Shown here: piece by piece, positions 1-64,000 of the stretch | Layout: each line of letters begins with the position of its first letter | How positions within the stretch are numbered: position 1 is the first letter of the stretch | Origin: Gammaproteobacteria bacterium | Lineage (GTDB): Bacteria > Pseudomonadota > Gammaproteobacteria > Eutrophobiales > Eutrophobiaceae | Reading direction: 5' to 3' | DNA: 64,000 nt | Assembly: GCA_965221695.1 (NCBI GenBank) | Contig: OZ244905.1 | Coordinates: 3,328,001 to 3,392,000, forward strand | Notes under the pieces: generated by a model | The model's input: the letters and a program-made list of their open reading frames with translations, nothing else | What the model was told of the DNA's origin: nothing | Database searches by the model: none | Made by a program: the position numbers and the translations under genes

Positions 1-17
1 CCGTACTCCGTATTTCG

Positions 18-46
18 GGAACCTCTGAAAATAAGTCAGAGCTTCC
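18..46. repeat. Minimal hairpin of the IS5-like miniature element family
   Basis: GGAACCTCTGA-AAATAAG-TCAGAGCTTCC followed by TTAG; same ends as the element at 8364-8514; abuts the lpd stop codon. Confidence 0.7.
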
Positions 47-1480
47 TTAGATATGCAATGGCCGCTTATCCACTGCGAGCGCCGCTTCATGCATCGCTTC
101 AGCGAGTGTCGGATGGGCGTGGATGGTACGGGCTATATCTTCGGCGCTACCGTCGAATTCCATGGCAAGCACGGCCTCGGCTATCAGCTCGGACGCGTTC
201 GGCGACAGGATATGAATGCCGAGTATGCGGTCGGTATCGGCGTCGCTGAGCATTTTTATCATGCCGTCGGTATCGCCTGAGGCTTGCGCGCGGCCGCTGG
301 CCGCGAGGGGAAAGACCCCCGCATTATATTTTATCCCGGCATTTTTCAACTCGTGTTCGGCGCTGCCGACCCAGGCGATTTCAGGCCAAGTGTAGATGAC
401 CCATGGTACCAGTTCCAGGTTAATTTCGCTTTTATGGCCGGCGAGACGTTCGGCTACCATGACCCCTTCTTCAGCCGCCTTATGCGCCAGCATTGGCCCG
501 CGCGTTACATCGCCGATTGCATAGACATTTGGCAAATTTGTGGCGCAATACTTGTCTACTTCAATGCATCCGTTGCTGGTCAGCGTCAGCCCCGCATCTT
601 CGGCGCCCAGCCCCGCCACGTTGGGGGAGCGTCCGGTGGCTACTATCAGCTTGTCGAAAGTCAACTTTTGCTTGTTTTCGCCTTGCTCGTATGTGACGCT
701 GACTGCGCGGTTGTTAACGCCCGTGCCGATCACACTGGAGCCAAGTTGTATATCAAGTCCCTGCTTGATAAGCAGCTTTTGCGCTGCCGCGGCAATATCC
801 CGGTCTGCCGGCGCAAGAAATTCATCCAAAGCCTCCAGTATGGTGACCTGGGAACCCAATCTGCTCCAGACGCTACCCAGCTCCAGGCCGATTACCCCGG
901 CGCCGATGATGCCGAGTTTCTTCGGCGCCTCCGTGAAGGAGAGCGCGCCGGTGGAATCGACAATTTTGGCGTTATCCAATGCGGCAACAGGCAGCTTGGT
1001 GGGGACGGAACCGGTGGCGATAACGATGTTTCCGGCGGAGACCTGGTAAGCCTTCGCCGTTTCCCCGTTTGCTGTCGGCGTTACTTCGACCTGGTTGTTG
1101 CCCAGGAGTTGCGCCTGCCCTTGCAGCCAGTCCACGCCGTTCTTCTTGAACAAGCCGGTTATCCCTCGGGTCAATTTCTGCACAACCTTGTCTTTCCGGC
1201 CCATCATTTTATGGATATCCATATTGATGCCGCTGACATTGATGCCGTGTTCTGCCGCTTCATGCTTGATGAAGGAATAATGATGGGATGAATCCAGCAG
1301 CGCCTTGGACGGGATACAACCTTTATTCAGACATACACCGCCCAGGGTAGGTTTGCCATTGCTGTTGAGTTCGCCGTCAATACAGGCTGTGGAAAATCCC
1401 AATTGCGCGCAGCGGATTGCGCAAATATAGCCGCCGGGACCGGCGCCGATAATTACTACGTCATAGTTTTTCATGGTCAA
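47..1480 (-). CDS. lpdA: Dihydrolipoamide dehydrogenase (E3)
   Basis: GAGPGG FAD motif, [13 protein letters not shown] redox disulfide, C-terminal HPTLAE; follows sucB. Confidence 0.97.
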
Positions 1481-2883
1481 ATTTGTAGGAGCAGTCGTGA
1501 CGGGTCCTCCAGCGCTTCCTTGATCGCCACCAGGAACGATACAGCTTCCCGGCCATCAATAATGCGATGGTCATAAGACAATGCCAGGTACATCATGGGT
1601 CGAATCACTACAGCGCCATCTTCCGCTATCGGACGTTCTTCAATTTTGTGCATGCCCAGGATAGCGCTTTGCGGCGGATTGATGATTGGAGTGGATAACA
1701 GGGAACCGAATACGCCGCCGTTGGTGATGGTGAATGTTCCGCCGATCAACTCTTCCAGAGTGAGTTTCGCGTCCCGGGCTTTCTGGCCGTATGTGTTGAT
1801 GGTCTTTTCAATTTCGGCGAAGCTAAGCGTATCCGCCGCGCGCAGCACGGGCACGACCAGTCCGCGTGGCGCGCTAACAGCGATGCCTATGTCAAAATGA
1901 TCGTGATAGACGATATCGTCGCCGTCTACCGACGCGTTAATGATCGGGAATTTTTTCAGAGCTTCGACCGCGGCTTTGGTGAAAAAAGACATGAAACCCA
2001 GTTTGATCTTATGCGTTTTCTCAAAACTGTCCTTGTAACGATTGCGCAGATCCATGACCGGCTTCATGTCGACCTCATTGAACGTAGTCAGGATTGCGTT
2101 TTCCCGTTGCGCCGCCAGCAGGCGCTCTGCCGCGCGCCGGCGCAGACGGGTCATGGGCACGCGTTTTTCAGCGCCGCCGGCATTTGGCTTGTCGTCTGAT
2201 GTCGGCGTATCGTTGCCGGGTTTTTGCGCGCGCTCACGCGCTTCTTGCGCGCTTTCGGCGCGCTGTTTATCCTGATTCAATTTTTCCAGGTAATCCAGCA
2301 CATCTTTTTTGGTCAGCCTGTCTCCGCTTGCCGGTATGTCGTCGGCATCCAGCCCATGTTCGCCCAGCAGGTTTCTGACAGCAGGGCTTAACCTGGGTTT
2401 CTTTTTTTGAGGCGTTTGCTGTTGCTGTTCATCTGCGGGTTCTGTTGCGGTCAGTGTTGTTTCTCGCGGGTTTTGGGCCGCGTCTTCTACAGTTTGCGCC
2501 GCTGCCGCTACGCTTTGAGCGTCGTCTTCTGCGAGTTGCGCTGTTGTTGATGACTCTTGAACTTCGTCTTCAGTCGCGCTCGCGCTGTCAGGTGTAGTTG
2601 CAGTGGACTGCTTATCAGGCGTTGGCGTTGAAGCGGCGGCCTGAGCGTCGGTATCGATGTGCGCGATCAACTCGTTGCTAGCCACATCTGCGCCACTGTG
2701 TTTCAGGATTTTTACCAGCGTCCCGTCTTCCGGAGCCACCACCTCCAGGGTAACTTTATCCGTTTCCACATCAATCAGGGCGTCGCCAAATTTTACCGGG
2801 TCGCCCTGCTGTTTACGCCAGTCCATCAGCGTGGCTTCCGCGACGGATTCAGCCAGTATCGGCGCCCTGACTTCAACCAGCAC
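1477..2883 (-). CDS. sucB: 2-oxoglutarate dehydrogenase E2 (dihydrolipoamide succinyltransferase)
   Basis: Lipoyl motif ETDKV, E3-binding SPAVR, catalytic DHRIIDG; long acidic linker. Confidence 0.96.
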
Positions 2884-2926
2884 AGTTTTCTCCGTTCACG
2901 ACATTGAATAAAACAGACATCATGAT

Positions 2927-5794
2927 TTATCTGATACCGCTTGTCTTTTGTTTATGGGTGGTCACTTCCAGTTTTTCCGGTTGTAAAGCGTCATCAATCA
3001 GCTTCTTCTGCTGCGCAAGGTGCAGGCTGAGAGAACCTACTGCAGGGGAGGCCGAATAAATACGTCCCGCATAACCGAATACATGTTGGGCGCTCAGGCA
3101 GCCTATCATGGTTCCCCGAGATTGCATGTAGTACCAGCCGCCCTGGTTTTTGGGTTCTTCCTGTACCCACACGACTTCATTGGCGTTCGGGTAGGAGTCA
3201 ATCAGGCGCTTCATTTCCTTTTGTGGAAACGGGAACAACTGCTCCAGACGAATAATGGCGACGTTATCGATCTCATTCACGCGCCTGGCCTCCAACAAAT
3301 CATAATATACCTTGCCACTGCAAATTAACAGGCGCGTGACTGCGTCCTTCTCTATATTATCGTCTATTTCATCGATTACAAGCTGGAAGCCGCCACGGGT
3401 AACTTTATCCAGGGTCGATGTGGAGAGCTTATGCCTGAGCAGGCTTTTCGGGCTCATCACGATCAGCGGCTTGCGATAAGGTCTGATGACCTGGCGCCGC
3501 AACAGGTGGAACATCTGCGCCGGGGTACTGGGTTGGCACACCTGCATATTTTCCCTGGCGCAAAGCTGTAAAAAACGCTCCAGCCGGGCAGATGAATGTT
3601 CCGGTCCCTGACCGTCGTAGCCGTGGGGCAGAAATACCGTGAGTCCGCAGAACCGTCCCCATTTCACTTCGCATGAACTGATGAACTGGTCAAAGACGAC
3701 TTGTGCGCCGTTCGCGAAATCACCAAACTGGGCCTCCCAGATCACCAGTGCGTTGGGCTCGGAACTGCTGTAACCGTAATCAAAAGCCAGCACAGCTTCT
3801 TCCGACAGGGTCGAGTTGATGGCCAGGAATGAAGGTTGTGTCTCGCTAAGATGCTGCAACGGCAGATAGGTGTCGCCGTCATCCTGGTTGTGGACCACGG
3901 CATGACGGTGGAAAAATGTTCCGCGCCCACTATCCTGGCCTGAAATACGCACCGGGAAACCGGCGTCGAGCAAGGTGGCGTAGGCCAGGGTTTCGGCATA
4001 GCCCCAGTCCATTTCCAACTCGCCGGCGCCCATCCTCTTGCGGTTTTCGATGATCTTCGCCACCGTCGGGTGCAGGCTGAAATGCGCCGGCACAGTAGTG
4101 AAGCGTTCCGTCAGGCGGGATACCAGCAGGGGACTGACTGCCGTTTCAACACGCATGTCCCAAAGGGTGTTTCTGAATGGCTCATAGTTGATCAGAAACC
4201 TGGAATCGGCATTGCTGGATCGGGCGCCGGCAACGCTTCGGTTGGATTCCAGCGCTTCGATGTAAGCGTCATGAATTTTACTGATCTCATCATGGGTCAG
4301 GAATTCTTCTTTCACAAGCCGGTCAGAGTGTACTTCCCTGATATTCTTGTGTTGCCTGATCTTCTGATACATGATCGGCTGGGTGGCAGCCGGCTCGTCC
4401 GCTTCGCTATGGCCGTGCCGGCGGTAGCAGACCATATCGATGACCACATCTTTCTTGAATTCCATACGAAAATCCAGCGCCAATTTCGCCACATACACGA
4501 CCGCGTCGGGATCGTCGCCATTGACGTGGAAGATCGGCGCCTGCACCATCTTGGCAACGTCCGTGCAATACAGAGTCGAGCGCGAATCCAATGGATCGCT
4601 GGTGGTAAAGCCAATCTGGTTATTGACTATGATATGAACAGTGCCGCCGGTGCTGTAACCACGGGTCTGGGACAGGTTGAAGGTTTCCATCACCACGCCC
4701 TGCCCGGCAAACGCGGCATCGCCATGGATGATTATCGGCAATACCTGGTTGCGGGATTTGTCATTGCGCCGGTCCTGGCGCGCGCGCACGGAGCCTTCCA
4801 CCACGGGATCGATAATTTCCAGGTGAGAGGGATTGAACGCCAGGGTTAAATGTATCGCGCCGCCGGGGGTCAGAATATCCGAAGAATAGCCCAGGTGGTA
4901 TTTGACATCGCCCGAACTGGTGGATTCGAAATCGAGCTCCTGCTGGCTGATGCCTTCGAATTCATCGAACAGTTCGCCGGGCAGCTTGCCGATGATGTTG
5001 ATCAGCACATTCAGCCGGCCGCGGTGGGCCATGCCGATGACAGCCTCGCGCACGCCGGCTTCGCCTCCTGACTGAACGAGTTCATCCAATAGCGGGATCA
5101 GGGCTTCGCCGCCTTCCAGCGAGAAACGTTTTTGCCCGACGTATTTCCGGTGCAGGTATTCTTCCAGCGCATTGGCGGCAATCACCCGTTCCAGTATGCG
5201 TGTCCTTTTTTCCCGCGAGAACCGGTGGTGGCCTTCGGATTCCTCCAGCCGGCGCTGGATCCAGCGTTTTTGCTCTGTTTCGTTGATGTGCATGTACTCG
5301 GCGCCTATCGTCCGGCAATACGTGCTTTTGACGATGTAGAAGATTTCAGCCAGAGTCAGCTCATCGGGCGCAAACAGTGAACCGGTATTGAAAACCCGGG
5401 TCAGGTCTTCCTCCGCGAAATGGTAATACGCGGGGTCCAGTTCCGGCACTTCCGGGCGCGCATATTGTTTCAGCGGATCCAGGTCCGCTTGCTGATGCCC
5501 GCGGAAACGGTGGGCATTGATCAACTGTAGTACCGAGGACTGCTTTTTGTTATCCGTATTGATGTTGGTTGCAGATTTTGGAGATGGTTTTTTGCCGCTA
5601 TCAACCGCGCGCGCCGGATTCTCAACTGGTACGCTGCCGCCACTATCGGACTGTGCGCTCTCTTGTTGCTGAGCAGCAAAATAATCGCGCCATGCAACGG
5701 ACACGCTGGCAGGATCTGCAAGATACCGCTCATAAAGTTCCTCGATAAACGCGGTATTGCCGCTGTAAAAATGCGTTGTATCAATATTACTCAT
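2927..5794 (-). CDS. sucA: 2-oxoglutarate dehydrogenase E1
   Basis: GMAHRGRLN, HGDAAFAGQG ThDP motif, WEAQFGDF, GPEHSSAR. Confidence 0.97.
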   Translation of the reverse strand: MSNIDTTHFYSGNTAFIEELYERYLADPASVSVAWRDYFAAQQQESAQSDSGGSVPVENPARAVDSGKKPSPKSATNINTDNKKQSSVLQLINAHRFRGHQQADLDPLKQYARPEVPELDPAYYHFAEEDLTRVFNTGSLFAPDELTLAEIFYIVKSTYCRTIGAEYMHINETEQKRWIQRRLEESEGHHRFSREKRTRILERVIAANALEEYLHRKYVGQKRFSLEGGEALIPLLDELVQSGGEAGVREAVIGMAHRGRLNVLINIIGKLPGELFDEFEGISQQELDFESTSSGDVKYHLGYSSDILTPGGAIHLTLAFNPSHLEIIDPVVEGSVRARQDRRNDKSRNQVLPIIIHGDAAFAGQGVVMETFNLSQTRGYSTGGTVHIIVNNQIGFTTSDPLDSRSTLYCTDVAKMVQAPIFHVNGDDPDAVVYVAKLALDFRMEFKKDVVIDMVCYRRHGHSEADEPAATQPIMYQKIRQHKNIREVHSDRLVKEEFLTHDEISKIHDAYIEALESNRSVAGARSSNADSRFLINYEPFRNTLWDMRVETAVSPLLVSRLTERFTTVPAHFSLHPTVAKIIENRKRMGAGELEMDWGYAETLAYATLLDAGFPVRISGQDSGRGTFFHRHAVVHNQDDGDTYLPLQHLSETQPSFLAINSTLSEEAVLAFDYGYSSSEPNALVIWEAQFGDFANGAQVVFDQFISSCEVKWGRFCGLTVFLPHGYDGQGPEHSSARLERFLQLCARENMQVCQPSTPAQMFHLLRRQVIRPYRKPLIVMSPKSLLRHKLSTSTLDKVTRGGFQLVIDEIDDNIEKDAVTRLLICSGKVYYDLLEARRVNEIDNVAIIRLEQLFPFPQKEMKRLIDSYPNANEVVWVQEEPKNQGGWYYMQSRGTMIGCLSAQHVFGYAGRIYSASPAVGSLSLHLAQQKKLIDDALQPEKLEVTTHKQKTSGIR

Positions 5795-5967
5795 GGTTGC
5801 CCGAAAGTAGCGGATGATATACGTAGATCACCGTAACATGCCTAAGAAGGCTATTATAAGATATTTGCAGGCATTTGCTTGAATACTTGCGCATGGCCTG
5901 CCTTGCAGTCGCAGGCATTTCATAGTTGGCACACCGCGGCGCGGCAGGCATCTCACGCCTGGGACAG

Positions 5968-6010
5968 CCTGGGAGCGCGGGTGTTTCTTCCGCGTGCGGG
6001 CTAAGCCCGC
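5968..6010. repeat. Degenerate REP-like GC-rich hairpins downstream of mdh
   Basis: CCTGGGAGCGCGGG...CCGCG and GCGGGCTAAGCCCGC hairpin; related to 8625-8702 and 36649-36673. Confidence 0.45.
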
Positions 6011-6019
6011 CATAACCGC

Positions 6020-7000
6020 TTAACCCAACAGGTGTCTGATCGCGTCTCTCTCACGCTCCAGTTCAGCCCGGGTTTCGTCCATCTTCATTCTGCTGAACTC
6101 GTTGATATCCAGCCCCCGGACTATCTCGTAACCACCGCCTGCACAGGAAACAGGAAAGGAATAGACGATGCCTTCCGGAATACCGTAACAACCGTCAGCC
6201 GCTACGGCCATACTGGTCCAGTCGTTATCGGGGGAGCCGAGCGCCCAGTCCCGGGCATGATCCAGGATTGCATTGGCCGCTGACGCGGCGCTGGATGCGC
6301 CCCTGGCCTTGATAATCTCGGCCCCGCGCTGCGCCACGCCGGGAATGAATTCATTTTCGTACCAGTTTTGCTCGACCCGATCCAGGGCCGCGTCGCCGTT
6401 TATCAGGGCATGATGCAGATCCGGGTATTGTGTGGTTGAGTGGTTGCCCCAGACCGTCAGTTTGCGGATCGCGCCAACTTGGCATTGAACCCGGGCCGCG
6501 AGCATTGCCAAAGCCCTGTTGTGATCCAGGCGCATCATTGCCATGAATTGGCGCGGCGCCAGGTCGGGCGCGTTTTTCATTGCGATCAAGGCGTTGGTAT
6601 TGGCCGGGTTGCCGATGGCGAGAACCTTGACGCCGCGCTGCGCATGCTCGTTCAGCGCTCTGCCCTGGGCGCTAAAGATTTCGGCGTTGCTCAACAGCAG
6701 ATCAGCGCGCTCCATGCCGGGGCCGCGCGGCCGCGCGCCGACCAGGAAGGCAAAATCCACATCCCTGAACGCGACATTGGCGTCAGCGCTGGCGGTCACC
6801 CCGGCCAGTGTCGTGAACGCGCAGTCGTTCAGCTCCATCATCACGCCTTCCAGCGCCGGCAGCGCCGATGGAATTTCGAGCAGTTGCAATATCACAGGCT
6901 GGTCCTTGCCCAACAACTCGCCGGCGGCAATTCGGAATAACAAGGCATAGCCGATCTGGCCGGCTGCGCCGGTCACGGCAACACGCACAGGAGATTTCAT
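6020..7000 (-). CDS. mdh: Malate dehydrogenase (MDH type 2)
   Basis: [24 protein letters not shown] motifs. Confidence 0.96.
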
Positions 7001-7006
7001 GCCGGG

Positions 7007-8299
7007 TTAACCTCTCTCATCAATGGAAATATAATCACGAGTTTGCTGGCCGATATACAACTGTCTTGGACGGCTGATGCGAAAATCCTCGTCCTCCATT
7101 AACTCCATCCACTGGGCCACCCAGCCGGCGCTACGCGCCAGGGCAAACATAACGGTAAACATGGAAGTAGGGATACGCAGCGCCTGATAGATAAGCCCTG
7201 AGTAAAAGTCAACATTGGGATACAGCTTGCGTTCGATGAAATATTCATCCTCCAGCGCAATCCGTTCCAGTTTCATTGCGATTTCAAACAATTGCTGGTT
7301 GAGCTTTTCCTCCTCCAGCAAATCGTGGCAGGCTTTGCGGATGATTTTGGCCCTGGGATCATAATTCTTGTAGACGCGGTGCCCGAAACCCATCAGGCGG
7401 AACGAGTCATTCTTGTCTTTTGCTCGAGCCACGTATTTAGGCACGTTGGAGGGGCTGCCGATCTCCTCCAGCATTCTCACCACAGCTTCATTGGCGCCGC
7501 CGTGGGCCTTGCCCCATAAGGTGGTAATGCCCGCGGCAACACAGGCAAAAGGATTGGCTTCCGAACTGCCGGCAAGACGCACGGTCGAAGTGCTGGCATT
7601 CTGTTCATGGTCTGCATGCAGTATGAACAACAGGTCCAGCGCGCGCACGGCAGCGGCTGATGGCGTGTATTCCTCCGTCGGCCATGAGAATGTCATGTAC
7701 ATAAAATTTTCAACGTAACTGCGTGAATTATCGGGATAGACAAACGGTAGCCCCGATGCGTATCGATAGCACTTCGAGGCTACGTTAGGCATCTTGGCGA
7801 TAACGCGCCTGGCGGTTGTCAGGCGGTTCTCAGGGTCCCGGATGTCAGTCCGGTCATGATAATAGGACGCGATGGCGTTGGTCACGCCGGCCATGATAGA
7901 CATCGGATGCGCGTCATAACGGTAAGCAGAGTAAAACCTGGAAATGTGTTCATGGGTCATCATGTGCATTTTGATGGCATGTTCCCATTCATCCATCTGT
8001 TTCCGGGTTGGCAATTCACCGTGGACCAGCAGGTAGACAACTTCCAGGAAGGAACTTTTTTCCGCCAGTTGTTCTATCGGGTAGCCGCGATGCAACAGGA
8101 TGCCTTTCTCTCCATCCAGGTAAGTGACCGAGCTGCGGCAACTGGCCGTAGTAAGATAGCCCGGGTCGAAGGTGAACATGCCTAATTCCTTGTAGATGGA
8201 TGTGGTATCGATAACCGGAGGGCCGCAAGCGCCTTCCAATACCGGACATTCGATCTGCTTGCCGGTCCTGTTATCGATAATCGTCACCGTACTTGTCAT
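7007..8299 (-). CDS. gltA: Citrate synthase (type II)
   Basis: HADHEQNAST, HGGANE, GFGHRVYKNYDPRA, YPNVDFYSG. Confidence 0.97.
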   Translation of the reverse strand: MTSTVTIIDNRTGKQIECPVLEGACGPPVIDTTSIYKELGMFTFDPGYLTTASCRSSVTYLDGEKGILLHRGYPIEQLAEKSSFLEVVYLLVHGELPTRKQMDEWEHAIKMHMMTHEHISRFYSAYRYDAHPMSIMAGVTNAIASYYHDRTDIRDPENRLTTARRVIAKMPNVASKCYRYASGLPFVYPDNSRSYVENFMYMTFSWPTEEYTPSAAAVRALDLLFILHADHEQNASTSTVRLAGSSEANPFACVAAGITTLWGKAHGGANEAVVRMLEEIGSPSNVPKYVARAKDKNDSFRLMGFGHRVYKNYDPRAKIIRKACHDLLEEEKLNQQLFEIAMKLERIALEDEYFIERKLYPNVDFYSGLIYQALRIPTSMFTVMFALARSAGWVAQWMELMEDEDFRISRPRQLYIGQQTRDYISIDERG

Positions 8300-8363
8300 G
8301 AAACCTTCTCCTCATTTCAGGGGATAATCTTATTATTATTGTTCGAGCCTATAGCCGGCTAAG

Positions 8364-8514
8364 GGAAACTCTGATTAAGTCAGAGTTTCCTGCGATACAA
8401 GGATGTATCGCCAAATTCAATGATGATAAGTCATTGAATTTGAGAGCAAAACAAAAATCGCATTTTTGTTTTGCGTGCTCTGACAAGTTCAGGATGGACT
8501 TGTTCAGAGCTTCC
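8364..8514. mobile_element. 151-bp non-autonomous IS5-like miniature element made of five tandem palindromes
   Basis: Ends GGAAACTCTGA / TCAGAGCTTCC, flanked by direct TAAG; palindromes at 8364-8390, 8392-8411, 8412-8442, 8446-8474, 8477-8510. Confidence 0.75.
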
Positions 8515-8624
8515 TAAGATACACGGATGTGCCGCTCTGAACAAGTCCGGCCCCCGCACGCGGGCTGTCTACAGGCTGTCCGGCAGTCTGTGGGAGGACG
8601 CGCCAGTCCGCTATAGCAAGCCTA

Positions 8625-8702
8625 CCGGGAGCAGGGCGGTCTCGCCGGTGTCAGGCTGGCGGGTTGGAGTCCACATGCGAGCGAGACTCCAGCGCTCCCG
8701 GG
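8625..8702. repeat. Degenerate inverted REP-like doublet
   Basis: CCGGGAGC... at the left and ...GCGAGCGAGACTCCAGCGCTCCCGG at the right. Confidence 0.45.
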
Positions 8703-8818
8703 GGAAACGTTATAACAAAAGTATGTGTTTGCCATGCTGGCGCAGTGGGCATAAAATTCGCGCCGCTTGCCGTTCGCAGTCATCTATGCTAGAAATAACC
8801 TTTTCTCCGGTATAATTT

Positions 8819-9319
8819 ATGAGAACGGATCGATCAGGTTCGACAATAGACGCAGATGGTTTTCGCGCTAACGTGGCGATCGTTTTGTTTAACGATGAGC
8901 AGCGCGTTTTCTGGGCAAAACGGGTTGGAATGGATGCTTGGCAGTTTCCCCAAGGCGGCATAAAACAGGATGAAACGGTTGAGGCAGCCATGTACAGGGA
9001 ACTGTACGAGGAAGTCGGGTTGTTGCCGGAACATGTGGAAGTAGTAGGTGTCAGTCGCAACTGGTTGCGTTACAAGCTGCCCAAGAGATACATCAGGCGT
9101 CACTCGACGCCGCGCTGCATCGGCCAGAAACAACGCTGGTACCTGCTCAAACTCACCGGTGACGAAAGCAATGTCAATCTGGCCTTAAGCCGGCATCCGG
9201 AATTTGACCACTGGCGTTGGGTGGACTTTTACGAGCCTGCCAAAAACGTCGTGTTCTTCAAACGGGAGGTCTACCGGCGCGCGCTGGCTGAACTGAAGCC
9301 GCTGATGAAGCTTTTCTGA
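8819..9319 (+). CDS. rppH: RNA pyrophosphohydrolase
   Basis: [17 protein letters not shown] and Nudix box [21 protein letters not shown]. Confidence 0.95.
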
Positions 9320-9321
9320 AC

Positions 9322-9446
9322 AAACTCTGACTCTGTCCCTGGCTGCCAACTTCAGACTATTTCTTCGACTGGCGAACAGATGGTCGCCCGCCATCAGAGT
9401 TTTTGAGCGCTCTCACAAGCCTTTGATGGTCAGTTCAGAGCTTCTC
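9322..9446. repeat. Degenerate copy of the IS5-like miniature element
   Basis: AAACTCTGA...TCAGAGTTT...GCTCTCACAAG..GATGG..GTTCAGAGCTTC matches the ends of 8364-8514. Confidence 0.55.
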
Positions 9447-9471
9447 TAATCAAATGACGGAGATTACCGGG

Positions 9472-9852
9472 TCACGGAGCCTGATTTGACTTCTCCATCA
9501 TCAGCAGTGGCAGCAGACGCCGGATAGCCCGGTTCTTCATCCTGGTAATCGCTCCCATATAGAAACCCGGGTTGACCTCGTTCTCGTTCAACCTGGCTTG
9601 CAAATCGGTCAGGAGCGGCTCGCAGGCTTGAACGGCATTGCCTGCCACCACGCGCACATCCGGACTGGATGTCACATTCTCTCTTGCATCCTGTTGCAAG
9701 CAGGCCGTGTAGTTCAGGTTGGTCTCCGCCATCAATTTCATTTCTGCGCTGCTAAATGAATTTCTGAGCGGGGCTTCTGCAGACGCGCCGACGCCGAACA
9801 TGCACAGAACCATCGTCAGGCAGAGCAAAGAGTAGAGAACCCTCAGTCTCAA
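9472..9852 (-). CDS. Hypothetical exported protein with a Cys pair (start uncertain)
   Basis: Signal-peptide-like LYSLLCLTMVLCMFGVGASA-EA, then YTAC...QAC; the 5' extension of the track ORF overlaps dps and is unlikely. Confidence 0.6.
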   Translation of the reverse strand: MRLRVLYSLLCLTMVLCMFGVGASAEAPLRNSFSSAEMKLMAETNLNYTACLQQDARENVTSSPDVRVVAGNAVQACEPLLTDLQARLNENEVNPGFYMGAITRMKNRAIRRLLPLLMMEKSNQAP

Positions 9853-9952
9853 AGTGGCGTCGCCTATCCCAGGAGAGTCATGCGGGAGGGCAGGCTTACA
9901 ATTCGTCTGCGCCAGCCCGTATTTGTCAATAGTCAGGGCTGATAGCGCCGGC

Positions 9953-10429
9953 TTATCCATGATTTTCCAACAGGCTGCGCAGCATCCAGGCATTTTTCTC
10001 ATGGATCTGCATACGTTGCGTCAGCAGGTCTGCGGAAGGCTCATCATTGGCGCTCTCCACGACGGGAAAAATGCTCCTGGCGGTTTTCACGACAGCTTCC
10101 TGGCCCTGTACCAGTTGCTTGATCATCTCCTCGGCGCCGGGCACGCCGGTTTCTTCCGGGATGGAAGACAACTCACTGAATTGCCGGTATGAACCGGGCG
10201 CGGCTATGCCCAGCGCCCTGATGCGCTCTGCGATCTCATCCACCGCCGTTGCCAACTCCGTATAGTGCTGTTCAAACAGGGTATGCAAGGTGGTGAACAT
10301 CGGCCCGGTCACGTTCCAATGGAAATTATGTGTCTTGAGATACAGCGTGTAGCTGTCGGCAAGCAGCCTGGACAAGCCTTCAGCTATCTGTTGTCGTTGC
10401 TGTTCTGAAATACCAATATCGATTTGCAT
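9953..10429 (-). CDS. dps: DNA starvation/stationary-phase protection protein Dps
   Basis: KTHNFHWNVTGP, DEIAER ferroxidase motifs; CAGGAGG RBS before ATG 10429. Confidence 0.95.
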   Translation of the reverse strand: MQIDIGISEQQRQQIAEGLSRLLADSYTLYLKTHNFHWNVTGPMFTTLHTLFEQHYTELATAVDEIAERIRALGIAAPGSYRQFSELSSIPEETGVPGAEEMIKQLVQGQEAVVKTARSIFPVVESANDEPSADLLTQRMQIHEKNAWMLRSLLENHG

Positions 10430-10516
10430 GTTAGCCTCCTGTCGGTTCAATTATTCATGTAAAACAGCTTAACGCAATATCCATCATTAATATATTTTAA
10501 TTATTTAATTGTAATG

Positions 10517-10570
10517 ATAGTTAAATTATATGAAACTAATTCTATGTGATCGGTTTTTCCGATAAACTAT
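10517..10570. promoter_or_regulatory. Possible OxyR/LysR-type site in the AT-rich dps-mpl divergent region
   Basis: ATAG-N7-ATAT (10517-10531) and ATCG-N7-CGAT (10549-10563); dps is a classical OxyR target; phasing between the half-sites is not canonical. Confidence 0.4.
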
Positions 10571-10618
10571 TTTCATGTGTAGGCACGCCGGGAATACTAC
10601 CACAGCCGCTAAAGTGCT

Positions 10619-11974
10619 ATGAATCTGTATATCCTCGGCATCTGCGGCACGTTCATGGGTGGTATCGCCCGTCTTGCGCAACAGCTTGGTCACCAGGTTG
10701 CGGGAAGTGATCAGAACGTTTATCCCCCCATGAGCGAGGAGTTGGCAAACGCAGGTATCGAGGTACGGCAGGGTTATGATCCGGACACTCTTGAGCCCCG
10801 GCCAGACCTGGTGATTATCGGCAATGCCCTGTCTCGCGGCAACAAGCTCGTGGAGCGCGTGCTGTCGGAGAAAATACCCTATATTTCCGGACCACAGTGG
10901 CTGGCGCAGAATGTGTTGCCGGGACGCATGGTTTATGCGGTGTCCGGCGTCCACGGCAAAACCACGACGGCAAGCATACTGGCCTGGCTGCTGCATGACT
11001 CGGGGCTGGAACCCGGATTTCTCATCGGTGGCGTGCCGGAAAATTTCGGCTGTTCAGCGTCCCTGGGCGGTTCGGATTTATTCGTGGTCGAAGCCGATGA
11101 ATATGACACGGCTTTTTTCGATAAACGTTCAAAATTTATCCACTATCATCCGGATACGTTGATCATCAACAACCTGGAATACGATCATGCGGATATATTC
11201 GACAGCATAGAAGAGATTCAAAAGCAGTTCCACCACCTTATCCGAACTGTGCCGGGCAACGGGCGGATTATTGCCAGGGGCGGCAGTCCGCATATTGATA
11301 AGATGCTGGAACTGGGATGCTGGTCGCCGGTGGTCCACTTTGGGGACCCATCCTGTGCCTGGCAAACCCGGCCGCTATGCCGTGATTACTCTGAATTTCA
11401 GGTCATTCACGATGATCGCGTGGTGGGTCAGGCACACTGGTCCTTATACGGCAAACATAATGCGGACAATGCGCTGGCGGCGTTGCTGGCGGCGCGCCAG
11501 GCTGGTATCCTTACACAACAGGCTTGCGCAAGCCTGTCCGGCTTCAGTAATGTAAAACGGCGCCTGCAATTTCTGGCGGAAGTCAACGGCATTTCGGTAT
11601 ATGATGATTTTGCGCATCATCCGACGGCCATAGGCTGCGCGCTGCAGGCGTTGAGAGATCGCATTGGAGATCAGCGTCTCGTTGCCGTGTTGGAATTGCG
11701 TTCAAATACGATGAAAAACGGAACCCATCAACACACCCTTGCTGCCGCTCTTACCGGTGCGGACCTGGTCTGCGTGCTTGAACCACCCGGGCTCCACTGG
11801 GACCTGAGAGCATGCCTAAGCGAATTAGGCAGCAGGGTATCGCTGTTGCCTGCCGTGGCCGATATCGTGGAGCAACTAGGCCAGAACGCGCAGCCCGGGG
11901 ACCATATCCTGATCATGAGCAACGGCGGTTTTGATAACATTTACCAGCGTTTGATTGAGAGGTTGTCGGAGTGA
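10619..11974 (+). CDS. mpl: Murein peptide ligase
   Basis: ILGICGTFMGG, HGKTTT, EADEYDTAFFDKRSKF, DDFAHHPTAI, MSNGGF. Confidence 0.96.
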   Translation: MNLYILGICGTFMGGIARLAQQLGHQVAGSDQNVYPPMSEELANAGIEVRQGYDPDTLEPRPDLVIIGNALSRGNKLVERVLSEKIPYISGPQWLAQNVLPGRMVYAVSGVHGKTTTASILAWLLHDSGLEPGFLIGGVPENFGCSASLGGSDLFVVEADEYDTAFFDKRSKFIHYHPDTLIINNLEYDHADIFDSIEEIQKQFHHLIRTVPGNGRIIARGGSPHIDKMLELGCWSPVVHFGDPSCAWQTRPLCRDYSEFQVIHDDRVVGQAHWSLYGKHNADNALAALLAARQAGILTQQACASLSGFSNVKRRLQFLAEVNGISVYDDFAHHPTAIGCALQALRDRIGDQRLVAVLELRSNTMKNGTHQHTLAAALTGADLVCVLEPPGLHWDLRACLSELGSRVSLLPAVADIVEQLGQNAQPGDHILIMSNGGFDNIYQRLIERLSE

Positions 11975-12582
11975 TGCTGAACATTCCCCTGTTTCCGTTG
12001 CACACGGTATTATTCCCGCACGGACGCCTGCCTTTGCGGATATTCGAACCTCGTTACCTGGACATGGTGAGCGAATGCATGAAGACCAATACAGGATTTG
12101 GCGTTTGCCTGATCAAGGAGGGGAGTGAAACGGGCGCTGCAGCCAATTGTTTCGATATCGGCGCTTATGCGGAAATAATCGATTTTTCAAGCCAAGAAAA
12201 CGGGTTATTAACTATCACCATTGAGGGTAAAAGACGTTTCAGGGTTCTGAAATCGCAAGTCCGGGCCAATAACCTGCTTACCGGAGACATCGACTGGGTC
12301 GACTCAGAGGCGGACGGTAAAAGCCTGCCGGGATTCGAGCCGCTCAAGGATCTGTACCTGCATTTCGTCAACAATTTTGAGACCTTGTATTCCGATGAAG
12401 ACCATGAGATGGTGAGCCCGGTGTTGCTGAGTTACCGGCTCGCGGAATTTTTGCCGCTTGACAATAGCCTCAGGCAGGAAATCCTGGAAACAGATGCAGT
12501 GAGGAACAGGTTAGAGCAAATCAAGACATACCTGGCCAAAATGGAAACCCAATTCGAAGCCGACAGTTCCGGCGCGCAATAA
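11971..12582 (+). CDS. LON peptidase substrate-binding domain protein
   Basis: IPLFPLHTVLFP..LPLRIFEPRYLDMV. Confidence 0.9.
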   Translation: MMLNIPLFPLHTVLFPHGRLPLRIFEPRYLDMVSECMKTNTGFGVCLIKEGSETGAAANCFDIGAYAEIIDFSSQENGLLTITIEGKRRFRVLKSQVRANNLLTGDIDWVDSEADGKSLPGFEPLKDLYLHFVNNFETLYSDEDHEMVSPVLLSYRLAEFLPLDNSLRQEILETDAVRNRLEQIKTYLAKMETQFEADSSGAQ

Positions 12583-12594
12583 TCGGACTGACGT

Positions 12595-13218
12595 TTGGTT
12601 TATCCGGATCTGACCCGAGCTTTGTCGCCGGCCACAATCAGCTTGGTCGGACTGACTCCGTTGCTGGCAGTTTCTGTGACTCTGATTACCGGCTTATCCA
12701 TGGGGCTTGTTTACCTTGCTGTGCTGAGCCTGACCAGCGTCACCGTATACTGCATCAGGCGCTTTATCCCCACGGACCTGGGTCTCATCTGTTTGCTGCT
12801 TGTCTCGGCGGCCTGGGTTTCAATCATCGATGTATTGATGCAAGCCTGTTGCTATGCGCTCCGAACGCGGCTGGATATCTATCTTTACCTGCTGGCAATG
12901 AACACCACACTTTTGTTTTATCTTGAAGCGTTCCCGTTACGGAAAAACCTCAGGGACTGTACCGCGGCCGGCTTGAGCGCGGCGCTGACCGGTGTTGCGT
13001 TGCTCGCAGTAATCGGCTTGTTGCGTGAACTGGCCGCGACAGGCGGAATTCTGACAGATAGCCGCTTGTTCTCGCACCTCGAACAACTGGAATCCTTGCA
13101 ACCCGCGTACTTTTTCAGCGGAGGAGCGCCGATATTTCAGACCAGCGCAGGCGCCTTGATCATTTTCGGGGTGGTATTGGTTATAATCGCATATTCCCGG
13201 GCGCGGGCCGCGCGCTGA
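12595..13218 (+). CDS. rsxE: Divergent RnfE/RsxE-family membrane protein
   Basis: LVGLTPLLAV, IGLLRELAATG, C-terminal SAGALIIFG; sits directly before nth as in rsxE-nth. Confidence 0.75.
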   Translation: MVYPDLTRALSPATISLVGLTPLLAVSVTLITGLSMGLVYLAVLSLTSVTVYCIRRFIPTDLGLICLLLVSAAWVSIIDVLMQACCYALRTRLDIYLYLLAMNTTLLFYLEAFPLRKNLRDCTAAGLSAALTGVALLAVIGLLRELAATGGILTDSRLFSHLEQLESLQPAYFFSGGAPIFQTSAGALIIFGVVLVIIAYSRARAAR

Positions 13219-13225
13219 CAAATCG

Positions 13226-13873
13226 TTGAACAAAACTAAGCGCACGCAGATATTCTCACTGTTACGGCAGCGCAATCCTGCGCCGACGACGGAGCTGCGC
13301 TATGCCAACCCGTTCGAGTTGCTGGTTTCGGTGATATTGTCGGCACAAGCCACGGATGTCAGCGTCAACAAGGCCACAGCAAAACTGTTTGCAGTGGCCA
13401 ACACGCCGGAGCAACTGATCGGCCTGGGCGTTGAGGGATTGAAGCGATATATCAAATCTATTGGTCTGTACAATACAAAAGCCGAAAATATCATTAAAAG
13501 CTGCCATATCCTGGCGCGCGACCACGCCGGGGTCGTGCCTGCTGACCGTGAAGCGCTGGAAAAACTGCCGGGAGTGGGCAGGAAAACAGCCAACGTGATT
13601 CTCAATACCGCGTTCGATCAGCCTACCATTGCTGTGGACACCCACATCTTCCGGGTCTCCAATCGCACTGGCCTGGCGCCGGGAAAAGATGTCCTGGAAG
13701 TCGAACAGCGGTTACTGAAATTCGTTCCCGAAGAGTATAAAAAAGACGCGCACCACTGGCTCATCCTGCATGGCCGCTATACATGCGTCGCGCGCAAGCC
13801 TAGATGCGATGCGTGTATAATTTACGAACTGTGTGAGTGGAAACAGAGAAAGTCGTTCAGGGCGCCGGAGTAG
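13226..13873 (+). CDS. nth: Endonuclease III
   Basis: LSAQATD, LPGVGRKTANV helix-hairpin-helix, VDTH, C-X6-C-X2-C-X5-C. Confidence 0.97.
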   Translation: MNKTKRTQIFSLLRQRNPAPTTELRYANPFELLVSVILSAQATDVSVNKATAKLFAVANTPEQLIGLGVEGLKRYIKSIGLYNTKAENIIKSCHILARDHAGVVPADREALEKLPGVGRKTANVILNTAFDQPTIAVDTHIFRVSNRTGLAPGKDVLEVEQRLLKFVPEEYKKDAHHWLILHGRYTCVARKPRCDACIIYELCEWKQRKSFRAPE

Positions 13874-13962
13874 GGCGATCACCTCTCCGGCTGATCAATA
13901 TTCATCCAAAATGAGTTGCTCTCCGTTTTCATGGGAGCAGGCTCTGTGGAGAGAACAGTATT

Positions 13963-15360
13963 ATGGTAAAAAAACTTCGAGTTTACGCATTACGCTCCGA
14001 TGCAACCTCCTGGTTGTCCCTGTTATTTGTAAGCGCCCTGACCTGCGTATTATGTTTTGCTGCGCGCGCCGCTGATTATCATAAACCGCCTGAGTTTTCG
14101 GTTCCTGAAGGAACAACCATTATTCATGCCGGGGCTTTGCTGGCTGTGCCCGGCGACCCGCCGGTCATGGAGCAGAGTGTTATTATCAAGGCCGGCAAGG
14201 TGGTTGATATTCACGCCGGTTACATGCCGGCGGACAGCATCGACTCCGACGCTGCAATTCGTGTTATAGATCTGTCAGATCAATTCGTGATGCCGGGTTT
14301 TATTGACTTGCACGTGCACCTGAGTTCACAGGCCGGTGGCGCCAACAAGTTGCAACGGGTGACCTATAGTGACGCCGACTATGCATTGAATGCGGCGATG
14401 CATGCTCGCAGGACACTGCTGGCGGGCTTTACCACGGTGCGCGATCTGGGATCACGCGGCAGGGCCGTATTTGCTTTGCGCGATGCTGTCAAAGCAGGGA
14501 AAGTCGCCGGGCCGAAAATCCTGGTATCCGGCGATCCCATTGCCGCAACAGGCGGTCATGGCGACGGTCATGGTTTCCGCCAGGAGGTGCTCGATGCGTT
14601 GCCCCGCGCCGGCATCTGCGACGGACCCGACTCGTGCCGGGCTGCGGTAAGGCGAATGGTAAAACGCGGCGCTGACGTCATCAAGGTTACTGCAACCGGC
14701 GGCGTATTAAGTGAGACTGCGGCCGGGGTGGGACAGCAACTGACCGATGCCGAATTGAAAGCTATCGTGGAAACTGCCCACGGCTTGGGACGCAAGGTCA
14801 CTGCCCATGCCCATGCCAAGGAAGGCATTGAAGCCGCATTAAGAGCAGGTTTTGATTCGATCGAACATGCGATGTGGGCGGACGCGGGCACTATGGAGCT
14901 GTTCAAAGAAACAGGGGCGTGGCTGATCCCGACGGTGTATCCGATCACCGCAGTAGGCGATACCCCGGAGAAAATGAAACAAGGCCCATTCAAAGACATG
15001 CCTGCCCCGATAATGGAAAAATTGCTGGCGCTGGGCAGACAGCCCAAAGACATGACTGCGCTGGCTCATAAAATGGGGGTTAACATTGCGTTGGGAACAG
15101 ATTCCGCCGTTTCTCCGCATGGGGAAAATGCGAATGAGTTTATCGAATACGTCAATATCGGCATGTCCGAGATGGAAGCGCTGGTGGCCGGCACGATCAA
15201 TGCCGCAAGAGCTGCGGGTATAGACTCCACTGCAGGTTCTTTGGAGCCGGGCAAGGCAGCGGATATTGTGGCCATGCGAGGCAACCCCCTTGATGACATC
15301 AAAGCTGTTTTGGATGTGACATTTGTTATGCGCGATGGCGTAATCTTCAAACAACAATGA
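13963..15360 (+). CDS. Exported metal-dependent amidohydrolase (Xaa-Pro dipeptidase-like)
   Basis: Signal peptide, PGFIDLHVH, IKVTATGG, HAH, IEH, GTDS. Confidence 0.88.
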   Translation: MVKKLRVYALRSDATSWLSLLFVSALTCVLCFAARAADYHKPPEFSVPEGTTIIHAGALLAVPGDPPVMEQSVIIKAGKVVDIHAGYMPADSIDSDAAIRVIDLSDQFVMPGFIDLHVHLSSQAGGANKLQRVTYSDADYALNAAMHARRTLLAGFTTVRDLGSRGRAVFALRDAVKAGKVAGPKILVSGDPIAATGGHGDGHGFRQEVLDALPRAGICDGPDSCRAAVRRMVKRGADVIKVTATGGVLSETAAGVGQQLTDAELKAIVETAHGLGRKVTAHAHAKEGIEAALRAGFDSIEHAMWADAGTMELFKETGAWLIPTVYPITAVGDTPEKMKQGPFKDMPAPIMEKLLALGRQPKDMTALAHKMGVNIALGTDSAVSPHGENANEFIEYVNIGMSEMEALVAGTINAARAAGIDSTAGSLEPGKAADIVAMRGNPLDDIKAVLDVTFVMRDGVIFKQQ

Positions 15361-15392
15361 ACCTTCATTAACAGCACAATCCGGATCAGAAC

Positions 15393-16739
15393 ATGCGCAA
15401 GTTCATAACGATTTCTACCATCTTTTTCCTCCTCTCAACCAATGTCTTTGGCAAAGATCTGATCATTGAAGAGGTTGTTCTGATAGACGGCGTTGGCCGG
15501 CAACCAGTGGAACAAGCGAGCGTACTGATTCAAGAGGATACTATCAGTGAAATCATCCGGGGGAATTTCAGCGCTCCCAGGCGCGAACAGGCCCGCGTGA
15601 TTGATGGCAAAGGTAAATTCCTGATCCCCGGGCTAATGGATATTCATATTCACCTGGCGGGCAGTATCAAGGTGACCAAAGATGGTCTGCGCGAGGTGGA
15701 ACTGGATCGGCAAAAAGGGATTAGGGCGCTGCATGGATACCTTTACAGCGGTGTGACTTCACTTTATGACTCCGGCAATGTTCCCGACTATATTCTGAGC
15801 CTGAGGGAGCAGGAACGATCCGGCGCCATCACCAGCCCGCGTATCTTTGCCACAGGGGGTATTGTGACTTACCCCGGGAGTCACGGCAGTGGGCCGGGCG
15901 CGACTCTTGTGGATGACTGGCCGGCTGCGCGGCCGCAGTTGGACGAGCATATCAAACGCCGGCCCGATATATTGAAGCTGACCCTGGAAGAAAGGGGTTG
16001 GGGAGCGCGACCCTTGATTCCCAAGCTGCCCCTGCCGTTAATGGAGCGCATCATCGAGTACTACAACGATCACGGTATCCGCGCCACCGCGCACACGCCC
16101 AGCGAGCTCCGGGCAAGACAGGCCATATTTGCCGGCATAGACGCGTTGTCCCACCCGGTAATTGTCGGTCCTATTACCGATGAGTTTGCAAAACTCATGG
16201 GCGCAAAGAAAATTCCGATGGCTACCACACTGACTATAGGGGAAAACTACAGCCGCTTGGCGGAATATCCCGAGTATCTGGACCAGCCGCTCTACCAGGC
16301 GACGCTTACAGAAGAAGAAATCACACAATTGAAAACAGAAACCCGGCAGGCATACCAGGACCGCACCTGGACCTGGTGGATGAAGCTGATGACGCCCATC
16401 GCCCAGGAAAACCTGCGTAAAATTCATGCTGCCGGCGGCATATTGGCGCTGGGAACCGACCAGACCATCGGTCCGGCCGCGCACCGCGAAATGGAACTTT
16501 TGGCTGCGGCCGGTATACCCGCGCCGGATATCATCCGCATAGCCACGCTGAACGCAGCAAAATTCCTGGGTATGGAAGAGAAGTTGGGATCGATTGAGGA
16601 AGGCAAACTCGCCGACCTGGTATTGCTGAACGCCAACCCGCTGGAAGATATCGATAACGCCAAAAACATCGACATGGTCATCAAAAACGGCCGGATTATC
16701 GACAGGGAAAAACTGGATTTGCCGATTAATAATCGATAA
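15393..16739 (+). CDS. Exported amidohydrolase family protein
   Basis: Signal peptide, PGLMDIHIH, GTD, GSIEEGKLADLV. Confidence 0.88.
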   Translation: MRKFITISTIFFLLSTNVFGKDLIIEEVVLIDGVGRQPVEQASVLIQEDTISEIIRGNFSAPRREQARVIDGKGKFLIPGLMDIHIHLAGSIKVTKDGLREVELDRQKGIRALHGYLYSGVTSLYDSGNVPDYILSLREQERSGAITSPRIFATGGIVTYPGSHGSGPGATLVDDWPAARPQLDEHIKRRPDILKLTLEERGWGARPLIPKLPLPLMERIIEYYNDHGIRATAHTPSELRARQAIFAGIDALSHPVIVGPITDEFAKLMGAKKIPMATTLTIGENYSRLAEYPEYLDQPLYQATLTEEEITQLKTETRQAYQDRTWTWWMKLMTPIAQENLRKIHAAGGILALGTDQTIGPAAHREMELLAAAGIPAPDIIRIATLNAAKFLGMEEKLGSIEEGKLADLVLLNANPLEDIDNAKNIDMVIKNGRIIDREKLDLPINNR

Positions 16740-16801
16740 CGCGGCTGTTTCTCCAGAGTCTCCTCAATAATTTATCCTGTACATATTTGAGTAGAGAACA
16801 T

Positions 16802-16833
16802 TTGCCACAATAAATGTTATGTTGTAACATGTC
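16802..16833 (+). promoter_or_regulatory. Sigma70 promoter overlapped by a Zur-like box
   Basis: TTGCCA-N17-TAACAT; TAAATGTTATGTTGTAACATGTC (16811-16833) has 4 mismatches to GAAATGTTATA-N-TATAACATTTC. Confidence 0.7.
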
Positions 16834-16958
16834 ATTTATTGTGGCTGTTCGGCTGTCACTCTATTATGGAACCTCTATATTGAGTTAGAGTTTTTCTTGA
16901 TTTCACGACTGTTAAAATGAAGTATCCCCGAACCGCTGTTTGAGGTAAGAAACATAAA

Positions 16959-17357
16959 ATGTTCACGGACAAAATAGCCATCAGCCTGTCTTTGCTTTGT
17001 GTGATCCATTGCCTGGCTTCTCCTTTGATCATTGTGATGCTGCCGAGCCTGATGGCATTGCAGTTCGATGATGAAGCTTTTCATCTGTGGATGGTACTGG
17101 CTGTGATACCCACGAGTGTCTACGCATTGACCATGGGCTGCAAACAGCACAAGCGCTATCGATTGCTTGCCGTGGGTTTATTTGGCTTGTTTTTTTTACT
17201 GTTAGCCGTCCTTATAGGTGAAAGTATTATTGACGAATTCTGGGAAAAGGCGTTCACCGTTATCGGCGCCGCCACTATTGCCCTGGGCCATTATTGGAAT
17301 TACCACTTGTGCCGGCAAAAGGACTATTGTGTTTGTCCGGAACAACCCGTTGGATAA
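16959..17357 (+). CDS. MerC-domain membrane protein
   Basis: DKIAISLSLLCVIHCL, EAFH, four TM segments, GHYWN; GAGG RBS. Confidence 0.88.
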   Translation: MFTDKIAISLSLLCVIHCLASPLIIVMLPSLMALQFDDEAFHLWMVLAVIPTSVYALTMGCKQHKRYRLLAVGLFGLFFLLLAVLIGESIIDEFWEKAFTVIGAATIALGHYWNYHLCRQKDYCVCPEQPVG

Positions 17358-17370
17358 GCGCCCGATGACC

Positions 17371-17595
17371 ATGCTGGCTAAACTCACTTCTAAAAATCAG
17401 TTAACACTACCAAAAAAAGTGATATCCGAGTTTGAAGATACAGAGTACTTTGATGTGACCGAGGAACAGGGTCGTATAATACTGACGCCTGTTCGGTTTA
17501 ACCGCGCCGACTCGACAAGAAAAAAGTTAGCCGAGCTAGGGATATCTCAGGCAGATATCGCTGATGCCGTCAGTTGGGCGCGGCGCGGTGAATAA
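17371..17595 (+). CDS. AbrB/MazE/SpoVT-family antitoxin
   Basis: MLAKLTSKNQLTLPK...GRIILTPV. Confidence 0.85.
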   Translation: MLAKLTSKNQLTLPKKVISEFEDTEYFDVTEEQGRIILTPVRFNRADSTRKKLAELGISQADIADAVSWARRGE

Positions 17596-17737
17596 AACGC
17601 CTCGTGTCGTCCTTGATACTAATGTGCTGGTTTCAGCGCTGTTATTTCAGAAAGGCAGACTGAATTGGCGCCAGATTTTTCCATTCCTATTCTTACACCG
17701 AGCGCATTTCGAGATAGCTAACAGCCAAGCCATTTAA
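17588..17737 (+). pseudogene. Truncated PIN-domain toxin
   Basis: GTG-start ORF MNKTPRVVLDTNVLVSALLFQKGRLNW... stops after 49 aa; only the first PIN acidic motif remains. Confidence 0.8.
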
Positions 17738-17758
17738 ACCTGCGCGCACATGTGCTAG

Positions 17759-19492
<1,734 letters not shown>

Positions 19493-19494
19493 AC

Positions 19495-21960
<2,466 letters not shown>

Positions 21961-21964
<4 letters not shown>

Positions 21965-22677
21965 CACAACTGACGACGCCGGATTTTTGGGCTGTCATAC
22001 CGGCCGGGGGCGTGGGCCGGCGCATGAAAGCGGATAGACCCAAGCAATATCTCAAGCTATTGGGACGCACCGTGCTGGAACACAGCCTGATCCCGTTTTG
22101 CGATCATCCGTTGATCAAGGGTATTGTCGTGGTCGTGGCGGATGATGATGAGACCTGGCCGACCCTGGCGCTGGCCGGCCATGCCCGGATCACCAGGGCC
22201 GGAGCGGGTAGGGAACGCTGTCATTCCGTACTGAACGGTCTTAACCGACTTGCGAAATGTGCTTTGGACACTGATTGGGTACTGGTCCACGATGCGGCTC
22301 GCCCGTGTGTCACTGTGGCCGACATAGACCATCTAATTAACGGGGCTGGGCGCCATCCGGTGGGCGGCATCCTGGCCCTTCCGGTCAGAGATACGGTAAA
22401 ACAGGCAGGATCACAAGACGAGATTGAACTGACGCTGGACCGTAACCGGCTCTGGCGCGCGCTGACGCCGCAGATGTTCCGGCTGGGACCGTTGCGGGAA
22501 GCGATTACCGCCGCGTTAGGGGATAATGTTCTGGTCACGGACGAAGCCCAGGCTTTGGAGCGCAGCGGACGCCGACCGGCAATTGTACAAGGCGAACCGC
22601 ACAATATTAAGGTCTCTTTGACAGAGGATCTGGCGCTGGCGAAATTCTATCTGACTGCACAGGCGAAAAAACAATGA
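21961..22677 (+). CDS. ispD: MEP cytidylyltransferase
   Basis: PAGGVGRRM..PKQY, VLVHDAARP, TPQMF. Confidence 0.96.
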
Positions 22678-23141
22678 GAATCGGTCACGGTTATGATTCC
22701 CACAGGTTCTTGGCAGGCCGCCCACTGGTGTTGGGCGGCGTCAACGTGCCTCACGACAAGGGTTTGCAGGCGCACTCAGACGGTGATGTCGTGATCCACG
22801 CGCTGTGCGATGCGCTGCTCGGCGCGGCCGCGCTGGGTGATATCGGCGCGCATTTCCCGGATACCAGTGGGGAATTCAAAAACATCGACAGCAGAGTCCT
22901 GCTGCGGCGCACGCGCGCGTTGCTGGCGCAGAAAAGACTTGAAGTGAACAATGCCGATATCACCATCATTGCGGAAGAGCCCAAAATGGCGCCCCACATC
23001 AGCGCGATGCGGAACAACCTGTGCGCCGACCTGTCCGTAGCCGCGGACGCGGTCAATATCAAAGCAACCACCAATGAGAAAATGGGCGCCATCGGCAACT
23101 GCGAAGGCATCGCAGTACACGCAGTAGTCGCGCTAAAATAA
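22674..23141 (+). CDS. ispF: MEcDP synthase
   Basis: MRIGHGYDSH, HSDGDV, DIGAHFP, KATTNE. Confidence 0.97.
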   Translation: MRIGHGYDSHRFLAGRPLVLGGVNVPHDKGLQAHSDGDVVIHALCDALLGAAALGDIGAHFPDTSGEFKNIDSRVLLRRTRALLAQKRLEVNNADITIIAEEPKMAPHISAMRNNLCADLSVAADAVNIKATTNEKMGAIGNCEGIAVHAVVALK

Positions 23142-23160
23142 CCCAACACTATTCCACCAC

Positions 23161-23202
23161 CAGTAAGTATTGACACATCGCTTTTAGTATCTATACTTAC
23201 TG
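23161..23202 (+). promoter_or_regulatory. Sigma70 promoter embedded in an inverted repeat
   Basis: TTGACA(23170)-N16-TATACT(23192), bracketed by CAGTAAGTAT / ATACTTACTG. Confidence 0.65.
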
Positions 23203-23207
23203 CATAT

Positions 23208-23495
23208 ATGCGCGTTGATCAAAAACGACTACTTGCCTGGCTGCTCGGCGCCCTGGTTATATTCGGGCAGACAGCCGCGCTTGCTCACGAGTTCGACCAT
23301 GATGTACTGACAGCGCATGAATATTGCGAGCAATGCCTGACACAGTCGGTGCTCAACGGCAACGCGCTTGTCGCTGCCAATACCTGCATTACTCCGCATT
23401 CTGACGGGGCGCCAGCCGTCCCGGTTCAAAACACTTATCATTCACACCATACATCCACTTTACACGCGCGTTCCCCCCCAGTATCTCTCACATAA
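23208..23495 (+). CDS. DUF2946/CruR-like metal-sensing leader protein
   Basis: N-terminal signal/TM, HEFDH, CEQC, C-terminal ARSPP (RAPP-like); directly upstream of a TonB receptor. Confidence 0.75.
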   Translation: MRVDQKRLLAWLLGALVIFGQTAALAHEFDHDVLTAHEYCEQCLTQSVLNGNALVAANTCITPHSDGAPAVPVQNTYHSHHTSTLHARSPPVSLT

Positions 23496-23593
23496 CTGAT
23501 TAAGCTGTAGGTATGAATAGCGCCCGGCGCTGTTCCAAGGAAACTCCGGTTCAACCGGAGGCTCCGAATTTTCGTATATGTGGAGATATCCAG

Positions 23594-26353
23594 ATGTTAA
23601 GAACCATTGTCCTGTTGCTCATAAGCATAGGTATTTACTGCTCACCCGCGTTTGCCGACGAGGCTCCCGGTCACGATCAATCGCCTGCCGGCGAGGATTT
23701 TATCGAGGAGATCAGGGTCACTGCCCACCCGTTGTCCGAGATCGATGAACACATCGTCCAACCTGTTCAGGTCCTGTCAGAAGAAGAACTGAAAACCCGC
23801 AGTATCAGCAACATAGGTGAAACGATTGCCAATGAACCGGGTGTGGCTTCCAGCGATTTCGGCACGGGAGCAGGCCGCCCTGTCATCCGCGGGCTGAGCG
23901 GCAGCCGGGTACAGGTGCTGGAAAATGGCCTGGGCACGATGGATATCAGCAGTTCGAGCGCGGACCACTCGGTTACCACGGAGACAGTGCTTTCTCAGCA
24001 GGTTGAGATATTTCGCGGTCCCGCGACGCTGCTGTTCGGCAGCGGCGCAAGTGGCGGCATTATCAACGTTGTGAAAGACAGAATACTCGATTATGTGCCC
24101 GATCAGGTGGAAGGCGAGGTGGCCTTGCAATATGAAACCGTTTCGGACGGCATGACCGGCGCCGGCAGTTTGAATTTCGGGATAGGTGATTTTGCGTTTC
24201 ATCTCGACGGCATGTCGCGCAATACCGATGATTACAATATCCCGGGATTTGCTGAGATGGAACCGGGTGAGTCTGAGCGGGGCACGCTGGCCAACAGCAG
24301 CAGGGACACGGAGAACATATCGGGAGGCTTGTCCTGGGTCGGTTCACGCGGCTATGCCGGCTTTTCCGTGAGCCACTATCGGAACAAGTATGGGATACCG
24401 GGACATCACCACCATCACGAAGACGAGCATGACCATCTGCACGACCTTGAAGACATGGATTTAGACGATGATCATGACCATGATGAAGATGAGCATCATG
24501 ATGATGAAGATGGCGATCATGATGAGGACGAACATCATGACGATGAAGATGGCGATCATGACCATGATGAAGATGAAAATCATGACGAGGAAGACGGCGA
24601 TCACGACCATGATGAGGATGAAAATCATGACGATGAGGACGGCGATCATGATGAGAACGAACACCATGACGATGAGGATGGTGATCTTGACCATGATGAG
24701 GACGCAGCGCAGCATAATGAGGACGAGGAGCATCACGACGAAGAAGATCATCACGATGAGGACGAAGCAAATCATAATGAGGACGATGATGATCACGACG
24801 AGGATGCAGCGCATGATGAAGATGAAGAACATCACGACGAAGATGAAGCACATGATGATGAAGACGCCGCTCAAGACCATGACGAAGAAGATGGGCATGA
24901 CGAGGAAGACGGACATGACGAAGAAGAAGGCGACCACGATCATGACGAAGAAGACGGGCATGATGAAGAAGAAGGCGACCACGATCATGACGAAGAAGAC
25001 GGGCATGATGAAGAAGATGGCGACCACGATCATGAAGAAGAAGACGGACATGACGAGGAAGACGGCGACCATGACCATGATGAAGAAGATGGGCATGACG
25101 AGGAAGAGGAAGGCGGTGTGCGCACTCACATGGAACAGACCCGCTACGATTTCGTCGCAGCCCTGAATGATCCGTTGCCCGGCTTGAGACGCGTGAAGTT
25201 ACGCTGGGGTTTTAATGATTATCAACATGATGAAATCGAACCGGGCGGCGAGATCGGCACAGCCTTTGATAACGAGGAGGTGGAAGGGCGCATCGAGTTG
25301 CTTCATGATCCCATAGGCGACTGGAGCGGCGCTGTCGGGTTCCACTACCGTCACAAAGACTTCGCGGCTGTTGGCGCGGAGAGCTATGTGCTGCCGTCGG
25401 AACTGGAGTCGTTCGGGGTTTTCATCCTGGAAAAAACCGATATCGGACGCATGCATATTGAACTGGGCGCACGCTTTGAACACCAGGATTCGAACGCAGA
25501 GACGGGCGCTAAAAATGACTATGACCTGTTCAGCGCCTCCGGTGGCCTGAGCTGGGATTATGCCCCGGGCTACCAGGTCGGCATTTCTGCCAGTCATTCA
25601 GAGAGAGCGCCGTCGATTGAGGAGTTGTATGCGCAAGGCCCGCACCTGGCGACCGCGACCTTCGAGATCGGTGACGCCAACCTGGATAAAGAGAAGTCCA
25701 ATAATGTCGATATCTACTGGCGCAAAACGACGGGCATGTTCACTGTCAGCGCCAATTTCTTCTACAACCGCATTGACGATTACATCTACAGACAGGAACA
25801 GGACCTGAACGGTGATGGTTTCGCCGACCGGGTGCCGGAAAATTTTGACGGCGACCCGGCAGATATCCTGGACCCGGAAGATGACGAGGAACCGTTGCTG
25901 GTTTACCTGAGCCAGGACGACGCCGAATTTCTGGGTTTTGAGGCGGAAACCCGGGCGCGCCTGCTGGACACTGACCAGGGTCGCATGGTGTTGCGTTTAT
26001 GGGCGGACTATGTGGAAGGCGAACGCAGCAATGATATCAACCTGCCGCGCATCACGCCCTGGCGTTTCGGTTCGGGCCTCACGTATTCACGCGGCGACCT
26101 GTATACAACCGTCAACTATACCCGCGTGAATGAGCAGGACAGCACTGCGCCGTTGGAGACGGAGACGGGCGGCTACCACCTGCTGGATATCCATGCCGAC
26201 TACACGTTCAGGCTGGGCGACAACAGGGTGACGCTGTTTGCCCGCGCTACCAACCTGCTTGATGAACAGATACGCCGGCATATTTCCTTTGTCAAAGACC
26301 AGGCGCCACTGCCAGGACGCTCCGGCATCTTCGGTATGCGTTTTGCGTTTTAG
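23594..26353 (+). CDS. ZnuD-like TonB-dependent metal receptor with very long His/acidic loop
   Basis: Plug GAGRPVIRGLSGSRV...SADH, YGIPGHHHHH, DYQHDEIE, EELYAQGPHLAT, C-terminal RRHISFVKD..PLPGR..F; GGAGA RBS before ATG 23594. Confidence 0.9.
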   Translation: MLRTIVLLLISIGIYCSPAFADEAPGHDQSPAGEDFIEEIRVTAHPLSEIDEHIVQPVQVLSEEELKTRSISNIGETIANEPGVASSDFGTGAGRPVIRGLSGSRVQVLENGLGTMDISSSSADHSVTTETVLSQQVEIFRGPATLLFGSGASGGIINVVKDRILDYVPDQVEGEVALQYETVSDGMTGAGSLNFGIGDFAFHLDGMSRNTDDYNIPGFAEMEPGESERGTLANSSRDTENISGGLSWVGSRGYAGFSVSHYRNKYGIPGHHHHHEDEHDHLHDLEDMDLDDDHDHDEDEHHDDEDGDHDEDEHHDDEDGDHDHDEDENHDEEDGDHDHDEDENHDDEDGDHDENEHHDDEDGDLDHDEDAAQHNEDEEHHDEEDHHDEDEANHNEDDDDHDEDAAHDEDEEHHDEDEAHDDEDAAQDHDEEDGHDEEDGHDEEEGDHDHDEEDGHDEEEGDHDHDEEDGHDEEDGDHDHEEEDGHDEEDGDHDHDEEDGHDEEEEGGVRTHMEQTRYDFVAALNDPLPGLRRVKLRWGFNDYQHDEIEPGGEIGTAFDNEEVEGRIELLHDPIGDWSGAVGFHYRHKDFAAVGAESYVLPSELESFGVFILEKTDIGRMHIELGARFEHQDSNAETGAKNDYDLFSASGGLSWDYAPGYQVGISASHSERAPSIEELYAQGPHLATATFEIGDANLDKEKSNNVDIYWRKTTGMFTVSANFFYNRIDDYIYRQEQDLNGDGFADRVPENFDGDPADILDPEDDEEPLLVYLSQDDAEFLGFEAETRARLLDTDQGRMVLRLWADYVEGERSNDINLPRITPWRFGSGLTYSRGDLYTTVNYTRVNEQDSTAPLETETGGYHLLDIHADYTFRLGDNRVTLFARATNLLDEQIRRHISFVKDQAPLPGRSGIFGMRFAF
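24404..25111 (+). repeat. Coding low-complexity His/Asp/Glu tandem repeat (~236 aa)
   Basis: Units such as DHDEDEHHDDEDG and HDHDEEDGHDEEEGD with mixed synonymous codons. Confidence 0.95.
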
Positions 26354-26451
26354 TTGCCGGAGCGTTTGCGCCGAGCGCGGTGAGCCAGATAGCTGAGTAA
26401 TATACCACCTAACAGCAGAGTCAAAAGCGGGGCTAACAGGTTGAGGGTCAT
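26350..26451 (-). CDS. Small single-TM protein with basic tail (33 aa)
   Basis: MTLNLLAPLLTLLLGGILLSYLAHRARRKRSGN*; GGAGA RBS within the end of the upstream small gene. Confidence 0.55.
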   Translation of the reverse strand: MTLNLLAPLLTLLLGGILLSYLAHRARRKRSGN

Positions 26452-26452
26452 A

Positions 26453-26620
26453 TCAATTCTCCAGGCTGCCGGCCAAGATCAGCGCCAGACCGGTCGTCGT
26501 GATTGCCACACTGCCCGAGGCCTGGGTCGCGTCAAGTACGCCGGAGATCAGGCCAGTGGCAGCCACAATGACTCCGATCTGGCGCAAAGCCGCACCAAGA
26601 TGATCAGGGTTAATATTCAC
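26453..26620 (-). CDS. Small two-TM protein (55 aa)
   Basis: MNINPDHLGAALRQIGVIVAATGLISGVLDATQASGSVAITTTGLALILAGSLEN*; GTG start 6 nt after a -10 box. Confidence 0.6.
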   Translation of the reverse strand: MNINPDHLGAALRQIGVIVAATGLISGVLDATQASGSVAITTTGLALILAGSLEN

Positions 26621-26626
26621 GCAGAT

Positions 26627-26637
26627 AGTATAGCACA
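26627..26637 (-). promoter_or_regulatory. Extended -10 promoter, probably giving a leaderless mRNA
   Basis: TGTGCTATACT on the minus strand followed by ATCTGC-GTG. Confidence 0.55.
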
Positions 26638-26809
26638 GGACCTTTGTCGGAACTGCACTCGGTCGTGATTTTCATCGACTCGTTGCCTATTTTTTCAATG
26701 GTAGTGCGTGGAATTGAGACGCGCAAGCGGATCTTCTCAGGCGCTTCATTCAATATGCGGTAGAATGTGCTCAGGATAAAATAAGCGTATAGGAGAACTG
26801 TCAGCCGTT

Positions 26810-27640
26810 GTGGAATATTCTGACTCTTTATTACTGCTGGCGGGATATTCCGTCGCAATCATAGCCGGTTCCCTGTTGGGTGGATGGCTGCCGTCCGTAT
26901 TTCGGATGACCCATACCCGTATCCAGATGGCGATGACTTTTGTCGCGGGCCTGATTCTCGGGGTCGCCATCTACCACCTGCTGCCCTACAGTTTGCAGGT
27001 GTTCCCCGGCGAACATGCCGTTGAAACCGTCGCATCATGGATGATACTGGGCATTGTGGTGATGGTATTGATGTTGCGCTTCTTCCACTTTCACCAGCAT
27101 GATTTCAGTGATGTGGACCAGAATAACCACGCCCCTTCAAATCACGACACGGTCGCAGCGCACCCGGTCAGTTGGTTCGGTATCGCCCTGGGGCTGGGCT
27201 TGCACTCGCTGACCGAAGGAATCGCGCTGGGCAGTAGCCTGCGGGTCGGCCTGTCCCATGAAGGCATGGGTAGTCTGGCAGGATTTGGCGTTTTCCTGGC
27301 GATACTATCGCACAAGCCGCTTGACGCGCTCTCCATTACCGGCACGATGCAGGCCGCGGGATTGAGCTGGCGTCTGCGCATGTTGGCCAATGTGCTGTTT
27401 GCACTGATATGCCCGATGGTGGCTTTTCTTACTTTCTGGGGCGTGGGACTGCTTGGTGCGGAGGGGCCACTGGTGATCGGTTGTGCACTGGCTTTCGCAG
27501 CCGGCGCGTTCCTGTGTATTGCCCTGAGCGACCTGTTGCCCGAATTTCATTTCCACCGCCATGACCGTATCAAGCTCACACTGTCCTTCCTCACAGGAGT
27601 CGGCTTGATCTTCATCCTTCACTACCTCGAATCCGGCTAG
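26810..27640 (+). CDS. ZIP-family divalent metal transporter
   Basis: Multi-TM, HFHQH loop, LHSLTEG and HKPLD metal sites, DLLPEFHFH. Confidence 0.9.
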   Translation: MEYSDSLLLLAGYSVAIIAGSLLGGWLPSVFRMTHTRIQMAMTFVAGLILGVAIYHLLPYSLQVFPGEHAVETVASWMILGIVVMVLMLRFFHFHQHDFSDVDQNNHAPSNHDTVAAHPVSWFGIALGLGLHSLTEGIALGSSLRVGLSHEGMGSLAGFGVFLAILSHKPLDALSITGTMQAAGLSWRLRMLANVLFALICPMVAFLTFWGVGLLGAEGPLVIGCALAFAAGAFLCIALSDLLPEFHFHRHDRIKLTLSFLTGVGLIFILHYLESG

Positions 27641-27662
27641 CCCAGGCAAACACCCAGCCGCA

Positions 27663-28640
27663 TTAATTTCCCGGAATCAACGAATCAGGAATGTCATAAA
27701 AGCCGGGGGCGTGTTCCAGGATCAAATCCTTGATGACGCGGGCGCTGGTATGCATATGTGAATAGGGTGAGCAGCACAGCGTGATAGTGCGTATGATCCG
27801 GTAACCCTCCACGCGTCTGAAGTCGATCTTATCGGTGGGTTCATGATCGATAACAGCACAATGCGGGACAAACGAACAACCCACTCCCGATTGCACAAGA
27901 TCCAGGCAAAGTTCCGGCGAGTCGGTGCGCGCAATATGCTGAAGTTGGATTTCATGTTCATTAGCCAGCCATTCGATATTTCTGGTGATTGCGTGATGTT
28001 TGGGAGTGGATATCAACCTGGCGCTGGCCAGAGCATTGATCGGCACCGTGGTCTCGTCCGAGCCGGCAATGTCGTACAACTCTCTTGCCGAGCAAAAAAA
28101 GACTTCTTCTTCAAACAACTTGTAATATTCAAGAGTGCTCGAGGAGAATAAATATTCGGTGTGCAGCGTGGCCTGATCTTTGCGGACTGAAATATCCTTG
28201 TGCAGAATGGCCATATCGATGCCGGAATGGGATAACTGGTTATACAGGTCTTTGCTGTCCCCGGAGAGGAACTCTATTTCGATATTCGGATATTGCTCAT
28301 GTATTTTTCTGAACAGTCCAAGTCCAAGAAACCGCGCCAGGCTTTTTTGAAAGCCCAGGACAATAGTACCGACCGGGCGCGAGACTTCCTGCTTGATTTC
28401 ATCCAGCGCCTCGTTTGCTGACTTGACTATATTCTTGGCATGGGAATAAAGTCGCTGCCCGGCGTCGGTTAAGGTAACGCCTTGTCGTGAACGAACAAAC
28501 AGCTTTACCCCCAATTCGCTTTCCAACGCAGACAGCCGGTTGCTCAGCGCCGGTTGGGCGATATAAATCTGTTCCGCGGCGCGGGTGATACTCCCCGCGT
28601 CGGCGATGGCGATCAGCGCGCTCAGGTGTTTGATATCCAT
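27663..28640 (-). CDS. LysR-family regulator
   Basis: GSITRAA...AQPALS...LESELGVKLFVR HTH. Confidence 0.93.
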   Translation of the reverse strand: MDIKHLSALIAIADAGSITRAAEQIYIAQPALSNRLSALESELGVKLFVRSRQGVTLTDAGQRLYSHAKNIVKSANEALDEIKQEVSRPVGTIVLGFQKSLARFLGLGLFRKIHEQYPNIEIEFLSGDSKDLYNQLSHSGIDMAILHKDISVRKDQATLHTEYLFSSSTLEYYKLFEEEVFFCSARELYDIAGSDETTVPINALASARLISTPKHHAITRNIEWLANEHEIQLQHIARTDSPELCLDLVQSGVGCSFVPHCAVIDHEPTDKIDFRRVEGYRIIRTITLCCSPYSHMHTSARVIKDLILEHAPGFYDIPDSLIPGN

Positions 28641-29960
28641 TCAGGCTATTTTACCCGGAAGATAAAGCGCTATTCCAGGAAATAAAGCAATGAGCGCGAT
28701 TGCCAGCATCATCAGCAAAACGTAGGGCAGGGCGCCATAGACCACATCGGAGAATTGTGCCCGGGCGGCGCCTTTGATAACCATCAGGTTCAGTCCCACC
28801 GGGGGCGAAATCAACGACATTTCCAGGTTGATCACCAACAAAATGCCGTACCACATCCGATCGATACCGAGCAGGTCCAGCGCCGGCAGTATCAGCGGTG
28901 TGGTCACCAGGGTAATCGAGGCGCCCTCCAAAAACATGCCCATAATGAAGATAAGCGCCATTAAACCCAACAGGAACACGAGCGCGTCCAATTCCATGGA
29001 AATTACCCATTCGAGCAATTGCAATGGGATTTCGGTAATAACGATAACATGCCCGAATAACGCTGCGCCGGCGACGATGGCAAACACCAAACCGGCGTTT
29101 TCCGCGGCTTTTTTCGCAGCCAGGTGGCAACCTTTCAGCGTCAGTTGCCGGTACACACAAGTCGCCAGCAGCATCGATAAGACCACGCCGACAGCCCCCG
29201 CCTCAGAAGGCGTAAACACCCCGCTGTACAAGCCGCCAATAATCAACACCGGCAGTAATGCAACCATGCTGACTTTGAATTTTCCGGTACTCCCAGAGGT
29301 ATCGTCGTTCCCGGGTTCGGACTGATCCGGCGAAGTCTGCAGTTCATCGGCTGGCTCCCCCGCGCTGGGCTGCAAGGACAGTTGCAGGCGGTCATACAGG
29401 CAGAACAAGCTGATCAGCAGCAGCGCCGGGAGCAATGCGGCGATAAACAAACCGCTGATCGACACATCGGCGATGATTCCGTAAACGATCAATGCAATAG
29501 ATGGCGGGATCAGTATTCCCAAGGTACCGGATGCTGCGACCAGGCCATACGCGCTCCGTTTGGAATAACCATGTTTGAGCATTTGCGGAATGGACACATC
29601 GCTTAATGTGACAGCGGTGGCAACCGAAGACCCTGAAACCGCAGAAAAAACCGTTGCCACGCCGAGCGTGGTAGCGCCGGCGCTGTTTTTGATATTGCCT
29701 GCGATACGGTTGACAGTATTGTAAACATCCTGCAGTGCATTCGTTCTGATCAGGATTTGGGCCATGTAGGCAAACAGCGGAATGGCGACAAACGCATAGG
29801 TATCCAGCCTGGCAAAAATGATGTCCGCAATGTGCTCAATACCCGCCGGCCCTTCCATGGCCAGCAGCGCCACTACTGAAGTGATACTCAAGGCGACAAA
29901 TACCGGCACGCCCGCTGCCAGCAGAAAAAGGAGAAACAGTATCAGCAACAGCTCACTCAT
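28641..29960 (-). CDS. dctM: TRAP transporter large permease
   Basis: AIPLF, SGSSVATA, GTLGILIPPSI, TPSEA, SPPVGLNL. Confidence 0.93.
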   Translation of the reverse strand: MSELLLILFLLFLLAAGVPVFVALSITSVVALLAMEGPAGIEHIADIIFARLDTYAFVAIPLFAYMAQILIRTNALQDVYNTVNRIAGNIKNSAGATTLGVATVFSAVSGSSVATAVTLSDVSIPQMLKHGYSKRSAYGLVAASGTLGILIPPSIALIVYGIIADVSISGLFIAALLPALLLISLFCLYDRLQLSLQPSAGEPADELQTSPDQSEPGNDDTSGSTGKFKVSMVALLPVLIIGGLYSGVFTPSEAGAVGVVLSMLLATCVYRQLTLKGCHLAAKKAAENAGLVFAIVAGAALFGHVIVITEIPLQLLEWVISMELDALVFLLGLMALIFIMGMFLEGASITLVTTPLILPALDLLGIDRMWYGILLVINLEMSLISPPVGLNLMVIKGAARAQFSDVVYGALPYVLLMMLAIALIALFPGIALYLPGKIA

Positions 29961-30507
29961 GCCTGTTATCGCGCTGTGTCAGCAACTCGGAACCGGCAAG
30001 CCGCGGGAAAACAGCGATACTCGACAATGTCATCAGCGCGCCGCCGGTGGGGATGCTGAGATTCAATATCCAGTCCGGTAAACCAAGCAAACTGGGAGAC
30101 CGTATACCGTATTCATACAAAAACAATACTGCTTGCGCGCCTGAAACCAGTATCAGAATGGACGTCATGAAACAGCAAAGCCAGATCAACAGCGCGCCCG
30201 CAACGGCCGTTTTGCCCGAAATCCGGCGTTGCAGCAACTCGATGCGCACATGCCCGCCTTGCTCTATCAGCCAGCTTGCGACCAGCAATGAAACCAGGGG
30301 AATGGACGCCGATATCAATTCGTCTATCCAGACCAGCGGGTGCGCAAACAAATAGCGCGCGACGACGCCAGTGAAAACCAGTAACGCCATCAGGATAACT
30401 ATGCCGGCGGATAGTTCTATCGCAGCGCGGTTAAGCAAACTGACAACCTGAAGCAGGCGCGAAGCGCCCGCAGAACGTTGGGTAACCTCCGGGGGTTTAT
30501 TTGCCAT
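29953..30507 (-). CDS. dctQ: TRAP transporter small permease
   Basis: VVARYLF...WIDEL...GHVRIE, four TM. Confidence 0.9.
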   Translation of the reverse strand: MANKPPEVTQRSAGASRLLQVVSLLNRAAIELSAGIVILMALLVFTGVVARYLFAHPLVWIDELISASIPLVSLLVASWLIEQGGHVRIELLQRRISGKTAVAGALLIWLCCFMTSILILVSGAQAVLFLYEYGIRSPSLLGLPDWILNLSIPTGGALMTLSSIAVFPRLAGSELLTQRDNRHE

Positions 30508-30642
30508 GATGGATGAATGCCATGCTTATTTCCATTACCACGTTCAACTTGATCTTGGCCTGTTCAGCGGGTCGGGAAGCGGTTGAGCGCCAGGCACGCT
30601 GCGCCGGTTAAGATTATAACCAGGTAAGCGCCGGTGTCTCAG

Positions 30643-31653
30643 CTACCGCTGTTCCCTCCAGGCATTGTAGTATGACAGCATTTTTTCTCCTCTTGCGCCG
30701 GTCTGAAGGATAAAGTTCTGCTCCCAGTCTGCCAGCATGACCCCGGCCAGGCGTTCGATTTCAGCCTGGGTATGCACATGGATTTGCATCCCGTTTTCCC
30801 GGAGCAAATCCGGCAGTATTGCATCTTCCTCGCGCGCATAGTTCACAGCTTCCCGTTCCAGCGCCTTGCTTTCGGTGTTGATGATCGCGCGCATCCGGTC
30901 GTCCAGGTTTTTCCACCAGTTTTTATTGACTGCCAGCGTAAATACAGTGATAAACACAGGTGTGATAGTACACCACTCCTGGATCTCATAATATCGCCTG
31001 TGATAGACGGCCGGCAAGGTGGTCAGCGAGGCGTCGATGAGATTGGTTTGCAGCGCCTGGTAAGCCTCCCCGCCGCTCATCGTGACCGGCGCCGCGCCCA
31101 ACGCCATCAACGAGGTGTTTACCTGCGCGCTCATCCCGCGGATCTTCAACTGCCTGAAATCGGCAGGTCTGACCAACGGGCGCTGATTTGACGTGAATCC
31201 CTGCACATCCGTAATCCAGATCCATGCCAGGTTATGCGCGCCAACTCCGGCAAACATGTCCAGGTTGGCCAATGGCGGGCTCTCCAGGAAATCCCTGAAC
31301 TCATGATAATTCATGAACGCGAATGGTCGGCTGAATATACTGATTTCAGGAATGCTCAGTCCCCAGTCGATATTGCTTATCAGCGCGGCTTCGATATGGC
31401 CTCTTGCCACCGCTTGGACCTGGCTTTTTGAACGCAGCAACTGGTTGCCGGGAAACAGCTTTATTTCGAGCTGATTCCCGGCTTTTTCCCCAATCCTTTC
31501 CGCCCAGCGGTCGACCAGTTCGGCGATGGATCTTCCTTTTGGCACGCCATGGCTTAATCGCAGCAGGGACGCATCGGCCCTGGCGTCAGCCGCGGCGCCA
31601 AGAGCAAACCATGCAAACAGCAATAATCGATACATAACTCCTTCCGGCATCAT
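30643..31653 (-). CDS. dctP: TRAP transporter substrate-binding protein
   Basis: Signal peptide, LFPGNQL, DFRQLKIR, EAYQALQT; exact start uncertain. Confidence 0.9.
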   Translation of the reverse strand: MMPEGVMYRLLLFAWFALGAAADARADASLLRLSHGVPKGRSIAELVDRWAERIGEKAGNQLEIKLFPGNQLLRSKSQVQAVARGHIEAALISNIDWGLSIPEISIFSRPFAFMNYHEFRDFLESPPLANLDMFAGVGAHNLAWIWITDVQGFTSNQRPLVRPADFRQLKIRGMSAQVNTSLMALGAAPVTMSGGEAYQALQTNLIDASLTTLPAVYHRRYYEIQEWCTITPVFITVFTLAVNKNWWKNLDDRMRAIINTESKALEREAVNYAREEDAILPDLLRENGMQIHVHTQAEIERLAGVMLADWEQNFILQTGARGEKMLSYYNAWREQR

Positions 31654-31726
31654 CAGACATCCTATGATGCTTGACCTTGCTCATCGCTGCAAGCATAACG
31701 ATTGCGTTGCCGCCGCCCTGCGCGAG

Positions 31727-31755
31727 CGCAGCAACGACGCGCGGTCGTTGCTGCG
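31727..31755. terminator. 12-bp perfect hairpin after the TonB receptor (mRNA stabiliser or attenuator; no U-tract)
   Basis: CGCAGCAACGAC-GCGCG-GTCGTTGCTGCG. Confidence 0.45.
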
Positions 31756-31774
31756 TCGGCAATCACGGGGGGGG

Positions 31775-33946
31775 TTAGAACCCGAGTTCCACCGATACGC
31801 CCCATTCGCTGGGACGCCCCACTTCAACGGTGGTGGCGCCGAAGGGGGTGTTGAATAAATTAAGACCGCTGGTCAGGTACTCCTTGTCAGTGAGGTTGGT
31901 CCCGAACACAGACAGCTTCAGGTTTTCACTGGCGCTGGCATAAGTCAGGCGCGCGCTCAACAAGCCGAACGATTCCTGTGTGACCGAATTGGGTTCCGGC
32001 GCCACCAAACGATAATCATCTTTCCAGCCCCAATCGATGCGCGCGCTCAGCGCTCCGCCGGTGTTCATCGGAAGCACAAATTCACCGCCAATGGTATAGG
32101 CAAAATCCGGAGAACGCGCCAACTGGGTGCCGGTGGAAATATCGTCATTGCCTTGATCATCGGTAATGCGCGCATCCATCCACGCGCCGGATGCATTGAT
32201 CTGAAAATTTTCGGTTACCAGCAGGGTCAGGTCCAACTCCACACCGTCTACCTGCGCTTCACCCACGTTCGAGACCCGCACATCATCGCCGACGATTGCG
32301 GGAAGTTGCAGGTCTGTGTAATCGGTGATGAATGCCGCAGCGTTAAAGCGCGCCCGGTTATCCCAGAAATCGCTCTTCAAGCCGATTTCGTAGGTATAGG
32401 CCTGTTCTTCATTGAACGGGTTCAAACCGTCGAACGGCGCGCCGGGGTTGGGTGATCTATCGTTAAACCCACCGCTTTTGAAACCACTTGATACGGACGC
32501 GTAAGTCATGATCCCGTCGTTCCACATGTAAGAGCCGGCGACCCGGAAAGTAAATTCCGAGAAACTCTCTTGCGCGCTGCCGACAACACCATTATGAAAT
32601 GCGCGGATTTTCTTGTCTTCCCAGGTGCCGCGTACCCCAACGGTCACATCAAGCCGGTCGGTAACGTGGATATTGCCCTCGCCAAATACCGCATAGCTAT
32701 CGGTTTCTTCATTAAAAATGAATTCGTTCAGGCCACCTAATGTTGCCCGTTGCTGCCGCCGATGGTCGTCGGGTTTTTCGTGATAGTAGAATAGGCCAAG
32801 GAGATAATCCAAACGTTCGGTAAAGCTGCCCTGCAGGTGGATTTCCTGTTGCACCTGTTCATGGTCACGCACGACAATTTCATCGCGCAACACCCCGGCC
32901 GAGCCATCGAAATCAACCTCAAACTCATAATCAAACGTGCGGTAGGAGGTCAGGGACTTGATCAGGAAATCACCCACTTGCCACTCGATGGTCAATCCCA
33001 GTCCGTAACCTTCGTAGTCGGAAAAGGTATCGGCGCTGATGTTGCTCACGTAAAGGTCGCCCGTTGGCGTGGGCACAGGTTGTCCTGAGCCTGCCAGGCG
33101 CGGCGCATTGGGGTTACCGGCGATGATATTCATCGGGTTGCCATTGGTCTTTGAATCGACCCAGTCATAGGTGAAATTCACCTCCAGGTCACTGGTGACA
33201 TCCCAGAGCAATTGCCCGCGCAAAGCGGTCACGTCCTTGTCCCCGGTATCCACCGGGTTATTCGGGTCGAATTGGTTGATCACATGCCCATCATACGTTT
33301 TGCTCAGTCCGGAGACACGCAAGTACATATTATCGGCCAACGCCACGTTCCCCATGCCCTCAACATCCAGCCGATCATAGTCGCCGGCGGTGAGCTTGAT
33401 ACGCCCTTCCGTTTCCTGGGAGGGTTTTTTTGAGACGTAGTTGATTGCGCCGCCAATGGAGTTTTTCCCGAACAACGTGCCTTGAGGCCCACGCATGACC
33501 TCGATCCGTTCCACATCCACCAGGTCGATCAGCCCACCGTCACTCTGGCCGAGAAAGATGCCGTCGATGTAAAGGCCGACACCCGCCTCGGCCGTGGACG
33601 CGCTGCGATCCTGACCAATGCCGCGGATGAAGATACTGGAAATGGAACCACCGAAACCCCCGCCTGAGCCAATAGTGATATTCGGCACGTAGGTATTGAG
33701 GTCAACCAGGTTGCCTATATTTCTTTTTTCCAGGTTTTCCGCGTCCAGCGCAACCACTGACAGCGGAACGGATTGCGCGCTTTCCTCAATGCGCCGCGCG
33801 GTGATGGTGATTTCCTCGATAATCGTTGCGCCACCGTCTTGATTATCAGCCACGACAGGTTGTGCGCTTATGATAAAGATTGGCGCCGCTACCAGCGTTA
33901 CCAGCAACCTGTTGATATTCCTGCGAAATTTAAGGAACAATCTCAT
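31775..33946 (-). CDS. TonB-dependent receptor
   Basis: EEITITARR TonB box, IEVMRGPQGTLFGKN, GFKSGGFN, C-terminal Phe; GGAGG RBS. Confidence 0.93.
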   Translation of the reverse strand: MRLFLKFRRNINRLLVTLVAAPIFIISAQPVVADNQDGGATIIEEITITARRIEESAQSVPLSVVALDAENLEKRNIGNLVDLNTYVPNITIGSGGGFGGSISSIFIRGIGQDRSASTAEAGVGLYIDGIFLGQSDGGLIDLVDVERIEVMRGPQGTLFGKNSIGGAINYVSKKPSQETEGRIKLTAGDYDRLDVEGMGNVALADNMYLRVSGLSKTYDGHVINQFDPNNPVDTGDKDVTALRGQLLWDVTSDLEVNFTYDWVDSKTNGNPMNIIAGNPNAPRLAGSGQPVPTPTGDLYVSNISADTFSDYEGYGLGLTIEWQVGDFLIKSLTSYRTFDYEFEVDFDGSAGVLRDEIVVRDHEQVQQEIHLQGSFTERLDYLLGLFYYHEKPDDHRRQQRATLGGLNEFIFNEETDSYAVFGEGNIHVTDRLDVTVGVRGTWEDKKIRAFHNGVVGSAQESFSEFTFRVAGSYMWNDGIMTYASVSSGFKSGGFNDRSPNPGAPFDGLNPFNEEQAYTYEIGLKSDFWDNRARFNAAAFITDYTDLQLPAIVGDDVRVSNVGEAQVDGVELDLTLLVTENFQINASGAWMDARITDDQGNDDISTGTQLARSPDFAYTIGGEFVLPMNTGGALSARIDWGWKDDYRLVAPEPNSVTQESFGLLSARLTYASASENLKLSVFGTNLTDKEYLTSGLNLFNTPFGATTVEVGRPSEWGVSVELGF

Positions 33947-33977
33947 TGATGTTACCTCCGCTCTTAAATTGACCTGT

Positions 33978-34045
33978 TAAGGATATCCTGCTCGATTCAG
34001 GGTTTTCCGTGCTCTGACAAGCCCCGGATGGACTTGTTCAGAGCC
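33978..34045. repeat. Short degenerate copy of the IS5-like miniature element
   Basis: GTGCTCTGACAAG-CCCC-GGATGGACTTGTTCAGAGC nearly identical to 8475-8510, preceded by a decayed first hairpin. Confidence 0.7.
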
Positions 34046-34084
34046 TGTCAATGACTATCCTAGTCATGATAAGCGGCAGCAGAG

Positions 34085-34107
34085 TAATACATTGTTTAGA
34101 TGTATTA
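34085..34107. promoter_or_regulatory. Candidate operator palindrome in the divergent promoter region
   Basis: TAATACAT-TGTTTAG-ATGTATTA, perfect 8-bp arms. Confidence 0.45.
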
Positions 34108-34152
34108 TGAGTTTTTGATATGACCGCAATCAAAATAGATGCCGGCGGTATC

Positions 34153-34397
34153 TAGCCCGGAAATCTCACCAATTCGCTTGTCAGCATTAGATAGATGTTT
34201 GCTGTCAATGAGTTATGATAATTTGCCAAGTATGTTGCCATTACACACTGCGCTTGATGCGCCCTCGCTGGTCTTTTTTGCGTTAGCGGGCACATGCTCC
34301 CTCAACCAGAAGAACCACTATGCTTTCGGTCGCGAGCACCCGCTAACGCAAAAAATCCTCAGCGATCATCGCATCAATTGGTGAGATTTCCGGGCTA
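34153..34397 (+). mobile_element. 245-bp MITE, copy 1
   Basis: TA-GCCCGGAAATCTCACCAATT...AATTGGTGAGATTTCCGGGC-TA perfect terminal IRs; internal 17-bp IR at 34274-34290/34339-34355. Confidence 0.88.
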
Positions 34398-34553
34398 AAC
34401 CCGTTCTCATTATTTCCGAAGGCCGCAAGACAGTTGTTGATTCTTAATTTAATTGCAGGATAAAAAATAAGTATTACCGGGATTGCCGCGAGGTGATTTA
34501 TCGTTTGACAGTGTTCAGCGTCAGGATGAGGATGAAAAGTGAAAACAGTTAAA

Positions 34554-35765
34554 ATGGGTATGAACAATACCGGCCCGTTAAGAGATATCAGAATCCTGGA
34601 TTTGTCCAGGCTGCTGGCCGGGAATTTCCTGTCTTTTCACCTGGCGGAGTTGGGCGCAGATGTGGTAAAAATCGAGAACACGCGCCAGGGCGACCCGCTG
34701 CGGGATTTCACTACCAAAGGCAAACAGGTTGCGTGGAAAATATTGTGCCGCAACAAGCGCAGCCTGTCTTTAAACTACACGACAGATGCACGCGGGCGCG
34801 AGTTGCTGTTCCGGTTGTTGGAGAATGCCCACGGGCTGATTGAAAATTTCAAACCCGGCGGCATGGAAAAATTCGGTTTGGCGCCCGATGTGCTGCACCG
34901 GGTCAACCCCAGGCTCGTGATCGTTCGCGTCAGTGGTTGGGGGCAGGATGGTCCTTACTCGCACAAGCCGGGTTTTGGCACGCTGGTGGAGGCATTTTCG
35001 GGTTATGCGGCCAAATCCGGTTTCCCGGACAGTGAACCACTACTGCCGAACCTGGGACTGGCGGACATGATCACCGGTGTTACCGGTGCGTTTTCACTGC
35101 TTTCCGCGATCAGGGAGGTCGAGGTGAACGGCGGCCGGGGACAGGTCATCGATCTCAGCCTGCTGGACGGTATCACCAGTTTCCTCGGCATTGATCCGGC
35201 GATTTGCCGGTTGACCGGCAAGCCAATTCCCAGGCTCGGCAACAGGGGTGAAGTCTCGGCGCCGCGTAACCTGTACCGAACAAGCGACGGGCGTTACATC
35301 GCCATTTCCGCCTCCATGCAATCCATGTTTGATAAGTTGTTCATCGCGATAGGGCAGGCAGACCTGCTGGATGATCCCAGGTTCAGGACCAATGAGGATC
35401 GCGTCAGGAACAGCGATAAACTGGATGAGATATTGGGCGCATTCATCGCCCGGCGCAGCGCCAGGGACAACCTGGACTTCTTCGAGAAAAATGATGTGAC
35501 CGCGGGTCCGCTCTACGATGCCATCGAGATCCTGAACGACCCGCATGTACAGGAACGTGGCGTTTATGTCTCGGTGGACGACCCGGACCTGGGGCCGATG
35601 CCGGCGCCGAATATTGCGGCCCGGTTATCCGCGACACCCGGTAGTCTGCGCACCCATGCGCCAAAGCTTGGCGAGCATACCGAGGAGATTCTGCATGCAT
35701 TGGGCTTGACCGGCAACGAGATAGCCGGGCTGGAAGCTGAACAGGTGATCAAATGCAACAGGTAA
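34554..35765 (+). CDS. CaiB/BaiF class III CoA-transferase
   Basis: GPLRDIRILDLS, GADVVKIE, RNKRS, ENFKPG, GLADMITG catalytic Asp. Confidence 0.93.
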   Translation: MGMNNTGPLRDIRILDLSRLLAGNFLSFHLAELGADVVKIENTRQGDPLRDFTTKGKQVAWKILCRNKRSLSLNYTTDARGRELLFRLLENAHGLIENFKPGGMEKFGLAPDVLHRVNPRLVIVRVSGWGQDGPYSHKPGFGTLVEAFSGYAAKSGFPDSEPLLPNLGLADMITGVTGAFSLLSAIREVEVNGGRGQVIDLSLLDGITSFLGIDPAICRLTGKPIPRLGNRGEVSAPRNLYRTSDGRYIAISASMQSMFDKLFIAIGQADLLDDPRFRTNEDRVRNSDKLDEILGAFIARRSARDNLDFFEKNDVTAGPLYDAIEILNDPHVQERGVYVSVDDPDLGPMPAPNIAARLSATPGSLRTHAPKLGEHTEEILHALGLTGNEIAGLEAEQVIKCNR

Positions 35766-36598
35766 CCACGCAATTTTACCGTTCTCTGCTGTTTGTGCCC
35801 GTGTTGGTAAAGCGGCGCGTCAACAAAGCTGCCGGTCTGCACGCCGATACCATCATACTGGACCTGGAGGCTTCTATTCCACTGGCTCAGAAACAGGAAG
35901 CCAGGGACAAGGCGCCCGAAGTGGCGGATTTTTTGCGGGCCGCCGGCAAGTCGGTCATGATTAGAATCAACCGTGCCAACGCAGAGGATGCGGTAATGGC
36001 CGCGGCCGCTGATATAGATGGCCTGGTGGTCCCTGTCGTTGAACAACCGGATGATATCTATGGCATCATCAACGCAATTCGCGCAGCAGGACTGACGGCG
36101 CCGCCGCTTCTCCCCATTATTGAAACGCCGCGGGGTCTGCTTAATTTGAGTGAGCTGATCAGCATCGACGCGGGCGTTTGCGGCCTGGCATTCGGGGCGG
36201 AAGATTTCGTCCAGGTGATGGGCAGTCGCGCCCTGCCTTGTGCTGATCTGCTGTTCAACGGCGCTTGGCAGGTGGCTGTGACCGCCAGGGCCTACGGCAT
36301 TAAGCCCTATGGAATTGCCGGCAGCCTGGTTGACTTCAACGACCTGGACACTTACCGCACGCTTTGTGAGCAGGCCAGGCGCATCGGCATGGTGGGTTGC
36401 CCGGCAATACATCCGGGCCAGCTTGACGTTCTCAACGAAGTCTTTTCAGCGTCCCCGGCAGAACTGTCTTACGCGTCCAGGGCAATAGCCGAATTTGAAG
36501 CTGCCGGAGAAAAAGCGATTGCCGTAGAGGGCCGGTTGGTGGATTACCCGATATATTTCAGATTCAAGCAATTACTGGAAGAGTACGGTCAAGCATAG
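35753..36598 (+). CDS. CitE/HpcH-family CoA-ester lyase
   Basis: RSLLFVP, IILDLE, IRIN, IETP, FGAEDF, IHPGQ. Confidence 0.88.
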   Translation: MQQVTTQFYRSLLFVPVLVKRRVNKAAGLHADTIILDLEASIPLAQKQEARDKAPEVADFLRAAGKSVMIRINRANAEDAVMAAAADIDGLVVPVVEQPDDIYGIINAIRAAGLTAPPLLPIIETPRGLLNLSELISIDAGVCGLAFGAEDFVQVMGSRALPCADLLFNGAWQVAVTARAYGIKPYGIAGSLVDFNDLDTYRTLCEQARRIGMVGCPAIHPGQLDVLNEVFSASPAELSYASRAIAEFEAAGEKAIAVEGRLVDYPIYFRFKQLLEEYGQA

Positions 36599-36648
36599 TC
36601 GCTGTGTCACAATTTCACTCCGGGCAGTTCACTTAGCTCCGCCCGCAG

Positions 36649-36673
36649 GCAGGCGGGACGCCTGCAATCCCGG
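36649..36673. repeat. REP-like hairpin between convergent genes
   Basis: GCAGGCGGGACGCCTGCAATCCCGG. Confidence 0.5.
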
Positions 36674-36727
36674 GCTGGATGTGCCCCGAACTTATCCGCC
36701 GCAACACCGGGCCAACACCCAGCCGCA

Positions 36728-37249
36728 TTACTTATCCGGAATCAACGGATCGGGAATGTCATAAAATTCGACTTCGACGCTTACCTGGCCGCTACGTGTG
36801 AGCCGATCCACTTCCCGGGCATCGGGACCGAGCGGTTCCTTGAATTCCCCGAGCTGCGGCATGCCTTTCTCCATCTTTGATTTGGCCTTCAGTACCATTT
36901 CGTGCAGCTCTGCGGAGTAGGGCAGTTGGTGCGACCTCGGACGGGACCTGCCGGACAGGTCATTGAGGTCTTTGAGCCAGAGATAGACCTTGCCCTCGGC
37001 GCCAGTCATCTTATCCGGCTGTACAATATCCGCGGCGACCAGGCGAAAACGCGCCGGGGGCTGGTCCCCGGTCGGCCAGCCAAGCAACGGGGGCCAGGAC
37101 AGGTACGTGATAACGTACAGCAGCGTGGTGGCCACGATGGAACCGGCCTTGACTTTCCACGACCAGTTGGAATACAGGTTGATGCTCAGCAGCAGCAGCG
37201 CAACCAGTACATAAGCGGCGACCAATCCGGTGATTCCCAGTGTATACAC
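36728..37249 (-). CDS. Hypothetical two-TM protein with soluble domain (third gene of motor-like module)
   Basis: Two N-terminal TMs, LLGWP, VYLWL, PRSHQLPYS; AAGGAGA RBS. Confidence 0.85.
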   Translation of the reverse strand: MYTLGITGLVAAYVLVALLLLSINLYSNWSWKVKAGSIVATTLLYVITYLSWPPLLGWPTGDQPPARFRLVAADIVQPDKMTGAEGKVYLWLKDLNDLSGRSRPRSHQLPYSAELHEMVLKAKSKMEKGMPQLGEFKEPLGPDAREVDRLTRSGQVSVEVEFYDIPDPLIPDK

Positions 37250-37278
37250 GATGATTTCTCCTTTGCGGCGATGAATGT

Positions 37279-37523
37279 TAGCCCGAATATCTCACCAATT
37301 GATGCGATGATCGCTGAGGATTTTTTGCGTTAGCGGGTACTCGCGACCGAAAGCATAGTGGTTCTTCTGGTTGAGGGAGCATGTGCCCGCTAACGCAAAA
37401 AAGACCAGCGAGGGCGCATCAAGCGCAGTGTGTAATGGCGACATACTCGACAGATTACCATAACTCATTGACAGTAAACATCTATCCGATGCTAACAAGC
37501 GAATTGGTGAGATATTCGGGTTA
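37279..37523 (-). mobile_element. 245-bp MITE, copy 2 (inverted relative to copy 1)
   Basis: TA-GCCCGAATATCTCACCAATT...AATTGGTGAGATATTCGGGT-TA; colinear with copy 1; end overlaps the stop codon at 37521-37523. Confidence 0.88.
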
Positions 37524-38114
37524 GCCGATAGATACCAGTTGTTTCGGCAAGAAATTGATGTTTGATACTTTTCCGTCGATGTTGATGCGGAACCTGAAGG
37601 CCGTTTTCTCCACGCCGTTTTGTTCCAGGGTAACCGTATCGTAATACACGATCTCCAGGGATGGATTGACCTTCACCAGGCGCACCTGTACATCAACGGG
37701 TTGTCCGGTTTCCGTTGCGTAATAATGCAGGTTGACGATGTATTCACCTTTTACCACCCCCCTGATGGTAACGACTTCCTGGTTGAGCGGGTTCTGCAGC
37801 TCCTCGCCATTGACTAAGATGGTGTCGTTGACCAGTCCCCTGTCATCGCGGTCCAAGTGCAGCAAGCCTGCTTCCGGGTTGCGGAACCAGACCACCCTGC
37901 CGTCCGGGTCTTCGACCCATACATCAATGTCATCGGGGTTATTGTCTTCCCAGGTGATGGTAAGAATATATTCGGCCTTCGGGTCGATGATCCCGGACTT
38001 GGCCTCGGGATTCATGAACATGATTGCCACCAGGAACAGGAAGGTAAAACCCAGCAGGGCATTGAACAGCAGGTCCGTGAACGGGTCCGATTGGTAGCGC
38101 TTGTAGTTGTTCAC
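37521..38114 (-). CDS. ExbD/MotB-like single-TM protein with YfaP/DUF2135-like domain
   Basis: DPFTDLLFNALLGF TM with intramembrane Asp; W..DDIDVWVEDPDG..LDRDDRG..GEYIVNLHYY. Confidence 0.7.
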   Translation of the reverse strand: MNNYKRYQSDPFTDLLFNALLGFTFLFLVAIMFMNPEAKSGIIDPKAEYILTITWEDNNPDDIDVWVEDPDGRVVWFRNPEAGLLHLDRDDRGLVNDTILVNGEELQNPLNQEVVTIRGVVKGEYIVNLHYYATETGQPVDVQVRLVKVNPSLEIVYYDTVTLEQNGVEKTAFRFRINIDGKVSNINFLPKQLVSIG

Positions 38115-38857
38115 GTCAGCTTGGGCAGGATATGCACCTGGGTCAGGTGCTTGGTGGTATCGATCAGTTCATCGGCAGCCTGGTCCAGCAGGTGGAACTG
38201 GGCCGCGGTCAGGATACTGCAGGTCAGCCCGGCAAACGTGGTGTATAACGCGGTGCCCATACCCGAACTCATCTCCTTGAGTATATTCTGCATCGTCGTC
38301 ACGTCAAAGTCCGTTACATTCACCACGGAACCGAGCATCAGCACAAAACCGATGATCGTGCCCAGCAGCCCCAGTTTTATCATGATATCGGTACAGAACC
38401 AGCCCAGGTTATGGGGATTTTTAAGTTTCGCCTCAAAAACCTCGATCAATTCCTTGTTGTTCGCATTCACCGTAATGTTTTCGGTCTGCTCATCCGGCGC
38501 CGGGCTGGATTGCGCCCGATAGAACAGGTCCAGCAGGTAACGGGTCAGCAGGCAGTCGGGCAACTTTTCGTTGTTGTCCAGGTATACCTGATCGCCGTTC
38601 ACCGCAAGCTCGTGCCGGCGCGCCAGCGCGTAGACCTTCTCCGAGTGATTGATTTCCACCGAGATAAACCATACCCGGCGTGCGCAGTACAGGGTCATGA
38701 TGATGAACATCAGCGTGATGACCCAGGACAGCTTGCTGACGTCGCCCAGGTAAAGCAACAGCAGCACTTTCTCGCGCAGCGCGAGGAACAGCGCAAAACC
38801 GATCAAGCTGATTAGCAGCAACCATACAAGTAATAAATGATGTTCGCCTTTTTTCAT
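38111..38857 (-). CDS. MotA/TolQ/ExbB proton-channel family protein
   Basis: LGLLGTIIGF and SGMGTALYTTFAGL helices plus two N-terminal TMs. Confidence 0.85.
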   Translation of the reverse strand: MKKGEHHLLLVWLLLISLIGFALFLALREKVLLLLYLGDVSKLSWVITLMFIIMTLYCARRVWFISVEINHSEKVYALARRHELAVNGDQVYLDNNEKLPDCLLTRYLLDLFYRAQSSPAPDEQTENITVNANNKELIEVFEAKLKNPHNLGWFCTDIMIKLGLLGTIIGFVLMLGSVVNVTDFDVTTMQNILKEMSSGMGTALYTTFAGLTCSILTAAQFHLLDQAADELIDTTKHLTQVHILPKLT

Positions 38858-38894
38858 GATTGTTTTTAGGAACCTCCTTTATTTCAGCGGGCAG

Positions 38895-38909
38895 GCAAAT
38901 TCTATCCCG
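38895..38909 (-). promoter_or_regulatory. Candidate sigma54 -24/-12 promoter
   Basis: Minus strand CGGGATAGAATTTGC (GG-N10-GC), upstream of AAGGAGG and the motA-like gene. Confidence 0.4.
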
Positions 38910-38932
38910 GATCCTTTGTGTCTGCCCCCCCG

Positions 38933-39478
38933 TTACTCCCGTATCACCACCTTGGTGCCCAGCGGGATATATTTTCTCAGTTCGTTAATCTCTTCGTTGG
39001 TCACTGCTATACAGCCTTCCGTCCAGTTGTGCGCCTCATGTATCCGGCTTTTCTCGTCAGTGATCCGACCGATGCCGTGGATGCCGATATATCCGCCGAG
39101 TCCGGTATTCTGCGGCGGTAGGCTATTACGCTTGTACGCGAGGACAATCTGCTTGAATTCGACGGCAGAAATGACCTCATTCGAGTAACCGCGCCAGGCA
39201 TCAAGGGGGTTAGGATAATTTAACTGGATGAAAAAATGAAATTTACTGTTGGATTTGAAATCAATCACCCGGTATGTGCCAATAGGCGTCTTGTTATCGC
39301 CGGCGCGTATCTTCGTGCCTTTCCCGCCTCTCCCGTGAGAGATATCGTAATACCTGATCACTTCCTCATCCTGCTTGACCACCAGCGTACGCTCGGACTT
39401 GCTGACCTCGACGGTATACGGCGACGCGGCTGCCGCCAGGCAGAAAATACTCAGGATGATGGTGAACAGGAATTTCAT
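38933..39478 (-). CDS. L,D-transpeptidase (YkuD family)
   Basis: Signal peptide, GDNKTPIGTY, LNYPN, IGIHG...WTEGCIAV catalytic His/Cys. Confidence 0.92.
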   Translation of the reverse strand: MKFLFTIILSIFCLAAAASPYTVEVSKSERTLVVKQDEEVIRYYDISHGRGGKGTKIRAGDNKTPIGTYRVIDFKSNSKFHFFIQLNYPNPLDAWRGYSNEVISAVEFKQIVLAYKRNSLPPQNTGLGGYIGIHGIGRITDEKSRIHEAHNWTEGCIAVTNEEINELRKYIPLGTKVVIRE

Positions 39479-39551
39479 CGAAGCCTATTTTTAAGGTTTA
39501 CGCTGCGGAAATCAACTGGTTCATTTTAACCACCTGCATTATACTGTCTCC

Positions 39552-41054
39552 ATGGCTTATGCTCGCAAACGATCTCTCAGTCACCTGTTGCTGGTGCATG
39601 AGATCGCCTTCCTGTTCTTAGTGGCAGTGACCGGCTTGCTCACCGGTTTGTCCGCCTACCTGTGGCAGAAAACCTCAGCGGCATCCGACCGCATCAACAA
39701 CTCGATTTACCTGAGTGAGCAGTTACGCGGCGAACTGTATCGGCAATTGCAGCAGGTTTCGCGGGCGCGCTGGTCCGGCGACGAGGATGCGCTGGAAGTA
39801 TATTATGAATATTCAAGGCGTATCGGCCGCCATTTCAACCAGTTGCGGCGCACTTCTCTGACCCGGGACGAAGATGAGGTGGTGCAGGCGCTGCAACTGG
39901 CTTACCGTAAGATTCAGATCGATATTTACCGCATCTTCGACGAACCCGCTCGTCCGGACACGACAGGAACACCGCATATCATGGATTTTCGCAATGCCGA
40001 TGCGATGTTTGATGAGTTCGAGCAGAAATACCTGGAATTGAAGGCGCTGTACACAGAACAGCTCCGGGAACTGGAACAGACCATTGAATTCTGGACCCGC
40101 TATGCGCCGGTTTTGATCCCGGTGCTGTTCCTGCTGGCTGTCGTCATCGTGGTGATTACCAGCCGCATAATCCGCAACAGTTTCGTGCGGCCGATGGCTG
40201 CGATCATGGCCGGCGCAACGGAAATCAGCCGCGGCGAACTGGGCCACAGGATTCCGGAACAAGGTGTGAATGAGGTCGCGCAACTGGCCGGTTCCATCAA
40301 CCATATGGCCGCGGAGTTGAAAACCAGCCGTGATGCGCTGGTGGAGCATGAACGGCAGGCAGCGCTGGGGAGTCTTATCCCGGTCGTCGCCCACAATATC
40401 CGCAACCCGCTGGCCAGTATCAGGGCTGCCGCGCAAGTGCTGGACGACGCAGACAACAAGGACGAACTGAAGGAAGGCAAGCAGGCCATCGTCGGCACCA
40501 TCGACCGCCTGGGGCGCTGGGTGAATGCGCTGGTCTCCTACCTGCATCCGTTGCAGCCCGAGTTAAGAGATGTCGGCGTTGTTGCATTGCTGGATGCGGC
40601 GCTGGCGCTGTTGCAGACCAAAATCTCAGAGAAGGCAATCACTGTGAAGCGGGAATACCGGGACCTGTCAATCACTCTCAAGGTGGACCCGGACCTGATG
40701 GAGCAGGCGATCTACGGCCTGATGGCCAATGCCGTGGACGCCTCGCCGGCCCGCGTCGAACTGTTGATAACAGTGACTGAAACGGAACAGGCCGTGATTA
40801 TAGGCATTCGCGATTACGGCCCCGGCCTGCCGTTCAAGCCGGAACCCGGAAACCTCGAACCCGGCCCTTCCACGAAACGCTTCGGCACCGGCCTGGGCAT
40901 ACCCATTGCATTCAAAATCTGCCAGAGTCATGGCTGGCGCCTGGATTTTGAGACGCAGGAAACCGGAACCCTGGCAAGAATTACCGCGCCAAAACGCGAA
41001 CCAGCGGAACAATCGGGCCAGGGTGAAATCTCTTCTGACCCCCATATATCCTGA
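39552..41054 (+). CDS. HAMP-domain sensor histidine kinase
   Basis: Two TMs, helical periplasmic sensor, HAMP, AHNIRNPL H-box, DYGPG and GTGLG. Confidence 0.92.
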   Translation: MAYARKRSLSHLLLVHEIAFLFLVAVTGLLTGLSAYLWQKTSAASDRINNSIYLSEQLRGELYRQLQQVSRARWSGDEDALEVYYEYSRRIGRHFNQLRRTSLTRDEDEVVQALQLAYRKIQIDIYRIFDEPARPDTTGTPHIMDFRNADAMFDEFEQKYLELKALYTEQLRELEQTIEFWTRYAPVLIPVLFLLAVVIVVITSRIIRNSFVRPMAAIMAGATEISRGELGHRIPEQGVNEVAQLAGSINHMAAELKTSRDALVEHERQAALGSLIPVVAHNIRNPLASIRAAAQVLDDADNKDELKEGKQAIVGTIDRLGRWVNALVSYLHPLQPELRDVGVVALLDAALALLQTKISEKAITVKREYRDLSITLKVDPDLMEQAIYGLMANAVDASPARVELLITVTETEQAVIIGIRDYGPGLPFKPEPGNLEPGPSTKRFGTGLGIPIAFKICQSHGWRLDFETQETGTLARITAPKREPAEQSGQGEISSDPHIS

Positions 41055-42496
41055 TGCCAGATAACGACATCACAAGACACAGCAGTCCCCTGGTGACAGA
41101 AACCGAGGTGCCGCTGCTGGAGAAGAGCATACTGATCATCGAGGATGAGTCGGTATTTGCCGGCGCGGTGCGCAAGCGATTGGCGCGCGCCGGGTACAAC
41201 GCCGAAGTCGCCGGCGACCTTGCGCAAGGCGCGGCAAAACTCAAGGAAACCACCCCGGACCTGTTGCTGCTGGACATGCGTCTGCCCGACGGTTCCGGCC
41301 TGGATTTTCTGTCCGGCTTGCAGGATAACGGCGAGAGCGCGTTTCCGGTACTGGTAATGTCCGCTTACGGCGAGATTGAAGACGCGGTGTCGGCGATGAA
41401 GTCGGGGGCGTCCGATTACCTGAAAAAACCGATCGACCTTGATGAACTGATAATTACCGTCGAGCGGGTCCTGGAACAGGCTGCGCTGTCCCGGAAGCTG
41501 ACCTATTCCAGCAAGCGCGAGCAACACTCCCATGAAGGTGTGGAATTCCTCGGCGAGAGTCCTGCGGTGACTGCCGTCAGGCAACAGATCGAACGCCTGC
41601 AACAGGTAACCGGCGCGGCGGTTCCGCCCACCATCCTGGTTCTGGGTGAGACCGGCGCCGGCAAGGACGTGGTAGCCCGGCTGCTGCATGCGAACAGCGC
41701 CCGCAGCGAACGCCCGTTCGTGCACGTGGATTGCGCAAGCCTGCCCAAGGACCTGATCGAGGCCGAGCTGTTTGGCCACGAGAAAGGCGCGTTCACCAGC
41801 GCGCACGCGGCCCGGACGGGCCTGATCGAGGCGGCGGAGGACGGGGTGTTGTTCATGGATGAAATCGGCGAATTACCGATGGATTTGCAGGCAAAATTAC
41901 TCGCGGTGCTAGAACGCAGAACCTTGAGGAAGGTCGGCGCCACCAAGGAACGCCCGGTGGCGGCCTGGATCATCGCGGCCACCAACCGGGATATCGCCGA
42001 CCTGGTGAACCGGGGCGAATTCCGTTCCGACCTGTATTACCGCCTGAACGTATTGTCGATTTCGCTGGCGCCGTTGCGCGATCGGGGCGATGATATAATC
42101 TTGCTGGCCAGGCATTTCATGGCCCAGAGCGCCAAACGCTACGGCATAAGCTCCCTGGGTCTTTCCGCGCAGGCCGTGCAAGCGCTCAAGGCATACCACT
42201 GGCCGGGCAACGTGCGTGAGTTGAAGCACATGATTGAACGGGCCGTATTACTGTCCGGAGAAGGCGAATTGTCTGCCGCCAGCCTGTCCTTGGCTGCCCC
42301 GGCACAGCCCGAGGTGGGGACGGACATCGGCAGCTCGCCCGTTGTCGAGGCTGATTTGACGCTGGATGACGCAGAGCTGCTGCTGATTAAAAATGCGCTG
42401 GATAAGTGTAACGGCAATGTGTCCAGGGCAGCCCGTGAACTGGGCATTACCCGCATGGCCCTGCGCTACCGGATTAAAAAACACAACCTTGATTGA
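41054..42496 (+). CDS. Sigma54-dependent response regulator (NtrC family)
   Basis: Receiver LLDMRLPD, GETGAGK, GAFTSA loop, WPGNVREL, Fis HTH. Confidence 0.95.
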   Translation: MPDNDITRHSSPLVTETEVPLLEKSILIIEDESVFAGAVRKRLARAGYNAEVAGDLAQGAAKLKETTPDLLLLDMRLPDGSGLDFLSGLQDNGESAFPVLVMSAYGEIEDAVSAMKSGASDYLKKPIDLDELIITVERVLEQAALSRKLTYSSKREQHSHEGVEFLGESPAVTAVRQQIERLQQVTGAAVPPTILVLGETGAGKDVVARLLHANSARSERPFVHVDCASLPKDLIEAELFGHEKGAFTSAHAARTGLIEAAEDGVLFMDEIGELPMDLQAKLLAVLERRTLRKVGATKERPVAAWIIAATNRDIADLVNRGEFRSDLYYRLNVLSISLAPLRDRGDDIILLARHFMAQSAKRYGISSLGLSAQAVQALKAYHWPGNVRELKHMIERAVLLSGEGELSAASLSLAAPAQPEVGTDIGSSPVVEADLTLDDAELLLIKNALDKCNGNVSRAARELGITRMALRYRIKKHNLD

Positions 42497-42698
42497 CGGG
42501 AGAGTGAGATGAACGAAGATACCAGACAAGCCATCGAAGCGGCCTCGTTCCGGCGCCTGGTCGGCTACCTGCGGGAACATAGCGAACGGATTAAACAACA
42601 CAACCTTGATTGACAGGAGAGTGAGATGAACGAAGATACCAGACAAGCCATCGAAGCAGCCTCGTTCCGGCGCCTGGTCGATTACCTGCGGGAACATA
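42470..42698 (+). repeat. Tandem duplication, period 117 bp
   Basis: 42470-42581 repeated at 42587-42698 with a few substitutions. Confidence 0.93.
42509..42613 (+). pseudogene. Chimeric 34-aa ORF created by the duplication
   Basis: MNEDTRQAIEAASFRRLVGYLREH-SE-RIKQHNLD*: DUF1244 N-terminus fused to the regulator C-terminus. Confidence 0.7.
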
Positions 42699-42928
42699 CT
42701 GAGGTGCAGAACATAGACCTGATGAACCTGGCCGGCTTTTGCCGCAACTGCCTGTCGAAATGGTACCGGGCAGCCGCCGAAGAGCGCGGCGTGGAACTGG
42801 ACTACGAGCAGGCCCGAGAAATCATCTACGGCATGCCCTACAGTGAATGGAAACACAAGCACCAGCAGGAAGCAACCCCGGAACAGGCGCAAGCCTATGC
42901 CGACCGACAAGCGCGGGAACAGGGATAA
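42626..42928 (+). CDS. DUF1244-family protein
   Basis: EAASFRRLV...VQNIDLMNLAGFCRNCLSKWY...YGMPYSEWK. Confidence 0.92.
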   Translation: MNEDTRQAIEAASFRRLVDYLREHTEVQNIDLMNLAGFCRNCLSKWYRAAAEERGVELDYEQAREIIYGMPYSEWKHKHQQEATPEQAQAYADRQAREQG

Positions 42929-43937
42929 ACCCAGCGCCATAGCCGCACTGGCGGGGACGCTGTGCCTGCTGTTCACCTGCTGGCAGGCTGCCACAGCAGG
43001 CACGCTGGAACAGGTGCGGGAACGCGGCAAGCTGCGTTGCGGCATTGTCGAGAGCAGCCCCGGTTTCAGCAGTATCGACGACTCCGGCCAGCGCGTCGGG
43101 TTTGACATCGACCATTGCAAGACCATATCGGCAGCGGTATTTGGCGATATCAGGATCGAATACGTACCGGTGACCCCGCATACGGTGTTTACCCTGCTGC
43201 AATCCGGCGAGATAGATATTTTCCCGGACGGCGCCACCTGGTCCTTCGTCCGCGACGTATCCCTGGGCCTGGATTACACCGGAGTCTACCTGTATGCCGG
43301 GCAGGGGTTCGTGGTGCGCCGGGATTCCGGGGTAAGGTCGATCAAAGACCTGGACGGCGCGACCATCTGTATCGCCCAGGGCACCACCCTGGAGCAGAAC
43401 ATCGCCGATTACTTTGCCGCACACGGCATGTCCTATACGCCCGTCACGTTCGCCGACATAGACAAGGGGTTGCAAGCCTATTACGCCGATCGTTGCGACA
43501 CATTCACCAATGAGCGCCTGTCCACGGCCGGGCGCATCGCCAACTGGCCGGATCGGGAAGACCACCTGATCCTGGACGAGGTGATCTCAAAAGAGCCTTT
43601 CGCCGCGCTGGTGCGCCAGGACGACCCGCGCTGGCGCGATATCGCGCTCTGGGCATTCAATGTCCGTTTTGCCGCCGAGGAACTGGGCATCAGCCAGGAC
43701 AATGTCGATGAGGTAAGGGAGAACTCGTCGAACGCGGAAATCCAGCGCCTGTTAGGCGCCCATGGCGGTTTCGGCGAAAAACTGGGCCTCTCCAACGACT
43801 GGGCATACCAGATCATCCGCCTGGTGGGGAACTACAACGATATGTGGGAACGAAACTTCAGCCCCCTGGGCGTAAAGAGAGGCCTGAACGCAAGCTGGAA
43901 GAACGGCGGCCTGCACTCCGCCTTGCCCTTCAGATGA
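42897..43937 (+). CDS. aapJ: General L-amino-acid ABC transporter binding protein (AapJ/BztA-like)
   Basis: TLEQVRERGKLRCG, GFDIDHC, ISKEP, IIRLVGNY; start uncertain. Confidence 0.88.
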   Translation: MPTDKRGNRDKPSAIAALAGTLCLLFTCWQAATAGTLEQVRERGKLRCGIVESSPGFSSIDDSGQRVGFDIDHCKTISAAVFGDIRIEYVPVTPHTVFTLLQSGEIDIFPDGATWSFVRDVSLGLDYTGVYLYAGQGFVVRRDSGVRSIKDLDGATICIAQGTTLEQNIADYFAAHGMSYTPVTFADIDKGLQAYYADRCDTFTNERLSTAGRIANWPDREDHLILDEVISKEPFAALVRQDDPRWRDIALWAFNVRFAAEELGISQDNVDEVRENSSNAEIQRLLGAHGGFGEKLGLSNDWAYQIIRLVGNYNDMWERNFSPLGVKRGLNASWKNGGLHSALPFR

Positions 43938-45103
43938 GAACAGGGGACAGTGTAATTAATCGGGATATTATTTATCAGGTCGTTCTGTTAATTGTCATCG
44001 CGGTCCTCATCTATCTGGTAGCGGTGACTACGCAGGCGAACCTGGCGCGTCTTGGTGTTGATTCCAGTATTGATTTCCTGTGGAAGCGGGCAGGCTTCGA
44101 GATCGGCCAGAAGCTGATTCCCTATGACGCCAATTCCACGATAGCCCGCGCGTTTGTAGTCGCGTTGCTCAATACCCTGCTGCTGGCCGCGGTCTCCATC
44201 GTGTGCGCCAGCATCCTGGGACTGTTCATCGGCATTGCCCGGCTCTCCCACAACTGGCTGGTATCCCGTCTTGCTCTTGTTTACATAGAAGTATTTCGTA
44301 ACATCCCCTCGCTGTTGCAGATATTCTTCTGGTATTTCGTTGTCCTGCGCACATTGCCGCGCAGTGGCGAGAGTATTGAATTCTTCGGCGCCATCTTCCT
44401 GAACAACCGCGGGTTGTTCGTGCCGTCGGTCAGTTTCGGGCAGGGCGCGTTCTGGATCGCCGCGGCGTTGCTGGCCGCCTGCGGCATGGTGTTTTGGCTG
44501 CGGCGGCAGGAACGGCGGCGTGCCGCCGGCCCCGGTCGGGTCCCTTCTGAATCCCGCAGTACCAATGCGCTTGCGTCCTGGAGCCTGTTGATCCTGGCAG
44601 GTATAGCCGGCGCCATCGTGTTGCTGGCCGGCGCCCAGGTCGAGATCCCGAGGGAAACCGCTTTCGGCTACCGCGGCGGTATCGTGATGATGCCGGAATT
44701 CCTGTCGCTGGTGGTGGGTCTGTCCATGTACAACGCAACCTATATCGGCGAAATTGTCCGTTCCGGTTTCGCGTCCATCCCGCGCGGCCAGGTCGAAGCA
44801 GCGGATTCGCTGGGCTTGCGGCGCTACCACACCATCCGCCTGGTGCTGTTCCCCCAGGCCCTGCGCGTGATCATACCGCCGCTTACAACCGTTTACCTGA
44901 ACCTGTTCAAAAGCACGTCCCTGGCCGCGGCCATCGCCTACCCCGAAGTAGTGTCGGTGTTTGTCGGCACCGTGAACAACCTGGTAGGGCAACCGCTGTT
45001 CATCATGGCGATTACCATGGCGGTGTATGCGTTTATCTCCCTGTGCATCGCGCTGTTCCTGAACTGGTACAACACAAGAATAGCGCTGACGGTGGCGCCA
45101 TGA
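43934..45103 (+). CDS. aapQ: Amino-acid ABC permease (AapQ-like)
   Basis: AGFEIGQ, RNIPSLLQ, GEIVRSG...GQVEAA, KSTSLA. Confidence 0.88.
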   Translation: MRTGDSVINRDIIYQVVLLIVIAVLIYLVAVTTQANLARLGVDSSIDFLWKRAGFEIGQKLIPYDANSTIARAFVVALLNTLLLAAVSIVCASILGLFIGIARLSHNWLVSRLALVYIEVFRNIPSLLQIFFWYFVVLRTLPRSGESIEFFGAIFLNNRGLFVPSVSFGQGAFWIAAALLAACGMVFWLRRQERRRAAGPGRVPSESRSTNALASWSLLILAGIAGAIVLLAGAQVEIPRETAFGYRGGIVMMPEFLSLVVGLSMYNATYIGEIVRSGFASIPRGQVEAADSLGLRRYHTIRLVLFPQALRVIIPPLTTVYLNLFKSTSLAAAIAYPEVVSVFVGTVNNLVGQPLFIMAITMAVYAFISLCIALFLNWYNTRIALTVAP

Positions 45104-46158
45104 GTAGCTGGCTACGTAACAACTTGTTTTCTTCGCCGTTGAATACGGCGCTGACCCTGGTCTGCGCCGGTTTGATCGTTATGGTCGGCGTTCCGCTGGT
45201 CAACTGGTTGATTATCGACGCCTACTGGACCGGTTCAACTCCGGCGGACTGTCCCGACAAAACTGCTGCGTGCTGGCCGTTTGTGCGGGCGCGCTTTGAC
45301 CAGTTCATGTATGGCCTGTACCCGCAGGCCGAACGCTGGCGCGTGAACCTGGGCCTGGTATTAATCTTCCTCACGGCCCTGCCGCTGTTCATTCCACGGT
45401 TCCCGGGCAAGCGCTGGGCGTTGGCGCTGCCGCTGATAGCCTGGCCGCTGATCGGGACATTCCTGTTCCTGGGCGGTCATGGCGGGCTGGTCTATGTTGA
45501 GACCGGCAGTTGGGGCGGGTTCTTCCTCACCGTGATCACCGCGCTATTCGTGTTGTCCACCTCGTTGCCGATTGCCGTGATGCTTGCCCTGGGCAGGCGC
45601 TCATCGATCCCGCTGATACGGGTCTGCTGTGCGACCTGGATCGAGTTGTGGCGCAGTGTGCCGGCCCTGGTAGTCCTGTTCGTCGCGATCATCATGTTCC
45701 CGCTGTTCATGCCGGAAGAAATAAAGATCGACAAGCTGTTGCGCGCGCTGGGCGCGCTCACTATCCTGATGTCCTGCTACATGGCCGAAGCCATCCGCGG
45801 CGCGCTGCAATCCATTCCCAGAGGGCAGTTCGAGGCCGCCGAGGCGCTGGGCATGGGTTACTGGCAGCGCATGTTCCTGGTGATCCTGCCGCAGGCCTTT
45901 CCCGTGGCCTTGCCGCAGATAACGAGCAACTTCATCGGCCTGTTCAAGGAAACCACGGTGCTGCTGATCATCGGCCTGTTCGACCTGCTGGGCATGGTGC
46001 AGAGCGCCGCTTCCGACCCGGCCTGGCTAAGCCCCGGCGTCAGCGCCACCGGTTACCTGTTCGCGGCCGTGTTTTTCTGGTCATTCGGCTTCGGCCTGTC
46101 CCGATACAGCGCCTGGCTCGAAAGGAAGGCATCCATCTACAAGGCGCGTGCAGGCTGA
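45100..46158 (+). CDS. aapM: Amino-acid ABC permease (AapM-like)
   Basis: WLRNNLFSS, YGLYP..ERWR, AEAIRGALQ..GQFEAA. Confidence 0.88.
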   Translation: MSSWLRNNLFSSPLNTALTLVCAGLIVMVGVPLVNWLIIDAYWTGSTPADCPDKTAACWPFVRARFDQFMYGLYPQAERWRVNLGLVLIFLTALPLFIPRFPGKRWALALPLIAWPLIGTFLFLGGHGGLVYVETGSWGGFFLTVITALFVLSTSLPIAVMLALGRRSSIPLIRVCCATWIELWRSVPALVVLFVAIIMFPLFMPEEIKIDKLLRALGALTILMSCYMAEAIRGALQSIPRGQFEAAEALGMGYWQRMFLVILPQAFPVALPQITSNFIGLFKETTVLLIIGLFDLLGMVQSAASDPAWLSPGVSATGYLFAAVFFWSFGFGLSRYSAWLERKASIYKARAG

Positions 46159-46197
46159 AGTCTTTGCGTTGATCGATAATCAGCTTTGTCCTTCCGA

Positions 46198-46252
46198 ATC
46201 ACCCGAAAAGGGTTATCTTCACCTCTGGCCGTTATCACCCATCGTGGGTAAT
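46198..46252. promoter_or_regulatory. Pair of palindromic operators upstream of the catabolic island
   Basis: ATCACCC-GAAAA-GGGTTAT (46198-46216) and ATCACCC-ATCGT-GGGTAAT (46234-46252). Confidence 0.6.
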
Positions 46253-46413
46253 TGTCATTCCCCACCCAAATCCGTATAAATCACAATAGATTTACAACAA
46301 TTGCGGCATTATTGACTATCTGACCCGGATATAGCGCCGCCCACTTGGAGCAAAACAACAATGGTTGCCTGTTCGTAGAGATATTTGGCAAAAAGTCGAA
46401 GGGGAGACCTACG

Positions 46414-47127
46414 ATGAAACATGAAATTCGGCTATGTGTGCCGATTACCACTGAAGGGTTGCGCCTGGAGGAAGACGTACAAGGTCATGGAGGCCATGAT
46501 ACCCTCATCAGTGTGCGTATACTAAAGGAAGGACCACCCTCGATAGAAAGCCATGTTGATGAATTGCTCGCCGTTCCCGATCTCATTCGCTTGGCCAGGG
46601 AAGCAGAGGAAGAAGGAGTCGATGCAGTCATCATAGATTGCATGGGTGACCCTGGCCTTAGCGCGGTCAGGGAGGCCGTTTCCATTTCTGTTTATGGTCC
46701 CGCACAGACATCCATGCATGTGGCTTCCATACTGGGTCGCCGATTCGGAGTCGTCACTGTTCTAAAACGCTTGCATCCACTGATACGCGAGCTGGCGGTG
46801 CATTATGGTGTTGAGCGTAGCATGGTCTCTCCCCGTTCAGTGGAGATTCCCGTTCTGGAAATCGAAAAGGAACCGGAACGCCTACAGCAATTGTTTATCA
46901 AGGAAGCAATAAAAGCGGTGGAGCAGGAAGATGCGGACGTTATCATCCTCGGCTGTACCGGATTTTATGGCATGACAGAGAAGATTGAAGCGGGGTTAAA
47001 GGATGCCGGTATTGAGGGTGTCCCCGTACTTGACCCCATACCGGTAACGATCGAATTCGCTGCTGCCATGTTGCATAGCAATCTCTCACATAGCAAGCGG
47101 GCATTCCCGATACCACGGGAGAAATAG
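46414..47127 (+). CDS. Asp/Glu/hydantoin racemase family protein
   Basis: GPPSIES, IIDCMGDPG and ILGCTG catalytic Cys pair; GGGGAG RBS before ATG 46414. Confidence 0.9.
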   Translation: MKHEIRLCVPITTEGLRLEEDVQGHGGHDTLISVRILKEGPPSIESHVDELLAVPDLIRLAREAEEEGVDAVIIDCMGDPGLSAVREAVSISVYGPAQTSMHVASILGRRFGVVTVLKRLHPLIRELAVHYGVERSMVSPRSVEIPVLEIEKEPERLQQLFIKEAIKAVEQEDADVIILGCTGFYGMTEKIEAGLKDAGIEGVPVLDPIPVTIEFAAAMLHSNLSHSKRAFPIPREK

Positions 47128-47132
47128 ACTAG

Positions 47133-48704
47133 ATGCGCATAGGCGTTGATGTTGGTGGTACTAATACTGATGCCGTGCTGATGAATGGCGCAGAAGTACT
47201 TGCCACCAACAAGTCACCTACTACCGAAGATATCAGCAGTGGCATAGTCGCGGCTATTCGTTCCTTGCTCGAAGGAAGTGAAATATCAGCCGCTGAAATT
47301 GAGCAGGTCATGATCGGGACTACTCATTTTACCAATGCTTTTGTTGAGTGTCGTGATCTGCGGGAAGTGGGGATACTCCGGCTGGGCCTCCCGGCAACAG
47401 CGGCCATTCCACCTCTGACGGACTGGCCGGACGATCTCGCAGACGCTATGGGGCGTCACATCTATCTGGTCGATGGCGGATATGAGTACGACGGTCGCGA
47501 AATTTCGTCGTTTAACGAAAAGCAGGTAATGAAGGCCGCCCGTGATTTGCGATCGAACTGTATTGAGGCTGTGGCTATCTCCTGCGTCTTCTCAACGGTA
47601 AACGGCGCCATGGAAGCACGAGCTGCCGAGATACTGCGCAATGAATTACCAGGTGCATTCATCGCCTGTTCCAGCGATATAGGTAGCACAGGACTTCTGG
47701 CGCGGGAAAATGCCACGATCATCAACTGTAGCCTTTCAACATTAGCTGGCCAAGTCATGGAGTCCTTCAGTGACGCACTGAACTGTCTCGGTATCCAAGC
47801 GCCCTTGTACATAAGCCAGAACGACGGCACGCTTATGAATGCTGATTTTGCCGCCCGTTTTCCAGTGTTGACCTTCGCTTCAGGCCCCACCAACAGCATG
47901 CGTGGGGCGGCCTATTTATCCGGTGAGAAGAATGCCATCGTGGTCGATATTGGTGGGACTACCTCGGATGTGGGCATGTTGACAAACGGCTTTCCGCGAC
48001 AGACCGCCTCTGAAGTCAGATTCAGCGGTGTGCGCACGAATTTTCGTATGCCGGACATCCTTTCCATCGGGTTGGGTGGGGGTAGTATCGTGCGCCTGAA
48101 TGATCCCGTGAGCATCGGTCCCGACTCAGTAGGATATGAGCTATTGCAGGAAGCGCTCATTTTTGATGGTTTCACGTTAACTGCTACCGATGTCTCCGTT
48201 GCATTGCACAAACTGGATATCGGTGACTCATCCAAGGTGGAGCATCTGGACAAAAAACTCTTGGGTGACTGTAGCGATATCATCCACGATTGTCTGGACA
48301 CAGCCATTGATCGTATTAAGGCCAATGCGGAAGCGTTGCCCGTCGTACTGGTGGGCGGTGGTAGCATCCTTGTTCAGCGTTCGCTTGCACGGGCCTCCAT
48401 GATGATCACACCAGACCATTTCGAAGTGGCCAATGCTATCGGCGCCTCCATCGCCCAGATAAGTGGCGACGTCGACAATGTCTACACATATGAATCAATT
48501 AATCGCGAACAGGCGCTTGAGGCGGCAAAGGCCGAGGCAACCCGGAACGCTATTAATGCCGGCGCTGAGGAGGAGAGTATAGAAATCGTGATGTTGGAAG
48601 AGATCCCTCTTGCCTATATGCCGGGTGGAGCGGTGAGGGTGCAGGTGAAAGCAGTCGGCGAATTAGCGAATTCCGTTACAGAGGATTCAGGAAATGGAAA
48701 TTAA
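47133..48704 (+). CDS. Hydantoinase A/oxoprolinase family protein
   Basis: IGVDVGGTNTDA, GTTHFTNA, SGPTNS, VDIGGTTSD. Confidence 0.92.
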   Translation: MRIGVDVGGTNTDAVLMNGAEVLATNKSPTTEDISSGIVAAIRSLLEGSEISAAEIEQVMIGTTHFTNAFVECRDLREVGILRLGLPATAAIPPLTDWPDDLADAMGRHIYLVDGGYEYDGREISSFNEKQVMKAARDLRSNCIEAVAISCVFSTVNGAMEARAAEILRNELPGAFIACSSDIGSTGLLARENATIINCSLSTLAGQVMESFSDALNCLGIQAPLYISQNDGTLMNADFAARFPVLTFASGPTNSMRGAAYLSGEKNAIVVDIGGTTSDVGMLTNGFPRQTASEVRFSGVRTNFRMPDILSIGLGGGSIVRLNDPVSIGPDSVGYELLQEALIFDGFTLTATDVSVALHKLDIGDSSKVEHLDKKLLGDCSDIIHDCLDTAIDRIKANAEALPVVLVGGGSILVQRSLARASMMITPDHFEVANAIGASIAQISGDVDNVYTYESINREQALEAAKAEATRNAINAGAEEESIEIVMLEEIPLAYMPGGAVRVQVKAVGELANSVTEDSGNGN

Positions 48705-49803
48705 GTCATCGGATATTGAAAACCTTGCGCGGGGCGCTGCCTTCCTCGGTTCCGGCGGCGGGGGAGATCCCTATATCGGCGGCTTGTTGCTGGAAAAGGC
48801 CATCGAAGTTGGACAACCACCGACAATTATTTCAATCGACGATATCGGTGATGATGCTGTGGTAGTACCAATTGCCATGATGGGGGCGCCGACGGTCATG
48901 CTGGAGAAACTACCTAATGGCGCTGAGCCCGAAAAGGTCTTGCGCCGTTTTGAAGAACGTCTGGGCAAACGGGCAACCGCTCTGGTAGCAGCCGAAATTG
49001 GTGGTTTGAATGCGCTTCTTCCGCTTATCGCCGCTGCCCGTCTCGGACTTCCCGTCGTCGACGGTGACGGTATGGGCCGCGCTTTCCCTGAATTGCAGAT
49101 GGTTACTTTTAACATTTTCGGTGTGCCCATCACGCCTATGATTATGACGGACGAGCATGGTAATACCGTAGCCGTGGACTGTGCCAAGGGTGAAGATGCT
49201 GAACGCATTGCCAGGCATATAGTAATTTCCATGGGTGGGGCAAGCCACATCTGCCTTTATTCCATGACTGGCCGACAAGCGAAGGATAGTATCGTCAGAG
49301 ATACACTAAGTTTGGCCTTAGGGATAGGCGAGAGTATAAGTTCAGCCCGTACCTCGTCTACTGACCCTGTCAATTCCCTGATCGATTACTTGCGTTCAAC
49401 GACCTATTACAAAAACTGTGGTGAAGTTTTCAACGGCAAGATCGTCGATCTGCTCAGGGAAACCAGGCGCGGCTTCGCTATCGGTCGGGTCATCATAGAA
49501 AGTGTCAATCGATCATCAGACTATTTGGAAATCGAATTCCAGAATGAAAACCTGATTGCCAGGATAAGTGGCGAGACCCGGGTTATCGTGCCGGACCTTA
49601 TTTGTATTGTTGAACAGGACACCGCGGAACCCATAACCACCGAATCCCTACGCTACGGGCAGCGAGTCAGGGTTATTGGTGTGGGCGCCGCGCCCATTAT
49701 GCGTACCGATGCAGCGCTCCATATATTCGGACCTGATAAGTTCGGCTACGACGAACCGTTCATACCGGTGGAGGATTTAAATGATTTTCATACTGATTTA
49801 TAA
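48694..49803 (+). CDS. DUF917-family protein (thiohydantoin desulfurase-like)
   Basis: GSGGGGDP, MGAPTV, EIGGLN, DGDGMGRAFPE, QNEN, PDLI. Confidence 0.9.
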   Translation: MEIKSSDIENLARGAAFLGSGGGGDPYIGGLLLEKAIEVGQPPTIISIDDIGDDAVVVPIAMMGAPTVMLEKLPNGAEPEKVLRRFEERLGKRATALVAAEIGGLNALLPLIAAARLGLPVVDGDGMGRAFPELQMVTFNIFGVPITPMIMTDEHGNTVAVDCAKGEDAERIARHIVISMGGASHICLYSMTGRQAKDSIVRDTLSLALGIGESISSARTSSTDPVNSLIDYLRSTTYYKNCGEVFNGKIVDLLRETRRGFAIGRVIIESVNRSSDYLEIEFQNENLIARISGETRVIVPDLICIVEQDTAEPITTESLRYGQRVRVIGVGAAPIMRTDAALHIFGPDKFGYDEPFIPVEDLNDFHTDL

Positions 49804-49827
49804 CAAACAATTTAACGGGGTTAACTT

Positions 49828-52035
49828 ATGAAAAATTCTGAGAAAAACTCAAGTTGGGTGGGACTCACACTACTCGCCATGACATTTTTATTGCCGGACA
49901 AGGTATTCGCGGAGAATGTACTCGAAGAGATCACCGTTACTGCAAGGCGGCGCCAGGAGTCGTTACAGGAAGTACCGGTTTCCGTTTCTGCGTTCACCAA
50001 ATCTGCGTTGGAGGAGCGTTCCCTCACGGACCTCGGCGACATCGATCAGTTCATTCCGAACCTGGTCCACACTGAAGGACTCGCCGGTGGTAGCAGCGGG
50101 CAATATCGTATTCGCGGCGCCGGTCAGGACGACTTCGTTACCACCAATGAACCCTCGGTAGGTATCTACTTGGATGGCGTTTATATCGGCCGGGTTGCGG
50201 GCGCAGCCTTGGATTTGCTGGATATCGACCGTGTCGAGGTTATGCGCGGCCCCCAAGGTACCTTGTACGGTCGCAATACAATCGGTGGTGCGGTCAATGT
50301 CATCACCAAGGATCCTGACAATCAATTTGGTGGCTACGTGGAAGGTGTATATGGCTCTCGTGACCGCTTCGATTTCCTCGGCAGCGTGAATATACCAATA
50401 ATAGAGGATATGCTCGCCATCCGCGCTGCCTATGTCCATCATGAAGAAGACGGTTGGATCGATAGCCTGGACAACGGACGCACCTTTGGCGATGAAAACA
50501 GGGACGGCGTACGCATCTCCGGTCTTTTTACGCCCAACCAACAGTTCAGACTCCGGTTCAGCGCTGACTACACAAAGGATGACGGCGAAGCGGACCCCAG
50601 TTCGGCAACGCGTATAGAACCGACTTCCTTTATCCCACCCAATTTCGCTGTTCCGGAAAATAATGAAAACACTTATTCGGGTTTTCGTCCGGGCAATAAC
50701 GCTGAAGTATGGGGGGTGGCTGCTGACTGGACATGGGACTTCGGTCCTGGCTCCTTGCGTTCCATTTCTTCTTATCGTGACCTTGAACATCTCTCCGGAA
50801 TCGATTTTGACGGCACACCGTTTAACTTTTTCGACCAGTTGAACACTGTGGTACAGGACCAGTTCAGCCAGGAATTACACCTTCTGGGCAATTTCATGGA
50901 AGGTCGTGTCGATTACCTTCTGGGCGGATTTTACTTCAGCGAGGATATCACCGGGACATTCCATTATCCTCTGGGACCGGTTATGCTTGAGGAGCAGAAT
51001 GTAATTGATAATAGCAGCGTTGCTGTGTTCTTTAATGTGGATTTTGCGCTAACAAACCGCTTCAATCTCGGTGGCGGCGTGCGATATACTGAAGAAGACA
51101 GGGATATATTCTATAACCACAATTTCCAGGCGCCTGGACCCAATGGTGTCGTAAATGGCTTCCTCACCCAGCCACTTACGGATATCGTAGCCGTCATGCC
51201 TGCCTATCCCCCCGGAACAGATCTGGACCGGAAGCTGAGTTTCAATGCAACCACATGGCGGGTGTCAGCAGATTTTGACCTGAATGACGATATAATGCTC
51301 TTTGCATCCATCTCAGAGGGATTCCGCTCCGGCGGCTTCAATGGCAGACCCTTCGGTAATCCACTGGCATTGACGACTTTTGGTCCCGAGACCCTGCGTT
51401 CCTATGAGCTTGGTTTCAAGTCAGACCTGGCAGGTGGCCGCCTGCGTTTGAATGGCGCCATCTTCTTCTCAGATTACACCGACATGCAGTTCTCGGCCAT
51501 CCTTGCAGGCAGCCCAAGCGTCGTGACCGACAATGCCGGTGAGGCGGAGATACTCGGTGTGGAGTTCGAAGGCCACGCCAACCTCACAGATGCCTTTCTC
51601 CTGGATTTCAGTATTGGCTACATGGATGCTGAGTTTACCCAGCTTGAGCCGGGTGTGGTTGCCAACGGCATCGACCTGAATGATCCTATTGGTCTGACAC
51701 CCGAATGGTCATATAACATCGGTGGGCGCTACGAACATAGCGTGGGAGATTTTGGGACCCTGACGGCAAGGATTGACTACTCCTATACTTCAAAATACCC
51801 CTTTTTGCCGCAAGCCAACGAATTCGACTTTCAAGAGGGTTTCGGGCTCGCCAACCTGAATATTTCATTCGAACCAACAAACGAGAACTGGCAACTGAGC
51901 ATTTATGGTACTAACATCTTTAACGAGGAGTACAGCTACTTCAAGGAAGATCTGCGTCTAACCTTTCTCGGACATGTGTTGGACTTTCCGGCGCCCGGTG
52001 ATGAGTGGGGGATCAGGATGGCATACCGTTTCTAG
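49828..52035 (+). CDS. TonB-dependent receptor
   Basis: LEEITVTARRR, RGPQGTLYGRN, GFRSGGFN, C-terminal YRF. Confidence 0.93.
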   Translation: MKNSEKNSSWVGLTLLAMTFLLPDKVFAENVLEEITVTARRRQESLQEVPVSVSAFTKSALEERSLTDLGDIDQFIPNLVHTEGLAGGSSGQYRIRGAGQDDFVTTNEPSVGIYLDGVYIGRVAGAALDLLDIDRVEVMRGPQGTLYGRNTIGGAVNVITKDPDNQFGGYVEGVYGSRDRFDFLGSVNIPIIEDMLAIRAAYVHHEEDGWIDSLDNGRTFGDENRDGVRISGLFTPNQQFRLRFSADYTKDDGEADPSSATRIEPTSFIPPNFAVPENNENTYSGFRPGNNAEVWGVAADWTWDFGPGSLRSISSYRDLEHLSGIDFDGTPFNFFDQLNTVVQDQFSQELHLLGNFMEGRVDYLLGGFYFSEDITGTFHYPLGPVMLEEQNVIDNSSVAVFFNVDFALTNRFNLGGGVRYTEEDRDIFYNHNFQAPGPNGVVNGFLTQPLTDIVAVMPAYPPGTDLDRKLSFNATTWRVSADFDLNDDIMLFASISEGFRSGGFNGRPFGNPLALTTFGPETLRSYELGFKSDLAGGRLRLNGAIFFSDYTDMQFSAILAGSPSVVTDNAGEAEILGVEFEGHANLTDAFLLDFSIGYMDAEFTQLEPGVVANGIDLNDPIGLTPEWSYNIGGRYEHSVGDFGTLTARIDYSYTSKYPFLPQANEFDFQEGFGLANLNISFEPTNENWQLSIYGTNIFNEEYSYFKEDLRLTFLGHVLDFPAPGDEWGIRMAYRF

Positions 52036-52055
52036 TACTAGTATGGGTATCTCCA

Positions 52056-53039
52056 ATGGATAAAGGCATTGGCGTGCTGATTCCTGATACGACACCGCCA
52101 GCAAATATCGGGGATCTCTGCAGGCAGGTGGAGGCATGGGATTATGACGAAATCTGGGTCAGTGAAGATTATTTCTTCAATGCAGGTATTTCCAGCGCAG
52201 CGCTGGCCCTCCAGGCAACGAATATTATACCTGTCGGTATTGGCATTTTATCCGCCGTAGTTCGGCATCCTGCCGTGACAGCCATGGAGCTTGCTACTTT
52301 GGCTGGCGCATTCCCGGGGCGTCTCAGAGCAGGGATCGGTCACGGCGTACCCGCTTGGACCAGTCAGATGGGCCTCACTCCGGAAAACCGCTTGGCTACC
52401 CTGCGGGAGGTAATCACGAGTATACGTCGCCTGTTGGCCGGTGAACTCCTGGACCAGACTGACGGACGCTTTCAGTTCAATGGCGTCAAACTCACCCAAC
52501 CGGTCGAGAATGTGTCTCTCTACGCAGGCGTCATCGGACCACAATCTCTTGCCTTGTCGGGGGAGATAGCCGATGGCACTGTATTATCCATAATGGCGGG
52601 GGCAAAGTATTTGGCTTATGCGCGGGACAATATCAATCGAGGGATGGAAAAAGCCGGACGTTCCGGAACACATCCTCTGCCAACCTACACCTTGTATTTG
52701 GTTGACAATGATCGTCAGCGCGCGCGCGGGGCTGGCCGGCAAGCGCTCTCAATGCTCATGAGCGCTTTTGGCTCCAGCCAGTTGACAGGTGTGTATGGCA
52801 TCAATGATCAACTGGAAGACATGATCACACGCGGTGGTCCCGAGGTGATTGCAAATGAGATGCCTGATGAGTGGTTGGATTGGTTCATGGTGGTTGGCGA
52901 ACCGGAGGAATGTGCCGACGGGATCAGTCGCCTGCACAGGGCAGGAGCGTCATCGGTAGTCCTTATGCCATTGGCGATAGAAGATATTATGGCGCAACTC
53001 AGGCTCACATCCGATAAAGTATTGCCATGTTTAAGTTGA
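52056..53039 (+). CDS. LLM-class flavin-dependent oxidoreductase
   Basis: IWVSEDY, RHPAVTAMELATL...PGRLRAGIGHG, SGEIADG. Confidence 0.9.
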   Translation: MDKGIGVLIPDTTPPANIGDLCRQVEAWDYDEIWVSEDYFFNAGISSAALALQATNIIPVGIGILSAVVRHPAVTAMELATLAGAFPGRLRAGIGHGVPAWTSQMGLTPENRLATLREVITSIRRLLAGELLDQTDGRFQFNGVKLTQPVENVSLYAGVIGPQSLALSGEIADGTVLSIMAGAKYLAYARDNINRGMEKAGRSGTHPLPTYTLYLVDNDRQRARGAGRQALSMLMSAFGSSQLTGVYGINDQLEDMITRGGPEVIANEMPDEWLDWFMVVGEPEECADGISRLHRAGASSVVLMPLAIEDIMAQLRLTSDKVLPCLS

Positions 53040-53060
53040 TACACTAGCTGCGAAACAGAA

Positions 53061-53942
53061 TTGAGGCCCGGTTTGCGATTTATCAGCGTACAGACCATTT
53101 CTGATGCCCTGTCAGCGCTCGCCCGCCATGGTGATGGCGCTACGGTCCTGGCCGGGGGTACTGATGTGATGATCCAATTAGGCCGCAAAGAACTCGAAAC
53201 AGAAGCTCTGATACATATCGAGGCTCTGAATGAGTTGAAGACGATTCAGTCTTTAAATGACCGGGTGGAGATTGGCGCATTGACCACTCATCGATCCATC
53301 GCGATGATGGCCTTCCCGCTCGCCCTATACAAATCGCTCCGCTCGGCTGCAGCCTCAGTGGGGAGTTGGCAGACTCAGTCAGTGGGAACTATCGGTGGTA
53401 ATATCTGTAATGCTTCACCGGCGGCAGATATGCTGCCGCCTCTACTTGTCCACGATGCTCAGTTGCGGTTGCGCAGCGAGGCGCGGGGTGAGCGCACAAT
53501 TTCTATCAATGATTTTTTGCTGGGACGCCGGCATACGGCACGGAAGTCAGATGAGCTTCTAACCCATATCACCATTGATGCCGTTCCGGAGAGAAGCGCG
53601 GATGTGTACTTGAAAGTGGGACGGCGAGGCGCAATGGAAGTCGCTATTGTCGGGCTGGCCCTGCGGCTGACAATGGATGAGGAACCTGAACTGATTAGTG
53701 ATCTACGCATTGCTACTTGCGCAACAGGTCCGATTTCTTGCCGGGCGACGGAGGCAGAGGCTGTCCTCAGGGGACAACGCTGGTCCCAAGAGCGTATTTC
53801 CGAAGCAGGTGAAGTCCTTTGTAGAGAGATCAGCCCTATCGATGATGTACGCGGAAGCGCCGCTTACCGTTTGATGGTATTGCCGCGACTGCTGCAACAT
53901 GCGATGAGCCAGTGTTTGGAGAAAATCCAGTCTCCACCATAA
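53061..53942 (+). CDS. Mo-hydroxylase FAD subunit (CoxM/XdhB-like)
   Basis: LAGGTD, GTIGGNICNASPAAD, PIDDVRGSAAYR. Confidence 0.92.
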   Translation: MRPGLRFISVQTISDALSALARHGDGATVLAGGTDVMIQLGRKELETEALIHIEALNELKTIQSLNDRVEIGALTTHRSIAMMAFPLALYKSLRSAAASVGSWQTQSVGTIGGNICNASPAADMLPPLLVHDAQLRLRSEARGERTISINDFLLGRRHTARKSDELLTHITIDAVPERSADVYLKVGRRGAMEVAIVGLALRLTMDEEPELISDLRIATCATGPISCRATEAEAVLRGQRWSQERISEAGEVLCREISPIDDVRGSAAYRLMVLPRLLQHAMSQCLEKIQSPP

Positions 53943-53963
53943 GAAGAAGCAGGTTAGCAAACT

Positions 53964-54440
53964 ATGCAACGCATAAAACTCAAGGTAAACGGTAGACAGG
54001 AGGAAGTCTCGGTAAACGATACTGAAACGCTGCTGGACATGCTGCGAGGACAACTCCACTTAACCGGCACAAAGGATGGTTGTCGCGAAGGCGAATGTGG
54101 CGCCTGCACTGTCCTCATAGATAACTTGCCCGTCGATGCCTGTATCTATCCTGCTATGGCAGCGGCTGGCCGGGATGTGGAGACTATTGAAGGCATTGGT
54201 AACAGCGCTCATCCTACACTATTGCAGCAGGCGTTGGTGGAGTGCGGTGGACTGCAATGTGGTTTCTGTACGCCGGGGATTATCATGATCCTGACCGCGT
54301 TATTAAGGGAAAACCCGACACCTTCTCCCGAACAAGTGAAGGAGTCTCTGTCAGGCAATCTGTGCCGTTGCACTGGTTATATCCAGGTTGAAGAAGCCTT
54401 GGTCAAGACCGTTGGGCGACAGAAGGAGGTAATAGCATAA
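53964..54440 (+). CDS. Mo-hydroxylase 2x[2Fe-2S] subunit (CoxS-like)
   Basis: GCREGECGACT, QCGFCTPG, NLCRCTGY. Confidence 0.95.
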   Translation: MQRIKLKVNGRQEEVSVNDTETLLDMLRGQLHLTGTKDGCREGECGACTVLIDNLPVDACIYPAMAAAGRDVETIEGIGNSAHPTLLQQALVECGGLQCGFCTPGIIMILTALLRENPTPSPEQVKESLSGNLCRCTGYIQVEEALVKTVGRQKEVIA

Positions 54441-56731
54441 TGTCTGTGATCGGTGAAGCGTTGCCGCGTACGGATGGACTTGCAAAGGTCACCGGCGAAG
54501 CGATCTATACGGTGGATTACTCTGAGACTGGCATGCTTCATGGTTGCCTGCTGCGTTCACCCATCGTTAGCGGCCGTATTAAGCATATAGATATATCGAA
54601 GGCCGCGGCGATGCCCGGTGTCCGAGCAGTGGTAACTGCCGAGGAGGCTCCCAAGGGATTGGCAGGTATGATTATTCTCGATCAACCCCTGTTCGCCTCC
54701 GATACGATTCGCTACGAAGGAGAACCTGTCGCCGCGGTGGCCGCCGACACATTGCACCAGGCCCAGGCAGCGGTAGCAATCATAGATATAGATTATGAAG
54801 AACTGCCCGGTGTGACAGATATGCAGGCGGCCTTGGCGGACGATGCCCCTCTGGTTCACCCCCGATGGGAATCCTATTGCCGCGCCCCTATGGCAGCGCA
54901 AGCTGATCTTCGTCGTGAGGGTAATATCGTTGGTGAACTCATCGCCAATCCGGAAGGCGTCGATGAGGCTTTTGAACGTGCTTATATCATCGTAGAAGAC
55001 GAATTCGAAGTCAGTCGTCAATACCAGGCCTATCTCGAACCCATGAGTGCAGTAGTCACTTACAGTGAGGGCCGTTACACAGTGCACACAGGCAGTCAGT
55101 TTTCTTTCAATATTCGCGATGAGTTATCCCAGTATTTGGGTGTGCGACCTTCAAATATACGGGTTATAGGCAAAACAGTTGGCGGTGGTTTTGGGGCCAA
55201 GTTGGGTTGCGGGACCGAACAGTACGCGGCCGTGTTGTCGAAGGCGGCGGGTGGCCGTCCGGTCAAAGTGATAAAGGATAGAAGCGAAGACATTATCACC
55301 GCGCCGTGCAGAGAAAATGTTTGCATGCGTATACGCTCTGCTATTGACAAGGATGGAAATATCACAGGTAGAGAGTTTAGCTGTGATTTTGACAGTGGCG
55401 CATATGCTATTGAGACTCCTTTTTTTCCCAGTATTGCCCTACACTTCGCCGCCGGGGTCTACCGCGTTGGGCCAACAAGGGTGACTGGCCGTGCCGTTTA
55501 TACCAACACCGCGCCAACTGGCGCCTTTCGGGGCGTATCCGGTCCTCATATCTATCTGGCAGTGGAAAGACACATGGATCACATTGCCAGCAAGTTGGGC
55601 ATTGACCGCCGGCAATTTCGTTTACGCCATTTATTTCAGGACGGAGATAGCCTGTTAAACGGTCAGGTTCTTGATGATGCGCACATACTGGAACAAGGAT
55701 TTTACGCTGTTGATAAAATAGCGCCTTGGGTCAACGTGAAGAAAAAGAAACAAAAATACCATGGCGTGGGTATTGCAGCAGCAATATGGTTAACCAATCC
55801 CTCACCGGGCAGCTTGACCCTAACCTTGGATGAGGACGAATCTGTACAGGTGGTTACGGCGGCTAATGACAATGGCTCCGGGGCGCTTACCATGGGTATC
55901 ACCCAGATTGTAGCCGAGGAGCTGGGTCTTCGGCCGGAAGATGTGAGGATCGCCTTCCCGGATACGGACACTTGTGGTTATGATGCTGGTTCACAGGGTA
56001 GTCGTACAACACATATCGTTGGTCGCGCTGCCATTGATGCCGCCGCTGAAGTTAAGGCAAAGATATTTGAAGTTGCTGCTGGTATGCTGGAGGCCAATAT
56101 CAATGATTTGGAGCTAGTGGAGGGAACAGTGGGTGTGGTGGGAGCGCCCGACTCCCGAATTTCCTTGGGACAAGTGGTCATGGCCGCCACCTATCAGGGT
56201 CGATCGGTGACCGGCGCTGGCGCCTATATGACACCGCCAGTGCCTTTCAATCCCAGTTGCGCAACTGGCTTGGTATTTCCGACTCTGCCCACTCCCACCT
56301 ACCACGTACATCAGGCGGAGGTAGAAGTGGACCCAATTACGGGAAATGTCCGCGTAGTACGCTATATTGTCGCCCAGGAAGTGGGCAAGGCCATCAATCC
56401 CGACGGTATCCGAGGTCAGGTCCAAGGCGGCGTGGTGCAGGGTCTTGGCCTGGCGCTTTACGAAAGCCTGCGACTGGAACGAGGGCGTTATAAGGAAAGA
56501 ACACTTGAGTCCTATCGCCTGCCGCTGGCCATTGATGTTCCTAATGTTGAAACTATTCTGCTGGAAAATGCTGACGAAGCAGGTCCTTTTGGCGCTAAGG
56601 GAGTGGCGGAACCTCCTATTGCTCTGGCGCCGGCAGTCATCGCCAATGCCGTCAGCGACGCCATAGGCAAACCCTTCAATAATATTCCCATCACACCGGA
56701 AGCAGTTCTCGCAGCGCTTGAAGACAAATAA
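54440..56731 (+). CDS. Xanthine-dehydrogenase-family molybdopterin subunit
   Basis: QAYLEP, VGGGFGAK, GAFRGVSGP, GAKGVAE catalytic Glu. Confidence 0.93.
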   Translation: MSVIGEALPRTDGLAKVTGEAIYTVDYSETGMLHGCLLRSPIVSGRIKHIDISKAAAMPGVRAVVTAEEAPKGLAGMIILDQPLFASDTIRYEGEPVAAVAADTLHQAQAAVAIIDIDYEELPGVTDMQAALADDAPLVHPRWESYCRAPMAAQADLRREGNIVGELIANPEGVDEAFERAYIIVEDEFEVSRQYQAYLEPMSAVVTYSEGRYTVHTGSQFSFNIRDELSQYLGVRPSNIRVIGKTVGGGFGAKLGCGTEQYAAVLSKAAGGRPVKVIKDRSEDIITAPCRENVCMRIRSAIDKDGNITGREFSCDFDSGAYAIETPFFPSIALHFAAGVYRVGPTRVTGRAVYTNTAPTGAFRGVSGPHIYLAVERHMDHIASKLGIDRRQFRLRHLFQDGDSLLNGQVLDDAHILEQGFYAVDKIAPWVNVKKKKQKYHGVGIAAAIWLTNPSPGSLTLTLDEDESVQVVTAANDNGSGALTMGITQIVAEELGLRPEDVRIAFPDTDTCGYDAGSQGSRTTHIVGRAAIDAAAEVKAKIFEVAAGMLEANINDLELVEGTVGVVGAPDSRISLGQVVMAATYQGRSVTGAGAYMTPPVPFNPSCATGLVFPTLPTPTYHVHQAEVEVDPITGNVRVVRYIVAQEVGKAINPDGIRGQVQGGVVQGLGLALYESLRLERGRYKERTLESYRLPLAIDVPNVETILLENADEAGPFGAKGVAEPPIALAPAVIANAVSDAIGKPFNNIPITPEAVLAALEDK

Positions 56732-56878
56732 ATAGCTTAACCGGGATAGAAGTTCATTACTGTCCCTTTGGCTCTCTATATTCAACTCCTTTCAGCGCTG
56801 TTTCGAAGATGTGCTAGTATCGTAAGATAAGAAGCAGGAGTAGTAATTTCCAGTTGACTGAAATGTGTGTATACCCTT

Positions 56879-59602
56879 ATGCAGCATTCAAACCTGCTAA
56901 CTGAATCGAAGCTCAGACCGCCACTGTTGAAGCAGCAGACTATCCGGCGTTCAGCGTTAATTGCACAGCTTGACCAGGTCATGACCAGGAAGCTTGGAAT
57001 TGTGCATGCGCCGGCTGGATACGGGAAGACTACCATCCTTGAACAGTTCTACAATTACAGGGCTGATTCGGGTGTTGCTGTATCATGGCTGACTTTGGAT
57101 GAGGAAGATCAGTCTCCCGGCCGGTTGCTAAAGCATATCATCAGCGCCCTGGAGCGTTCGGGCCTGCCCCCCATTGAACTTGGAAGATATCACGAGCGCC
57201 ATCTGACCCATGCGACTCGTAAATCCATTATTGAGGAACTGATGAATTCGTTGTCAAGGGTTACTGGCGACAGGATTCTGTTTCTCGACGATTATGAAAA
57301 GGCAGATTCATCGGGAACCGGGCAAATCGTTACCGATTTGCTCCTGATGTTACCTGTAAACCTGCATATTGTCATTGCTACGCGACAACAACCCAAGCTG
57401 CCTTTGGGGACATTAAAACTGGATGATGAGTTGGTCCTCGTCGATGTTGACCAGATGCGATTCAGCGAGTCGGAAATCGAATCCTTTCTTGGAGGCATGA
57501 AGGAGGTCGCACTGACTGCCGAAGATATCACCACCCTGACTACCAAGACAGAAGGTTGGCCTATTACTCTAAACCTGATTAAAGTGTGGCAACAGAAGGG
57601 TGGCATTAACGCCGACCGTGTCAGGCAACTGTCTGGGGAAACTATCGAAATCGCGGATTATCTTTTTGAACAGGTATTCGATAGGCTGAGCGATGCGGAA
57701 AAGGAATTTGCCCTGGCTACTTCGGTACTGGACAGGTTAAATGGGGATATCGCCAATGCCCTGTGCCAGCGCACTGACTGCTGGAAGATCATTGAACAAT
57801 TCGAGGTCAAGGGGCTGTTCATAGTGCCTCTGGATGACAGACGTTCCTGGTATCGTTATCATTCGCTGTTCCGCGAATTCCTTTCACAACGGCTTTCCTG
57901 GAATGATTCGGGTCGGGTGTCGAAGTACCATATTGCTGCGGGAAGGTGGCTTGCCCGCCATGACGCCGCCGCTGAGGCAATCAGGCATTTTCTTACTGCG
58001 AATGAACCGGAACTGGCCGCTGAAACAGCCGCAGAAAAGGGTGGCTGGCAACTGATATGGAGTGGTCAATCAGCGCTGCTTAGTAAAGTCTGTGAATCTG
58101 TCCCTGAGAAAATCATTCAACAGCATGTTCGCCTCCATCTGGGGCAGATATATATGACAGCGCGTACAGGTGATGCGCAAAAGGCGGTCACTGACATGGA
58201 GGAACTCAAACAGGAAAGAAAAAATGAACTATCGTCAAATGCTACGCTGGCGGCTGAAGTGCAGACTGTTGAGGTTGTGCTGGCAGGCTATGCTGATCGT
58301 TGTTTGACTCAGCAGGAAATAGATGATCTGGAACGCGCCGCCAACGATGGCGTTCTCCTGGATGTCGCCTTGCTTGCAATGATTCATAATTACCTGTTGT
58401 TATCCTATATGGACACATGCCGCTTCGACCGCGCTCGTATTGAAGCGGACAAGGCTATTGCTTATTACCGTGCCTCGAAACATGATTTTGCCGTCGATTT
58501 GGTCAGGGTCCATGTAGCCCAGTCCTTGGTAGCCGAGGGCAGGTTATCCGACGCCGCCGTCCTGTGTGATATGCAACTGGAAAACGACAGTCGCCTGTTT
58601 AACGAAACCCAGGCGGTATTTCGTGTAATTGCTGCAGAAATTGCCTGTGAACGCAATAATCTTGAAAGGGCATCTTCACTATTGGACGATGTCGTCTCTT
58701 TCCTTGAGGAATACGGAAGCTGGTTCAATATTTACGCCAGTATGTACAGGACCGCAACCACGCTTGCACGAATCAATGAGGGTACTACTGCTGCTCTACA
58801 GATGCTGGAAAGGGCCAGGGCCACCGCAGCCCAGCGGCGAATCCTGCGACTTGAACGCTTTGCCGAATTGATGAGTGTCAGGGAACTTGCCTTAGCGGGC
58901 AGGACAGATGAGGCTGGGGAAATCCTGGCTGGTTTGGATAAATCCCTGTTGCTAGAAGATGATACTGGAAAAACGGACCTATCCTGGCATATTTACGAAG
59001 CGCCTGCCGCTATACAGATACGAGTTTCTCCTGATGTCAAGGTTTGTGAAAATCACCTGAACGCTCTGGATGTCACCATCAATAAAGCACAACAACATGG
59101 GTGCGCACGCCAGCTTATCAGCGCCCTTAACCTGCGGGCCCTGATCGCGGCAAAATTGGAGCACGCGGAAGAAGCAGTACGGACACTGGAAAAGGCTCTC
59201 ACGTTGGCAACACAGGAAAGTTACCAGAGGGTATTTATCGATGAAGGGCGCCCTTTACAGGAATTATTAGAATCAACGTTAAAGAATAATGATCTGTTTC
59301 GGGAGCGGCATGAGCGATTCGCACGCACGATTCTGGCAGGTTTTAATCATCCCGCCGACTCGGGCAAACGTACTGGTACCGCAGCTCGCCTGACTGGTCG
59401 AGAGGTGGATGTGCTTGCTCTTATTGAATCCGGTTTATCCTCCAAGGAAATCGCTAATTCACTGGAACTTTCCGAGAACACGGTGAAGCACCACAGGAAG
59501 AATATCTATCGCAAACTGGGCGTCACCAGCCGTTCTCGTGCGATCGCTGAAGCTCGGCACCTGCAGCTTTTTTCAACTGAGGTCACTGGACATCCGGGAT
59601 AG
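56879..59602 (+). CDS. MalT-like large ATP-binding LuxR regulator
   Basis: SKLRPP, APAGYGKT, TEGWP, WYRYHSLF, C-terminal LuxR HTH; start 56867 or 56879. Confidence 0.93.
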   Translation: MQHSNLLTESKLRPPLLKQQTIRRSALIAQLDQVMTRKLGIVHAPAGYGKTTILEQFYNYRADSGVAVSWLTLDEEDQSPGRLLKHIISALERSGLPPIELGRYHERHLTHATRKSIIEELMNSLSRVTGDRILFLDDYEKADSSGTGQIVTDLLLMLPVNLHIVIATRQQPKLPLGTLKLDDELVLVDVDQMRFSESEIESFLGGMKEVALTAEDITTLTTKTEGWPITLNLIKVWQQKGGINADRVRQLSGETIEIADYLFEQVFDRLSDAEKEFALATSVLDRLNGDIANALCQRTDCWKIIEQFEVKGLFIVPLDDRRSWYRYHSLFREFLSQRLSWNDSGRVSKYHIAAGRWLARHDAAAEAIRHFLTANEPELAAETAAEKGGWQLIWSGQSALLSKVCESVPEKIIQQHVRLHLGQIYMTARTGDAQKAVTDMEELKQERKNELSSNATLAAEVQTVEVVLAGYADRCLTQQEIDDLERAANDGVLLDVALLAMIHNYLLLSYMDTCRFDRARIEADKAIAYYRASKHDFAVDLVRVHVAQSLVAEGRLSDAAVLCDMQLENDSRLFNETQAVFRVIAAEIACERNNLERASSLLDDVVSFLEEYGSWFNIYASMYRTATTLARINEGTTAALQMLERARATAAQRRILRLERFAELMSVRELALAGRTDEAGEILAGLDKSLLLEDDTGKTDLSWHIYEAPAAIQIRVSPDVKVCENHLNALDVTINKAQQHGCARQLISALNLRALIAAKLEHAEEAVRTLEKALTLATQESYQRVFIDEGRPLQELLESTLKNNDLFRERHERFARTILAGFNHPADSGKRTGTAARLTGREVDVLALIESGLSSKEIANSLELSENTVKHHRKNIYRKLGVTSRSRAIAEARHLQLFSTEVTGHPG

Positions 59603-59692
59603 AATACACCGATTCTGCAGATGGAATTCAAGGCCAGAAAAAACCGGAGAACCGGATTTATTCAGGTTGAATTGGCCTGACCCTCTCAGGGC

Positions 59693-60961
59693 TCACAACA
59701 ATGTAAAATCTGCTGAAAGCTTCGTCCAGTGGTCTCTCAGGACTTCCTTGTGCGGCTCATGCATGGGCAGGTCCCGCAACATGCCCGGCCACAGGTCTCG
59801 GGCTGCTGCCAGCGAATCAAGCAAATGCGTTCTCACAGCCGGCCACGGGACGTCTATCCGCTTACTCCAGGCTTGGAAATGTTCCAGGTTTATGGCATGC
59901 CATTTTTTCTGCTTACCAAGGTTTAACGCGATACCGGTTTCGCTCGGGACGTATGGCAGCGTCGACACGATATCGTAGGCAGGCGCCAGTTTCGTGTGTA
60001 CAGTGTCGGGATAAACCAGGGTCCAGTTCTTCAAGTGGGCATCGCCGTTGGCCAGCAGCACATTCACCAGCAGCCGGCGGGCCATCTGCTGGATATCTCC
60101 CAACCCATCCTCGCTGTAACGGTATAATGCCATGCCGACCTGTTCATAATTGCTCTTCCCGTACTTCTGATGGGGAAAAAACTCGAATACCTGCGCGAAG
60201 TCTTCCGTATGGATACGCCCCTGGGAGCTGCGGTCAAAACGGCGGATGACGTAGGCATGAGGCTCGTCCGGTAATTGGATTGCCGGAAGGTTCTCCAGTG
60301 TTTCCATTGAAATCAAATCTATCTCAGGGATTTGCACGCCTGCGGATTCAGCCAGTTTCATCGCGCTGTATTCATTTTCCGGCACATTACGGTGCAGCGT
60401 GGAAGGTGTTTTGACAATCCAGTCGTCAGTCCCGACCTTTGCGCTGATGTTATAGCGCCGGTCTCGCCAGGTAGTGGAAAATTTCATTTGCATCCCGGCC
60501 AGTGAAAACTTTTGCGCAACTGCGTGGGCATCAATTTGAACTGTCTGCGTCCTGCTCCTCGCAGACAATGACCATTCCGGAATCTCACCCGCGGGCACAG
60601 GCGCTGCAATGATGGCGCCGGGCAGGTTGTTTCCAACCCATGCCAGCAAAGGGAATTCGTTCTCCGGATGAATTCTCAATGCTTCGGATAACAGTTCCCG
60701 TAGAGCGCCTTCCGGCAACAGGTTGGACAGCACGGCCGGGATTCGTTGTGAACTGACCAGCGCCTTGTCCAGGTAGTTGGAGTTTGCTCTTTGGGTCAGC
60801 GTCATCGTGGGCCGGTCCTGTTCACGCAAAGCCTTGTAGTCCGGATCAAAGGTCAGGATATTTTTCCCGCCGGTGTGATGGGTGAGTATCCCAACCTTGC
60901 GCCCGTGCAAGGTCAGTTGCAACGCTTCAACAGATTCCATTTGCCCATTAATTTGCGACAT
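59693..60961 (-). CDS. hipA: HipA-family kinase toxin
   Basis: N-terminal coupling domain NLLPEG, FSLAGMQMK, RFDR, HTEDF, NGDAHLKN, LAPAYD. Confidence 0.93.
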   Translation of the reverse strand: MSQINGQMESVEALQLTLHGRKVGILTHHTGGKNILTFDPDYKALREQDRPTMTLTQRANSNYLDKALVSSQRIPAVLSNLLPEGALRELLSEALRIHPENEFPLLAWVGNNLPGAIIAAPVPAGEIPEWSLSARSRTQTVQIDAHAVAQKFSLAGMQMKFSTTWRDRRYNISAKVGTDDWIVKTPSTLHRNVPENEYSAMKLAESAGVQIPEIDLISMETLENLPAIQLPDEPHAYVIRRFDRSSQGRIHTEDFAQVFEFFPHQKYGKSNYEQVGMALYRYSEDGLGDIQQMARRLLVNVLLANGDAHLKNWTLVYPDTVHTKLAPAYDIVSTLPYVPSETGIALNLGKQKKWHAINLEHFQAWSKRIDVPWPAVRTHLLDSLAAARDLWPGMLRDLPMHEPHKEVLRDHWTKLSADFTLL

Positions 60962-60963
60962 CG

Positions 60964-61296
60964 CTATTCGTCCTCGAATTCAGCCAGTAATGCAGACCAG
61001 GAGGAATCGCTGGCCTGATCCTGCCATTCATCAGCGGTTATGGCATCTAAGTCAAGCCGGCCCGACCGCAGCAAATTTTCCAGTTGTCGAGCTTGTTCGC
61101 GGGGTGCGATCAGCAGTTCCAGCCCCATTCCTTCCAGGACGCGAAAAAGCGTGGAAACCCGTATGTCATGACCCGCCTCAACGCGCTGGTATTGCTGTTG
61201 TGACATGCCGATTTTCATCCGCATATCCGATTGCTTCAATCCCAATTTGCGCCGGTGCTTCCCGATCATGGATGACAGTTCAATCAATGTTTTCAT
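60964..61296 (-). CDS. hipB: HipB-like Xre HTH antitoxin
   Basis: RRKLGLKQ...GMSQQQYQRVEAG; directly upstream of hipA. Confidence 0.85.
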   Translation of the reverse strand: MKTLIELSSMIGKHRRKLGLKQSDMRMKIGMSQQQYQRVEAGHDIRVSTLFRVLEGMGLELLIAPREQARQLENLLRSGRLDLDAITADEWQDQASDSSWSALLAEFEDE

Positions 61297-61328
61297 GGTG
61301 AATCACCGGGCTGCTCCTCAAATACATA

Positions 61329-61357
61329 ATATTAGTTGTTTTATCGGAGATATACAA
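61329..61357 (-). promoter_or_regulatory. Candidate hipBA sigma70 promoter with overlapping imperfect palindrome
   Basis: Minus strand TTGTAT-N17-TAATAT; GTTGT...ACAAC arms. Confidence 0.45.
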
Positions 61358-61441
61358 CAAAAATATTGTAATATCATTGCTCAAAATGTCACAACCCAGC
61401 AGGAAAAAAAGCAAAGCTGAAATCATCCTGATCAGCGCTGA

Positions 61442-61774
61442 CCAGGCCGGGTCAGGACAGACGAATCCGGTAAGTCCGTCATCTCCGAGTTTGCAACGGT
61501 ACAGGTCTTCCGGGATGCCATCCGCGTCACGGTCAGGACCGCCACCGGCCGGACCGACCAGATCAGGGTGCATGCCGGCTTCATCGGTCATCCCCTGGCC
61601 AGTGACGGAAAATACGGAGACTGGGACTTCAACAAGAAACTGCGCGCGCTATGCCTGAAACGCATGTTCCTGCACGCCGGTAAACTGTCCGTGCCGGCAT
61701 TGAGAAAGACCGGAGAATACCGATTCAGCGTGCCGTTGCCGGATGACCTGGCAGAAGTATTAGCGCTATTGTGA
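61442..61774 (+). pseudogene. rluC: 3' remnant of an RluC-like pseudouridine synthase
   Basis: Frame reads GKSVISEF...TGRTDQIRVHAGFIGHPLASDGKYGD..FN..KRMFLHA; in-frame TGA at 61439; catalytic HRLD region absent. Confidence 0.8.
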
Positions 61775-62716
61775 TGCCTTGACGTACTCTGCTACCTGTC
61801 TATGGGTCGCAAACCACACACCTTCGTGCTGTTTCATGTATTTAATCAACTTGTCGTATATGCCAATCCTGGATGCCCGGCCCGAAATATGGGGATGGAG
61901 AATAAACAGCATCATGGTCCCTTCGTCATATAAGGTGTCAAACCCGTCCTTGAAGGATTGAAGCAGATCACCGGGAGTGACAAGTCCGGCAGTAAACGTA
62001 TTCATCGGGTCCAACACAGAATCCTCGAAATTAACATTGCCCGGCAACTCAATTAATTGTATCGGTTCGCCATTAACGGTGAGCGCATGAGGGCTGTCAT
62101 CGGCTGCCAGTCCACTGTCATAGAGAAAACCCAGTTCTTCCAGGATGGAGTGGGTATTTTCACTGTAAACACCAAAAGGCGCACGATAGCCGACCGGTCT
62201 TTGGCCGGTCTGGCTTTCCAGGTAATCCCTGGATTTCTGAATGATATTTTTTTCCTGTTCCCTAGTCATACCGATAACACTTGCATGGATCCAGCCATGT
62301 ACCGCGAACTCATGCCGGCCGGATTGCTTGATCAAGCCGGTCATATCGGGCGCAAGCTGCAGGCTCACGGCAGGGATAAAAAAGGTGGCCGGGACCTCAT
62401 GCCGGTCCAGCAAGGCAAGGATACGTTGCAGGCCTTTCCTGGCGCCGTACTGTTCCATGGACAGGAGCAGGGGATCCGGTGTGCCACCTTGCGATAACGT
62501 ATTCGTTTCATTATCGGCATCAAAGGAAAACAGGACCGCGATCCGGTTGTTGTCAGGCCATTGCGCTGGTTGTAAATCCTGCCCGGCCCTGATTTTGTTA
62601 ACCGTCGCATCAATTTTTTCAGTCGACCATTGCCACGCCGGTTGACTTTCATGCTCTTCTGCCTGAACAGGGAAGGGCAAGATGGTAATGCATAGTAATA
62701 AATATAATATTTTCAT
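61766..62716 (-). CDS. Exported polysaccharide deacetylase family protein (PgdA/PuuE-like)
   Basis: Signal peptide, FSFDAD, ATFFIP, HEFAVHGWIH, GYRAP, LHPHISGR. Confidence 0.88.
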   Translation of the reverse strand: MKILYLLLCITILPFPVQAEEHESQPAWQWSTEKIDATVNKIRAGQDLQPAQWPDNNRIAVLFSFDADNETNTLSQGGTPDPLLLSMEQYGARKGLQRILALLDRHEVPATFFIPAVSLQLAPDMTGLIKQSGRHEFAVHGWIHASVIGMTREQEKNIIQKSRDYLESQTGQRPVGYRAPFGVYSENTHSILEELGFLYDSGLAADDSPHALTVNGEPIQLIELPGNVNFEDSVLDPMNTFTAGLVTPGDLLQSFKDGFDTLYDEGTMMLFILHPHISGRASRIGIYDKLIKYMKQHEGVWFATHRQVAEYVKASQ

Positions 62717-62751
62717 CGTTGAGATTACCCTGGTTGTAAAAACTGATTATT

Positions 62752-64000
62752 TCACAGCACCGTCGTTAGTTCCGATAAAGCCGCAACGCTGTCATAAGTA
62801 TCTAGAGCCAGAACGAACTCTTTTAATCCCTCGGCTTTTTCGGAACCCAGTACCGGTATCGCCATAGCAAGATATTTTTTTATGATCTCTTCTTCGGACA
62901 CTGGAAGCATCGGGGTGCCTCTGGGCGCCGGTGCGGTTTCCTCAAATTTGGCGCCATGGGTAGTCGTAATGACAACCCGCGCTGAAATACGTCGATCCTC
63001 ATTATGAAAAATAGTATCACACGCGCTATCCGGATAGATTTTCACCCGGGACCCGATAGATAATACTGTTTCATCATGGAATAAGTCCTCGTTGAACCAC
63101 CCCGGACCCGGTTGAAGCCCTAACATCACCATCGCTACGCAATAAGGAAGGCTGAACTGGGCATCCACCAGTTCCTGCGGTTCGATTATGTTGAACATCT
63201 CGCTGAGGTCCGTCATGGACCAGACATCGATTTGCGCAACATCCTGATGAGTCAGGCCGTGCCGGTTGACAATATTTTTAATAATATCTAGCGTGGGGTG
63301 GATAAACCAGCAACAGGACCACGTCTTGATACTCGCATCCATAATATAATATTCAGTGCCGAGGCCATGCGTCAGCAAATCAAAATCACACCGATCGGAT
63401 CCCGCCATTCTCCAGAACCCTTGCGAGCCGTCCAGGATGTCCCTGCAGCCAACAAACCCCGCTTCAGCCAGCTCAGTTGAAACCGCCCCAACCTGTGCCG
63501 GCATTGCTACTGCATCCTTGAGCCAGGTCAACGGCCGGTTGTCCCAGCCCCATTTCTGACCGGACGGAACCGGAGCGCTGGCACCGGCGATGCCCAGCGC
63601 GTTCAGGGTTTGTAATTTATTCAACTCTCTGAACTTCGCTGCCGACGTCACTGCGCCGAATGTTTGATTTGTTCCCAGGCCCCATACTTCAGCAAAACGC
63701 GCTGTCGATGGCCATCCGGCTTTCGCTACCCGGCCGCCGACTTCATATCCTGTAATATAACTAAGGAGAAAATGATGCCCGCTTACATCTGTATACTTGC
63801 TCATTGCAAGCAGGGTTCCAATCAGGGTCGAAGACAAATGGCCTGCAGCGCTGCTGTCGTCATAATCCAGTGCGTTGATCAGCGTTGCATTCAGGTATGC
63901 CGATGTGCCGACGCTAACTTTTTCACTACAGCCCAACACCCCTGCATTGCCGGACGAGATTTTTGCAAGCGCCCTTACAGCTGTTTGCCCGAGGACCGAT
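62752..64000 (-). CDS. MmgE/PrpD family protein (5' end outside window)
   Basis: ALDYDD, GYEV, KTWSCC..H, AQFSLPY, PRGTP; frame is open to the window edge. Confidence 0.88.
   Translation of the reverse strand, partial: SVLGQTAVRALAKISSGNAGVLGCSEKVSVGTSAYLNATLINALDYDDSSAAGHLSSTLIGTLLAMSKYTDVSGHHFLLSYITGYEVGGRVAKAGWPSTARFAEVWGLGTNQTFGAVTSAAKFRELNKLQTLNALGIAGASAPVPSGQKWGWDNRPLTWLKDAVAMPAQVGAVSTELAEAGFVGCRDILDGSQGFWRMAGSDRCDFDLLTHGLGTEYYIMDASIKTWSCCWFIHPTLDIIKNIVNRHGLTHQDVAQIDVWSMTDLSEMFNIIEPQELVDAQFSLPYCVAMVMLGLQPGPGWFNEDLFHDETVLSIGSRVKIYPDSACDTIFHNEDRRISARVVITTTHGAKFEETAPAPRGTPMLPVSEEEIIKKYLAMAIPVLGSEKAEGLKEFVLALDTYDSVAALSELTTVL

Follow-up and report, generated by a model that had tools for sequence, protein, structure and literature searches.

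Three neighbouring genes lie on the minus strand between positions 38857 and 36728 of the window, the whole 64,000-nt stretch of DNA that was analysed here. Their coordinates and open reading frames are those given by an earlier, sequence-only reading of this DNA, which had proposed an ion-driven membrane motor, and the three motifs that it had picked out (GLLGTIIG, ALYTTFAG and PFTDLLF) were all found in the translations. The genes and the features beside them are as follows.

38933-39478, minus strand: L,D-transpeptidase, YkuD-type, with signal peptide, 75 nt upstream of gene 1 (Pfam YkuD E 3.6e-22)
38111-38857, minus strand: gene 1, 248 aa, 4-TM channel subunit of the MotA/ExbB/TolQ superfamily, putative pentameric "A" subunit
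37521-38114, minus strand: gene 2, 197 aa, GTG start, putative "B" subunit
37278-37524, no strand assigned: MITE-like repeat of 247 nt within the spacer between genes 2 and 3, outside the system
36728-37249, minus strand: gene 3, 173 aa, third subunit, TM hairpin plus small alpha/beta domain

Genes 1 and 2 overlap by 4 nt as had been noticed before, bases 38111-38114 being common to both. At other loci, the distance between genes 1 and 2 does not exceed 10 nt for 76 of the 97 bacterial and 77 of the 79 viral cases, and that between genes 2 and 3 stays within 50 nt for 73 of the 97 and 73 of the 79, respectively, all these gaps being lower bounds because longest-ORF starts were used. One 411-aa representative is a possible fusion of genes 1 and 2, a lone case that could be a gene-calling artefact since the two genes overlap. 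Scanning the locus for sigma-70 promoters and terminators gave no excess over shuffles, and the sigma-54 consensus was matched 77 times against 83.6 expected, with no match in 38850-39560.

Predicted subunits of the complex

Results showed that gene 1 belongs to the MotA/ExbB family, the membership assigned to it by the sequence-only reading. Pfam MotA_ExbB (PF01618) matches residues 146-234 with E 1.1e-8 and 35.3 bits, above the cut-off of 22.9, and the same model matches all 63 aligned gene 1 relatives at E<=0.01. Residues D39, G163, G166, T167, G170 and T207 are invariant in these 63 sequences, and the channel threonines T167 and T207 are also invariant in every filled column of 186 gene 1 hits. 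Conserved threonines that line the pore from the final two TM helices are described as a family feature in PMC12204202. The window's protein has a cytoplasmic insert of about 75-80 aa (about residues 70-145), which is missing from the phage versions, whose ring subunits are only about 150-190 aa long.

We also compared gene 1 with models of named families. Matches to ZorA, TolQ and PomA models were weak and all far under the cut-offs; among the 63 members, sub-threshold matches were obtained for ZorA_4 (38), TolQ (15), PomA (14), MotP (8) and ExbB (5). With MotA-MotB and PomA-PomB, the trio shares a 4-TM A subunit, the Asp/Thr set and these weak PomA (14/63) and MotP (8/63) matches; on the contrary, gene 1 is without the large cytoplasmic torque-generating loop, gene 2 has neither an OmpA-like peptidoglycan-binding domain nor a plug, and no flagellar genes are found near the trio. 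ZorA-ZorB is alike in that the channel core of gene 1 scores best on ZorA models, including further weak matches to the PADLOC ZorA models, and in its tie to phage biology, but the ZorA_4 score of gene 1 is 25.2 bits against a cut-off of 500, the long ZorA tail is absent from gene 1, and the trio comes without a ZorB-type domain, ZorC, ZorD or ZorE.

Elsewhere in the same genome there are seven other PF01618 genes and five ExbD genes, and ExbD genes adjoin PF01618 paralogues at four other loci. In a tree whose outgroup consisted of these seven paralogues, taken from a single genome and placed on long branches, gene 1 was separate from them (one branch, SH-aLRT 85). Together with a colinear trio of its own in 176 of 180 loci, this sets the system apart from ordinary ExbBD or TolQR, as had been suspected.

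Gene 2 looks like a B subunit of the MotB/ExbD type, judging from its sequence and its predicted structure. In the AF2 model (pLDDT 92.2), an N-in TM helix (residues 10-33) is followed by a short linker and an acidic, periplasmic beta-sandwich (residues 49-187), with Asp14 near the cytoplasmic end of this single N-terminal helix. This intramembrane Asp, on which the motor proposal depended, is conserved in 172 of 180 gene 2 homologues (92/100 bacterial and 80/80 viral), and its column is D in 91 of the 93 members of the larger gene 2 alignment. It is not universal, as 7 of the 100 bacterial homologues carry Ala in this column and a Lys four residues on. Seven further residues (W55, D62, D64, D90, D91, D97 and E113), all but one of them acidic, are unchanged in each of the 180 homologues, and the sandwich probably binds calcium.

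The soluble part of gene 2 had been described as neither OmpA-type nor ExbD, and our results agree. The window's protein gave no ExbD or OmpA-family match in Pfam at E<=1, ExbD (PF02472) matched 1 of the 93 members weakly over its N-terminal part (E 0.005), and the model has a beta-sandwich fold with no OmpA-type peptidoglycan-binding domain and no plug helix. As modelled, this beta-sandwich comes closest in fold to the calcium-binding protein TerD, the best match among solved structures (Z 9.6 and 9.5, next 6.0), with 132 residues aligned at an rmsd of 3.7 and a Foldseek E of 2.3e-4, yet the sequence profile scored 0.5% in hhalign against 25 TerD domains and the window's protein has no Pfam TerD match. 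At the level of sequence, the sandwich appears remotely related to YfaP/DUF2135, since the gene 2 profile aligns with YfaP C-terminal domains (8 sequences, 6 distinct) with an hhalign probability of 89.8% and E 1.8e-6 over 73 columns, whereas the reversed control scored 0.9%; some gene 2 homologues also bear the JGI name "YfaP (DUF2135 family)". The resemblance to YfaP/DUF2135 claimed from the letters alone therefore survives as a distant one: Pfam DUF2135 (PF09906), whose model spans only 48 positions, matches 3 of the 93 members (best E 0.0011) and gives no match to the window's protein.

Searching the gene 2 profile against PDB sequences returned nothing significant, the BFVD viral structure library held for gene 2 only distant TerD-like proteins with 9-16% identity, and the ESM Atlas gave solely unnamed clusters for genes 2 and 3, neither of which is covered by a Pfam, NCBIfam, PADLOC or PHROG model. 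A MotB-like helix fused to YfaP or TerD was found in none of the sequences compared. For motor-coupled vWA proteins with a trans-pore helix, PMC12204202 presents predicted TolQ-like pentamers with an Asp-bearing partner that has a non-ExbD periplasmic domain. The idea of a new B-type subunit is common to those proteins and to the trio, whereas in that work the domain is a vWA, the pairs are heterologous and no third hairpin protein appears, as against the beta-sandwich and gene 3 of the present system.

For gene 3, the AF2 model (pLDDT 88.3) predicts a TM hairpin (residues 3-26 and 31-55) and then a small alpha/beta domain, beyond which lie a variable linker and a conserved C-terminal FYxLPxxxxPxK strand. 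Gly57 of the GWPT motif, at the membrane exit, is invariant in 81 aligned gene 3 sequences, and W91, P104, R105, Y111 and G129 are each present in 90% or more of them. Because the loop between TM1 and TM2 is positively charged (2.14 K/R vs 0.07 D/E), we infer an N-out/C-out topology, and the soluble part is probably periplasmic. Gene 3 had been called a membrane-anchored protein of unrecognised family, a description that holds well: it is a 2-TM hairpin protein with no family in Pfam, NCBIfam, PADLOC or PHROGs. A Foldseek search with the soluble domain gave nothing at E<=0.001, the best rows being OB-like small barrels at E about 0.1, and the VIA structure matches listed were all taken by the helical hairpin (residues 1-58).

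The general plan of the trio is that of ExbB-ExbD-TonB and TolQ-TolR-TolA, namely three co-encoded inner-membrane proteins comprising a PF01618 A subunit with the channel Thr, a B subunit with one N-terminal helix and a membrane Asp, and a third, membrane-anchored periplasmic protein. On the contrary, gene 1 has four TM helices, with little or no cytoplasmic domain, the ExbD/TolR domain is replaced in gene 2 by the YfaP/TerD-like beta-sandwich, and the trio has no recognised outer-membrane partner and also occurs in phages. According to PMC12204202, TonB and TolA transducers have a single TM helix bearing the SHLS/His motif, together with a long linker and a domain of the TonB_C type. Gene 3, which the sequence-only reading had taken as the putative force transducer, departs from this pattern: its TM helices number two, residues 1-57 contain no His, and neither an SHLS motif, nor a long linker, nor a TonB_C match at E<=1 was found.

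Distribution in bacteria and phages

We also looked for the trio in other genomes. The three genes were found together and in the same order in 20 of 20 loci from related genomes, 77 of 80 bacterial loci and 79 of 80 viral contigs, and were thus colinear in 176 of 180 loci overall; in the sole viral miss (L136), gene 2 begins at base 8 of the contig. As the query of these locus scans was a 14-sequence alignment, the loci are biased towards closer relatives. The three genes are conserved far beyond chance, their families being kept in 180 loci, and the sequence-only reading, which stood or fell with the co-occurrence of the trio elsewhere, is strengthened on this point. Its guess that phage genomes might be carriers also proved right: a relative is encoded in 287 of 346 IMG/VR candidate stretches, with the whole trio in nearly all of the best 80, and the trio is present in cultured phages as well (29 Rhizobium and Sinorhizobium records). 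Carriers include Sinorhizobium phage 16-3 (p038-p042), Rhizobium phage RHph_I1_9 (EVC04_146-148) and, among cultured bacteria, Spectribacter hydrogenoxidans W335 (locus L077). The gene 2 family is matched by 1844 clusters at 50% identity (E<=1e-3).

Within the family of the source organism, a trio gene is present in 24 of 24 genomes, and occurrence across the phylum is patchy (11 of 301 genomes). The bacterial context in the genus is a stable chromosomal site with the transpeptidase and a two-component system, and the base composition of the window's trio is flat and unremarkable. The trio behaves as a self-contained, mobile module, passed on vertically within this genus, scattered through the rest of the phylum and common in large phages. 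We also considered a prophage or island origin for the window's copy, which was rejected given the flat composition and the synteny kept within the genus.

The neighbours of the trio vary with the lineage. The L,D-transpeptidase is a lineage-specific neighbour outside the core of the trio: the two are no more than 5 kb apart in 18 of 20 relatives and in 49 of 80 bacterial loci, and none of the 80 viral loci has it so near. Its place directly upstream and on the same strand, from which envelope work had been suspected, is as described, but the link to the trio is weakened by its absence from the viral loci. In 32 of 80 bacterial loci the trio is succeeded by a separate vWA+FHA membrane protein, which is not the case in the window. 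The only neighbours that recur among the 80 viral loci are a GDP-mannose dehydratase, seen in 15 of them, and unrelated genes. No TonB, TolA, flagellar or Zor partner stands beside the trio in the window, as had been observed before; a TonB-dependent receptor gene is located 2.8 kb downstream, past two plus-strand genes.

A putative membrane motor and its alternatives

Considering the conserved Asp/Thr set and the co-occurrence of the three genes, we favour, as rather probable, the view that the trio encodes one membrane complex, which would stand as a branch of its own within the MotA/ExbB (5:2 rotary motor) superfamily and move between phages and bacteria. Gene 1 would be the ion-conducting ring, and two copies of gene 2 would place their Asp-bearing helices inside it, as MotB, ExbD and TolR do, so that ion flow down the membrane potential would turn ring and axle against each other with the 5:2 stoichiometry of the superfamily. 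Unlike in every named branch, the gene 2 axle would bear a compact acidic beta-sandwich just above the inner membrane, and gene 3, a hairpin-anchored periplasmic protein, would ride on the ring or dock on the sandwich. With the sandwich just above the membrane and gene 3 in the periplasm, the output would therefore be work at the periplasmic face and not in the cytoplasm, which would fit the phage form of gene 1, with almost no cytoplasmic loop. In the version that we prefer, the sandwich would grip an envelope polymer, e.g., cell-wall glycan, and gene 3 would be the driven part.

The Ala in the Asp14 column of 7 of the 100 bacterial homologues speaks against this view, as do the lack of a recognisable peptidoglycan-binding domain and plug helix in gene 2 and of a long linker in gene 3.

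The wide carriage of the trio by viruses, in the IMG/VR stretches and in the cultured Rhizobium and Sinorhizobium phages, could also point to a phage-derived conflict module, used for superinfection exclusion or Zorya-like envelope sensing and domesticated in the bacterial copies, in which the complex would sense a phage on its way in, or stop it, at the inner membrane. The patchy occurrence in the phylum is consistent with such a module, as is the fact that ZorA models (ZorA_4 in 38/63, and those of PADLOC) are the best named-family likeness of gene 1. The TerD-like fold of gene 2 would fit as well; ter operons also confer phage and colicin resistance. We nevertheless consider this explanation unlikely, since no effector gene accompanies the trio, PADLOC gives no match for gene 2, gene 3 or the transpeptidase (ZorB/C/D/E included), and the ZorA_4 score of gene 1 is that far below its cut-off, with the long ZorA tail missing. 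Presence in all 24 family genomes, in a stable context with the transpeptidase and the two-component system and with unremarkable composition, argues against it too.

Somewhat less likely again is a gated ion channel instead of a motor, in which genes 1 and 2 would form a proton or cation leak, controlled by calcium bound at the sandwich and by gene 3, that tunes the membrane potential, for example for the timing of phage lysis or in bacterial stress responses. Phage gene 1 has almost no cytoplasmic domain for the delivery of torque, the models of genes 2 and 3 display no obvious anchor or long transducer, the acidic cluster of gene 2 is invariant, and an endolysin or spanin adjoins the trio in 2 of 8 annotated viral loci (L129 and L104), all of which would suit a leak. 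On the contrary, the other 6 of the 8 have no adjoining lysis gene, and the recurrent neighbours in the 80 viral loci, the GDP-mannose dehydratase and unrelated genes, do not speak for it. An output is suggested by the strict conservation of a third subunit that has a folded domain to itself, and in every characterised superfamily member known to us the flow of ions is coupled to mechanical work.

That the trio is an ordinary Ton or Tol paralogue using a TonB or TolA encoded elsewhere seems highly improbable: PF01618 membership of gene 1, the TonB-dependent receptor gene 2.8 kb away and the weak TolQ (15/63) and ExbB (5/63) matches would agree with it, but gene 2 has a different periplasmic fold and no ExbD domain (no match in the window's protein, 1/93 members at E 0.005), PF01618 genes with adjoining ExbD already exist at four other places of the genome, a third gene belonging to the set itself is retained in 176 of 180 loci, and no TonB-dependent receptor is found among the 8 annotated viral loci.

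Returning to the membrane motor that we favour, its placement may be taken one step further, though only tentatively: it could be the first ion-driven rotary motor that is routinely virus-borne, a minimal three-protein 5:2 machine installed by phages for a periplasmic job and kept by bacteria for envelope work. If so, phages would set a motor into the host inner membrane and tap the membrane potential, for a job such as reshaping or securing the wall and outer membrane while an infection lasts or keeping rival phages out, and several bacterial lineages would have retained the same machine for envelope work. To our knowledge, the 5:2 ion-driven motors described so far are few (Mot/Pom, Exb, Tol, Agl, Gld/Por, Sii and Zor), and each of them opened a field. 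The present branch would stand out by the novelty of its axle domain and of its third subunit; it is also large, as the 1844 gene 2 clusters indicate, and common to bacteria and phages, including cultured Rhizobium phages that are open to knock-out. The phage forms of gene 1 are, as far as we know, the smallest ring subunits met in the superfamily and are therefore attractive for structural work. The unannotated "hypothetical" pair beside a "MotA/TolQ/ExbB family protein" thus becomes a testable system. In a literature search no paper on the trio was found; the supplements of PMC12505986 and PMC12204202 could list members.

The repeat between genes 2 and 3

The spacer of 271 nt between genes 2 and 3 consists almost entirely of the 247-nt repeat. 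An inverted copy, 94% complementary, is located at 34152-34398, and the repeat has 58 matches in its own genome, full-length in 8 cases. Terminal inverted repeats are present, the RNA fold z is -7.58, and an Rfam search of 34000-39700, repeat included, gave no match. In a relative with 98% identity the repeat is absent and the spacer measures about 35 nt; in the genome studied here, the repeat might uncouple gene 3 from the two genes upstream.

Organization of the locus and distribution of the trio

In the window, four close-set ORFs lie on the minus strand, an L,D-transpeptidase followed by genes 1, 2 and 3 (the trio, 38857-36728). The motifs quoted by the sequence-only reading, which had proposed a candidate ion-driven motor, were found in the translated ORFs. 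Gene 1 overlaps gene 2 by 4 nt.

Features at the trio (window positions)
39552-42496, divergent: HAMP histidine kinase and sigma-54-dependent response regulator, upstream of the transpeptidase-trio block
38933-39478, minus strand: YkuD L,D-transpeptidase, 181 aa
38111-38857, minus strand: gene 1, 248 aa
37521-38114, minus strand: gene 2, 197 aa
37278-37524: MITE-like repeat, 247 nt
36728-37249, minus strand: gene 3, 173 aa

Downstream of the trio, the other strand carries an HpcH/citrate-lyase-like gene and a family III CoA-transferase, with a TonB-dependent receptor beyond them. The 73-nt intergenic stretch in front of the transpeptidase-trio block yielded no site resembling a sigma-54 promoter. 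The histidine kinase/sigma-54 regulator pair is kept at the same place in relatives of the genus.

In the 90% collection, 3592 candidates for gene 2 were screened and 3354 proved homologous at E<=0.001, the best 120 each at least 77% identical. Gene 2 homologues number 1844 clusters at 50% identity. Gene 1 had 839 homologues of 2056 candidates and gene 3 had 272 of 460. An HMM and gene-neighbourhood survey including phages had been proposed from the sequence. By iterated HMM search of the fetched loci, all three genes were found in the order 1-2-3 in 20/20 loci of related genomes, 77/80 of public bacterial genomes and 79/80 IMG/VR viral contigs, a sample skewed to closer relatives because the scan patterns derived from 14 aligned sequences and each collection was cut to its best 80 loci. 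In the single viral locus without the full trio, gene 2 lies at base 8 of the contig. The genes are spaced as in a translationally coupled operon and, with the counts of 77/80 and 79/80 as the qualification, the three genes are inseparable.

Gene 2 was present in 24/24 other genomes of the window's family and in 11 of 301 genomes sampled evenly across the phylum. By record label, bacterial carriers include MAGs of gamma- and alphaproteobacteria (some of them Pelagibacteraceae or Rickettsiales), plus one MAG labelled Nitrospirae and one Deltaproteobacteria. One protein of 411 aa (P0289) matches the gene 1 HMM at residues 21-244 and the gene 2 HMM at 273-408; it looks like a fusion of genes 1 and 2, which may be genuine or may result from a gene call carried across the 4-nt overlap. 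Locus L012 and four other loci each hold two gene 3 copies.

We also looked at phage carriers. A gene 2 relative (about 40-49% identity) is encoded in 287 of 346 candidate IMG/VR stretches, and many of these viral contigs are 100-527 kb long. Many of the 78 ORFs neighbouring the trio in eight viral loci match phage hallmark PHROGs; matches near the viral trio include large terminase, head maturation protease, endolysin, Rz-like spanin, PhoH, Hsp20 and peptide deformylase. The curated phage collection gave 29 matching records, exclusively Rhizobium or Sinorhizobium phages. In phage RHph_I1_9 the trio HMMs matched EVC04_146/147/148, and in the classical temperate Rhizobium phage 16-3 (record 22651-24512) they matched p038, p040 and p042; in both phages these genes are annotated hypothetical. 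Small unrelated, unannotated ORFs (p039, p041) are interspersed in phage 16-3. A conflict or exclusion module is an alternative to the motor that we regard as unlikely.

The three subunits

For gene 2 there was no hit in any of Pfam, NCBIfam, PADLOC and PHROGs. Its AlphaFold2 model (93 diverse sequences, pLDDT 92.2) consists of a helix (10-33) joined through 15 linker residues to a beta-sandwich (49-187). Asp14, inside the helix, is conserved in 91/93 aligned representatives, 92/100 bacterial and 80/80 viral homologues; seven bacterial homologues have Ala in its place with Lys four residues on, and one other is truncated. The Ala/Lys proteins constitute a bacterial subclade (loci L012, L013, L062, L093, L095, L099 and L100). 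Gene 2 carries the B-subunit helix with its Asp. A regulated leak channel built on the same membrane parts is quite improbable in our judgement, and a motor core quite probable.

In the sandwich, W55, D62, D64, D90, D91, D97 and E113 are present in 180/180 homologues. The nearest solved structure is TerD (VIA Z 9.6, 132 residues aligned, rmsd 3.7; second entry 9.5, following entry 6.0; Foldseek E 2.3e-4 to 6.3e-4), and the title of the top TerD entry refers to calcium-binding properties. At sequence-profile level no similarity to TerD was detected (hhalign 0.5%, 25 domains). The YfaP resemblance noticed in the sequence-only reading was supported as a probable remote similarity, with hhalign against eight YfaP sequences (six distinct) giving 89.8% to the YfaP C-terminal domain (E 1.8e-6, 73 columns; reversed control 0.9%).

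Gene 3 likewise had no match in these four libraries, nor a clear one in fold searches. Its model (pLDDT 88.3) has TM helices at 3-26 and 31-55 and a small sheet-plus-helix domain, followed by a poorly modelled linker and a C-terminal strand (160-164) rejoining the sheet. Gly57 is invariant, and the motif FYxLPxxxxPxK is conserved at the C-terminus. In the loop between the helices, K/R far outnumber D/E (2.14 vs 0.07); by the positive-inside rule the protein is therefore predicted to be N-out/C-out, which would place the domain in the periplasm.

Gene 1 is a MotA/ExbB family member retaining the pore Thr. It scored 35.3 bits against Pfam MotA_ExbB (gathering score 22.9, residues 146-234), with only weak ZorA-type matches in NCBIfam and PADLOC, far below cut-offs. 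Across 63 gene 1 members, the commonest NCBIfam matches were ZorA_4 (38), ZorA_2 (22), TolQ (15), PomA (14) and ExbB (5), all far sub-cut-off. Viral gene 1 lacks a cytoplasmic insert of about 75 aa present in bacterial gene 1. Asp39 (window 38741-38743), in the loop before TM2, is invariant in 63/63 aligned proteins and in all filled columns of 186 matches; on the predicted topology it would face the periplasm.

The window's genome has eight PF01618 matches, gene 1 being the weakest, and five ExbD matches, with ExbD genes adjoining four of the other PF01618 loci. In a quick maximum-likelihood tree of 63 trio proteins and seven paralogues, the latter, a small and long-branched outgroup, fall on one side of one branch (SH-aLRT 85), and viral gene 1 proteins are one side of another (SH-aLRT 100). 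Gene 3 shows none of the features that PMC12204202 lists for TonB and TolA. An ordinary Ton/Tol paralogue is very improbable.

A putative rotary machine

We consider the motor reading as a whole probable. As in the 5:2 motors of this superfamily, a gene 1 pentamer would surround a gene 2 dimer, and ion flow would turn the ring against the axle. Since the ring of the phage versions is devoid of a cytoplasmic domain, work output may occur at the periplasmic side, near the membrane. The acidic sandwich may bind calcium, and perhaps also an envelope glycan, and take the role of MotB's wall anchor. Gene 3 would be the driven or regulating part; that it is the transducer is less likely than not.

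The accessible text of PMC12505986 groups non-flagellar relatives as diverse 'generic ion transporters', and that of PMC12204202 puts forward vWA proteins as predicted new partners of motors and states that further such systems await discovery; neither text describes the trio. A search of the main texts of open-access papers returned nothing on the trio and no occurrence of 'DUF2135'.

Neighbouring genes and an inserted repeat

Counting three ORFs to either side of the trio, the 80 bacterial loci contained a YkuD transpeptidase in 40 (49 within 5 kb), a DUF302 protein directly upstream of gene 1 in 34, a vWA+FHA membrane protein directly downstream of gene 3 in 32, and an uncharacterised 239-aa protein in 23. 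The vWA+FHA neighbour is about 500 aa, with its FHA domain C-terminal. Neither it nor the DUF302 protein occurs in the window. The only frequent viral neighbour was GDP-mannose 4,6-dehydratase (15/80). Since no neighbour is universal, the core of the system is the trio alone. In these 15 viral loci, for example L118 (7236-8321), L132 (7211-8194) and L128 (2701-3777), a dehydratase or epimerase gene immediately follows the trio.

Nearly all of the 271 nt separating genes 2 and 3 is taken up by the MITE-like repeat. This element is flanked by terminal inverted repeats, its fold is strong (z -7.58), it matched no Rfam family, and it has an inverted copy at 34152-34398 (94% complementary). As it has 58 matches in its own genome (8 full length), and the spacer measures about 35 nt in a relative whose genes are 98% identical, it is a recent insertion and no component of the system.
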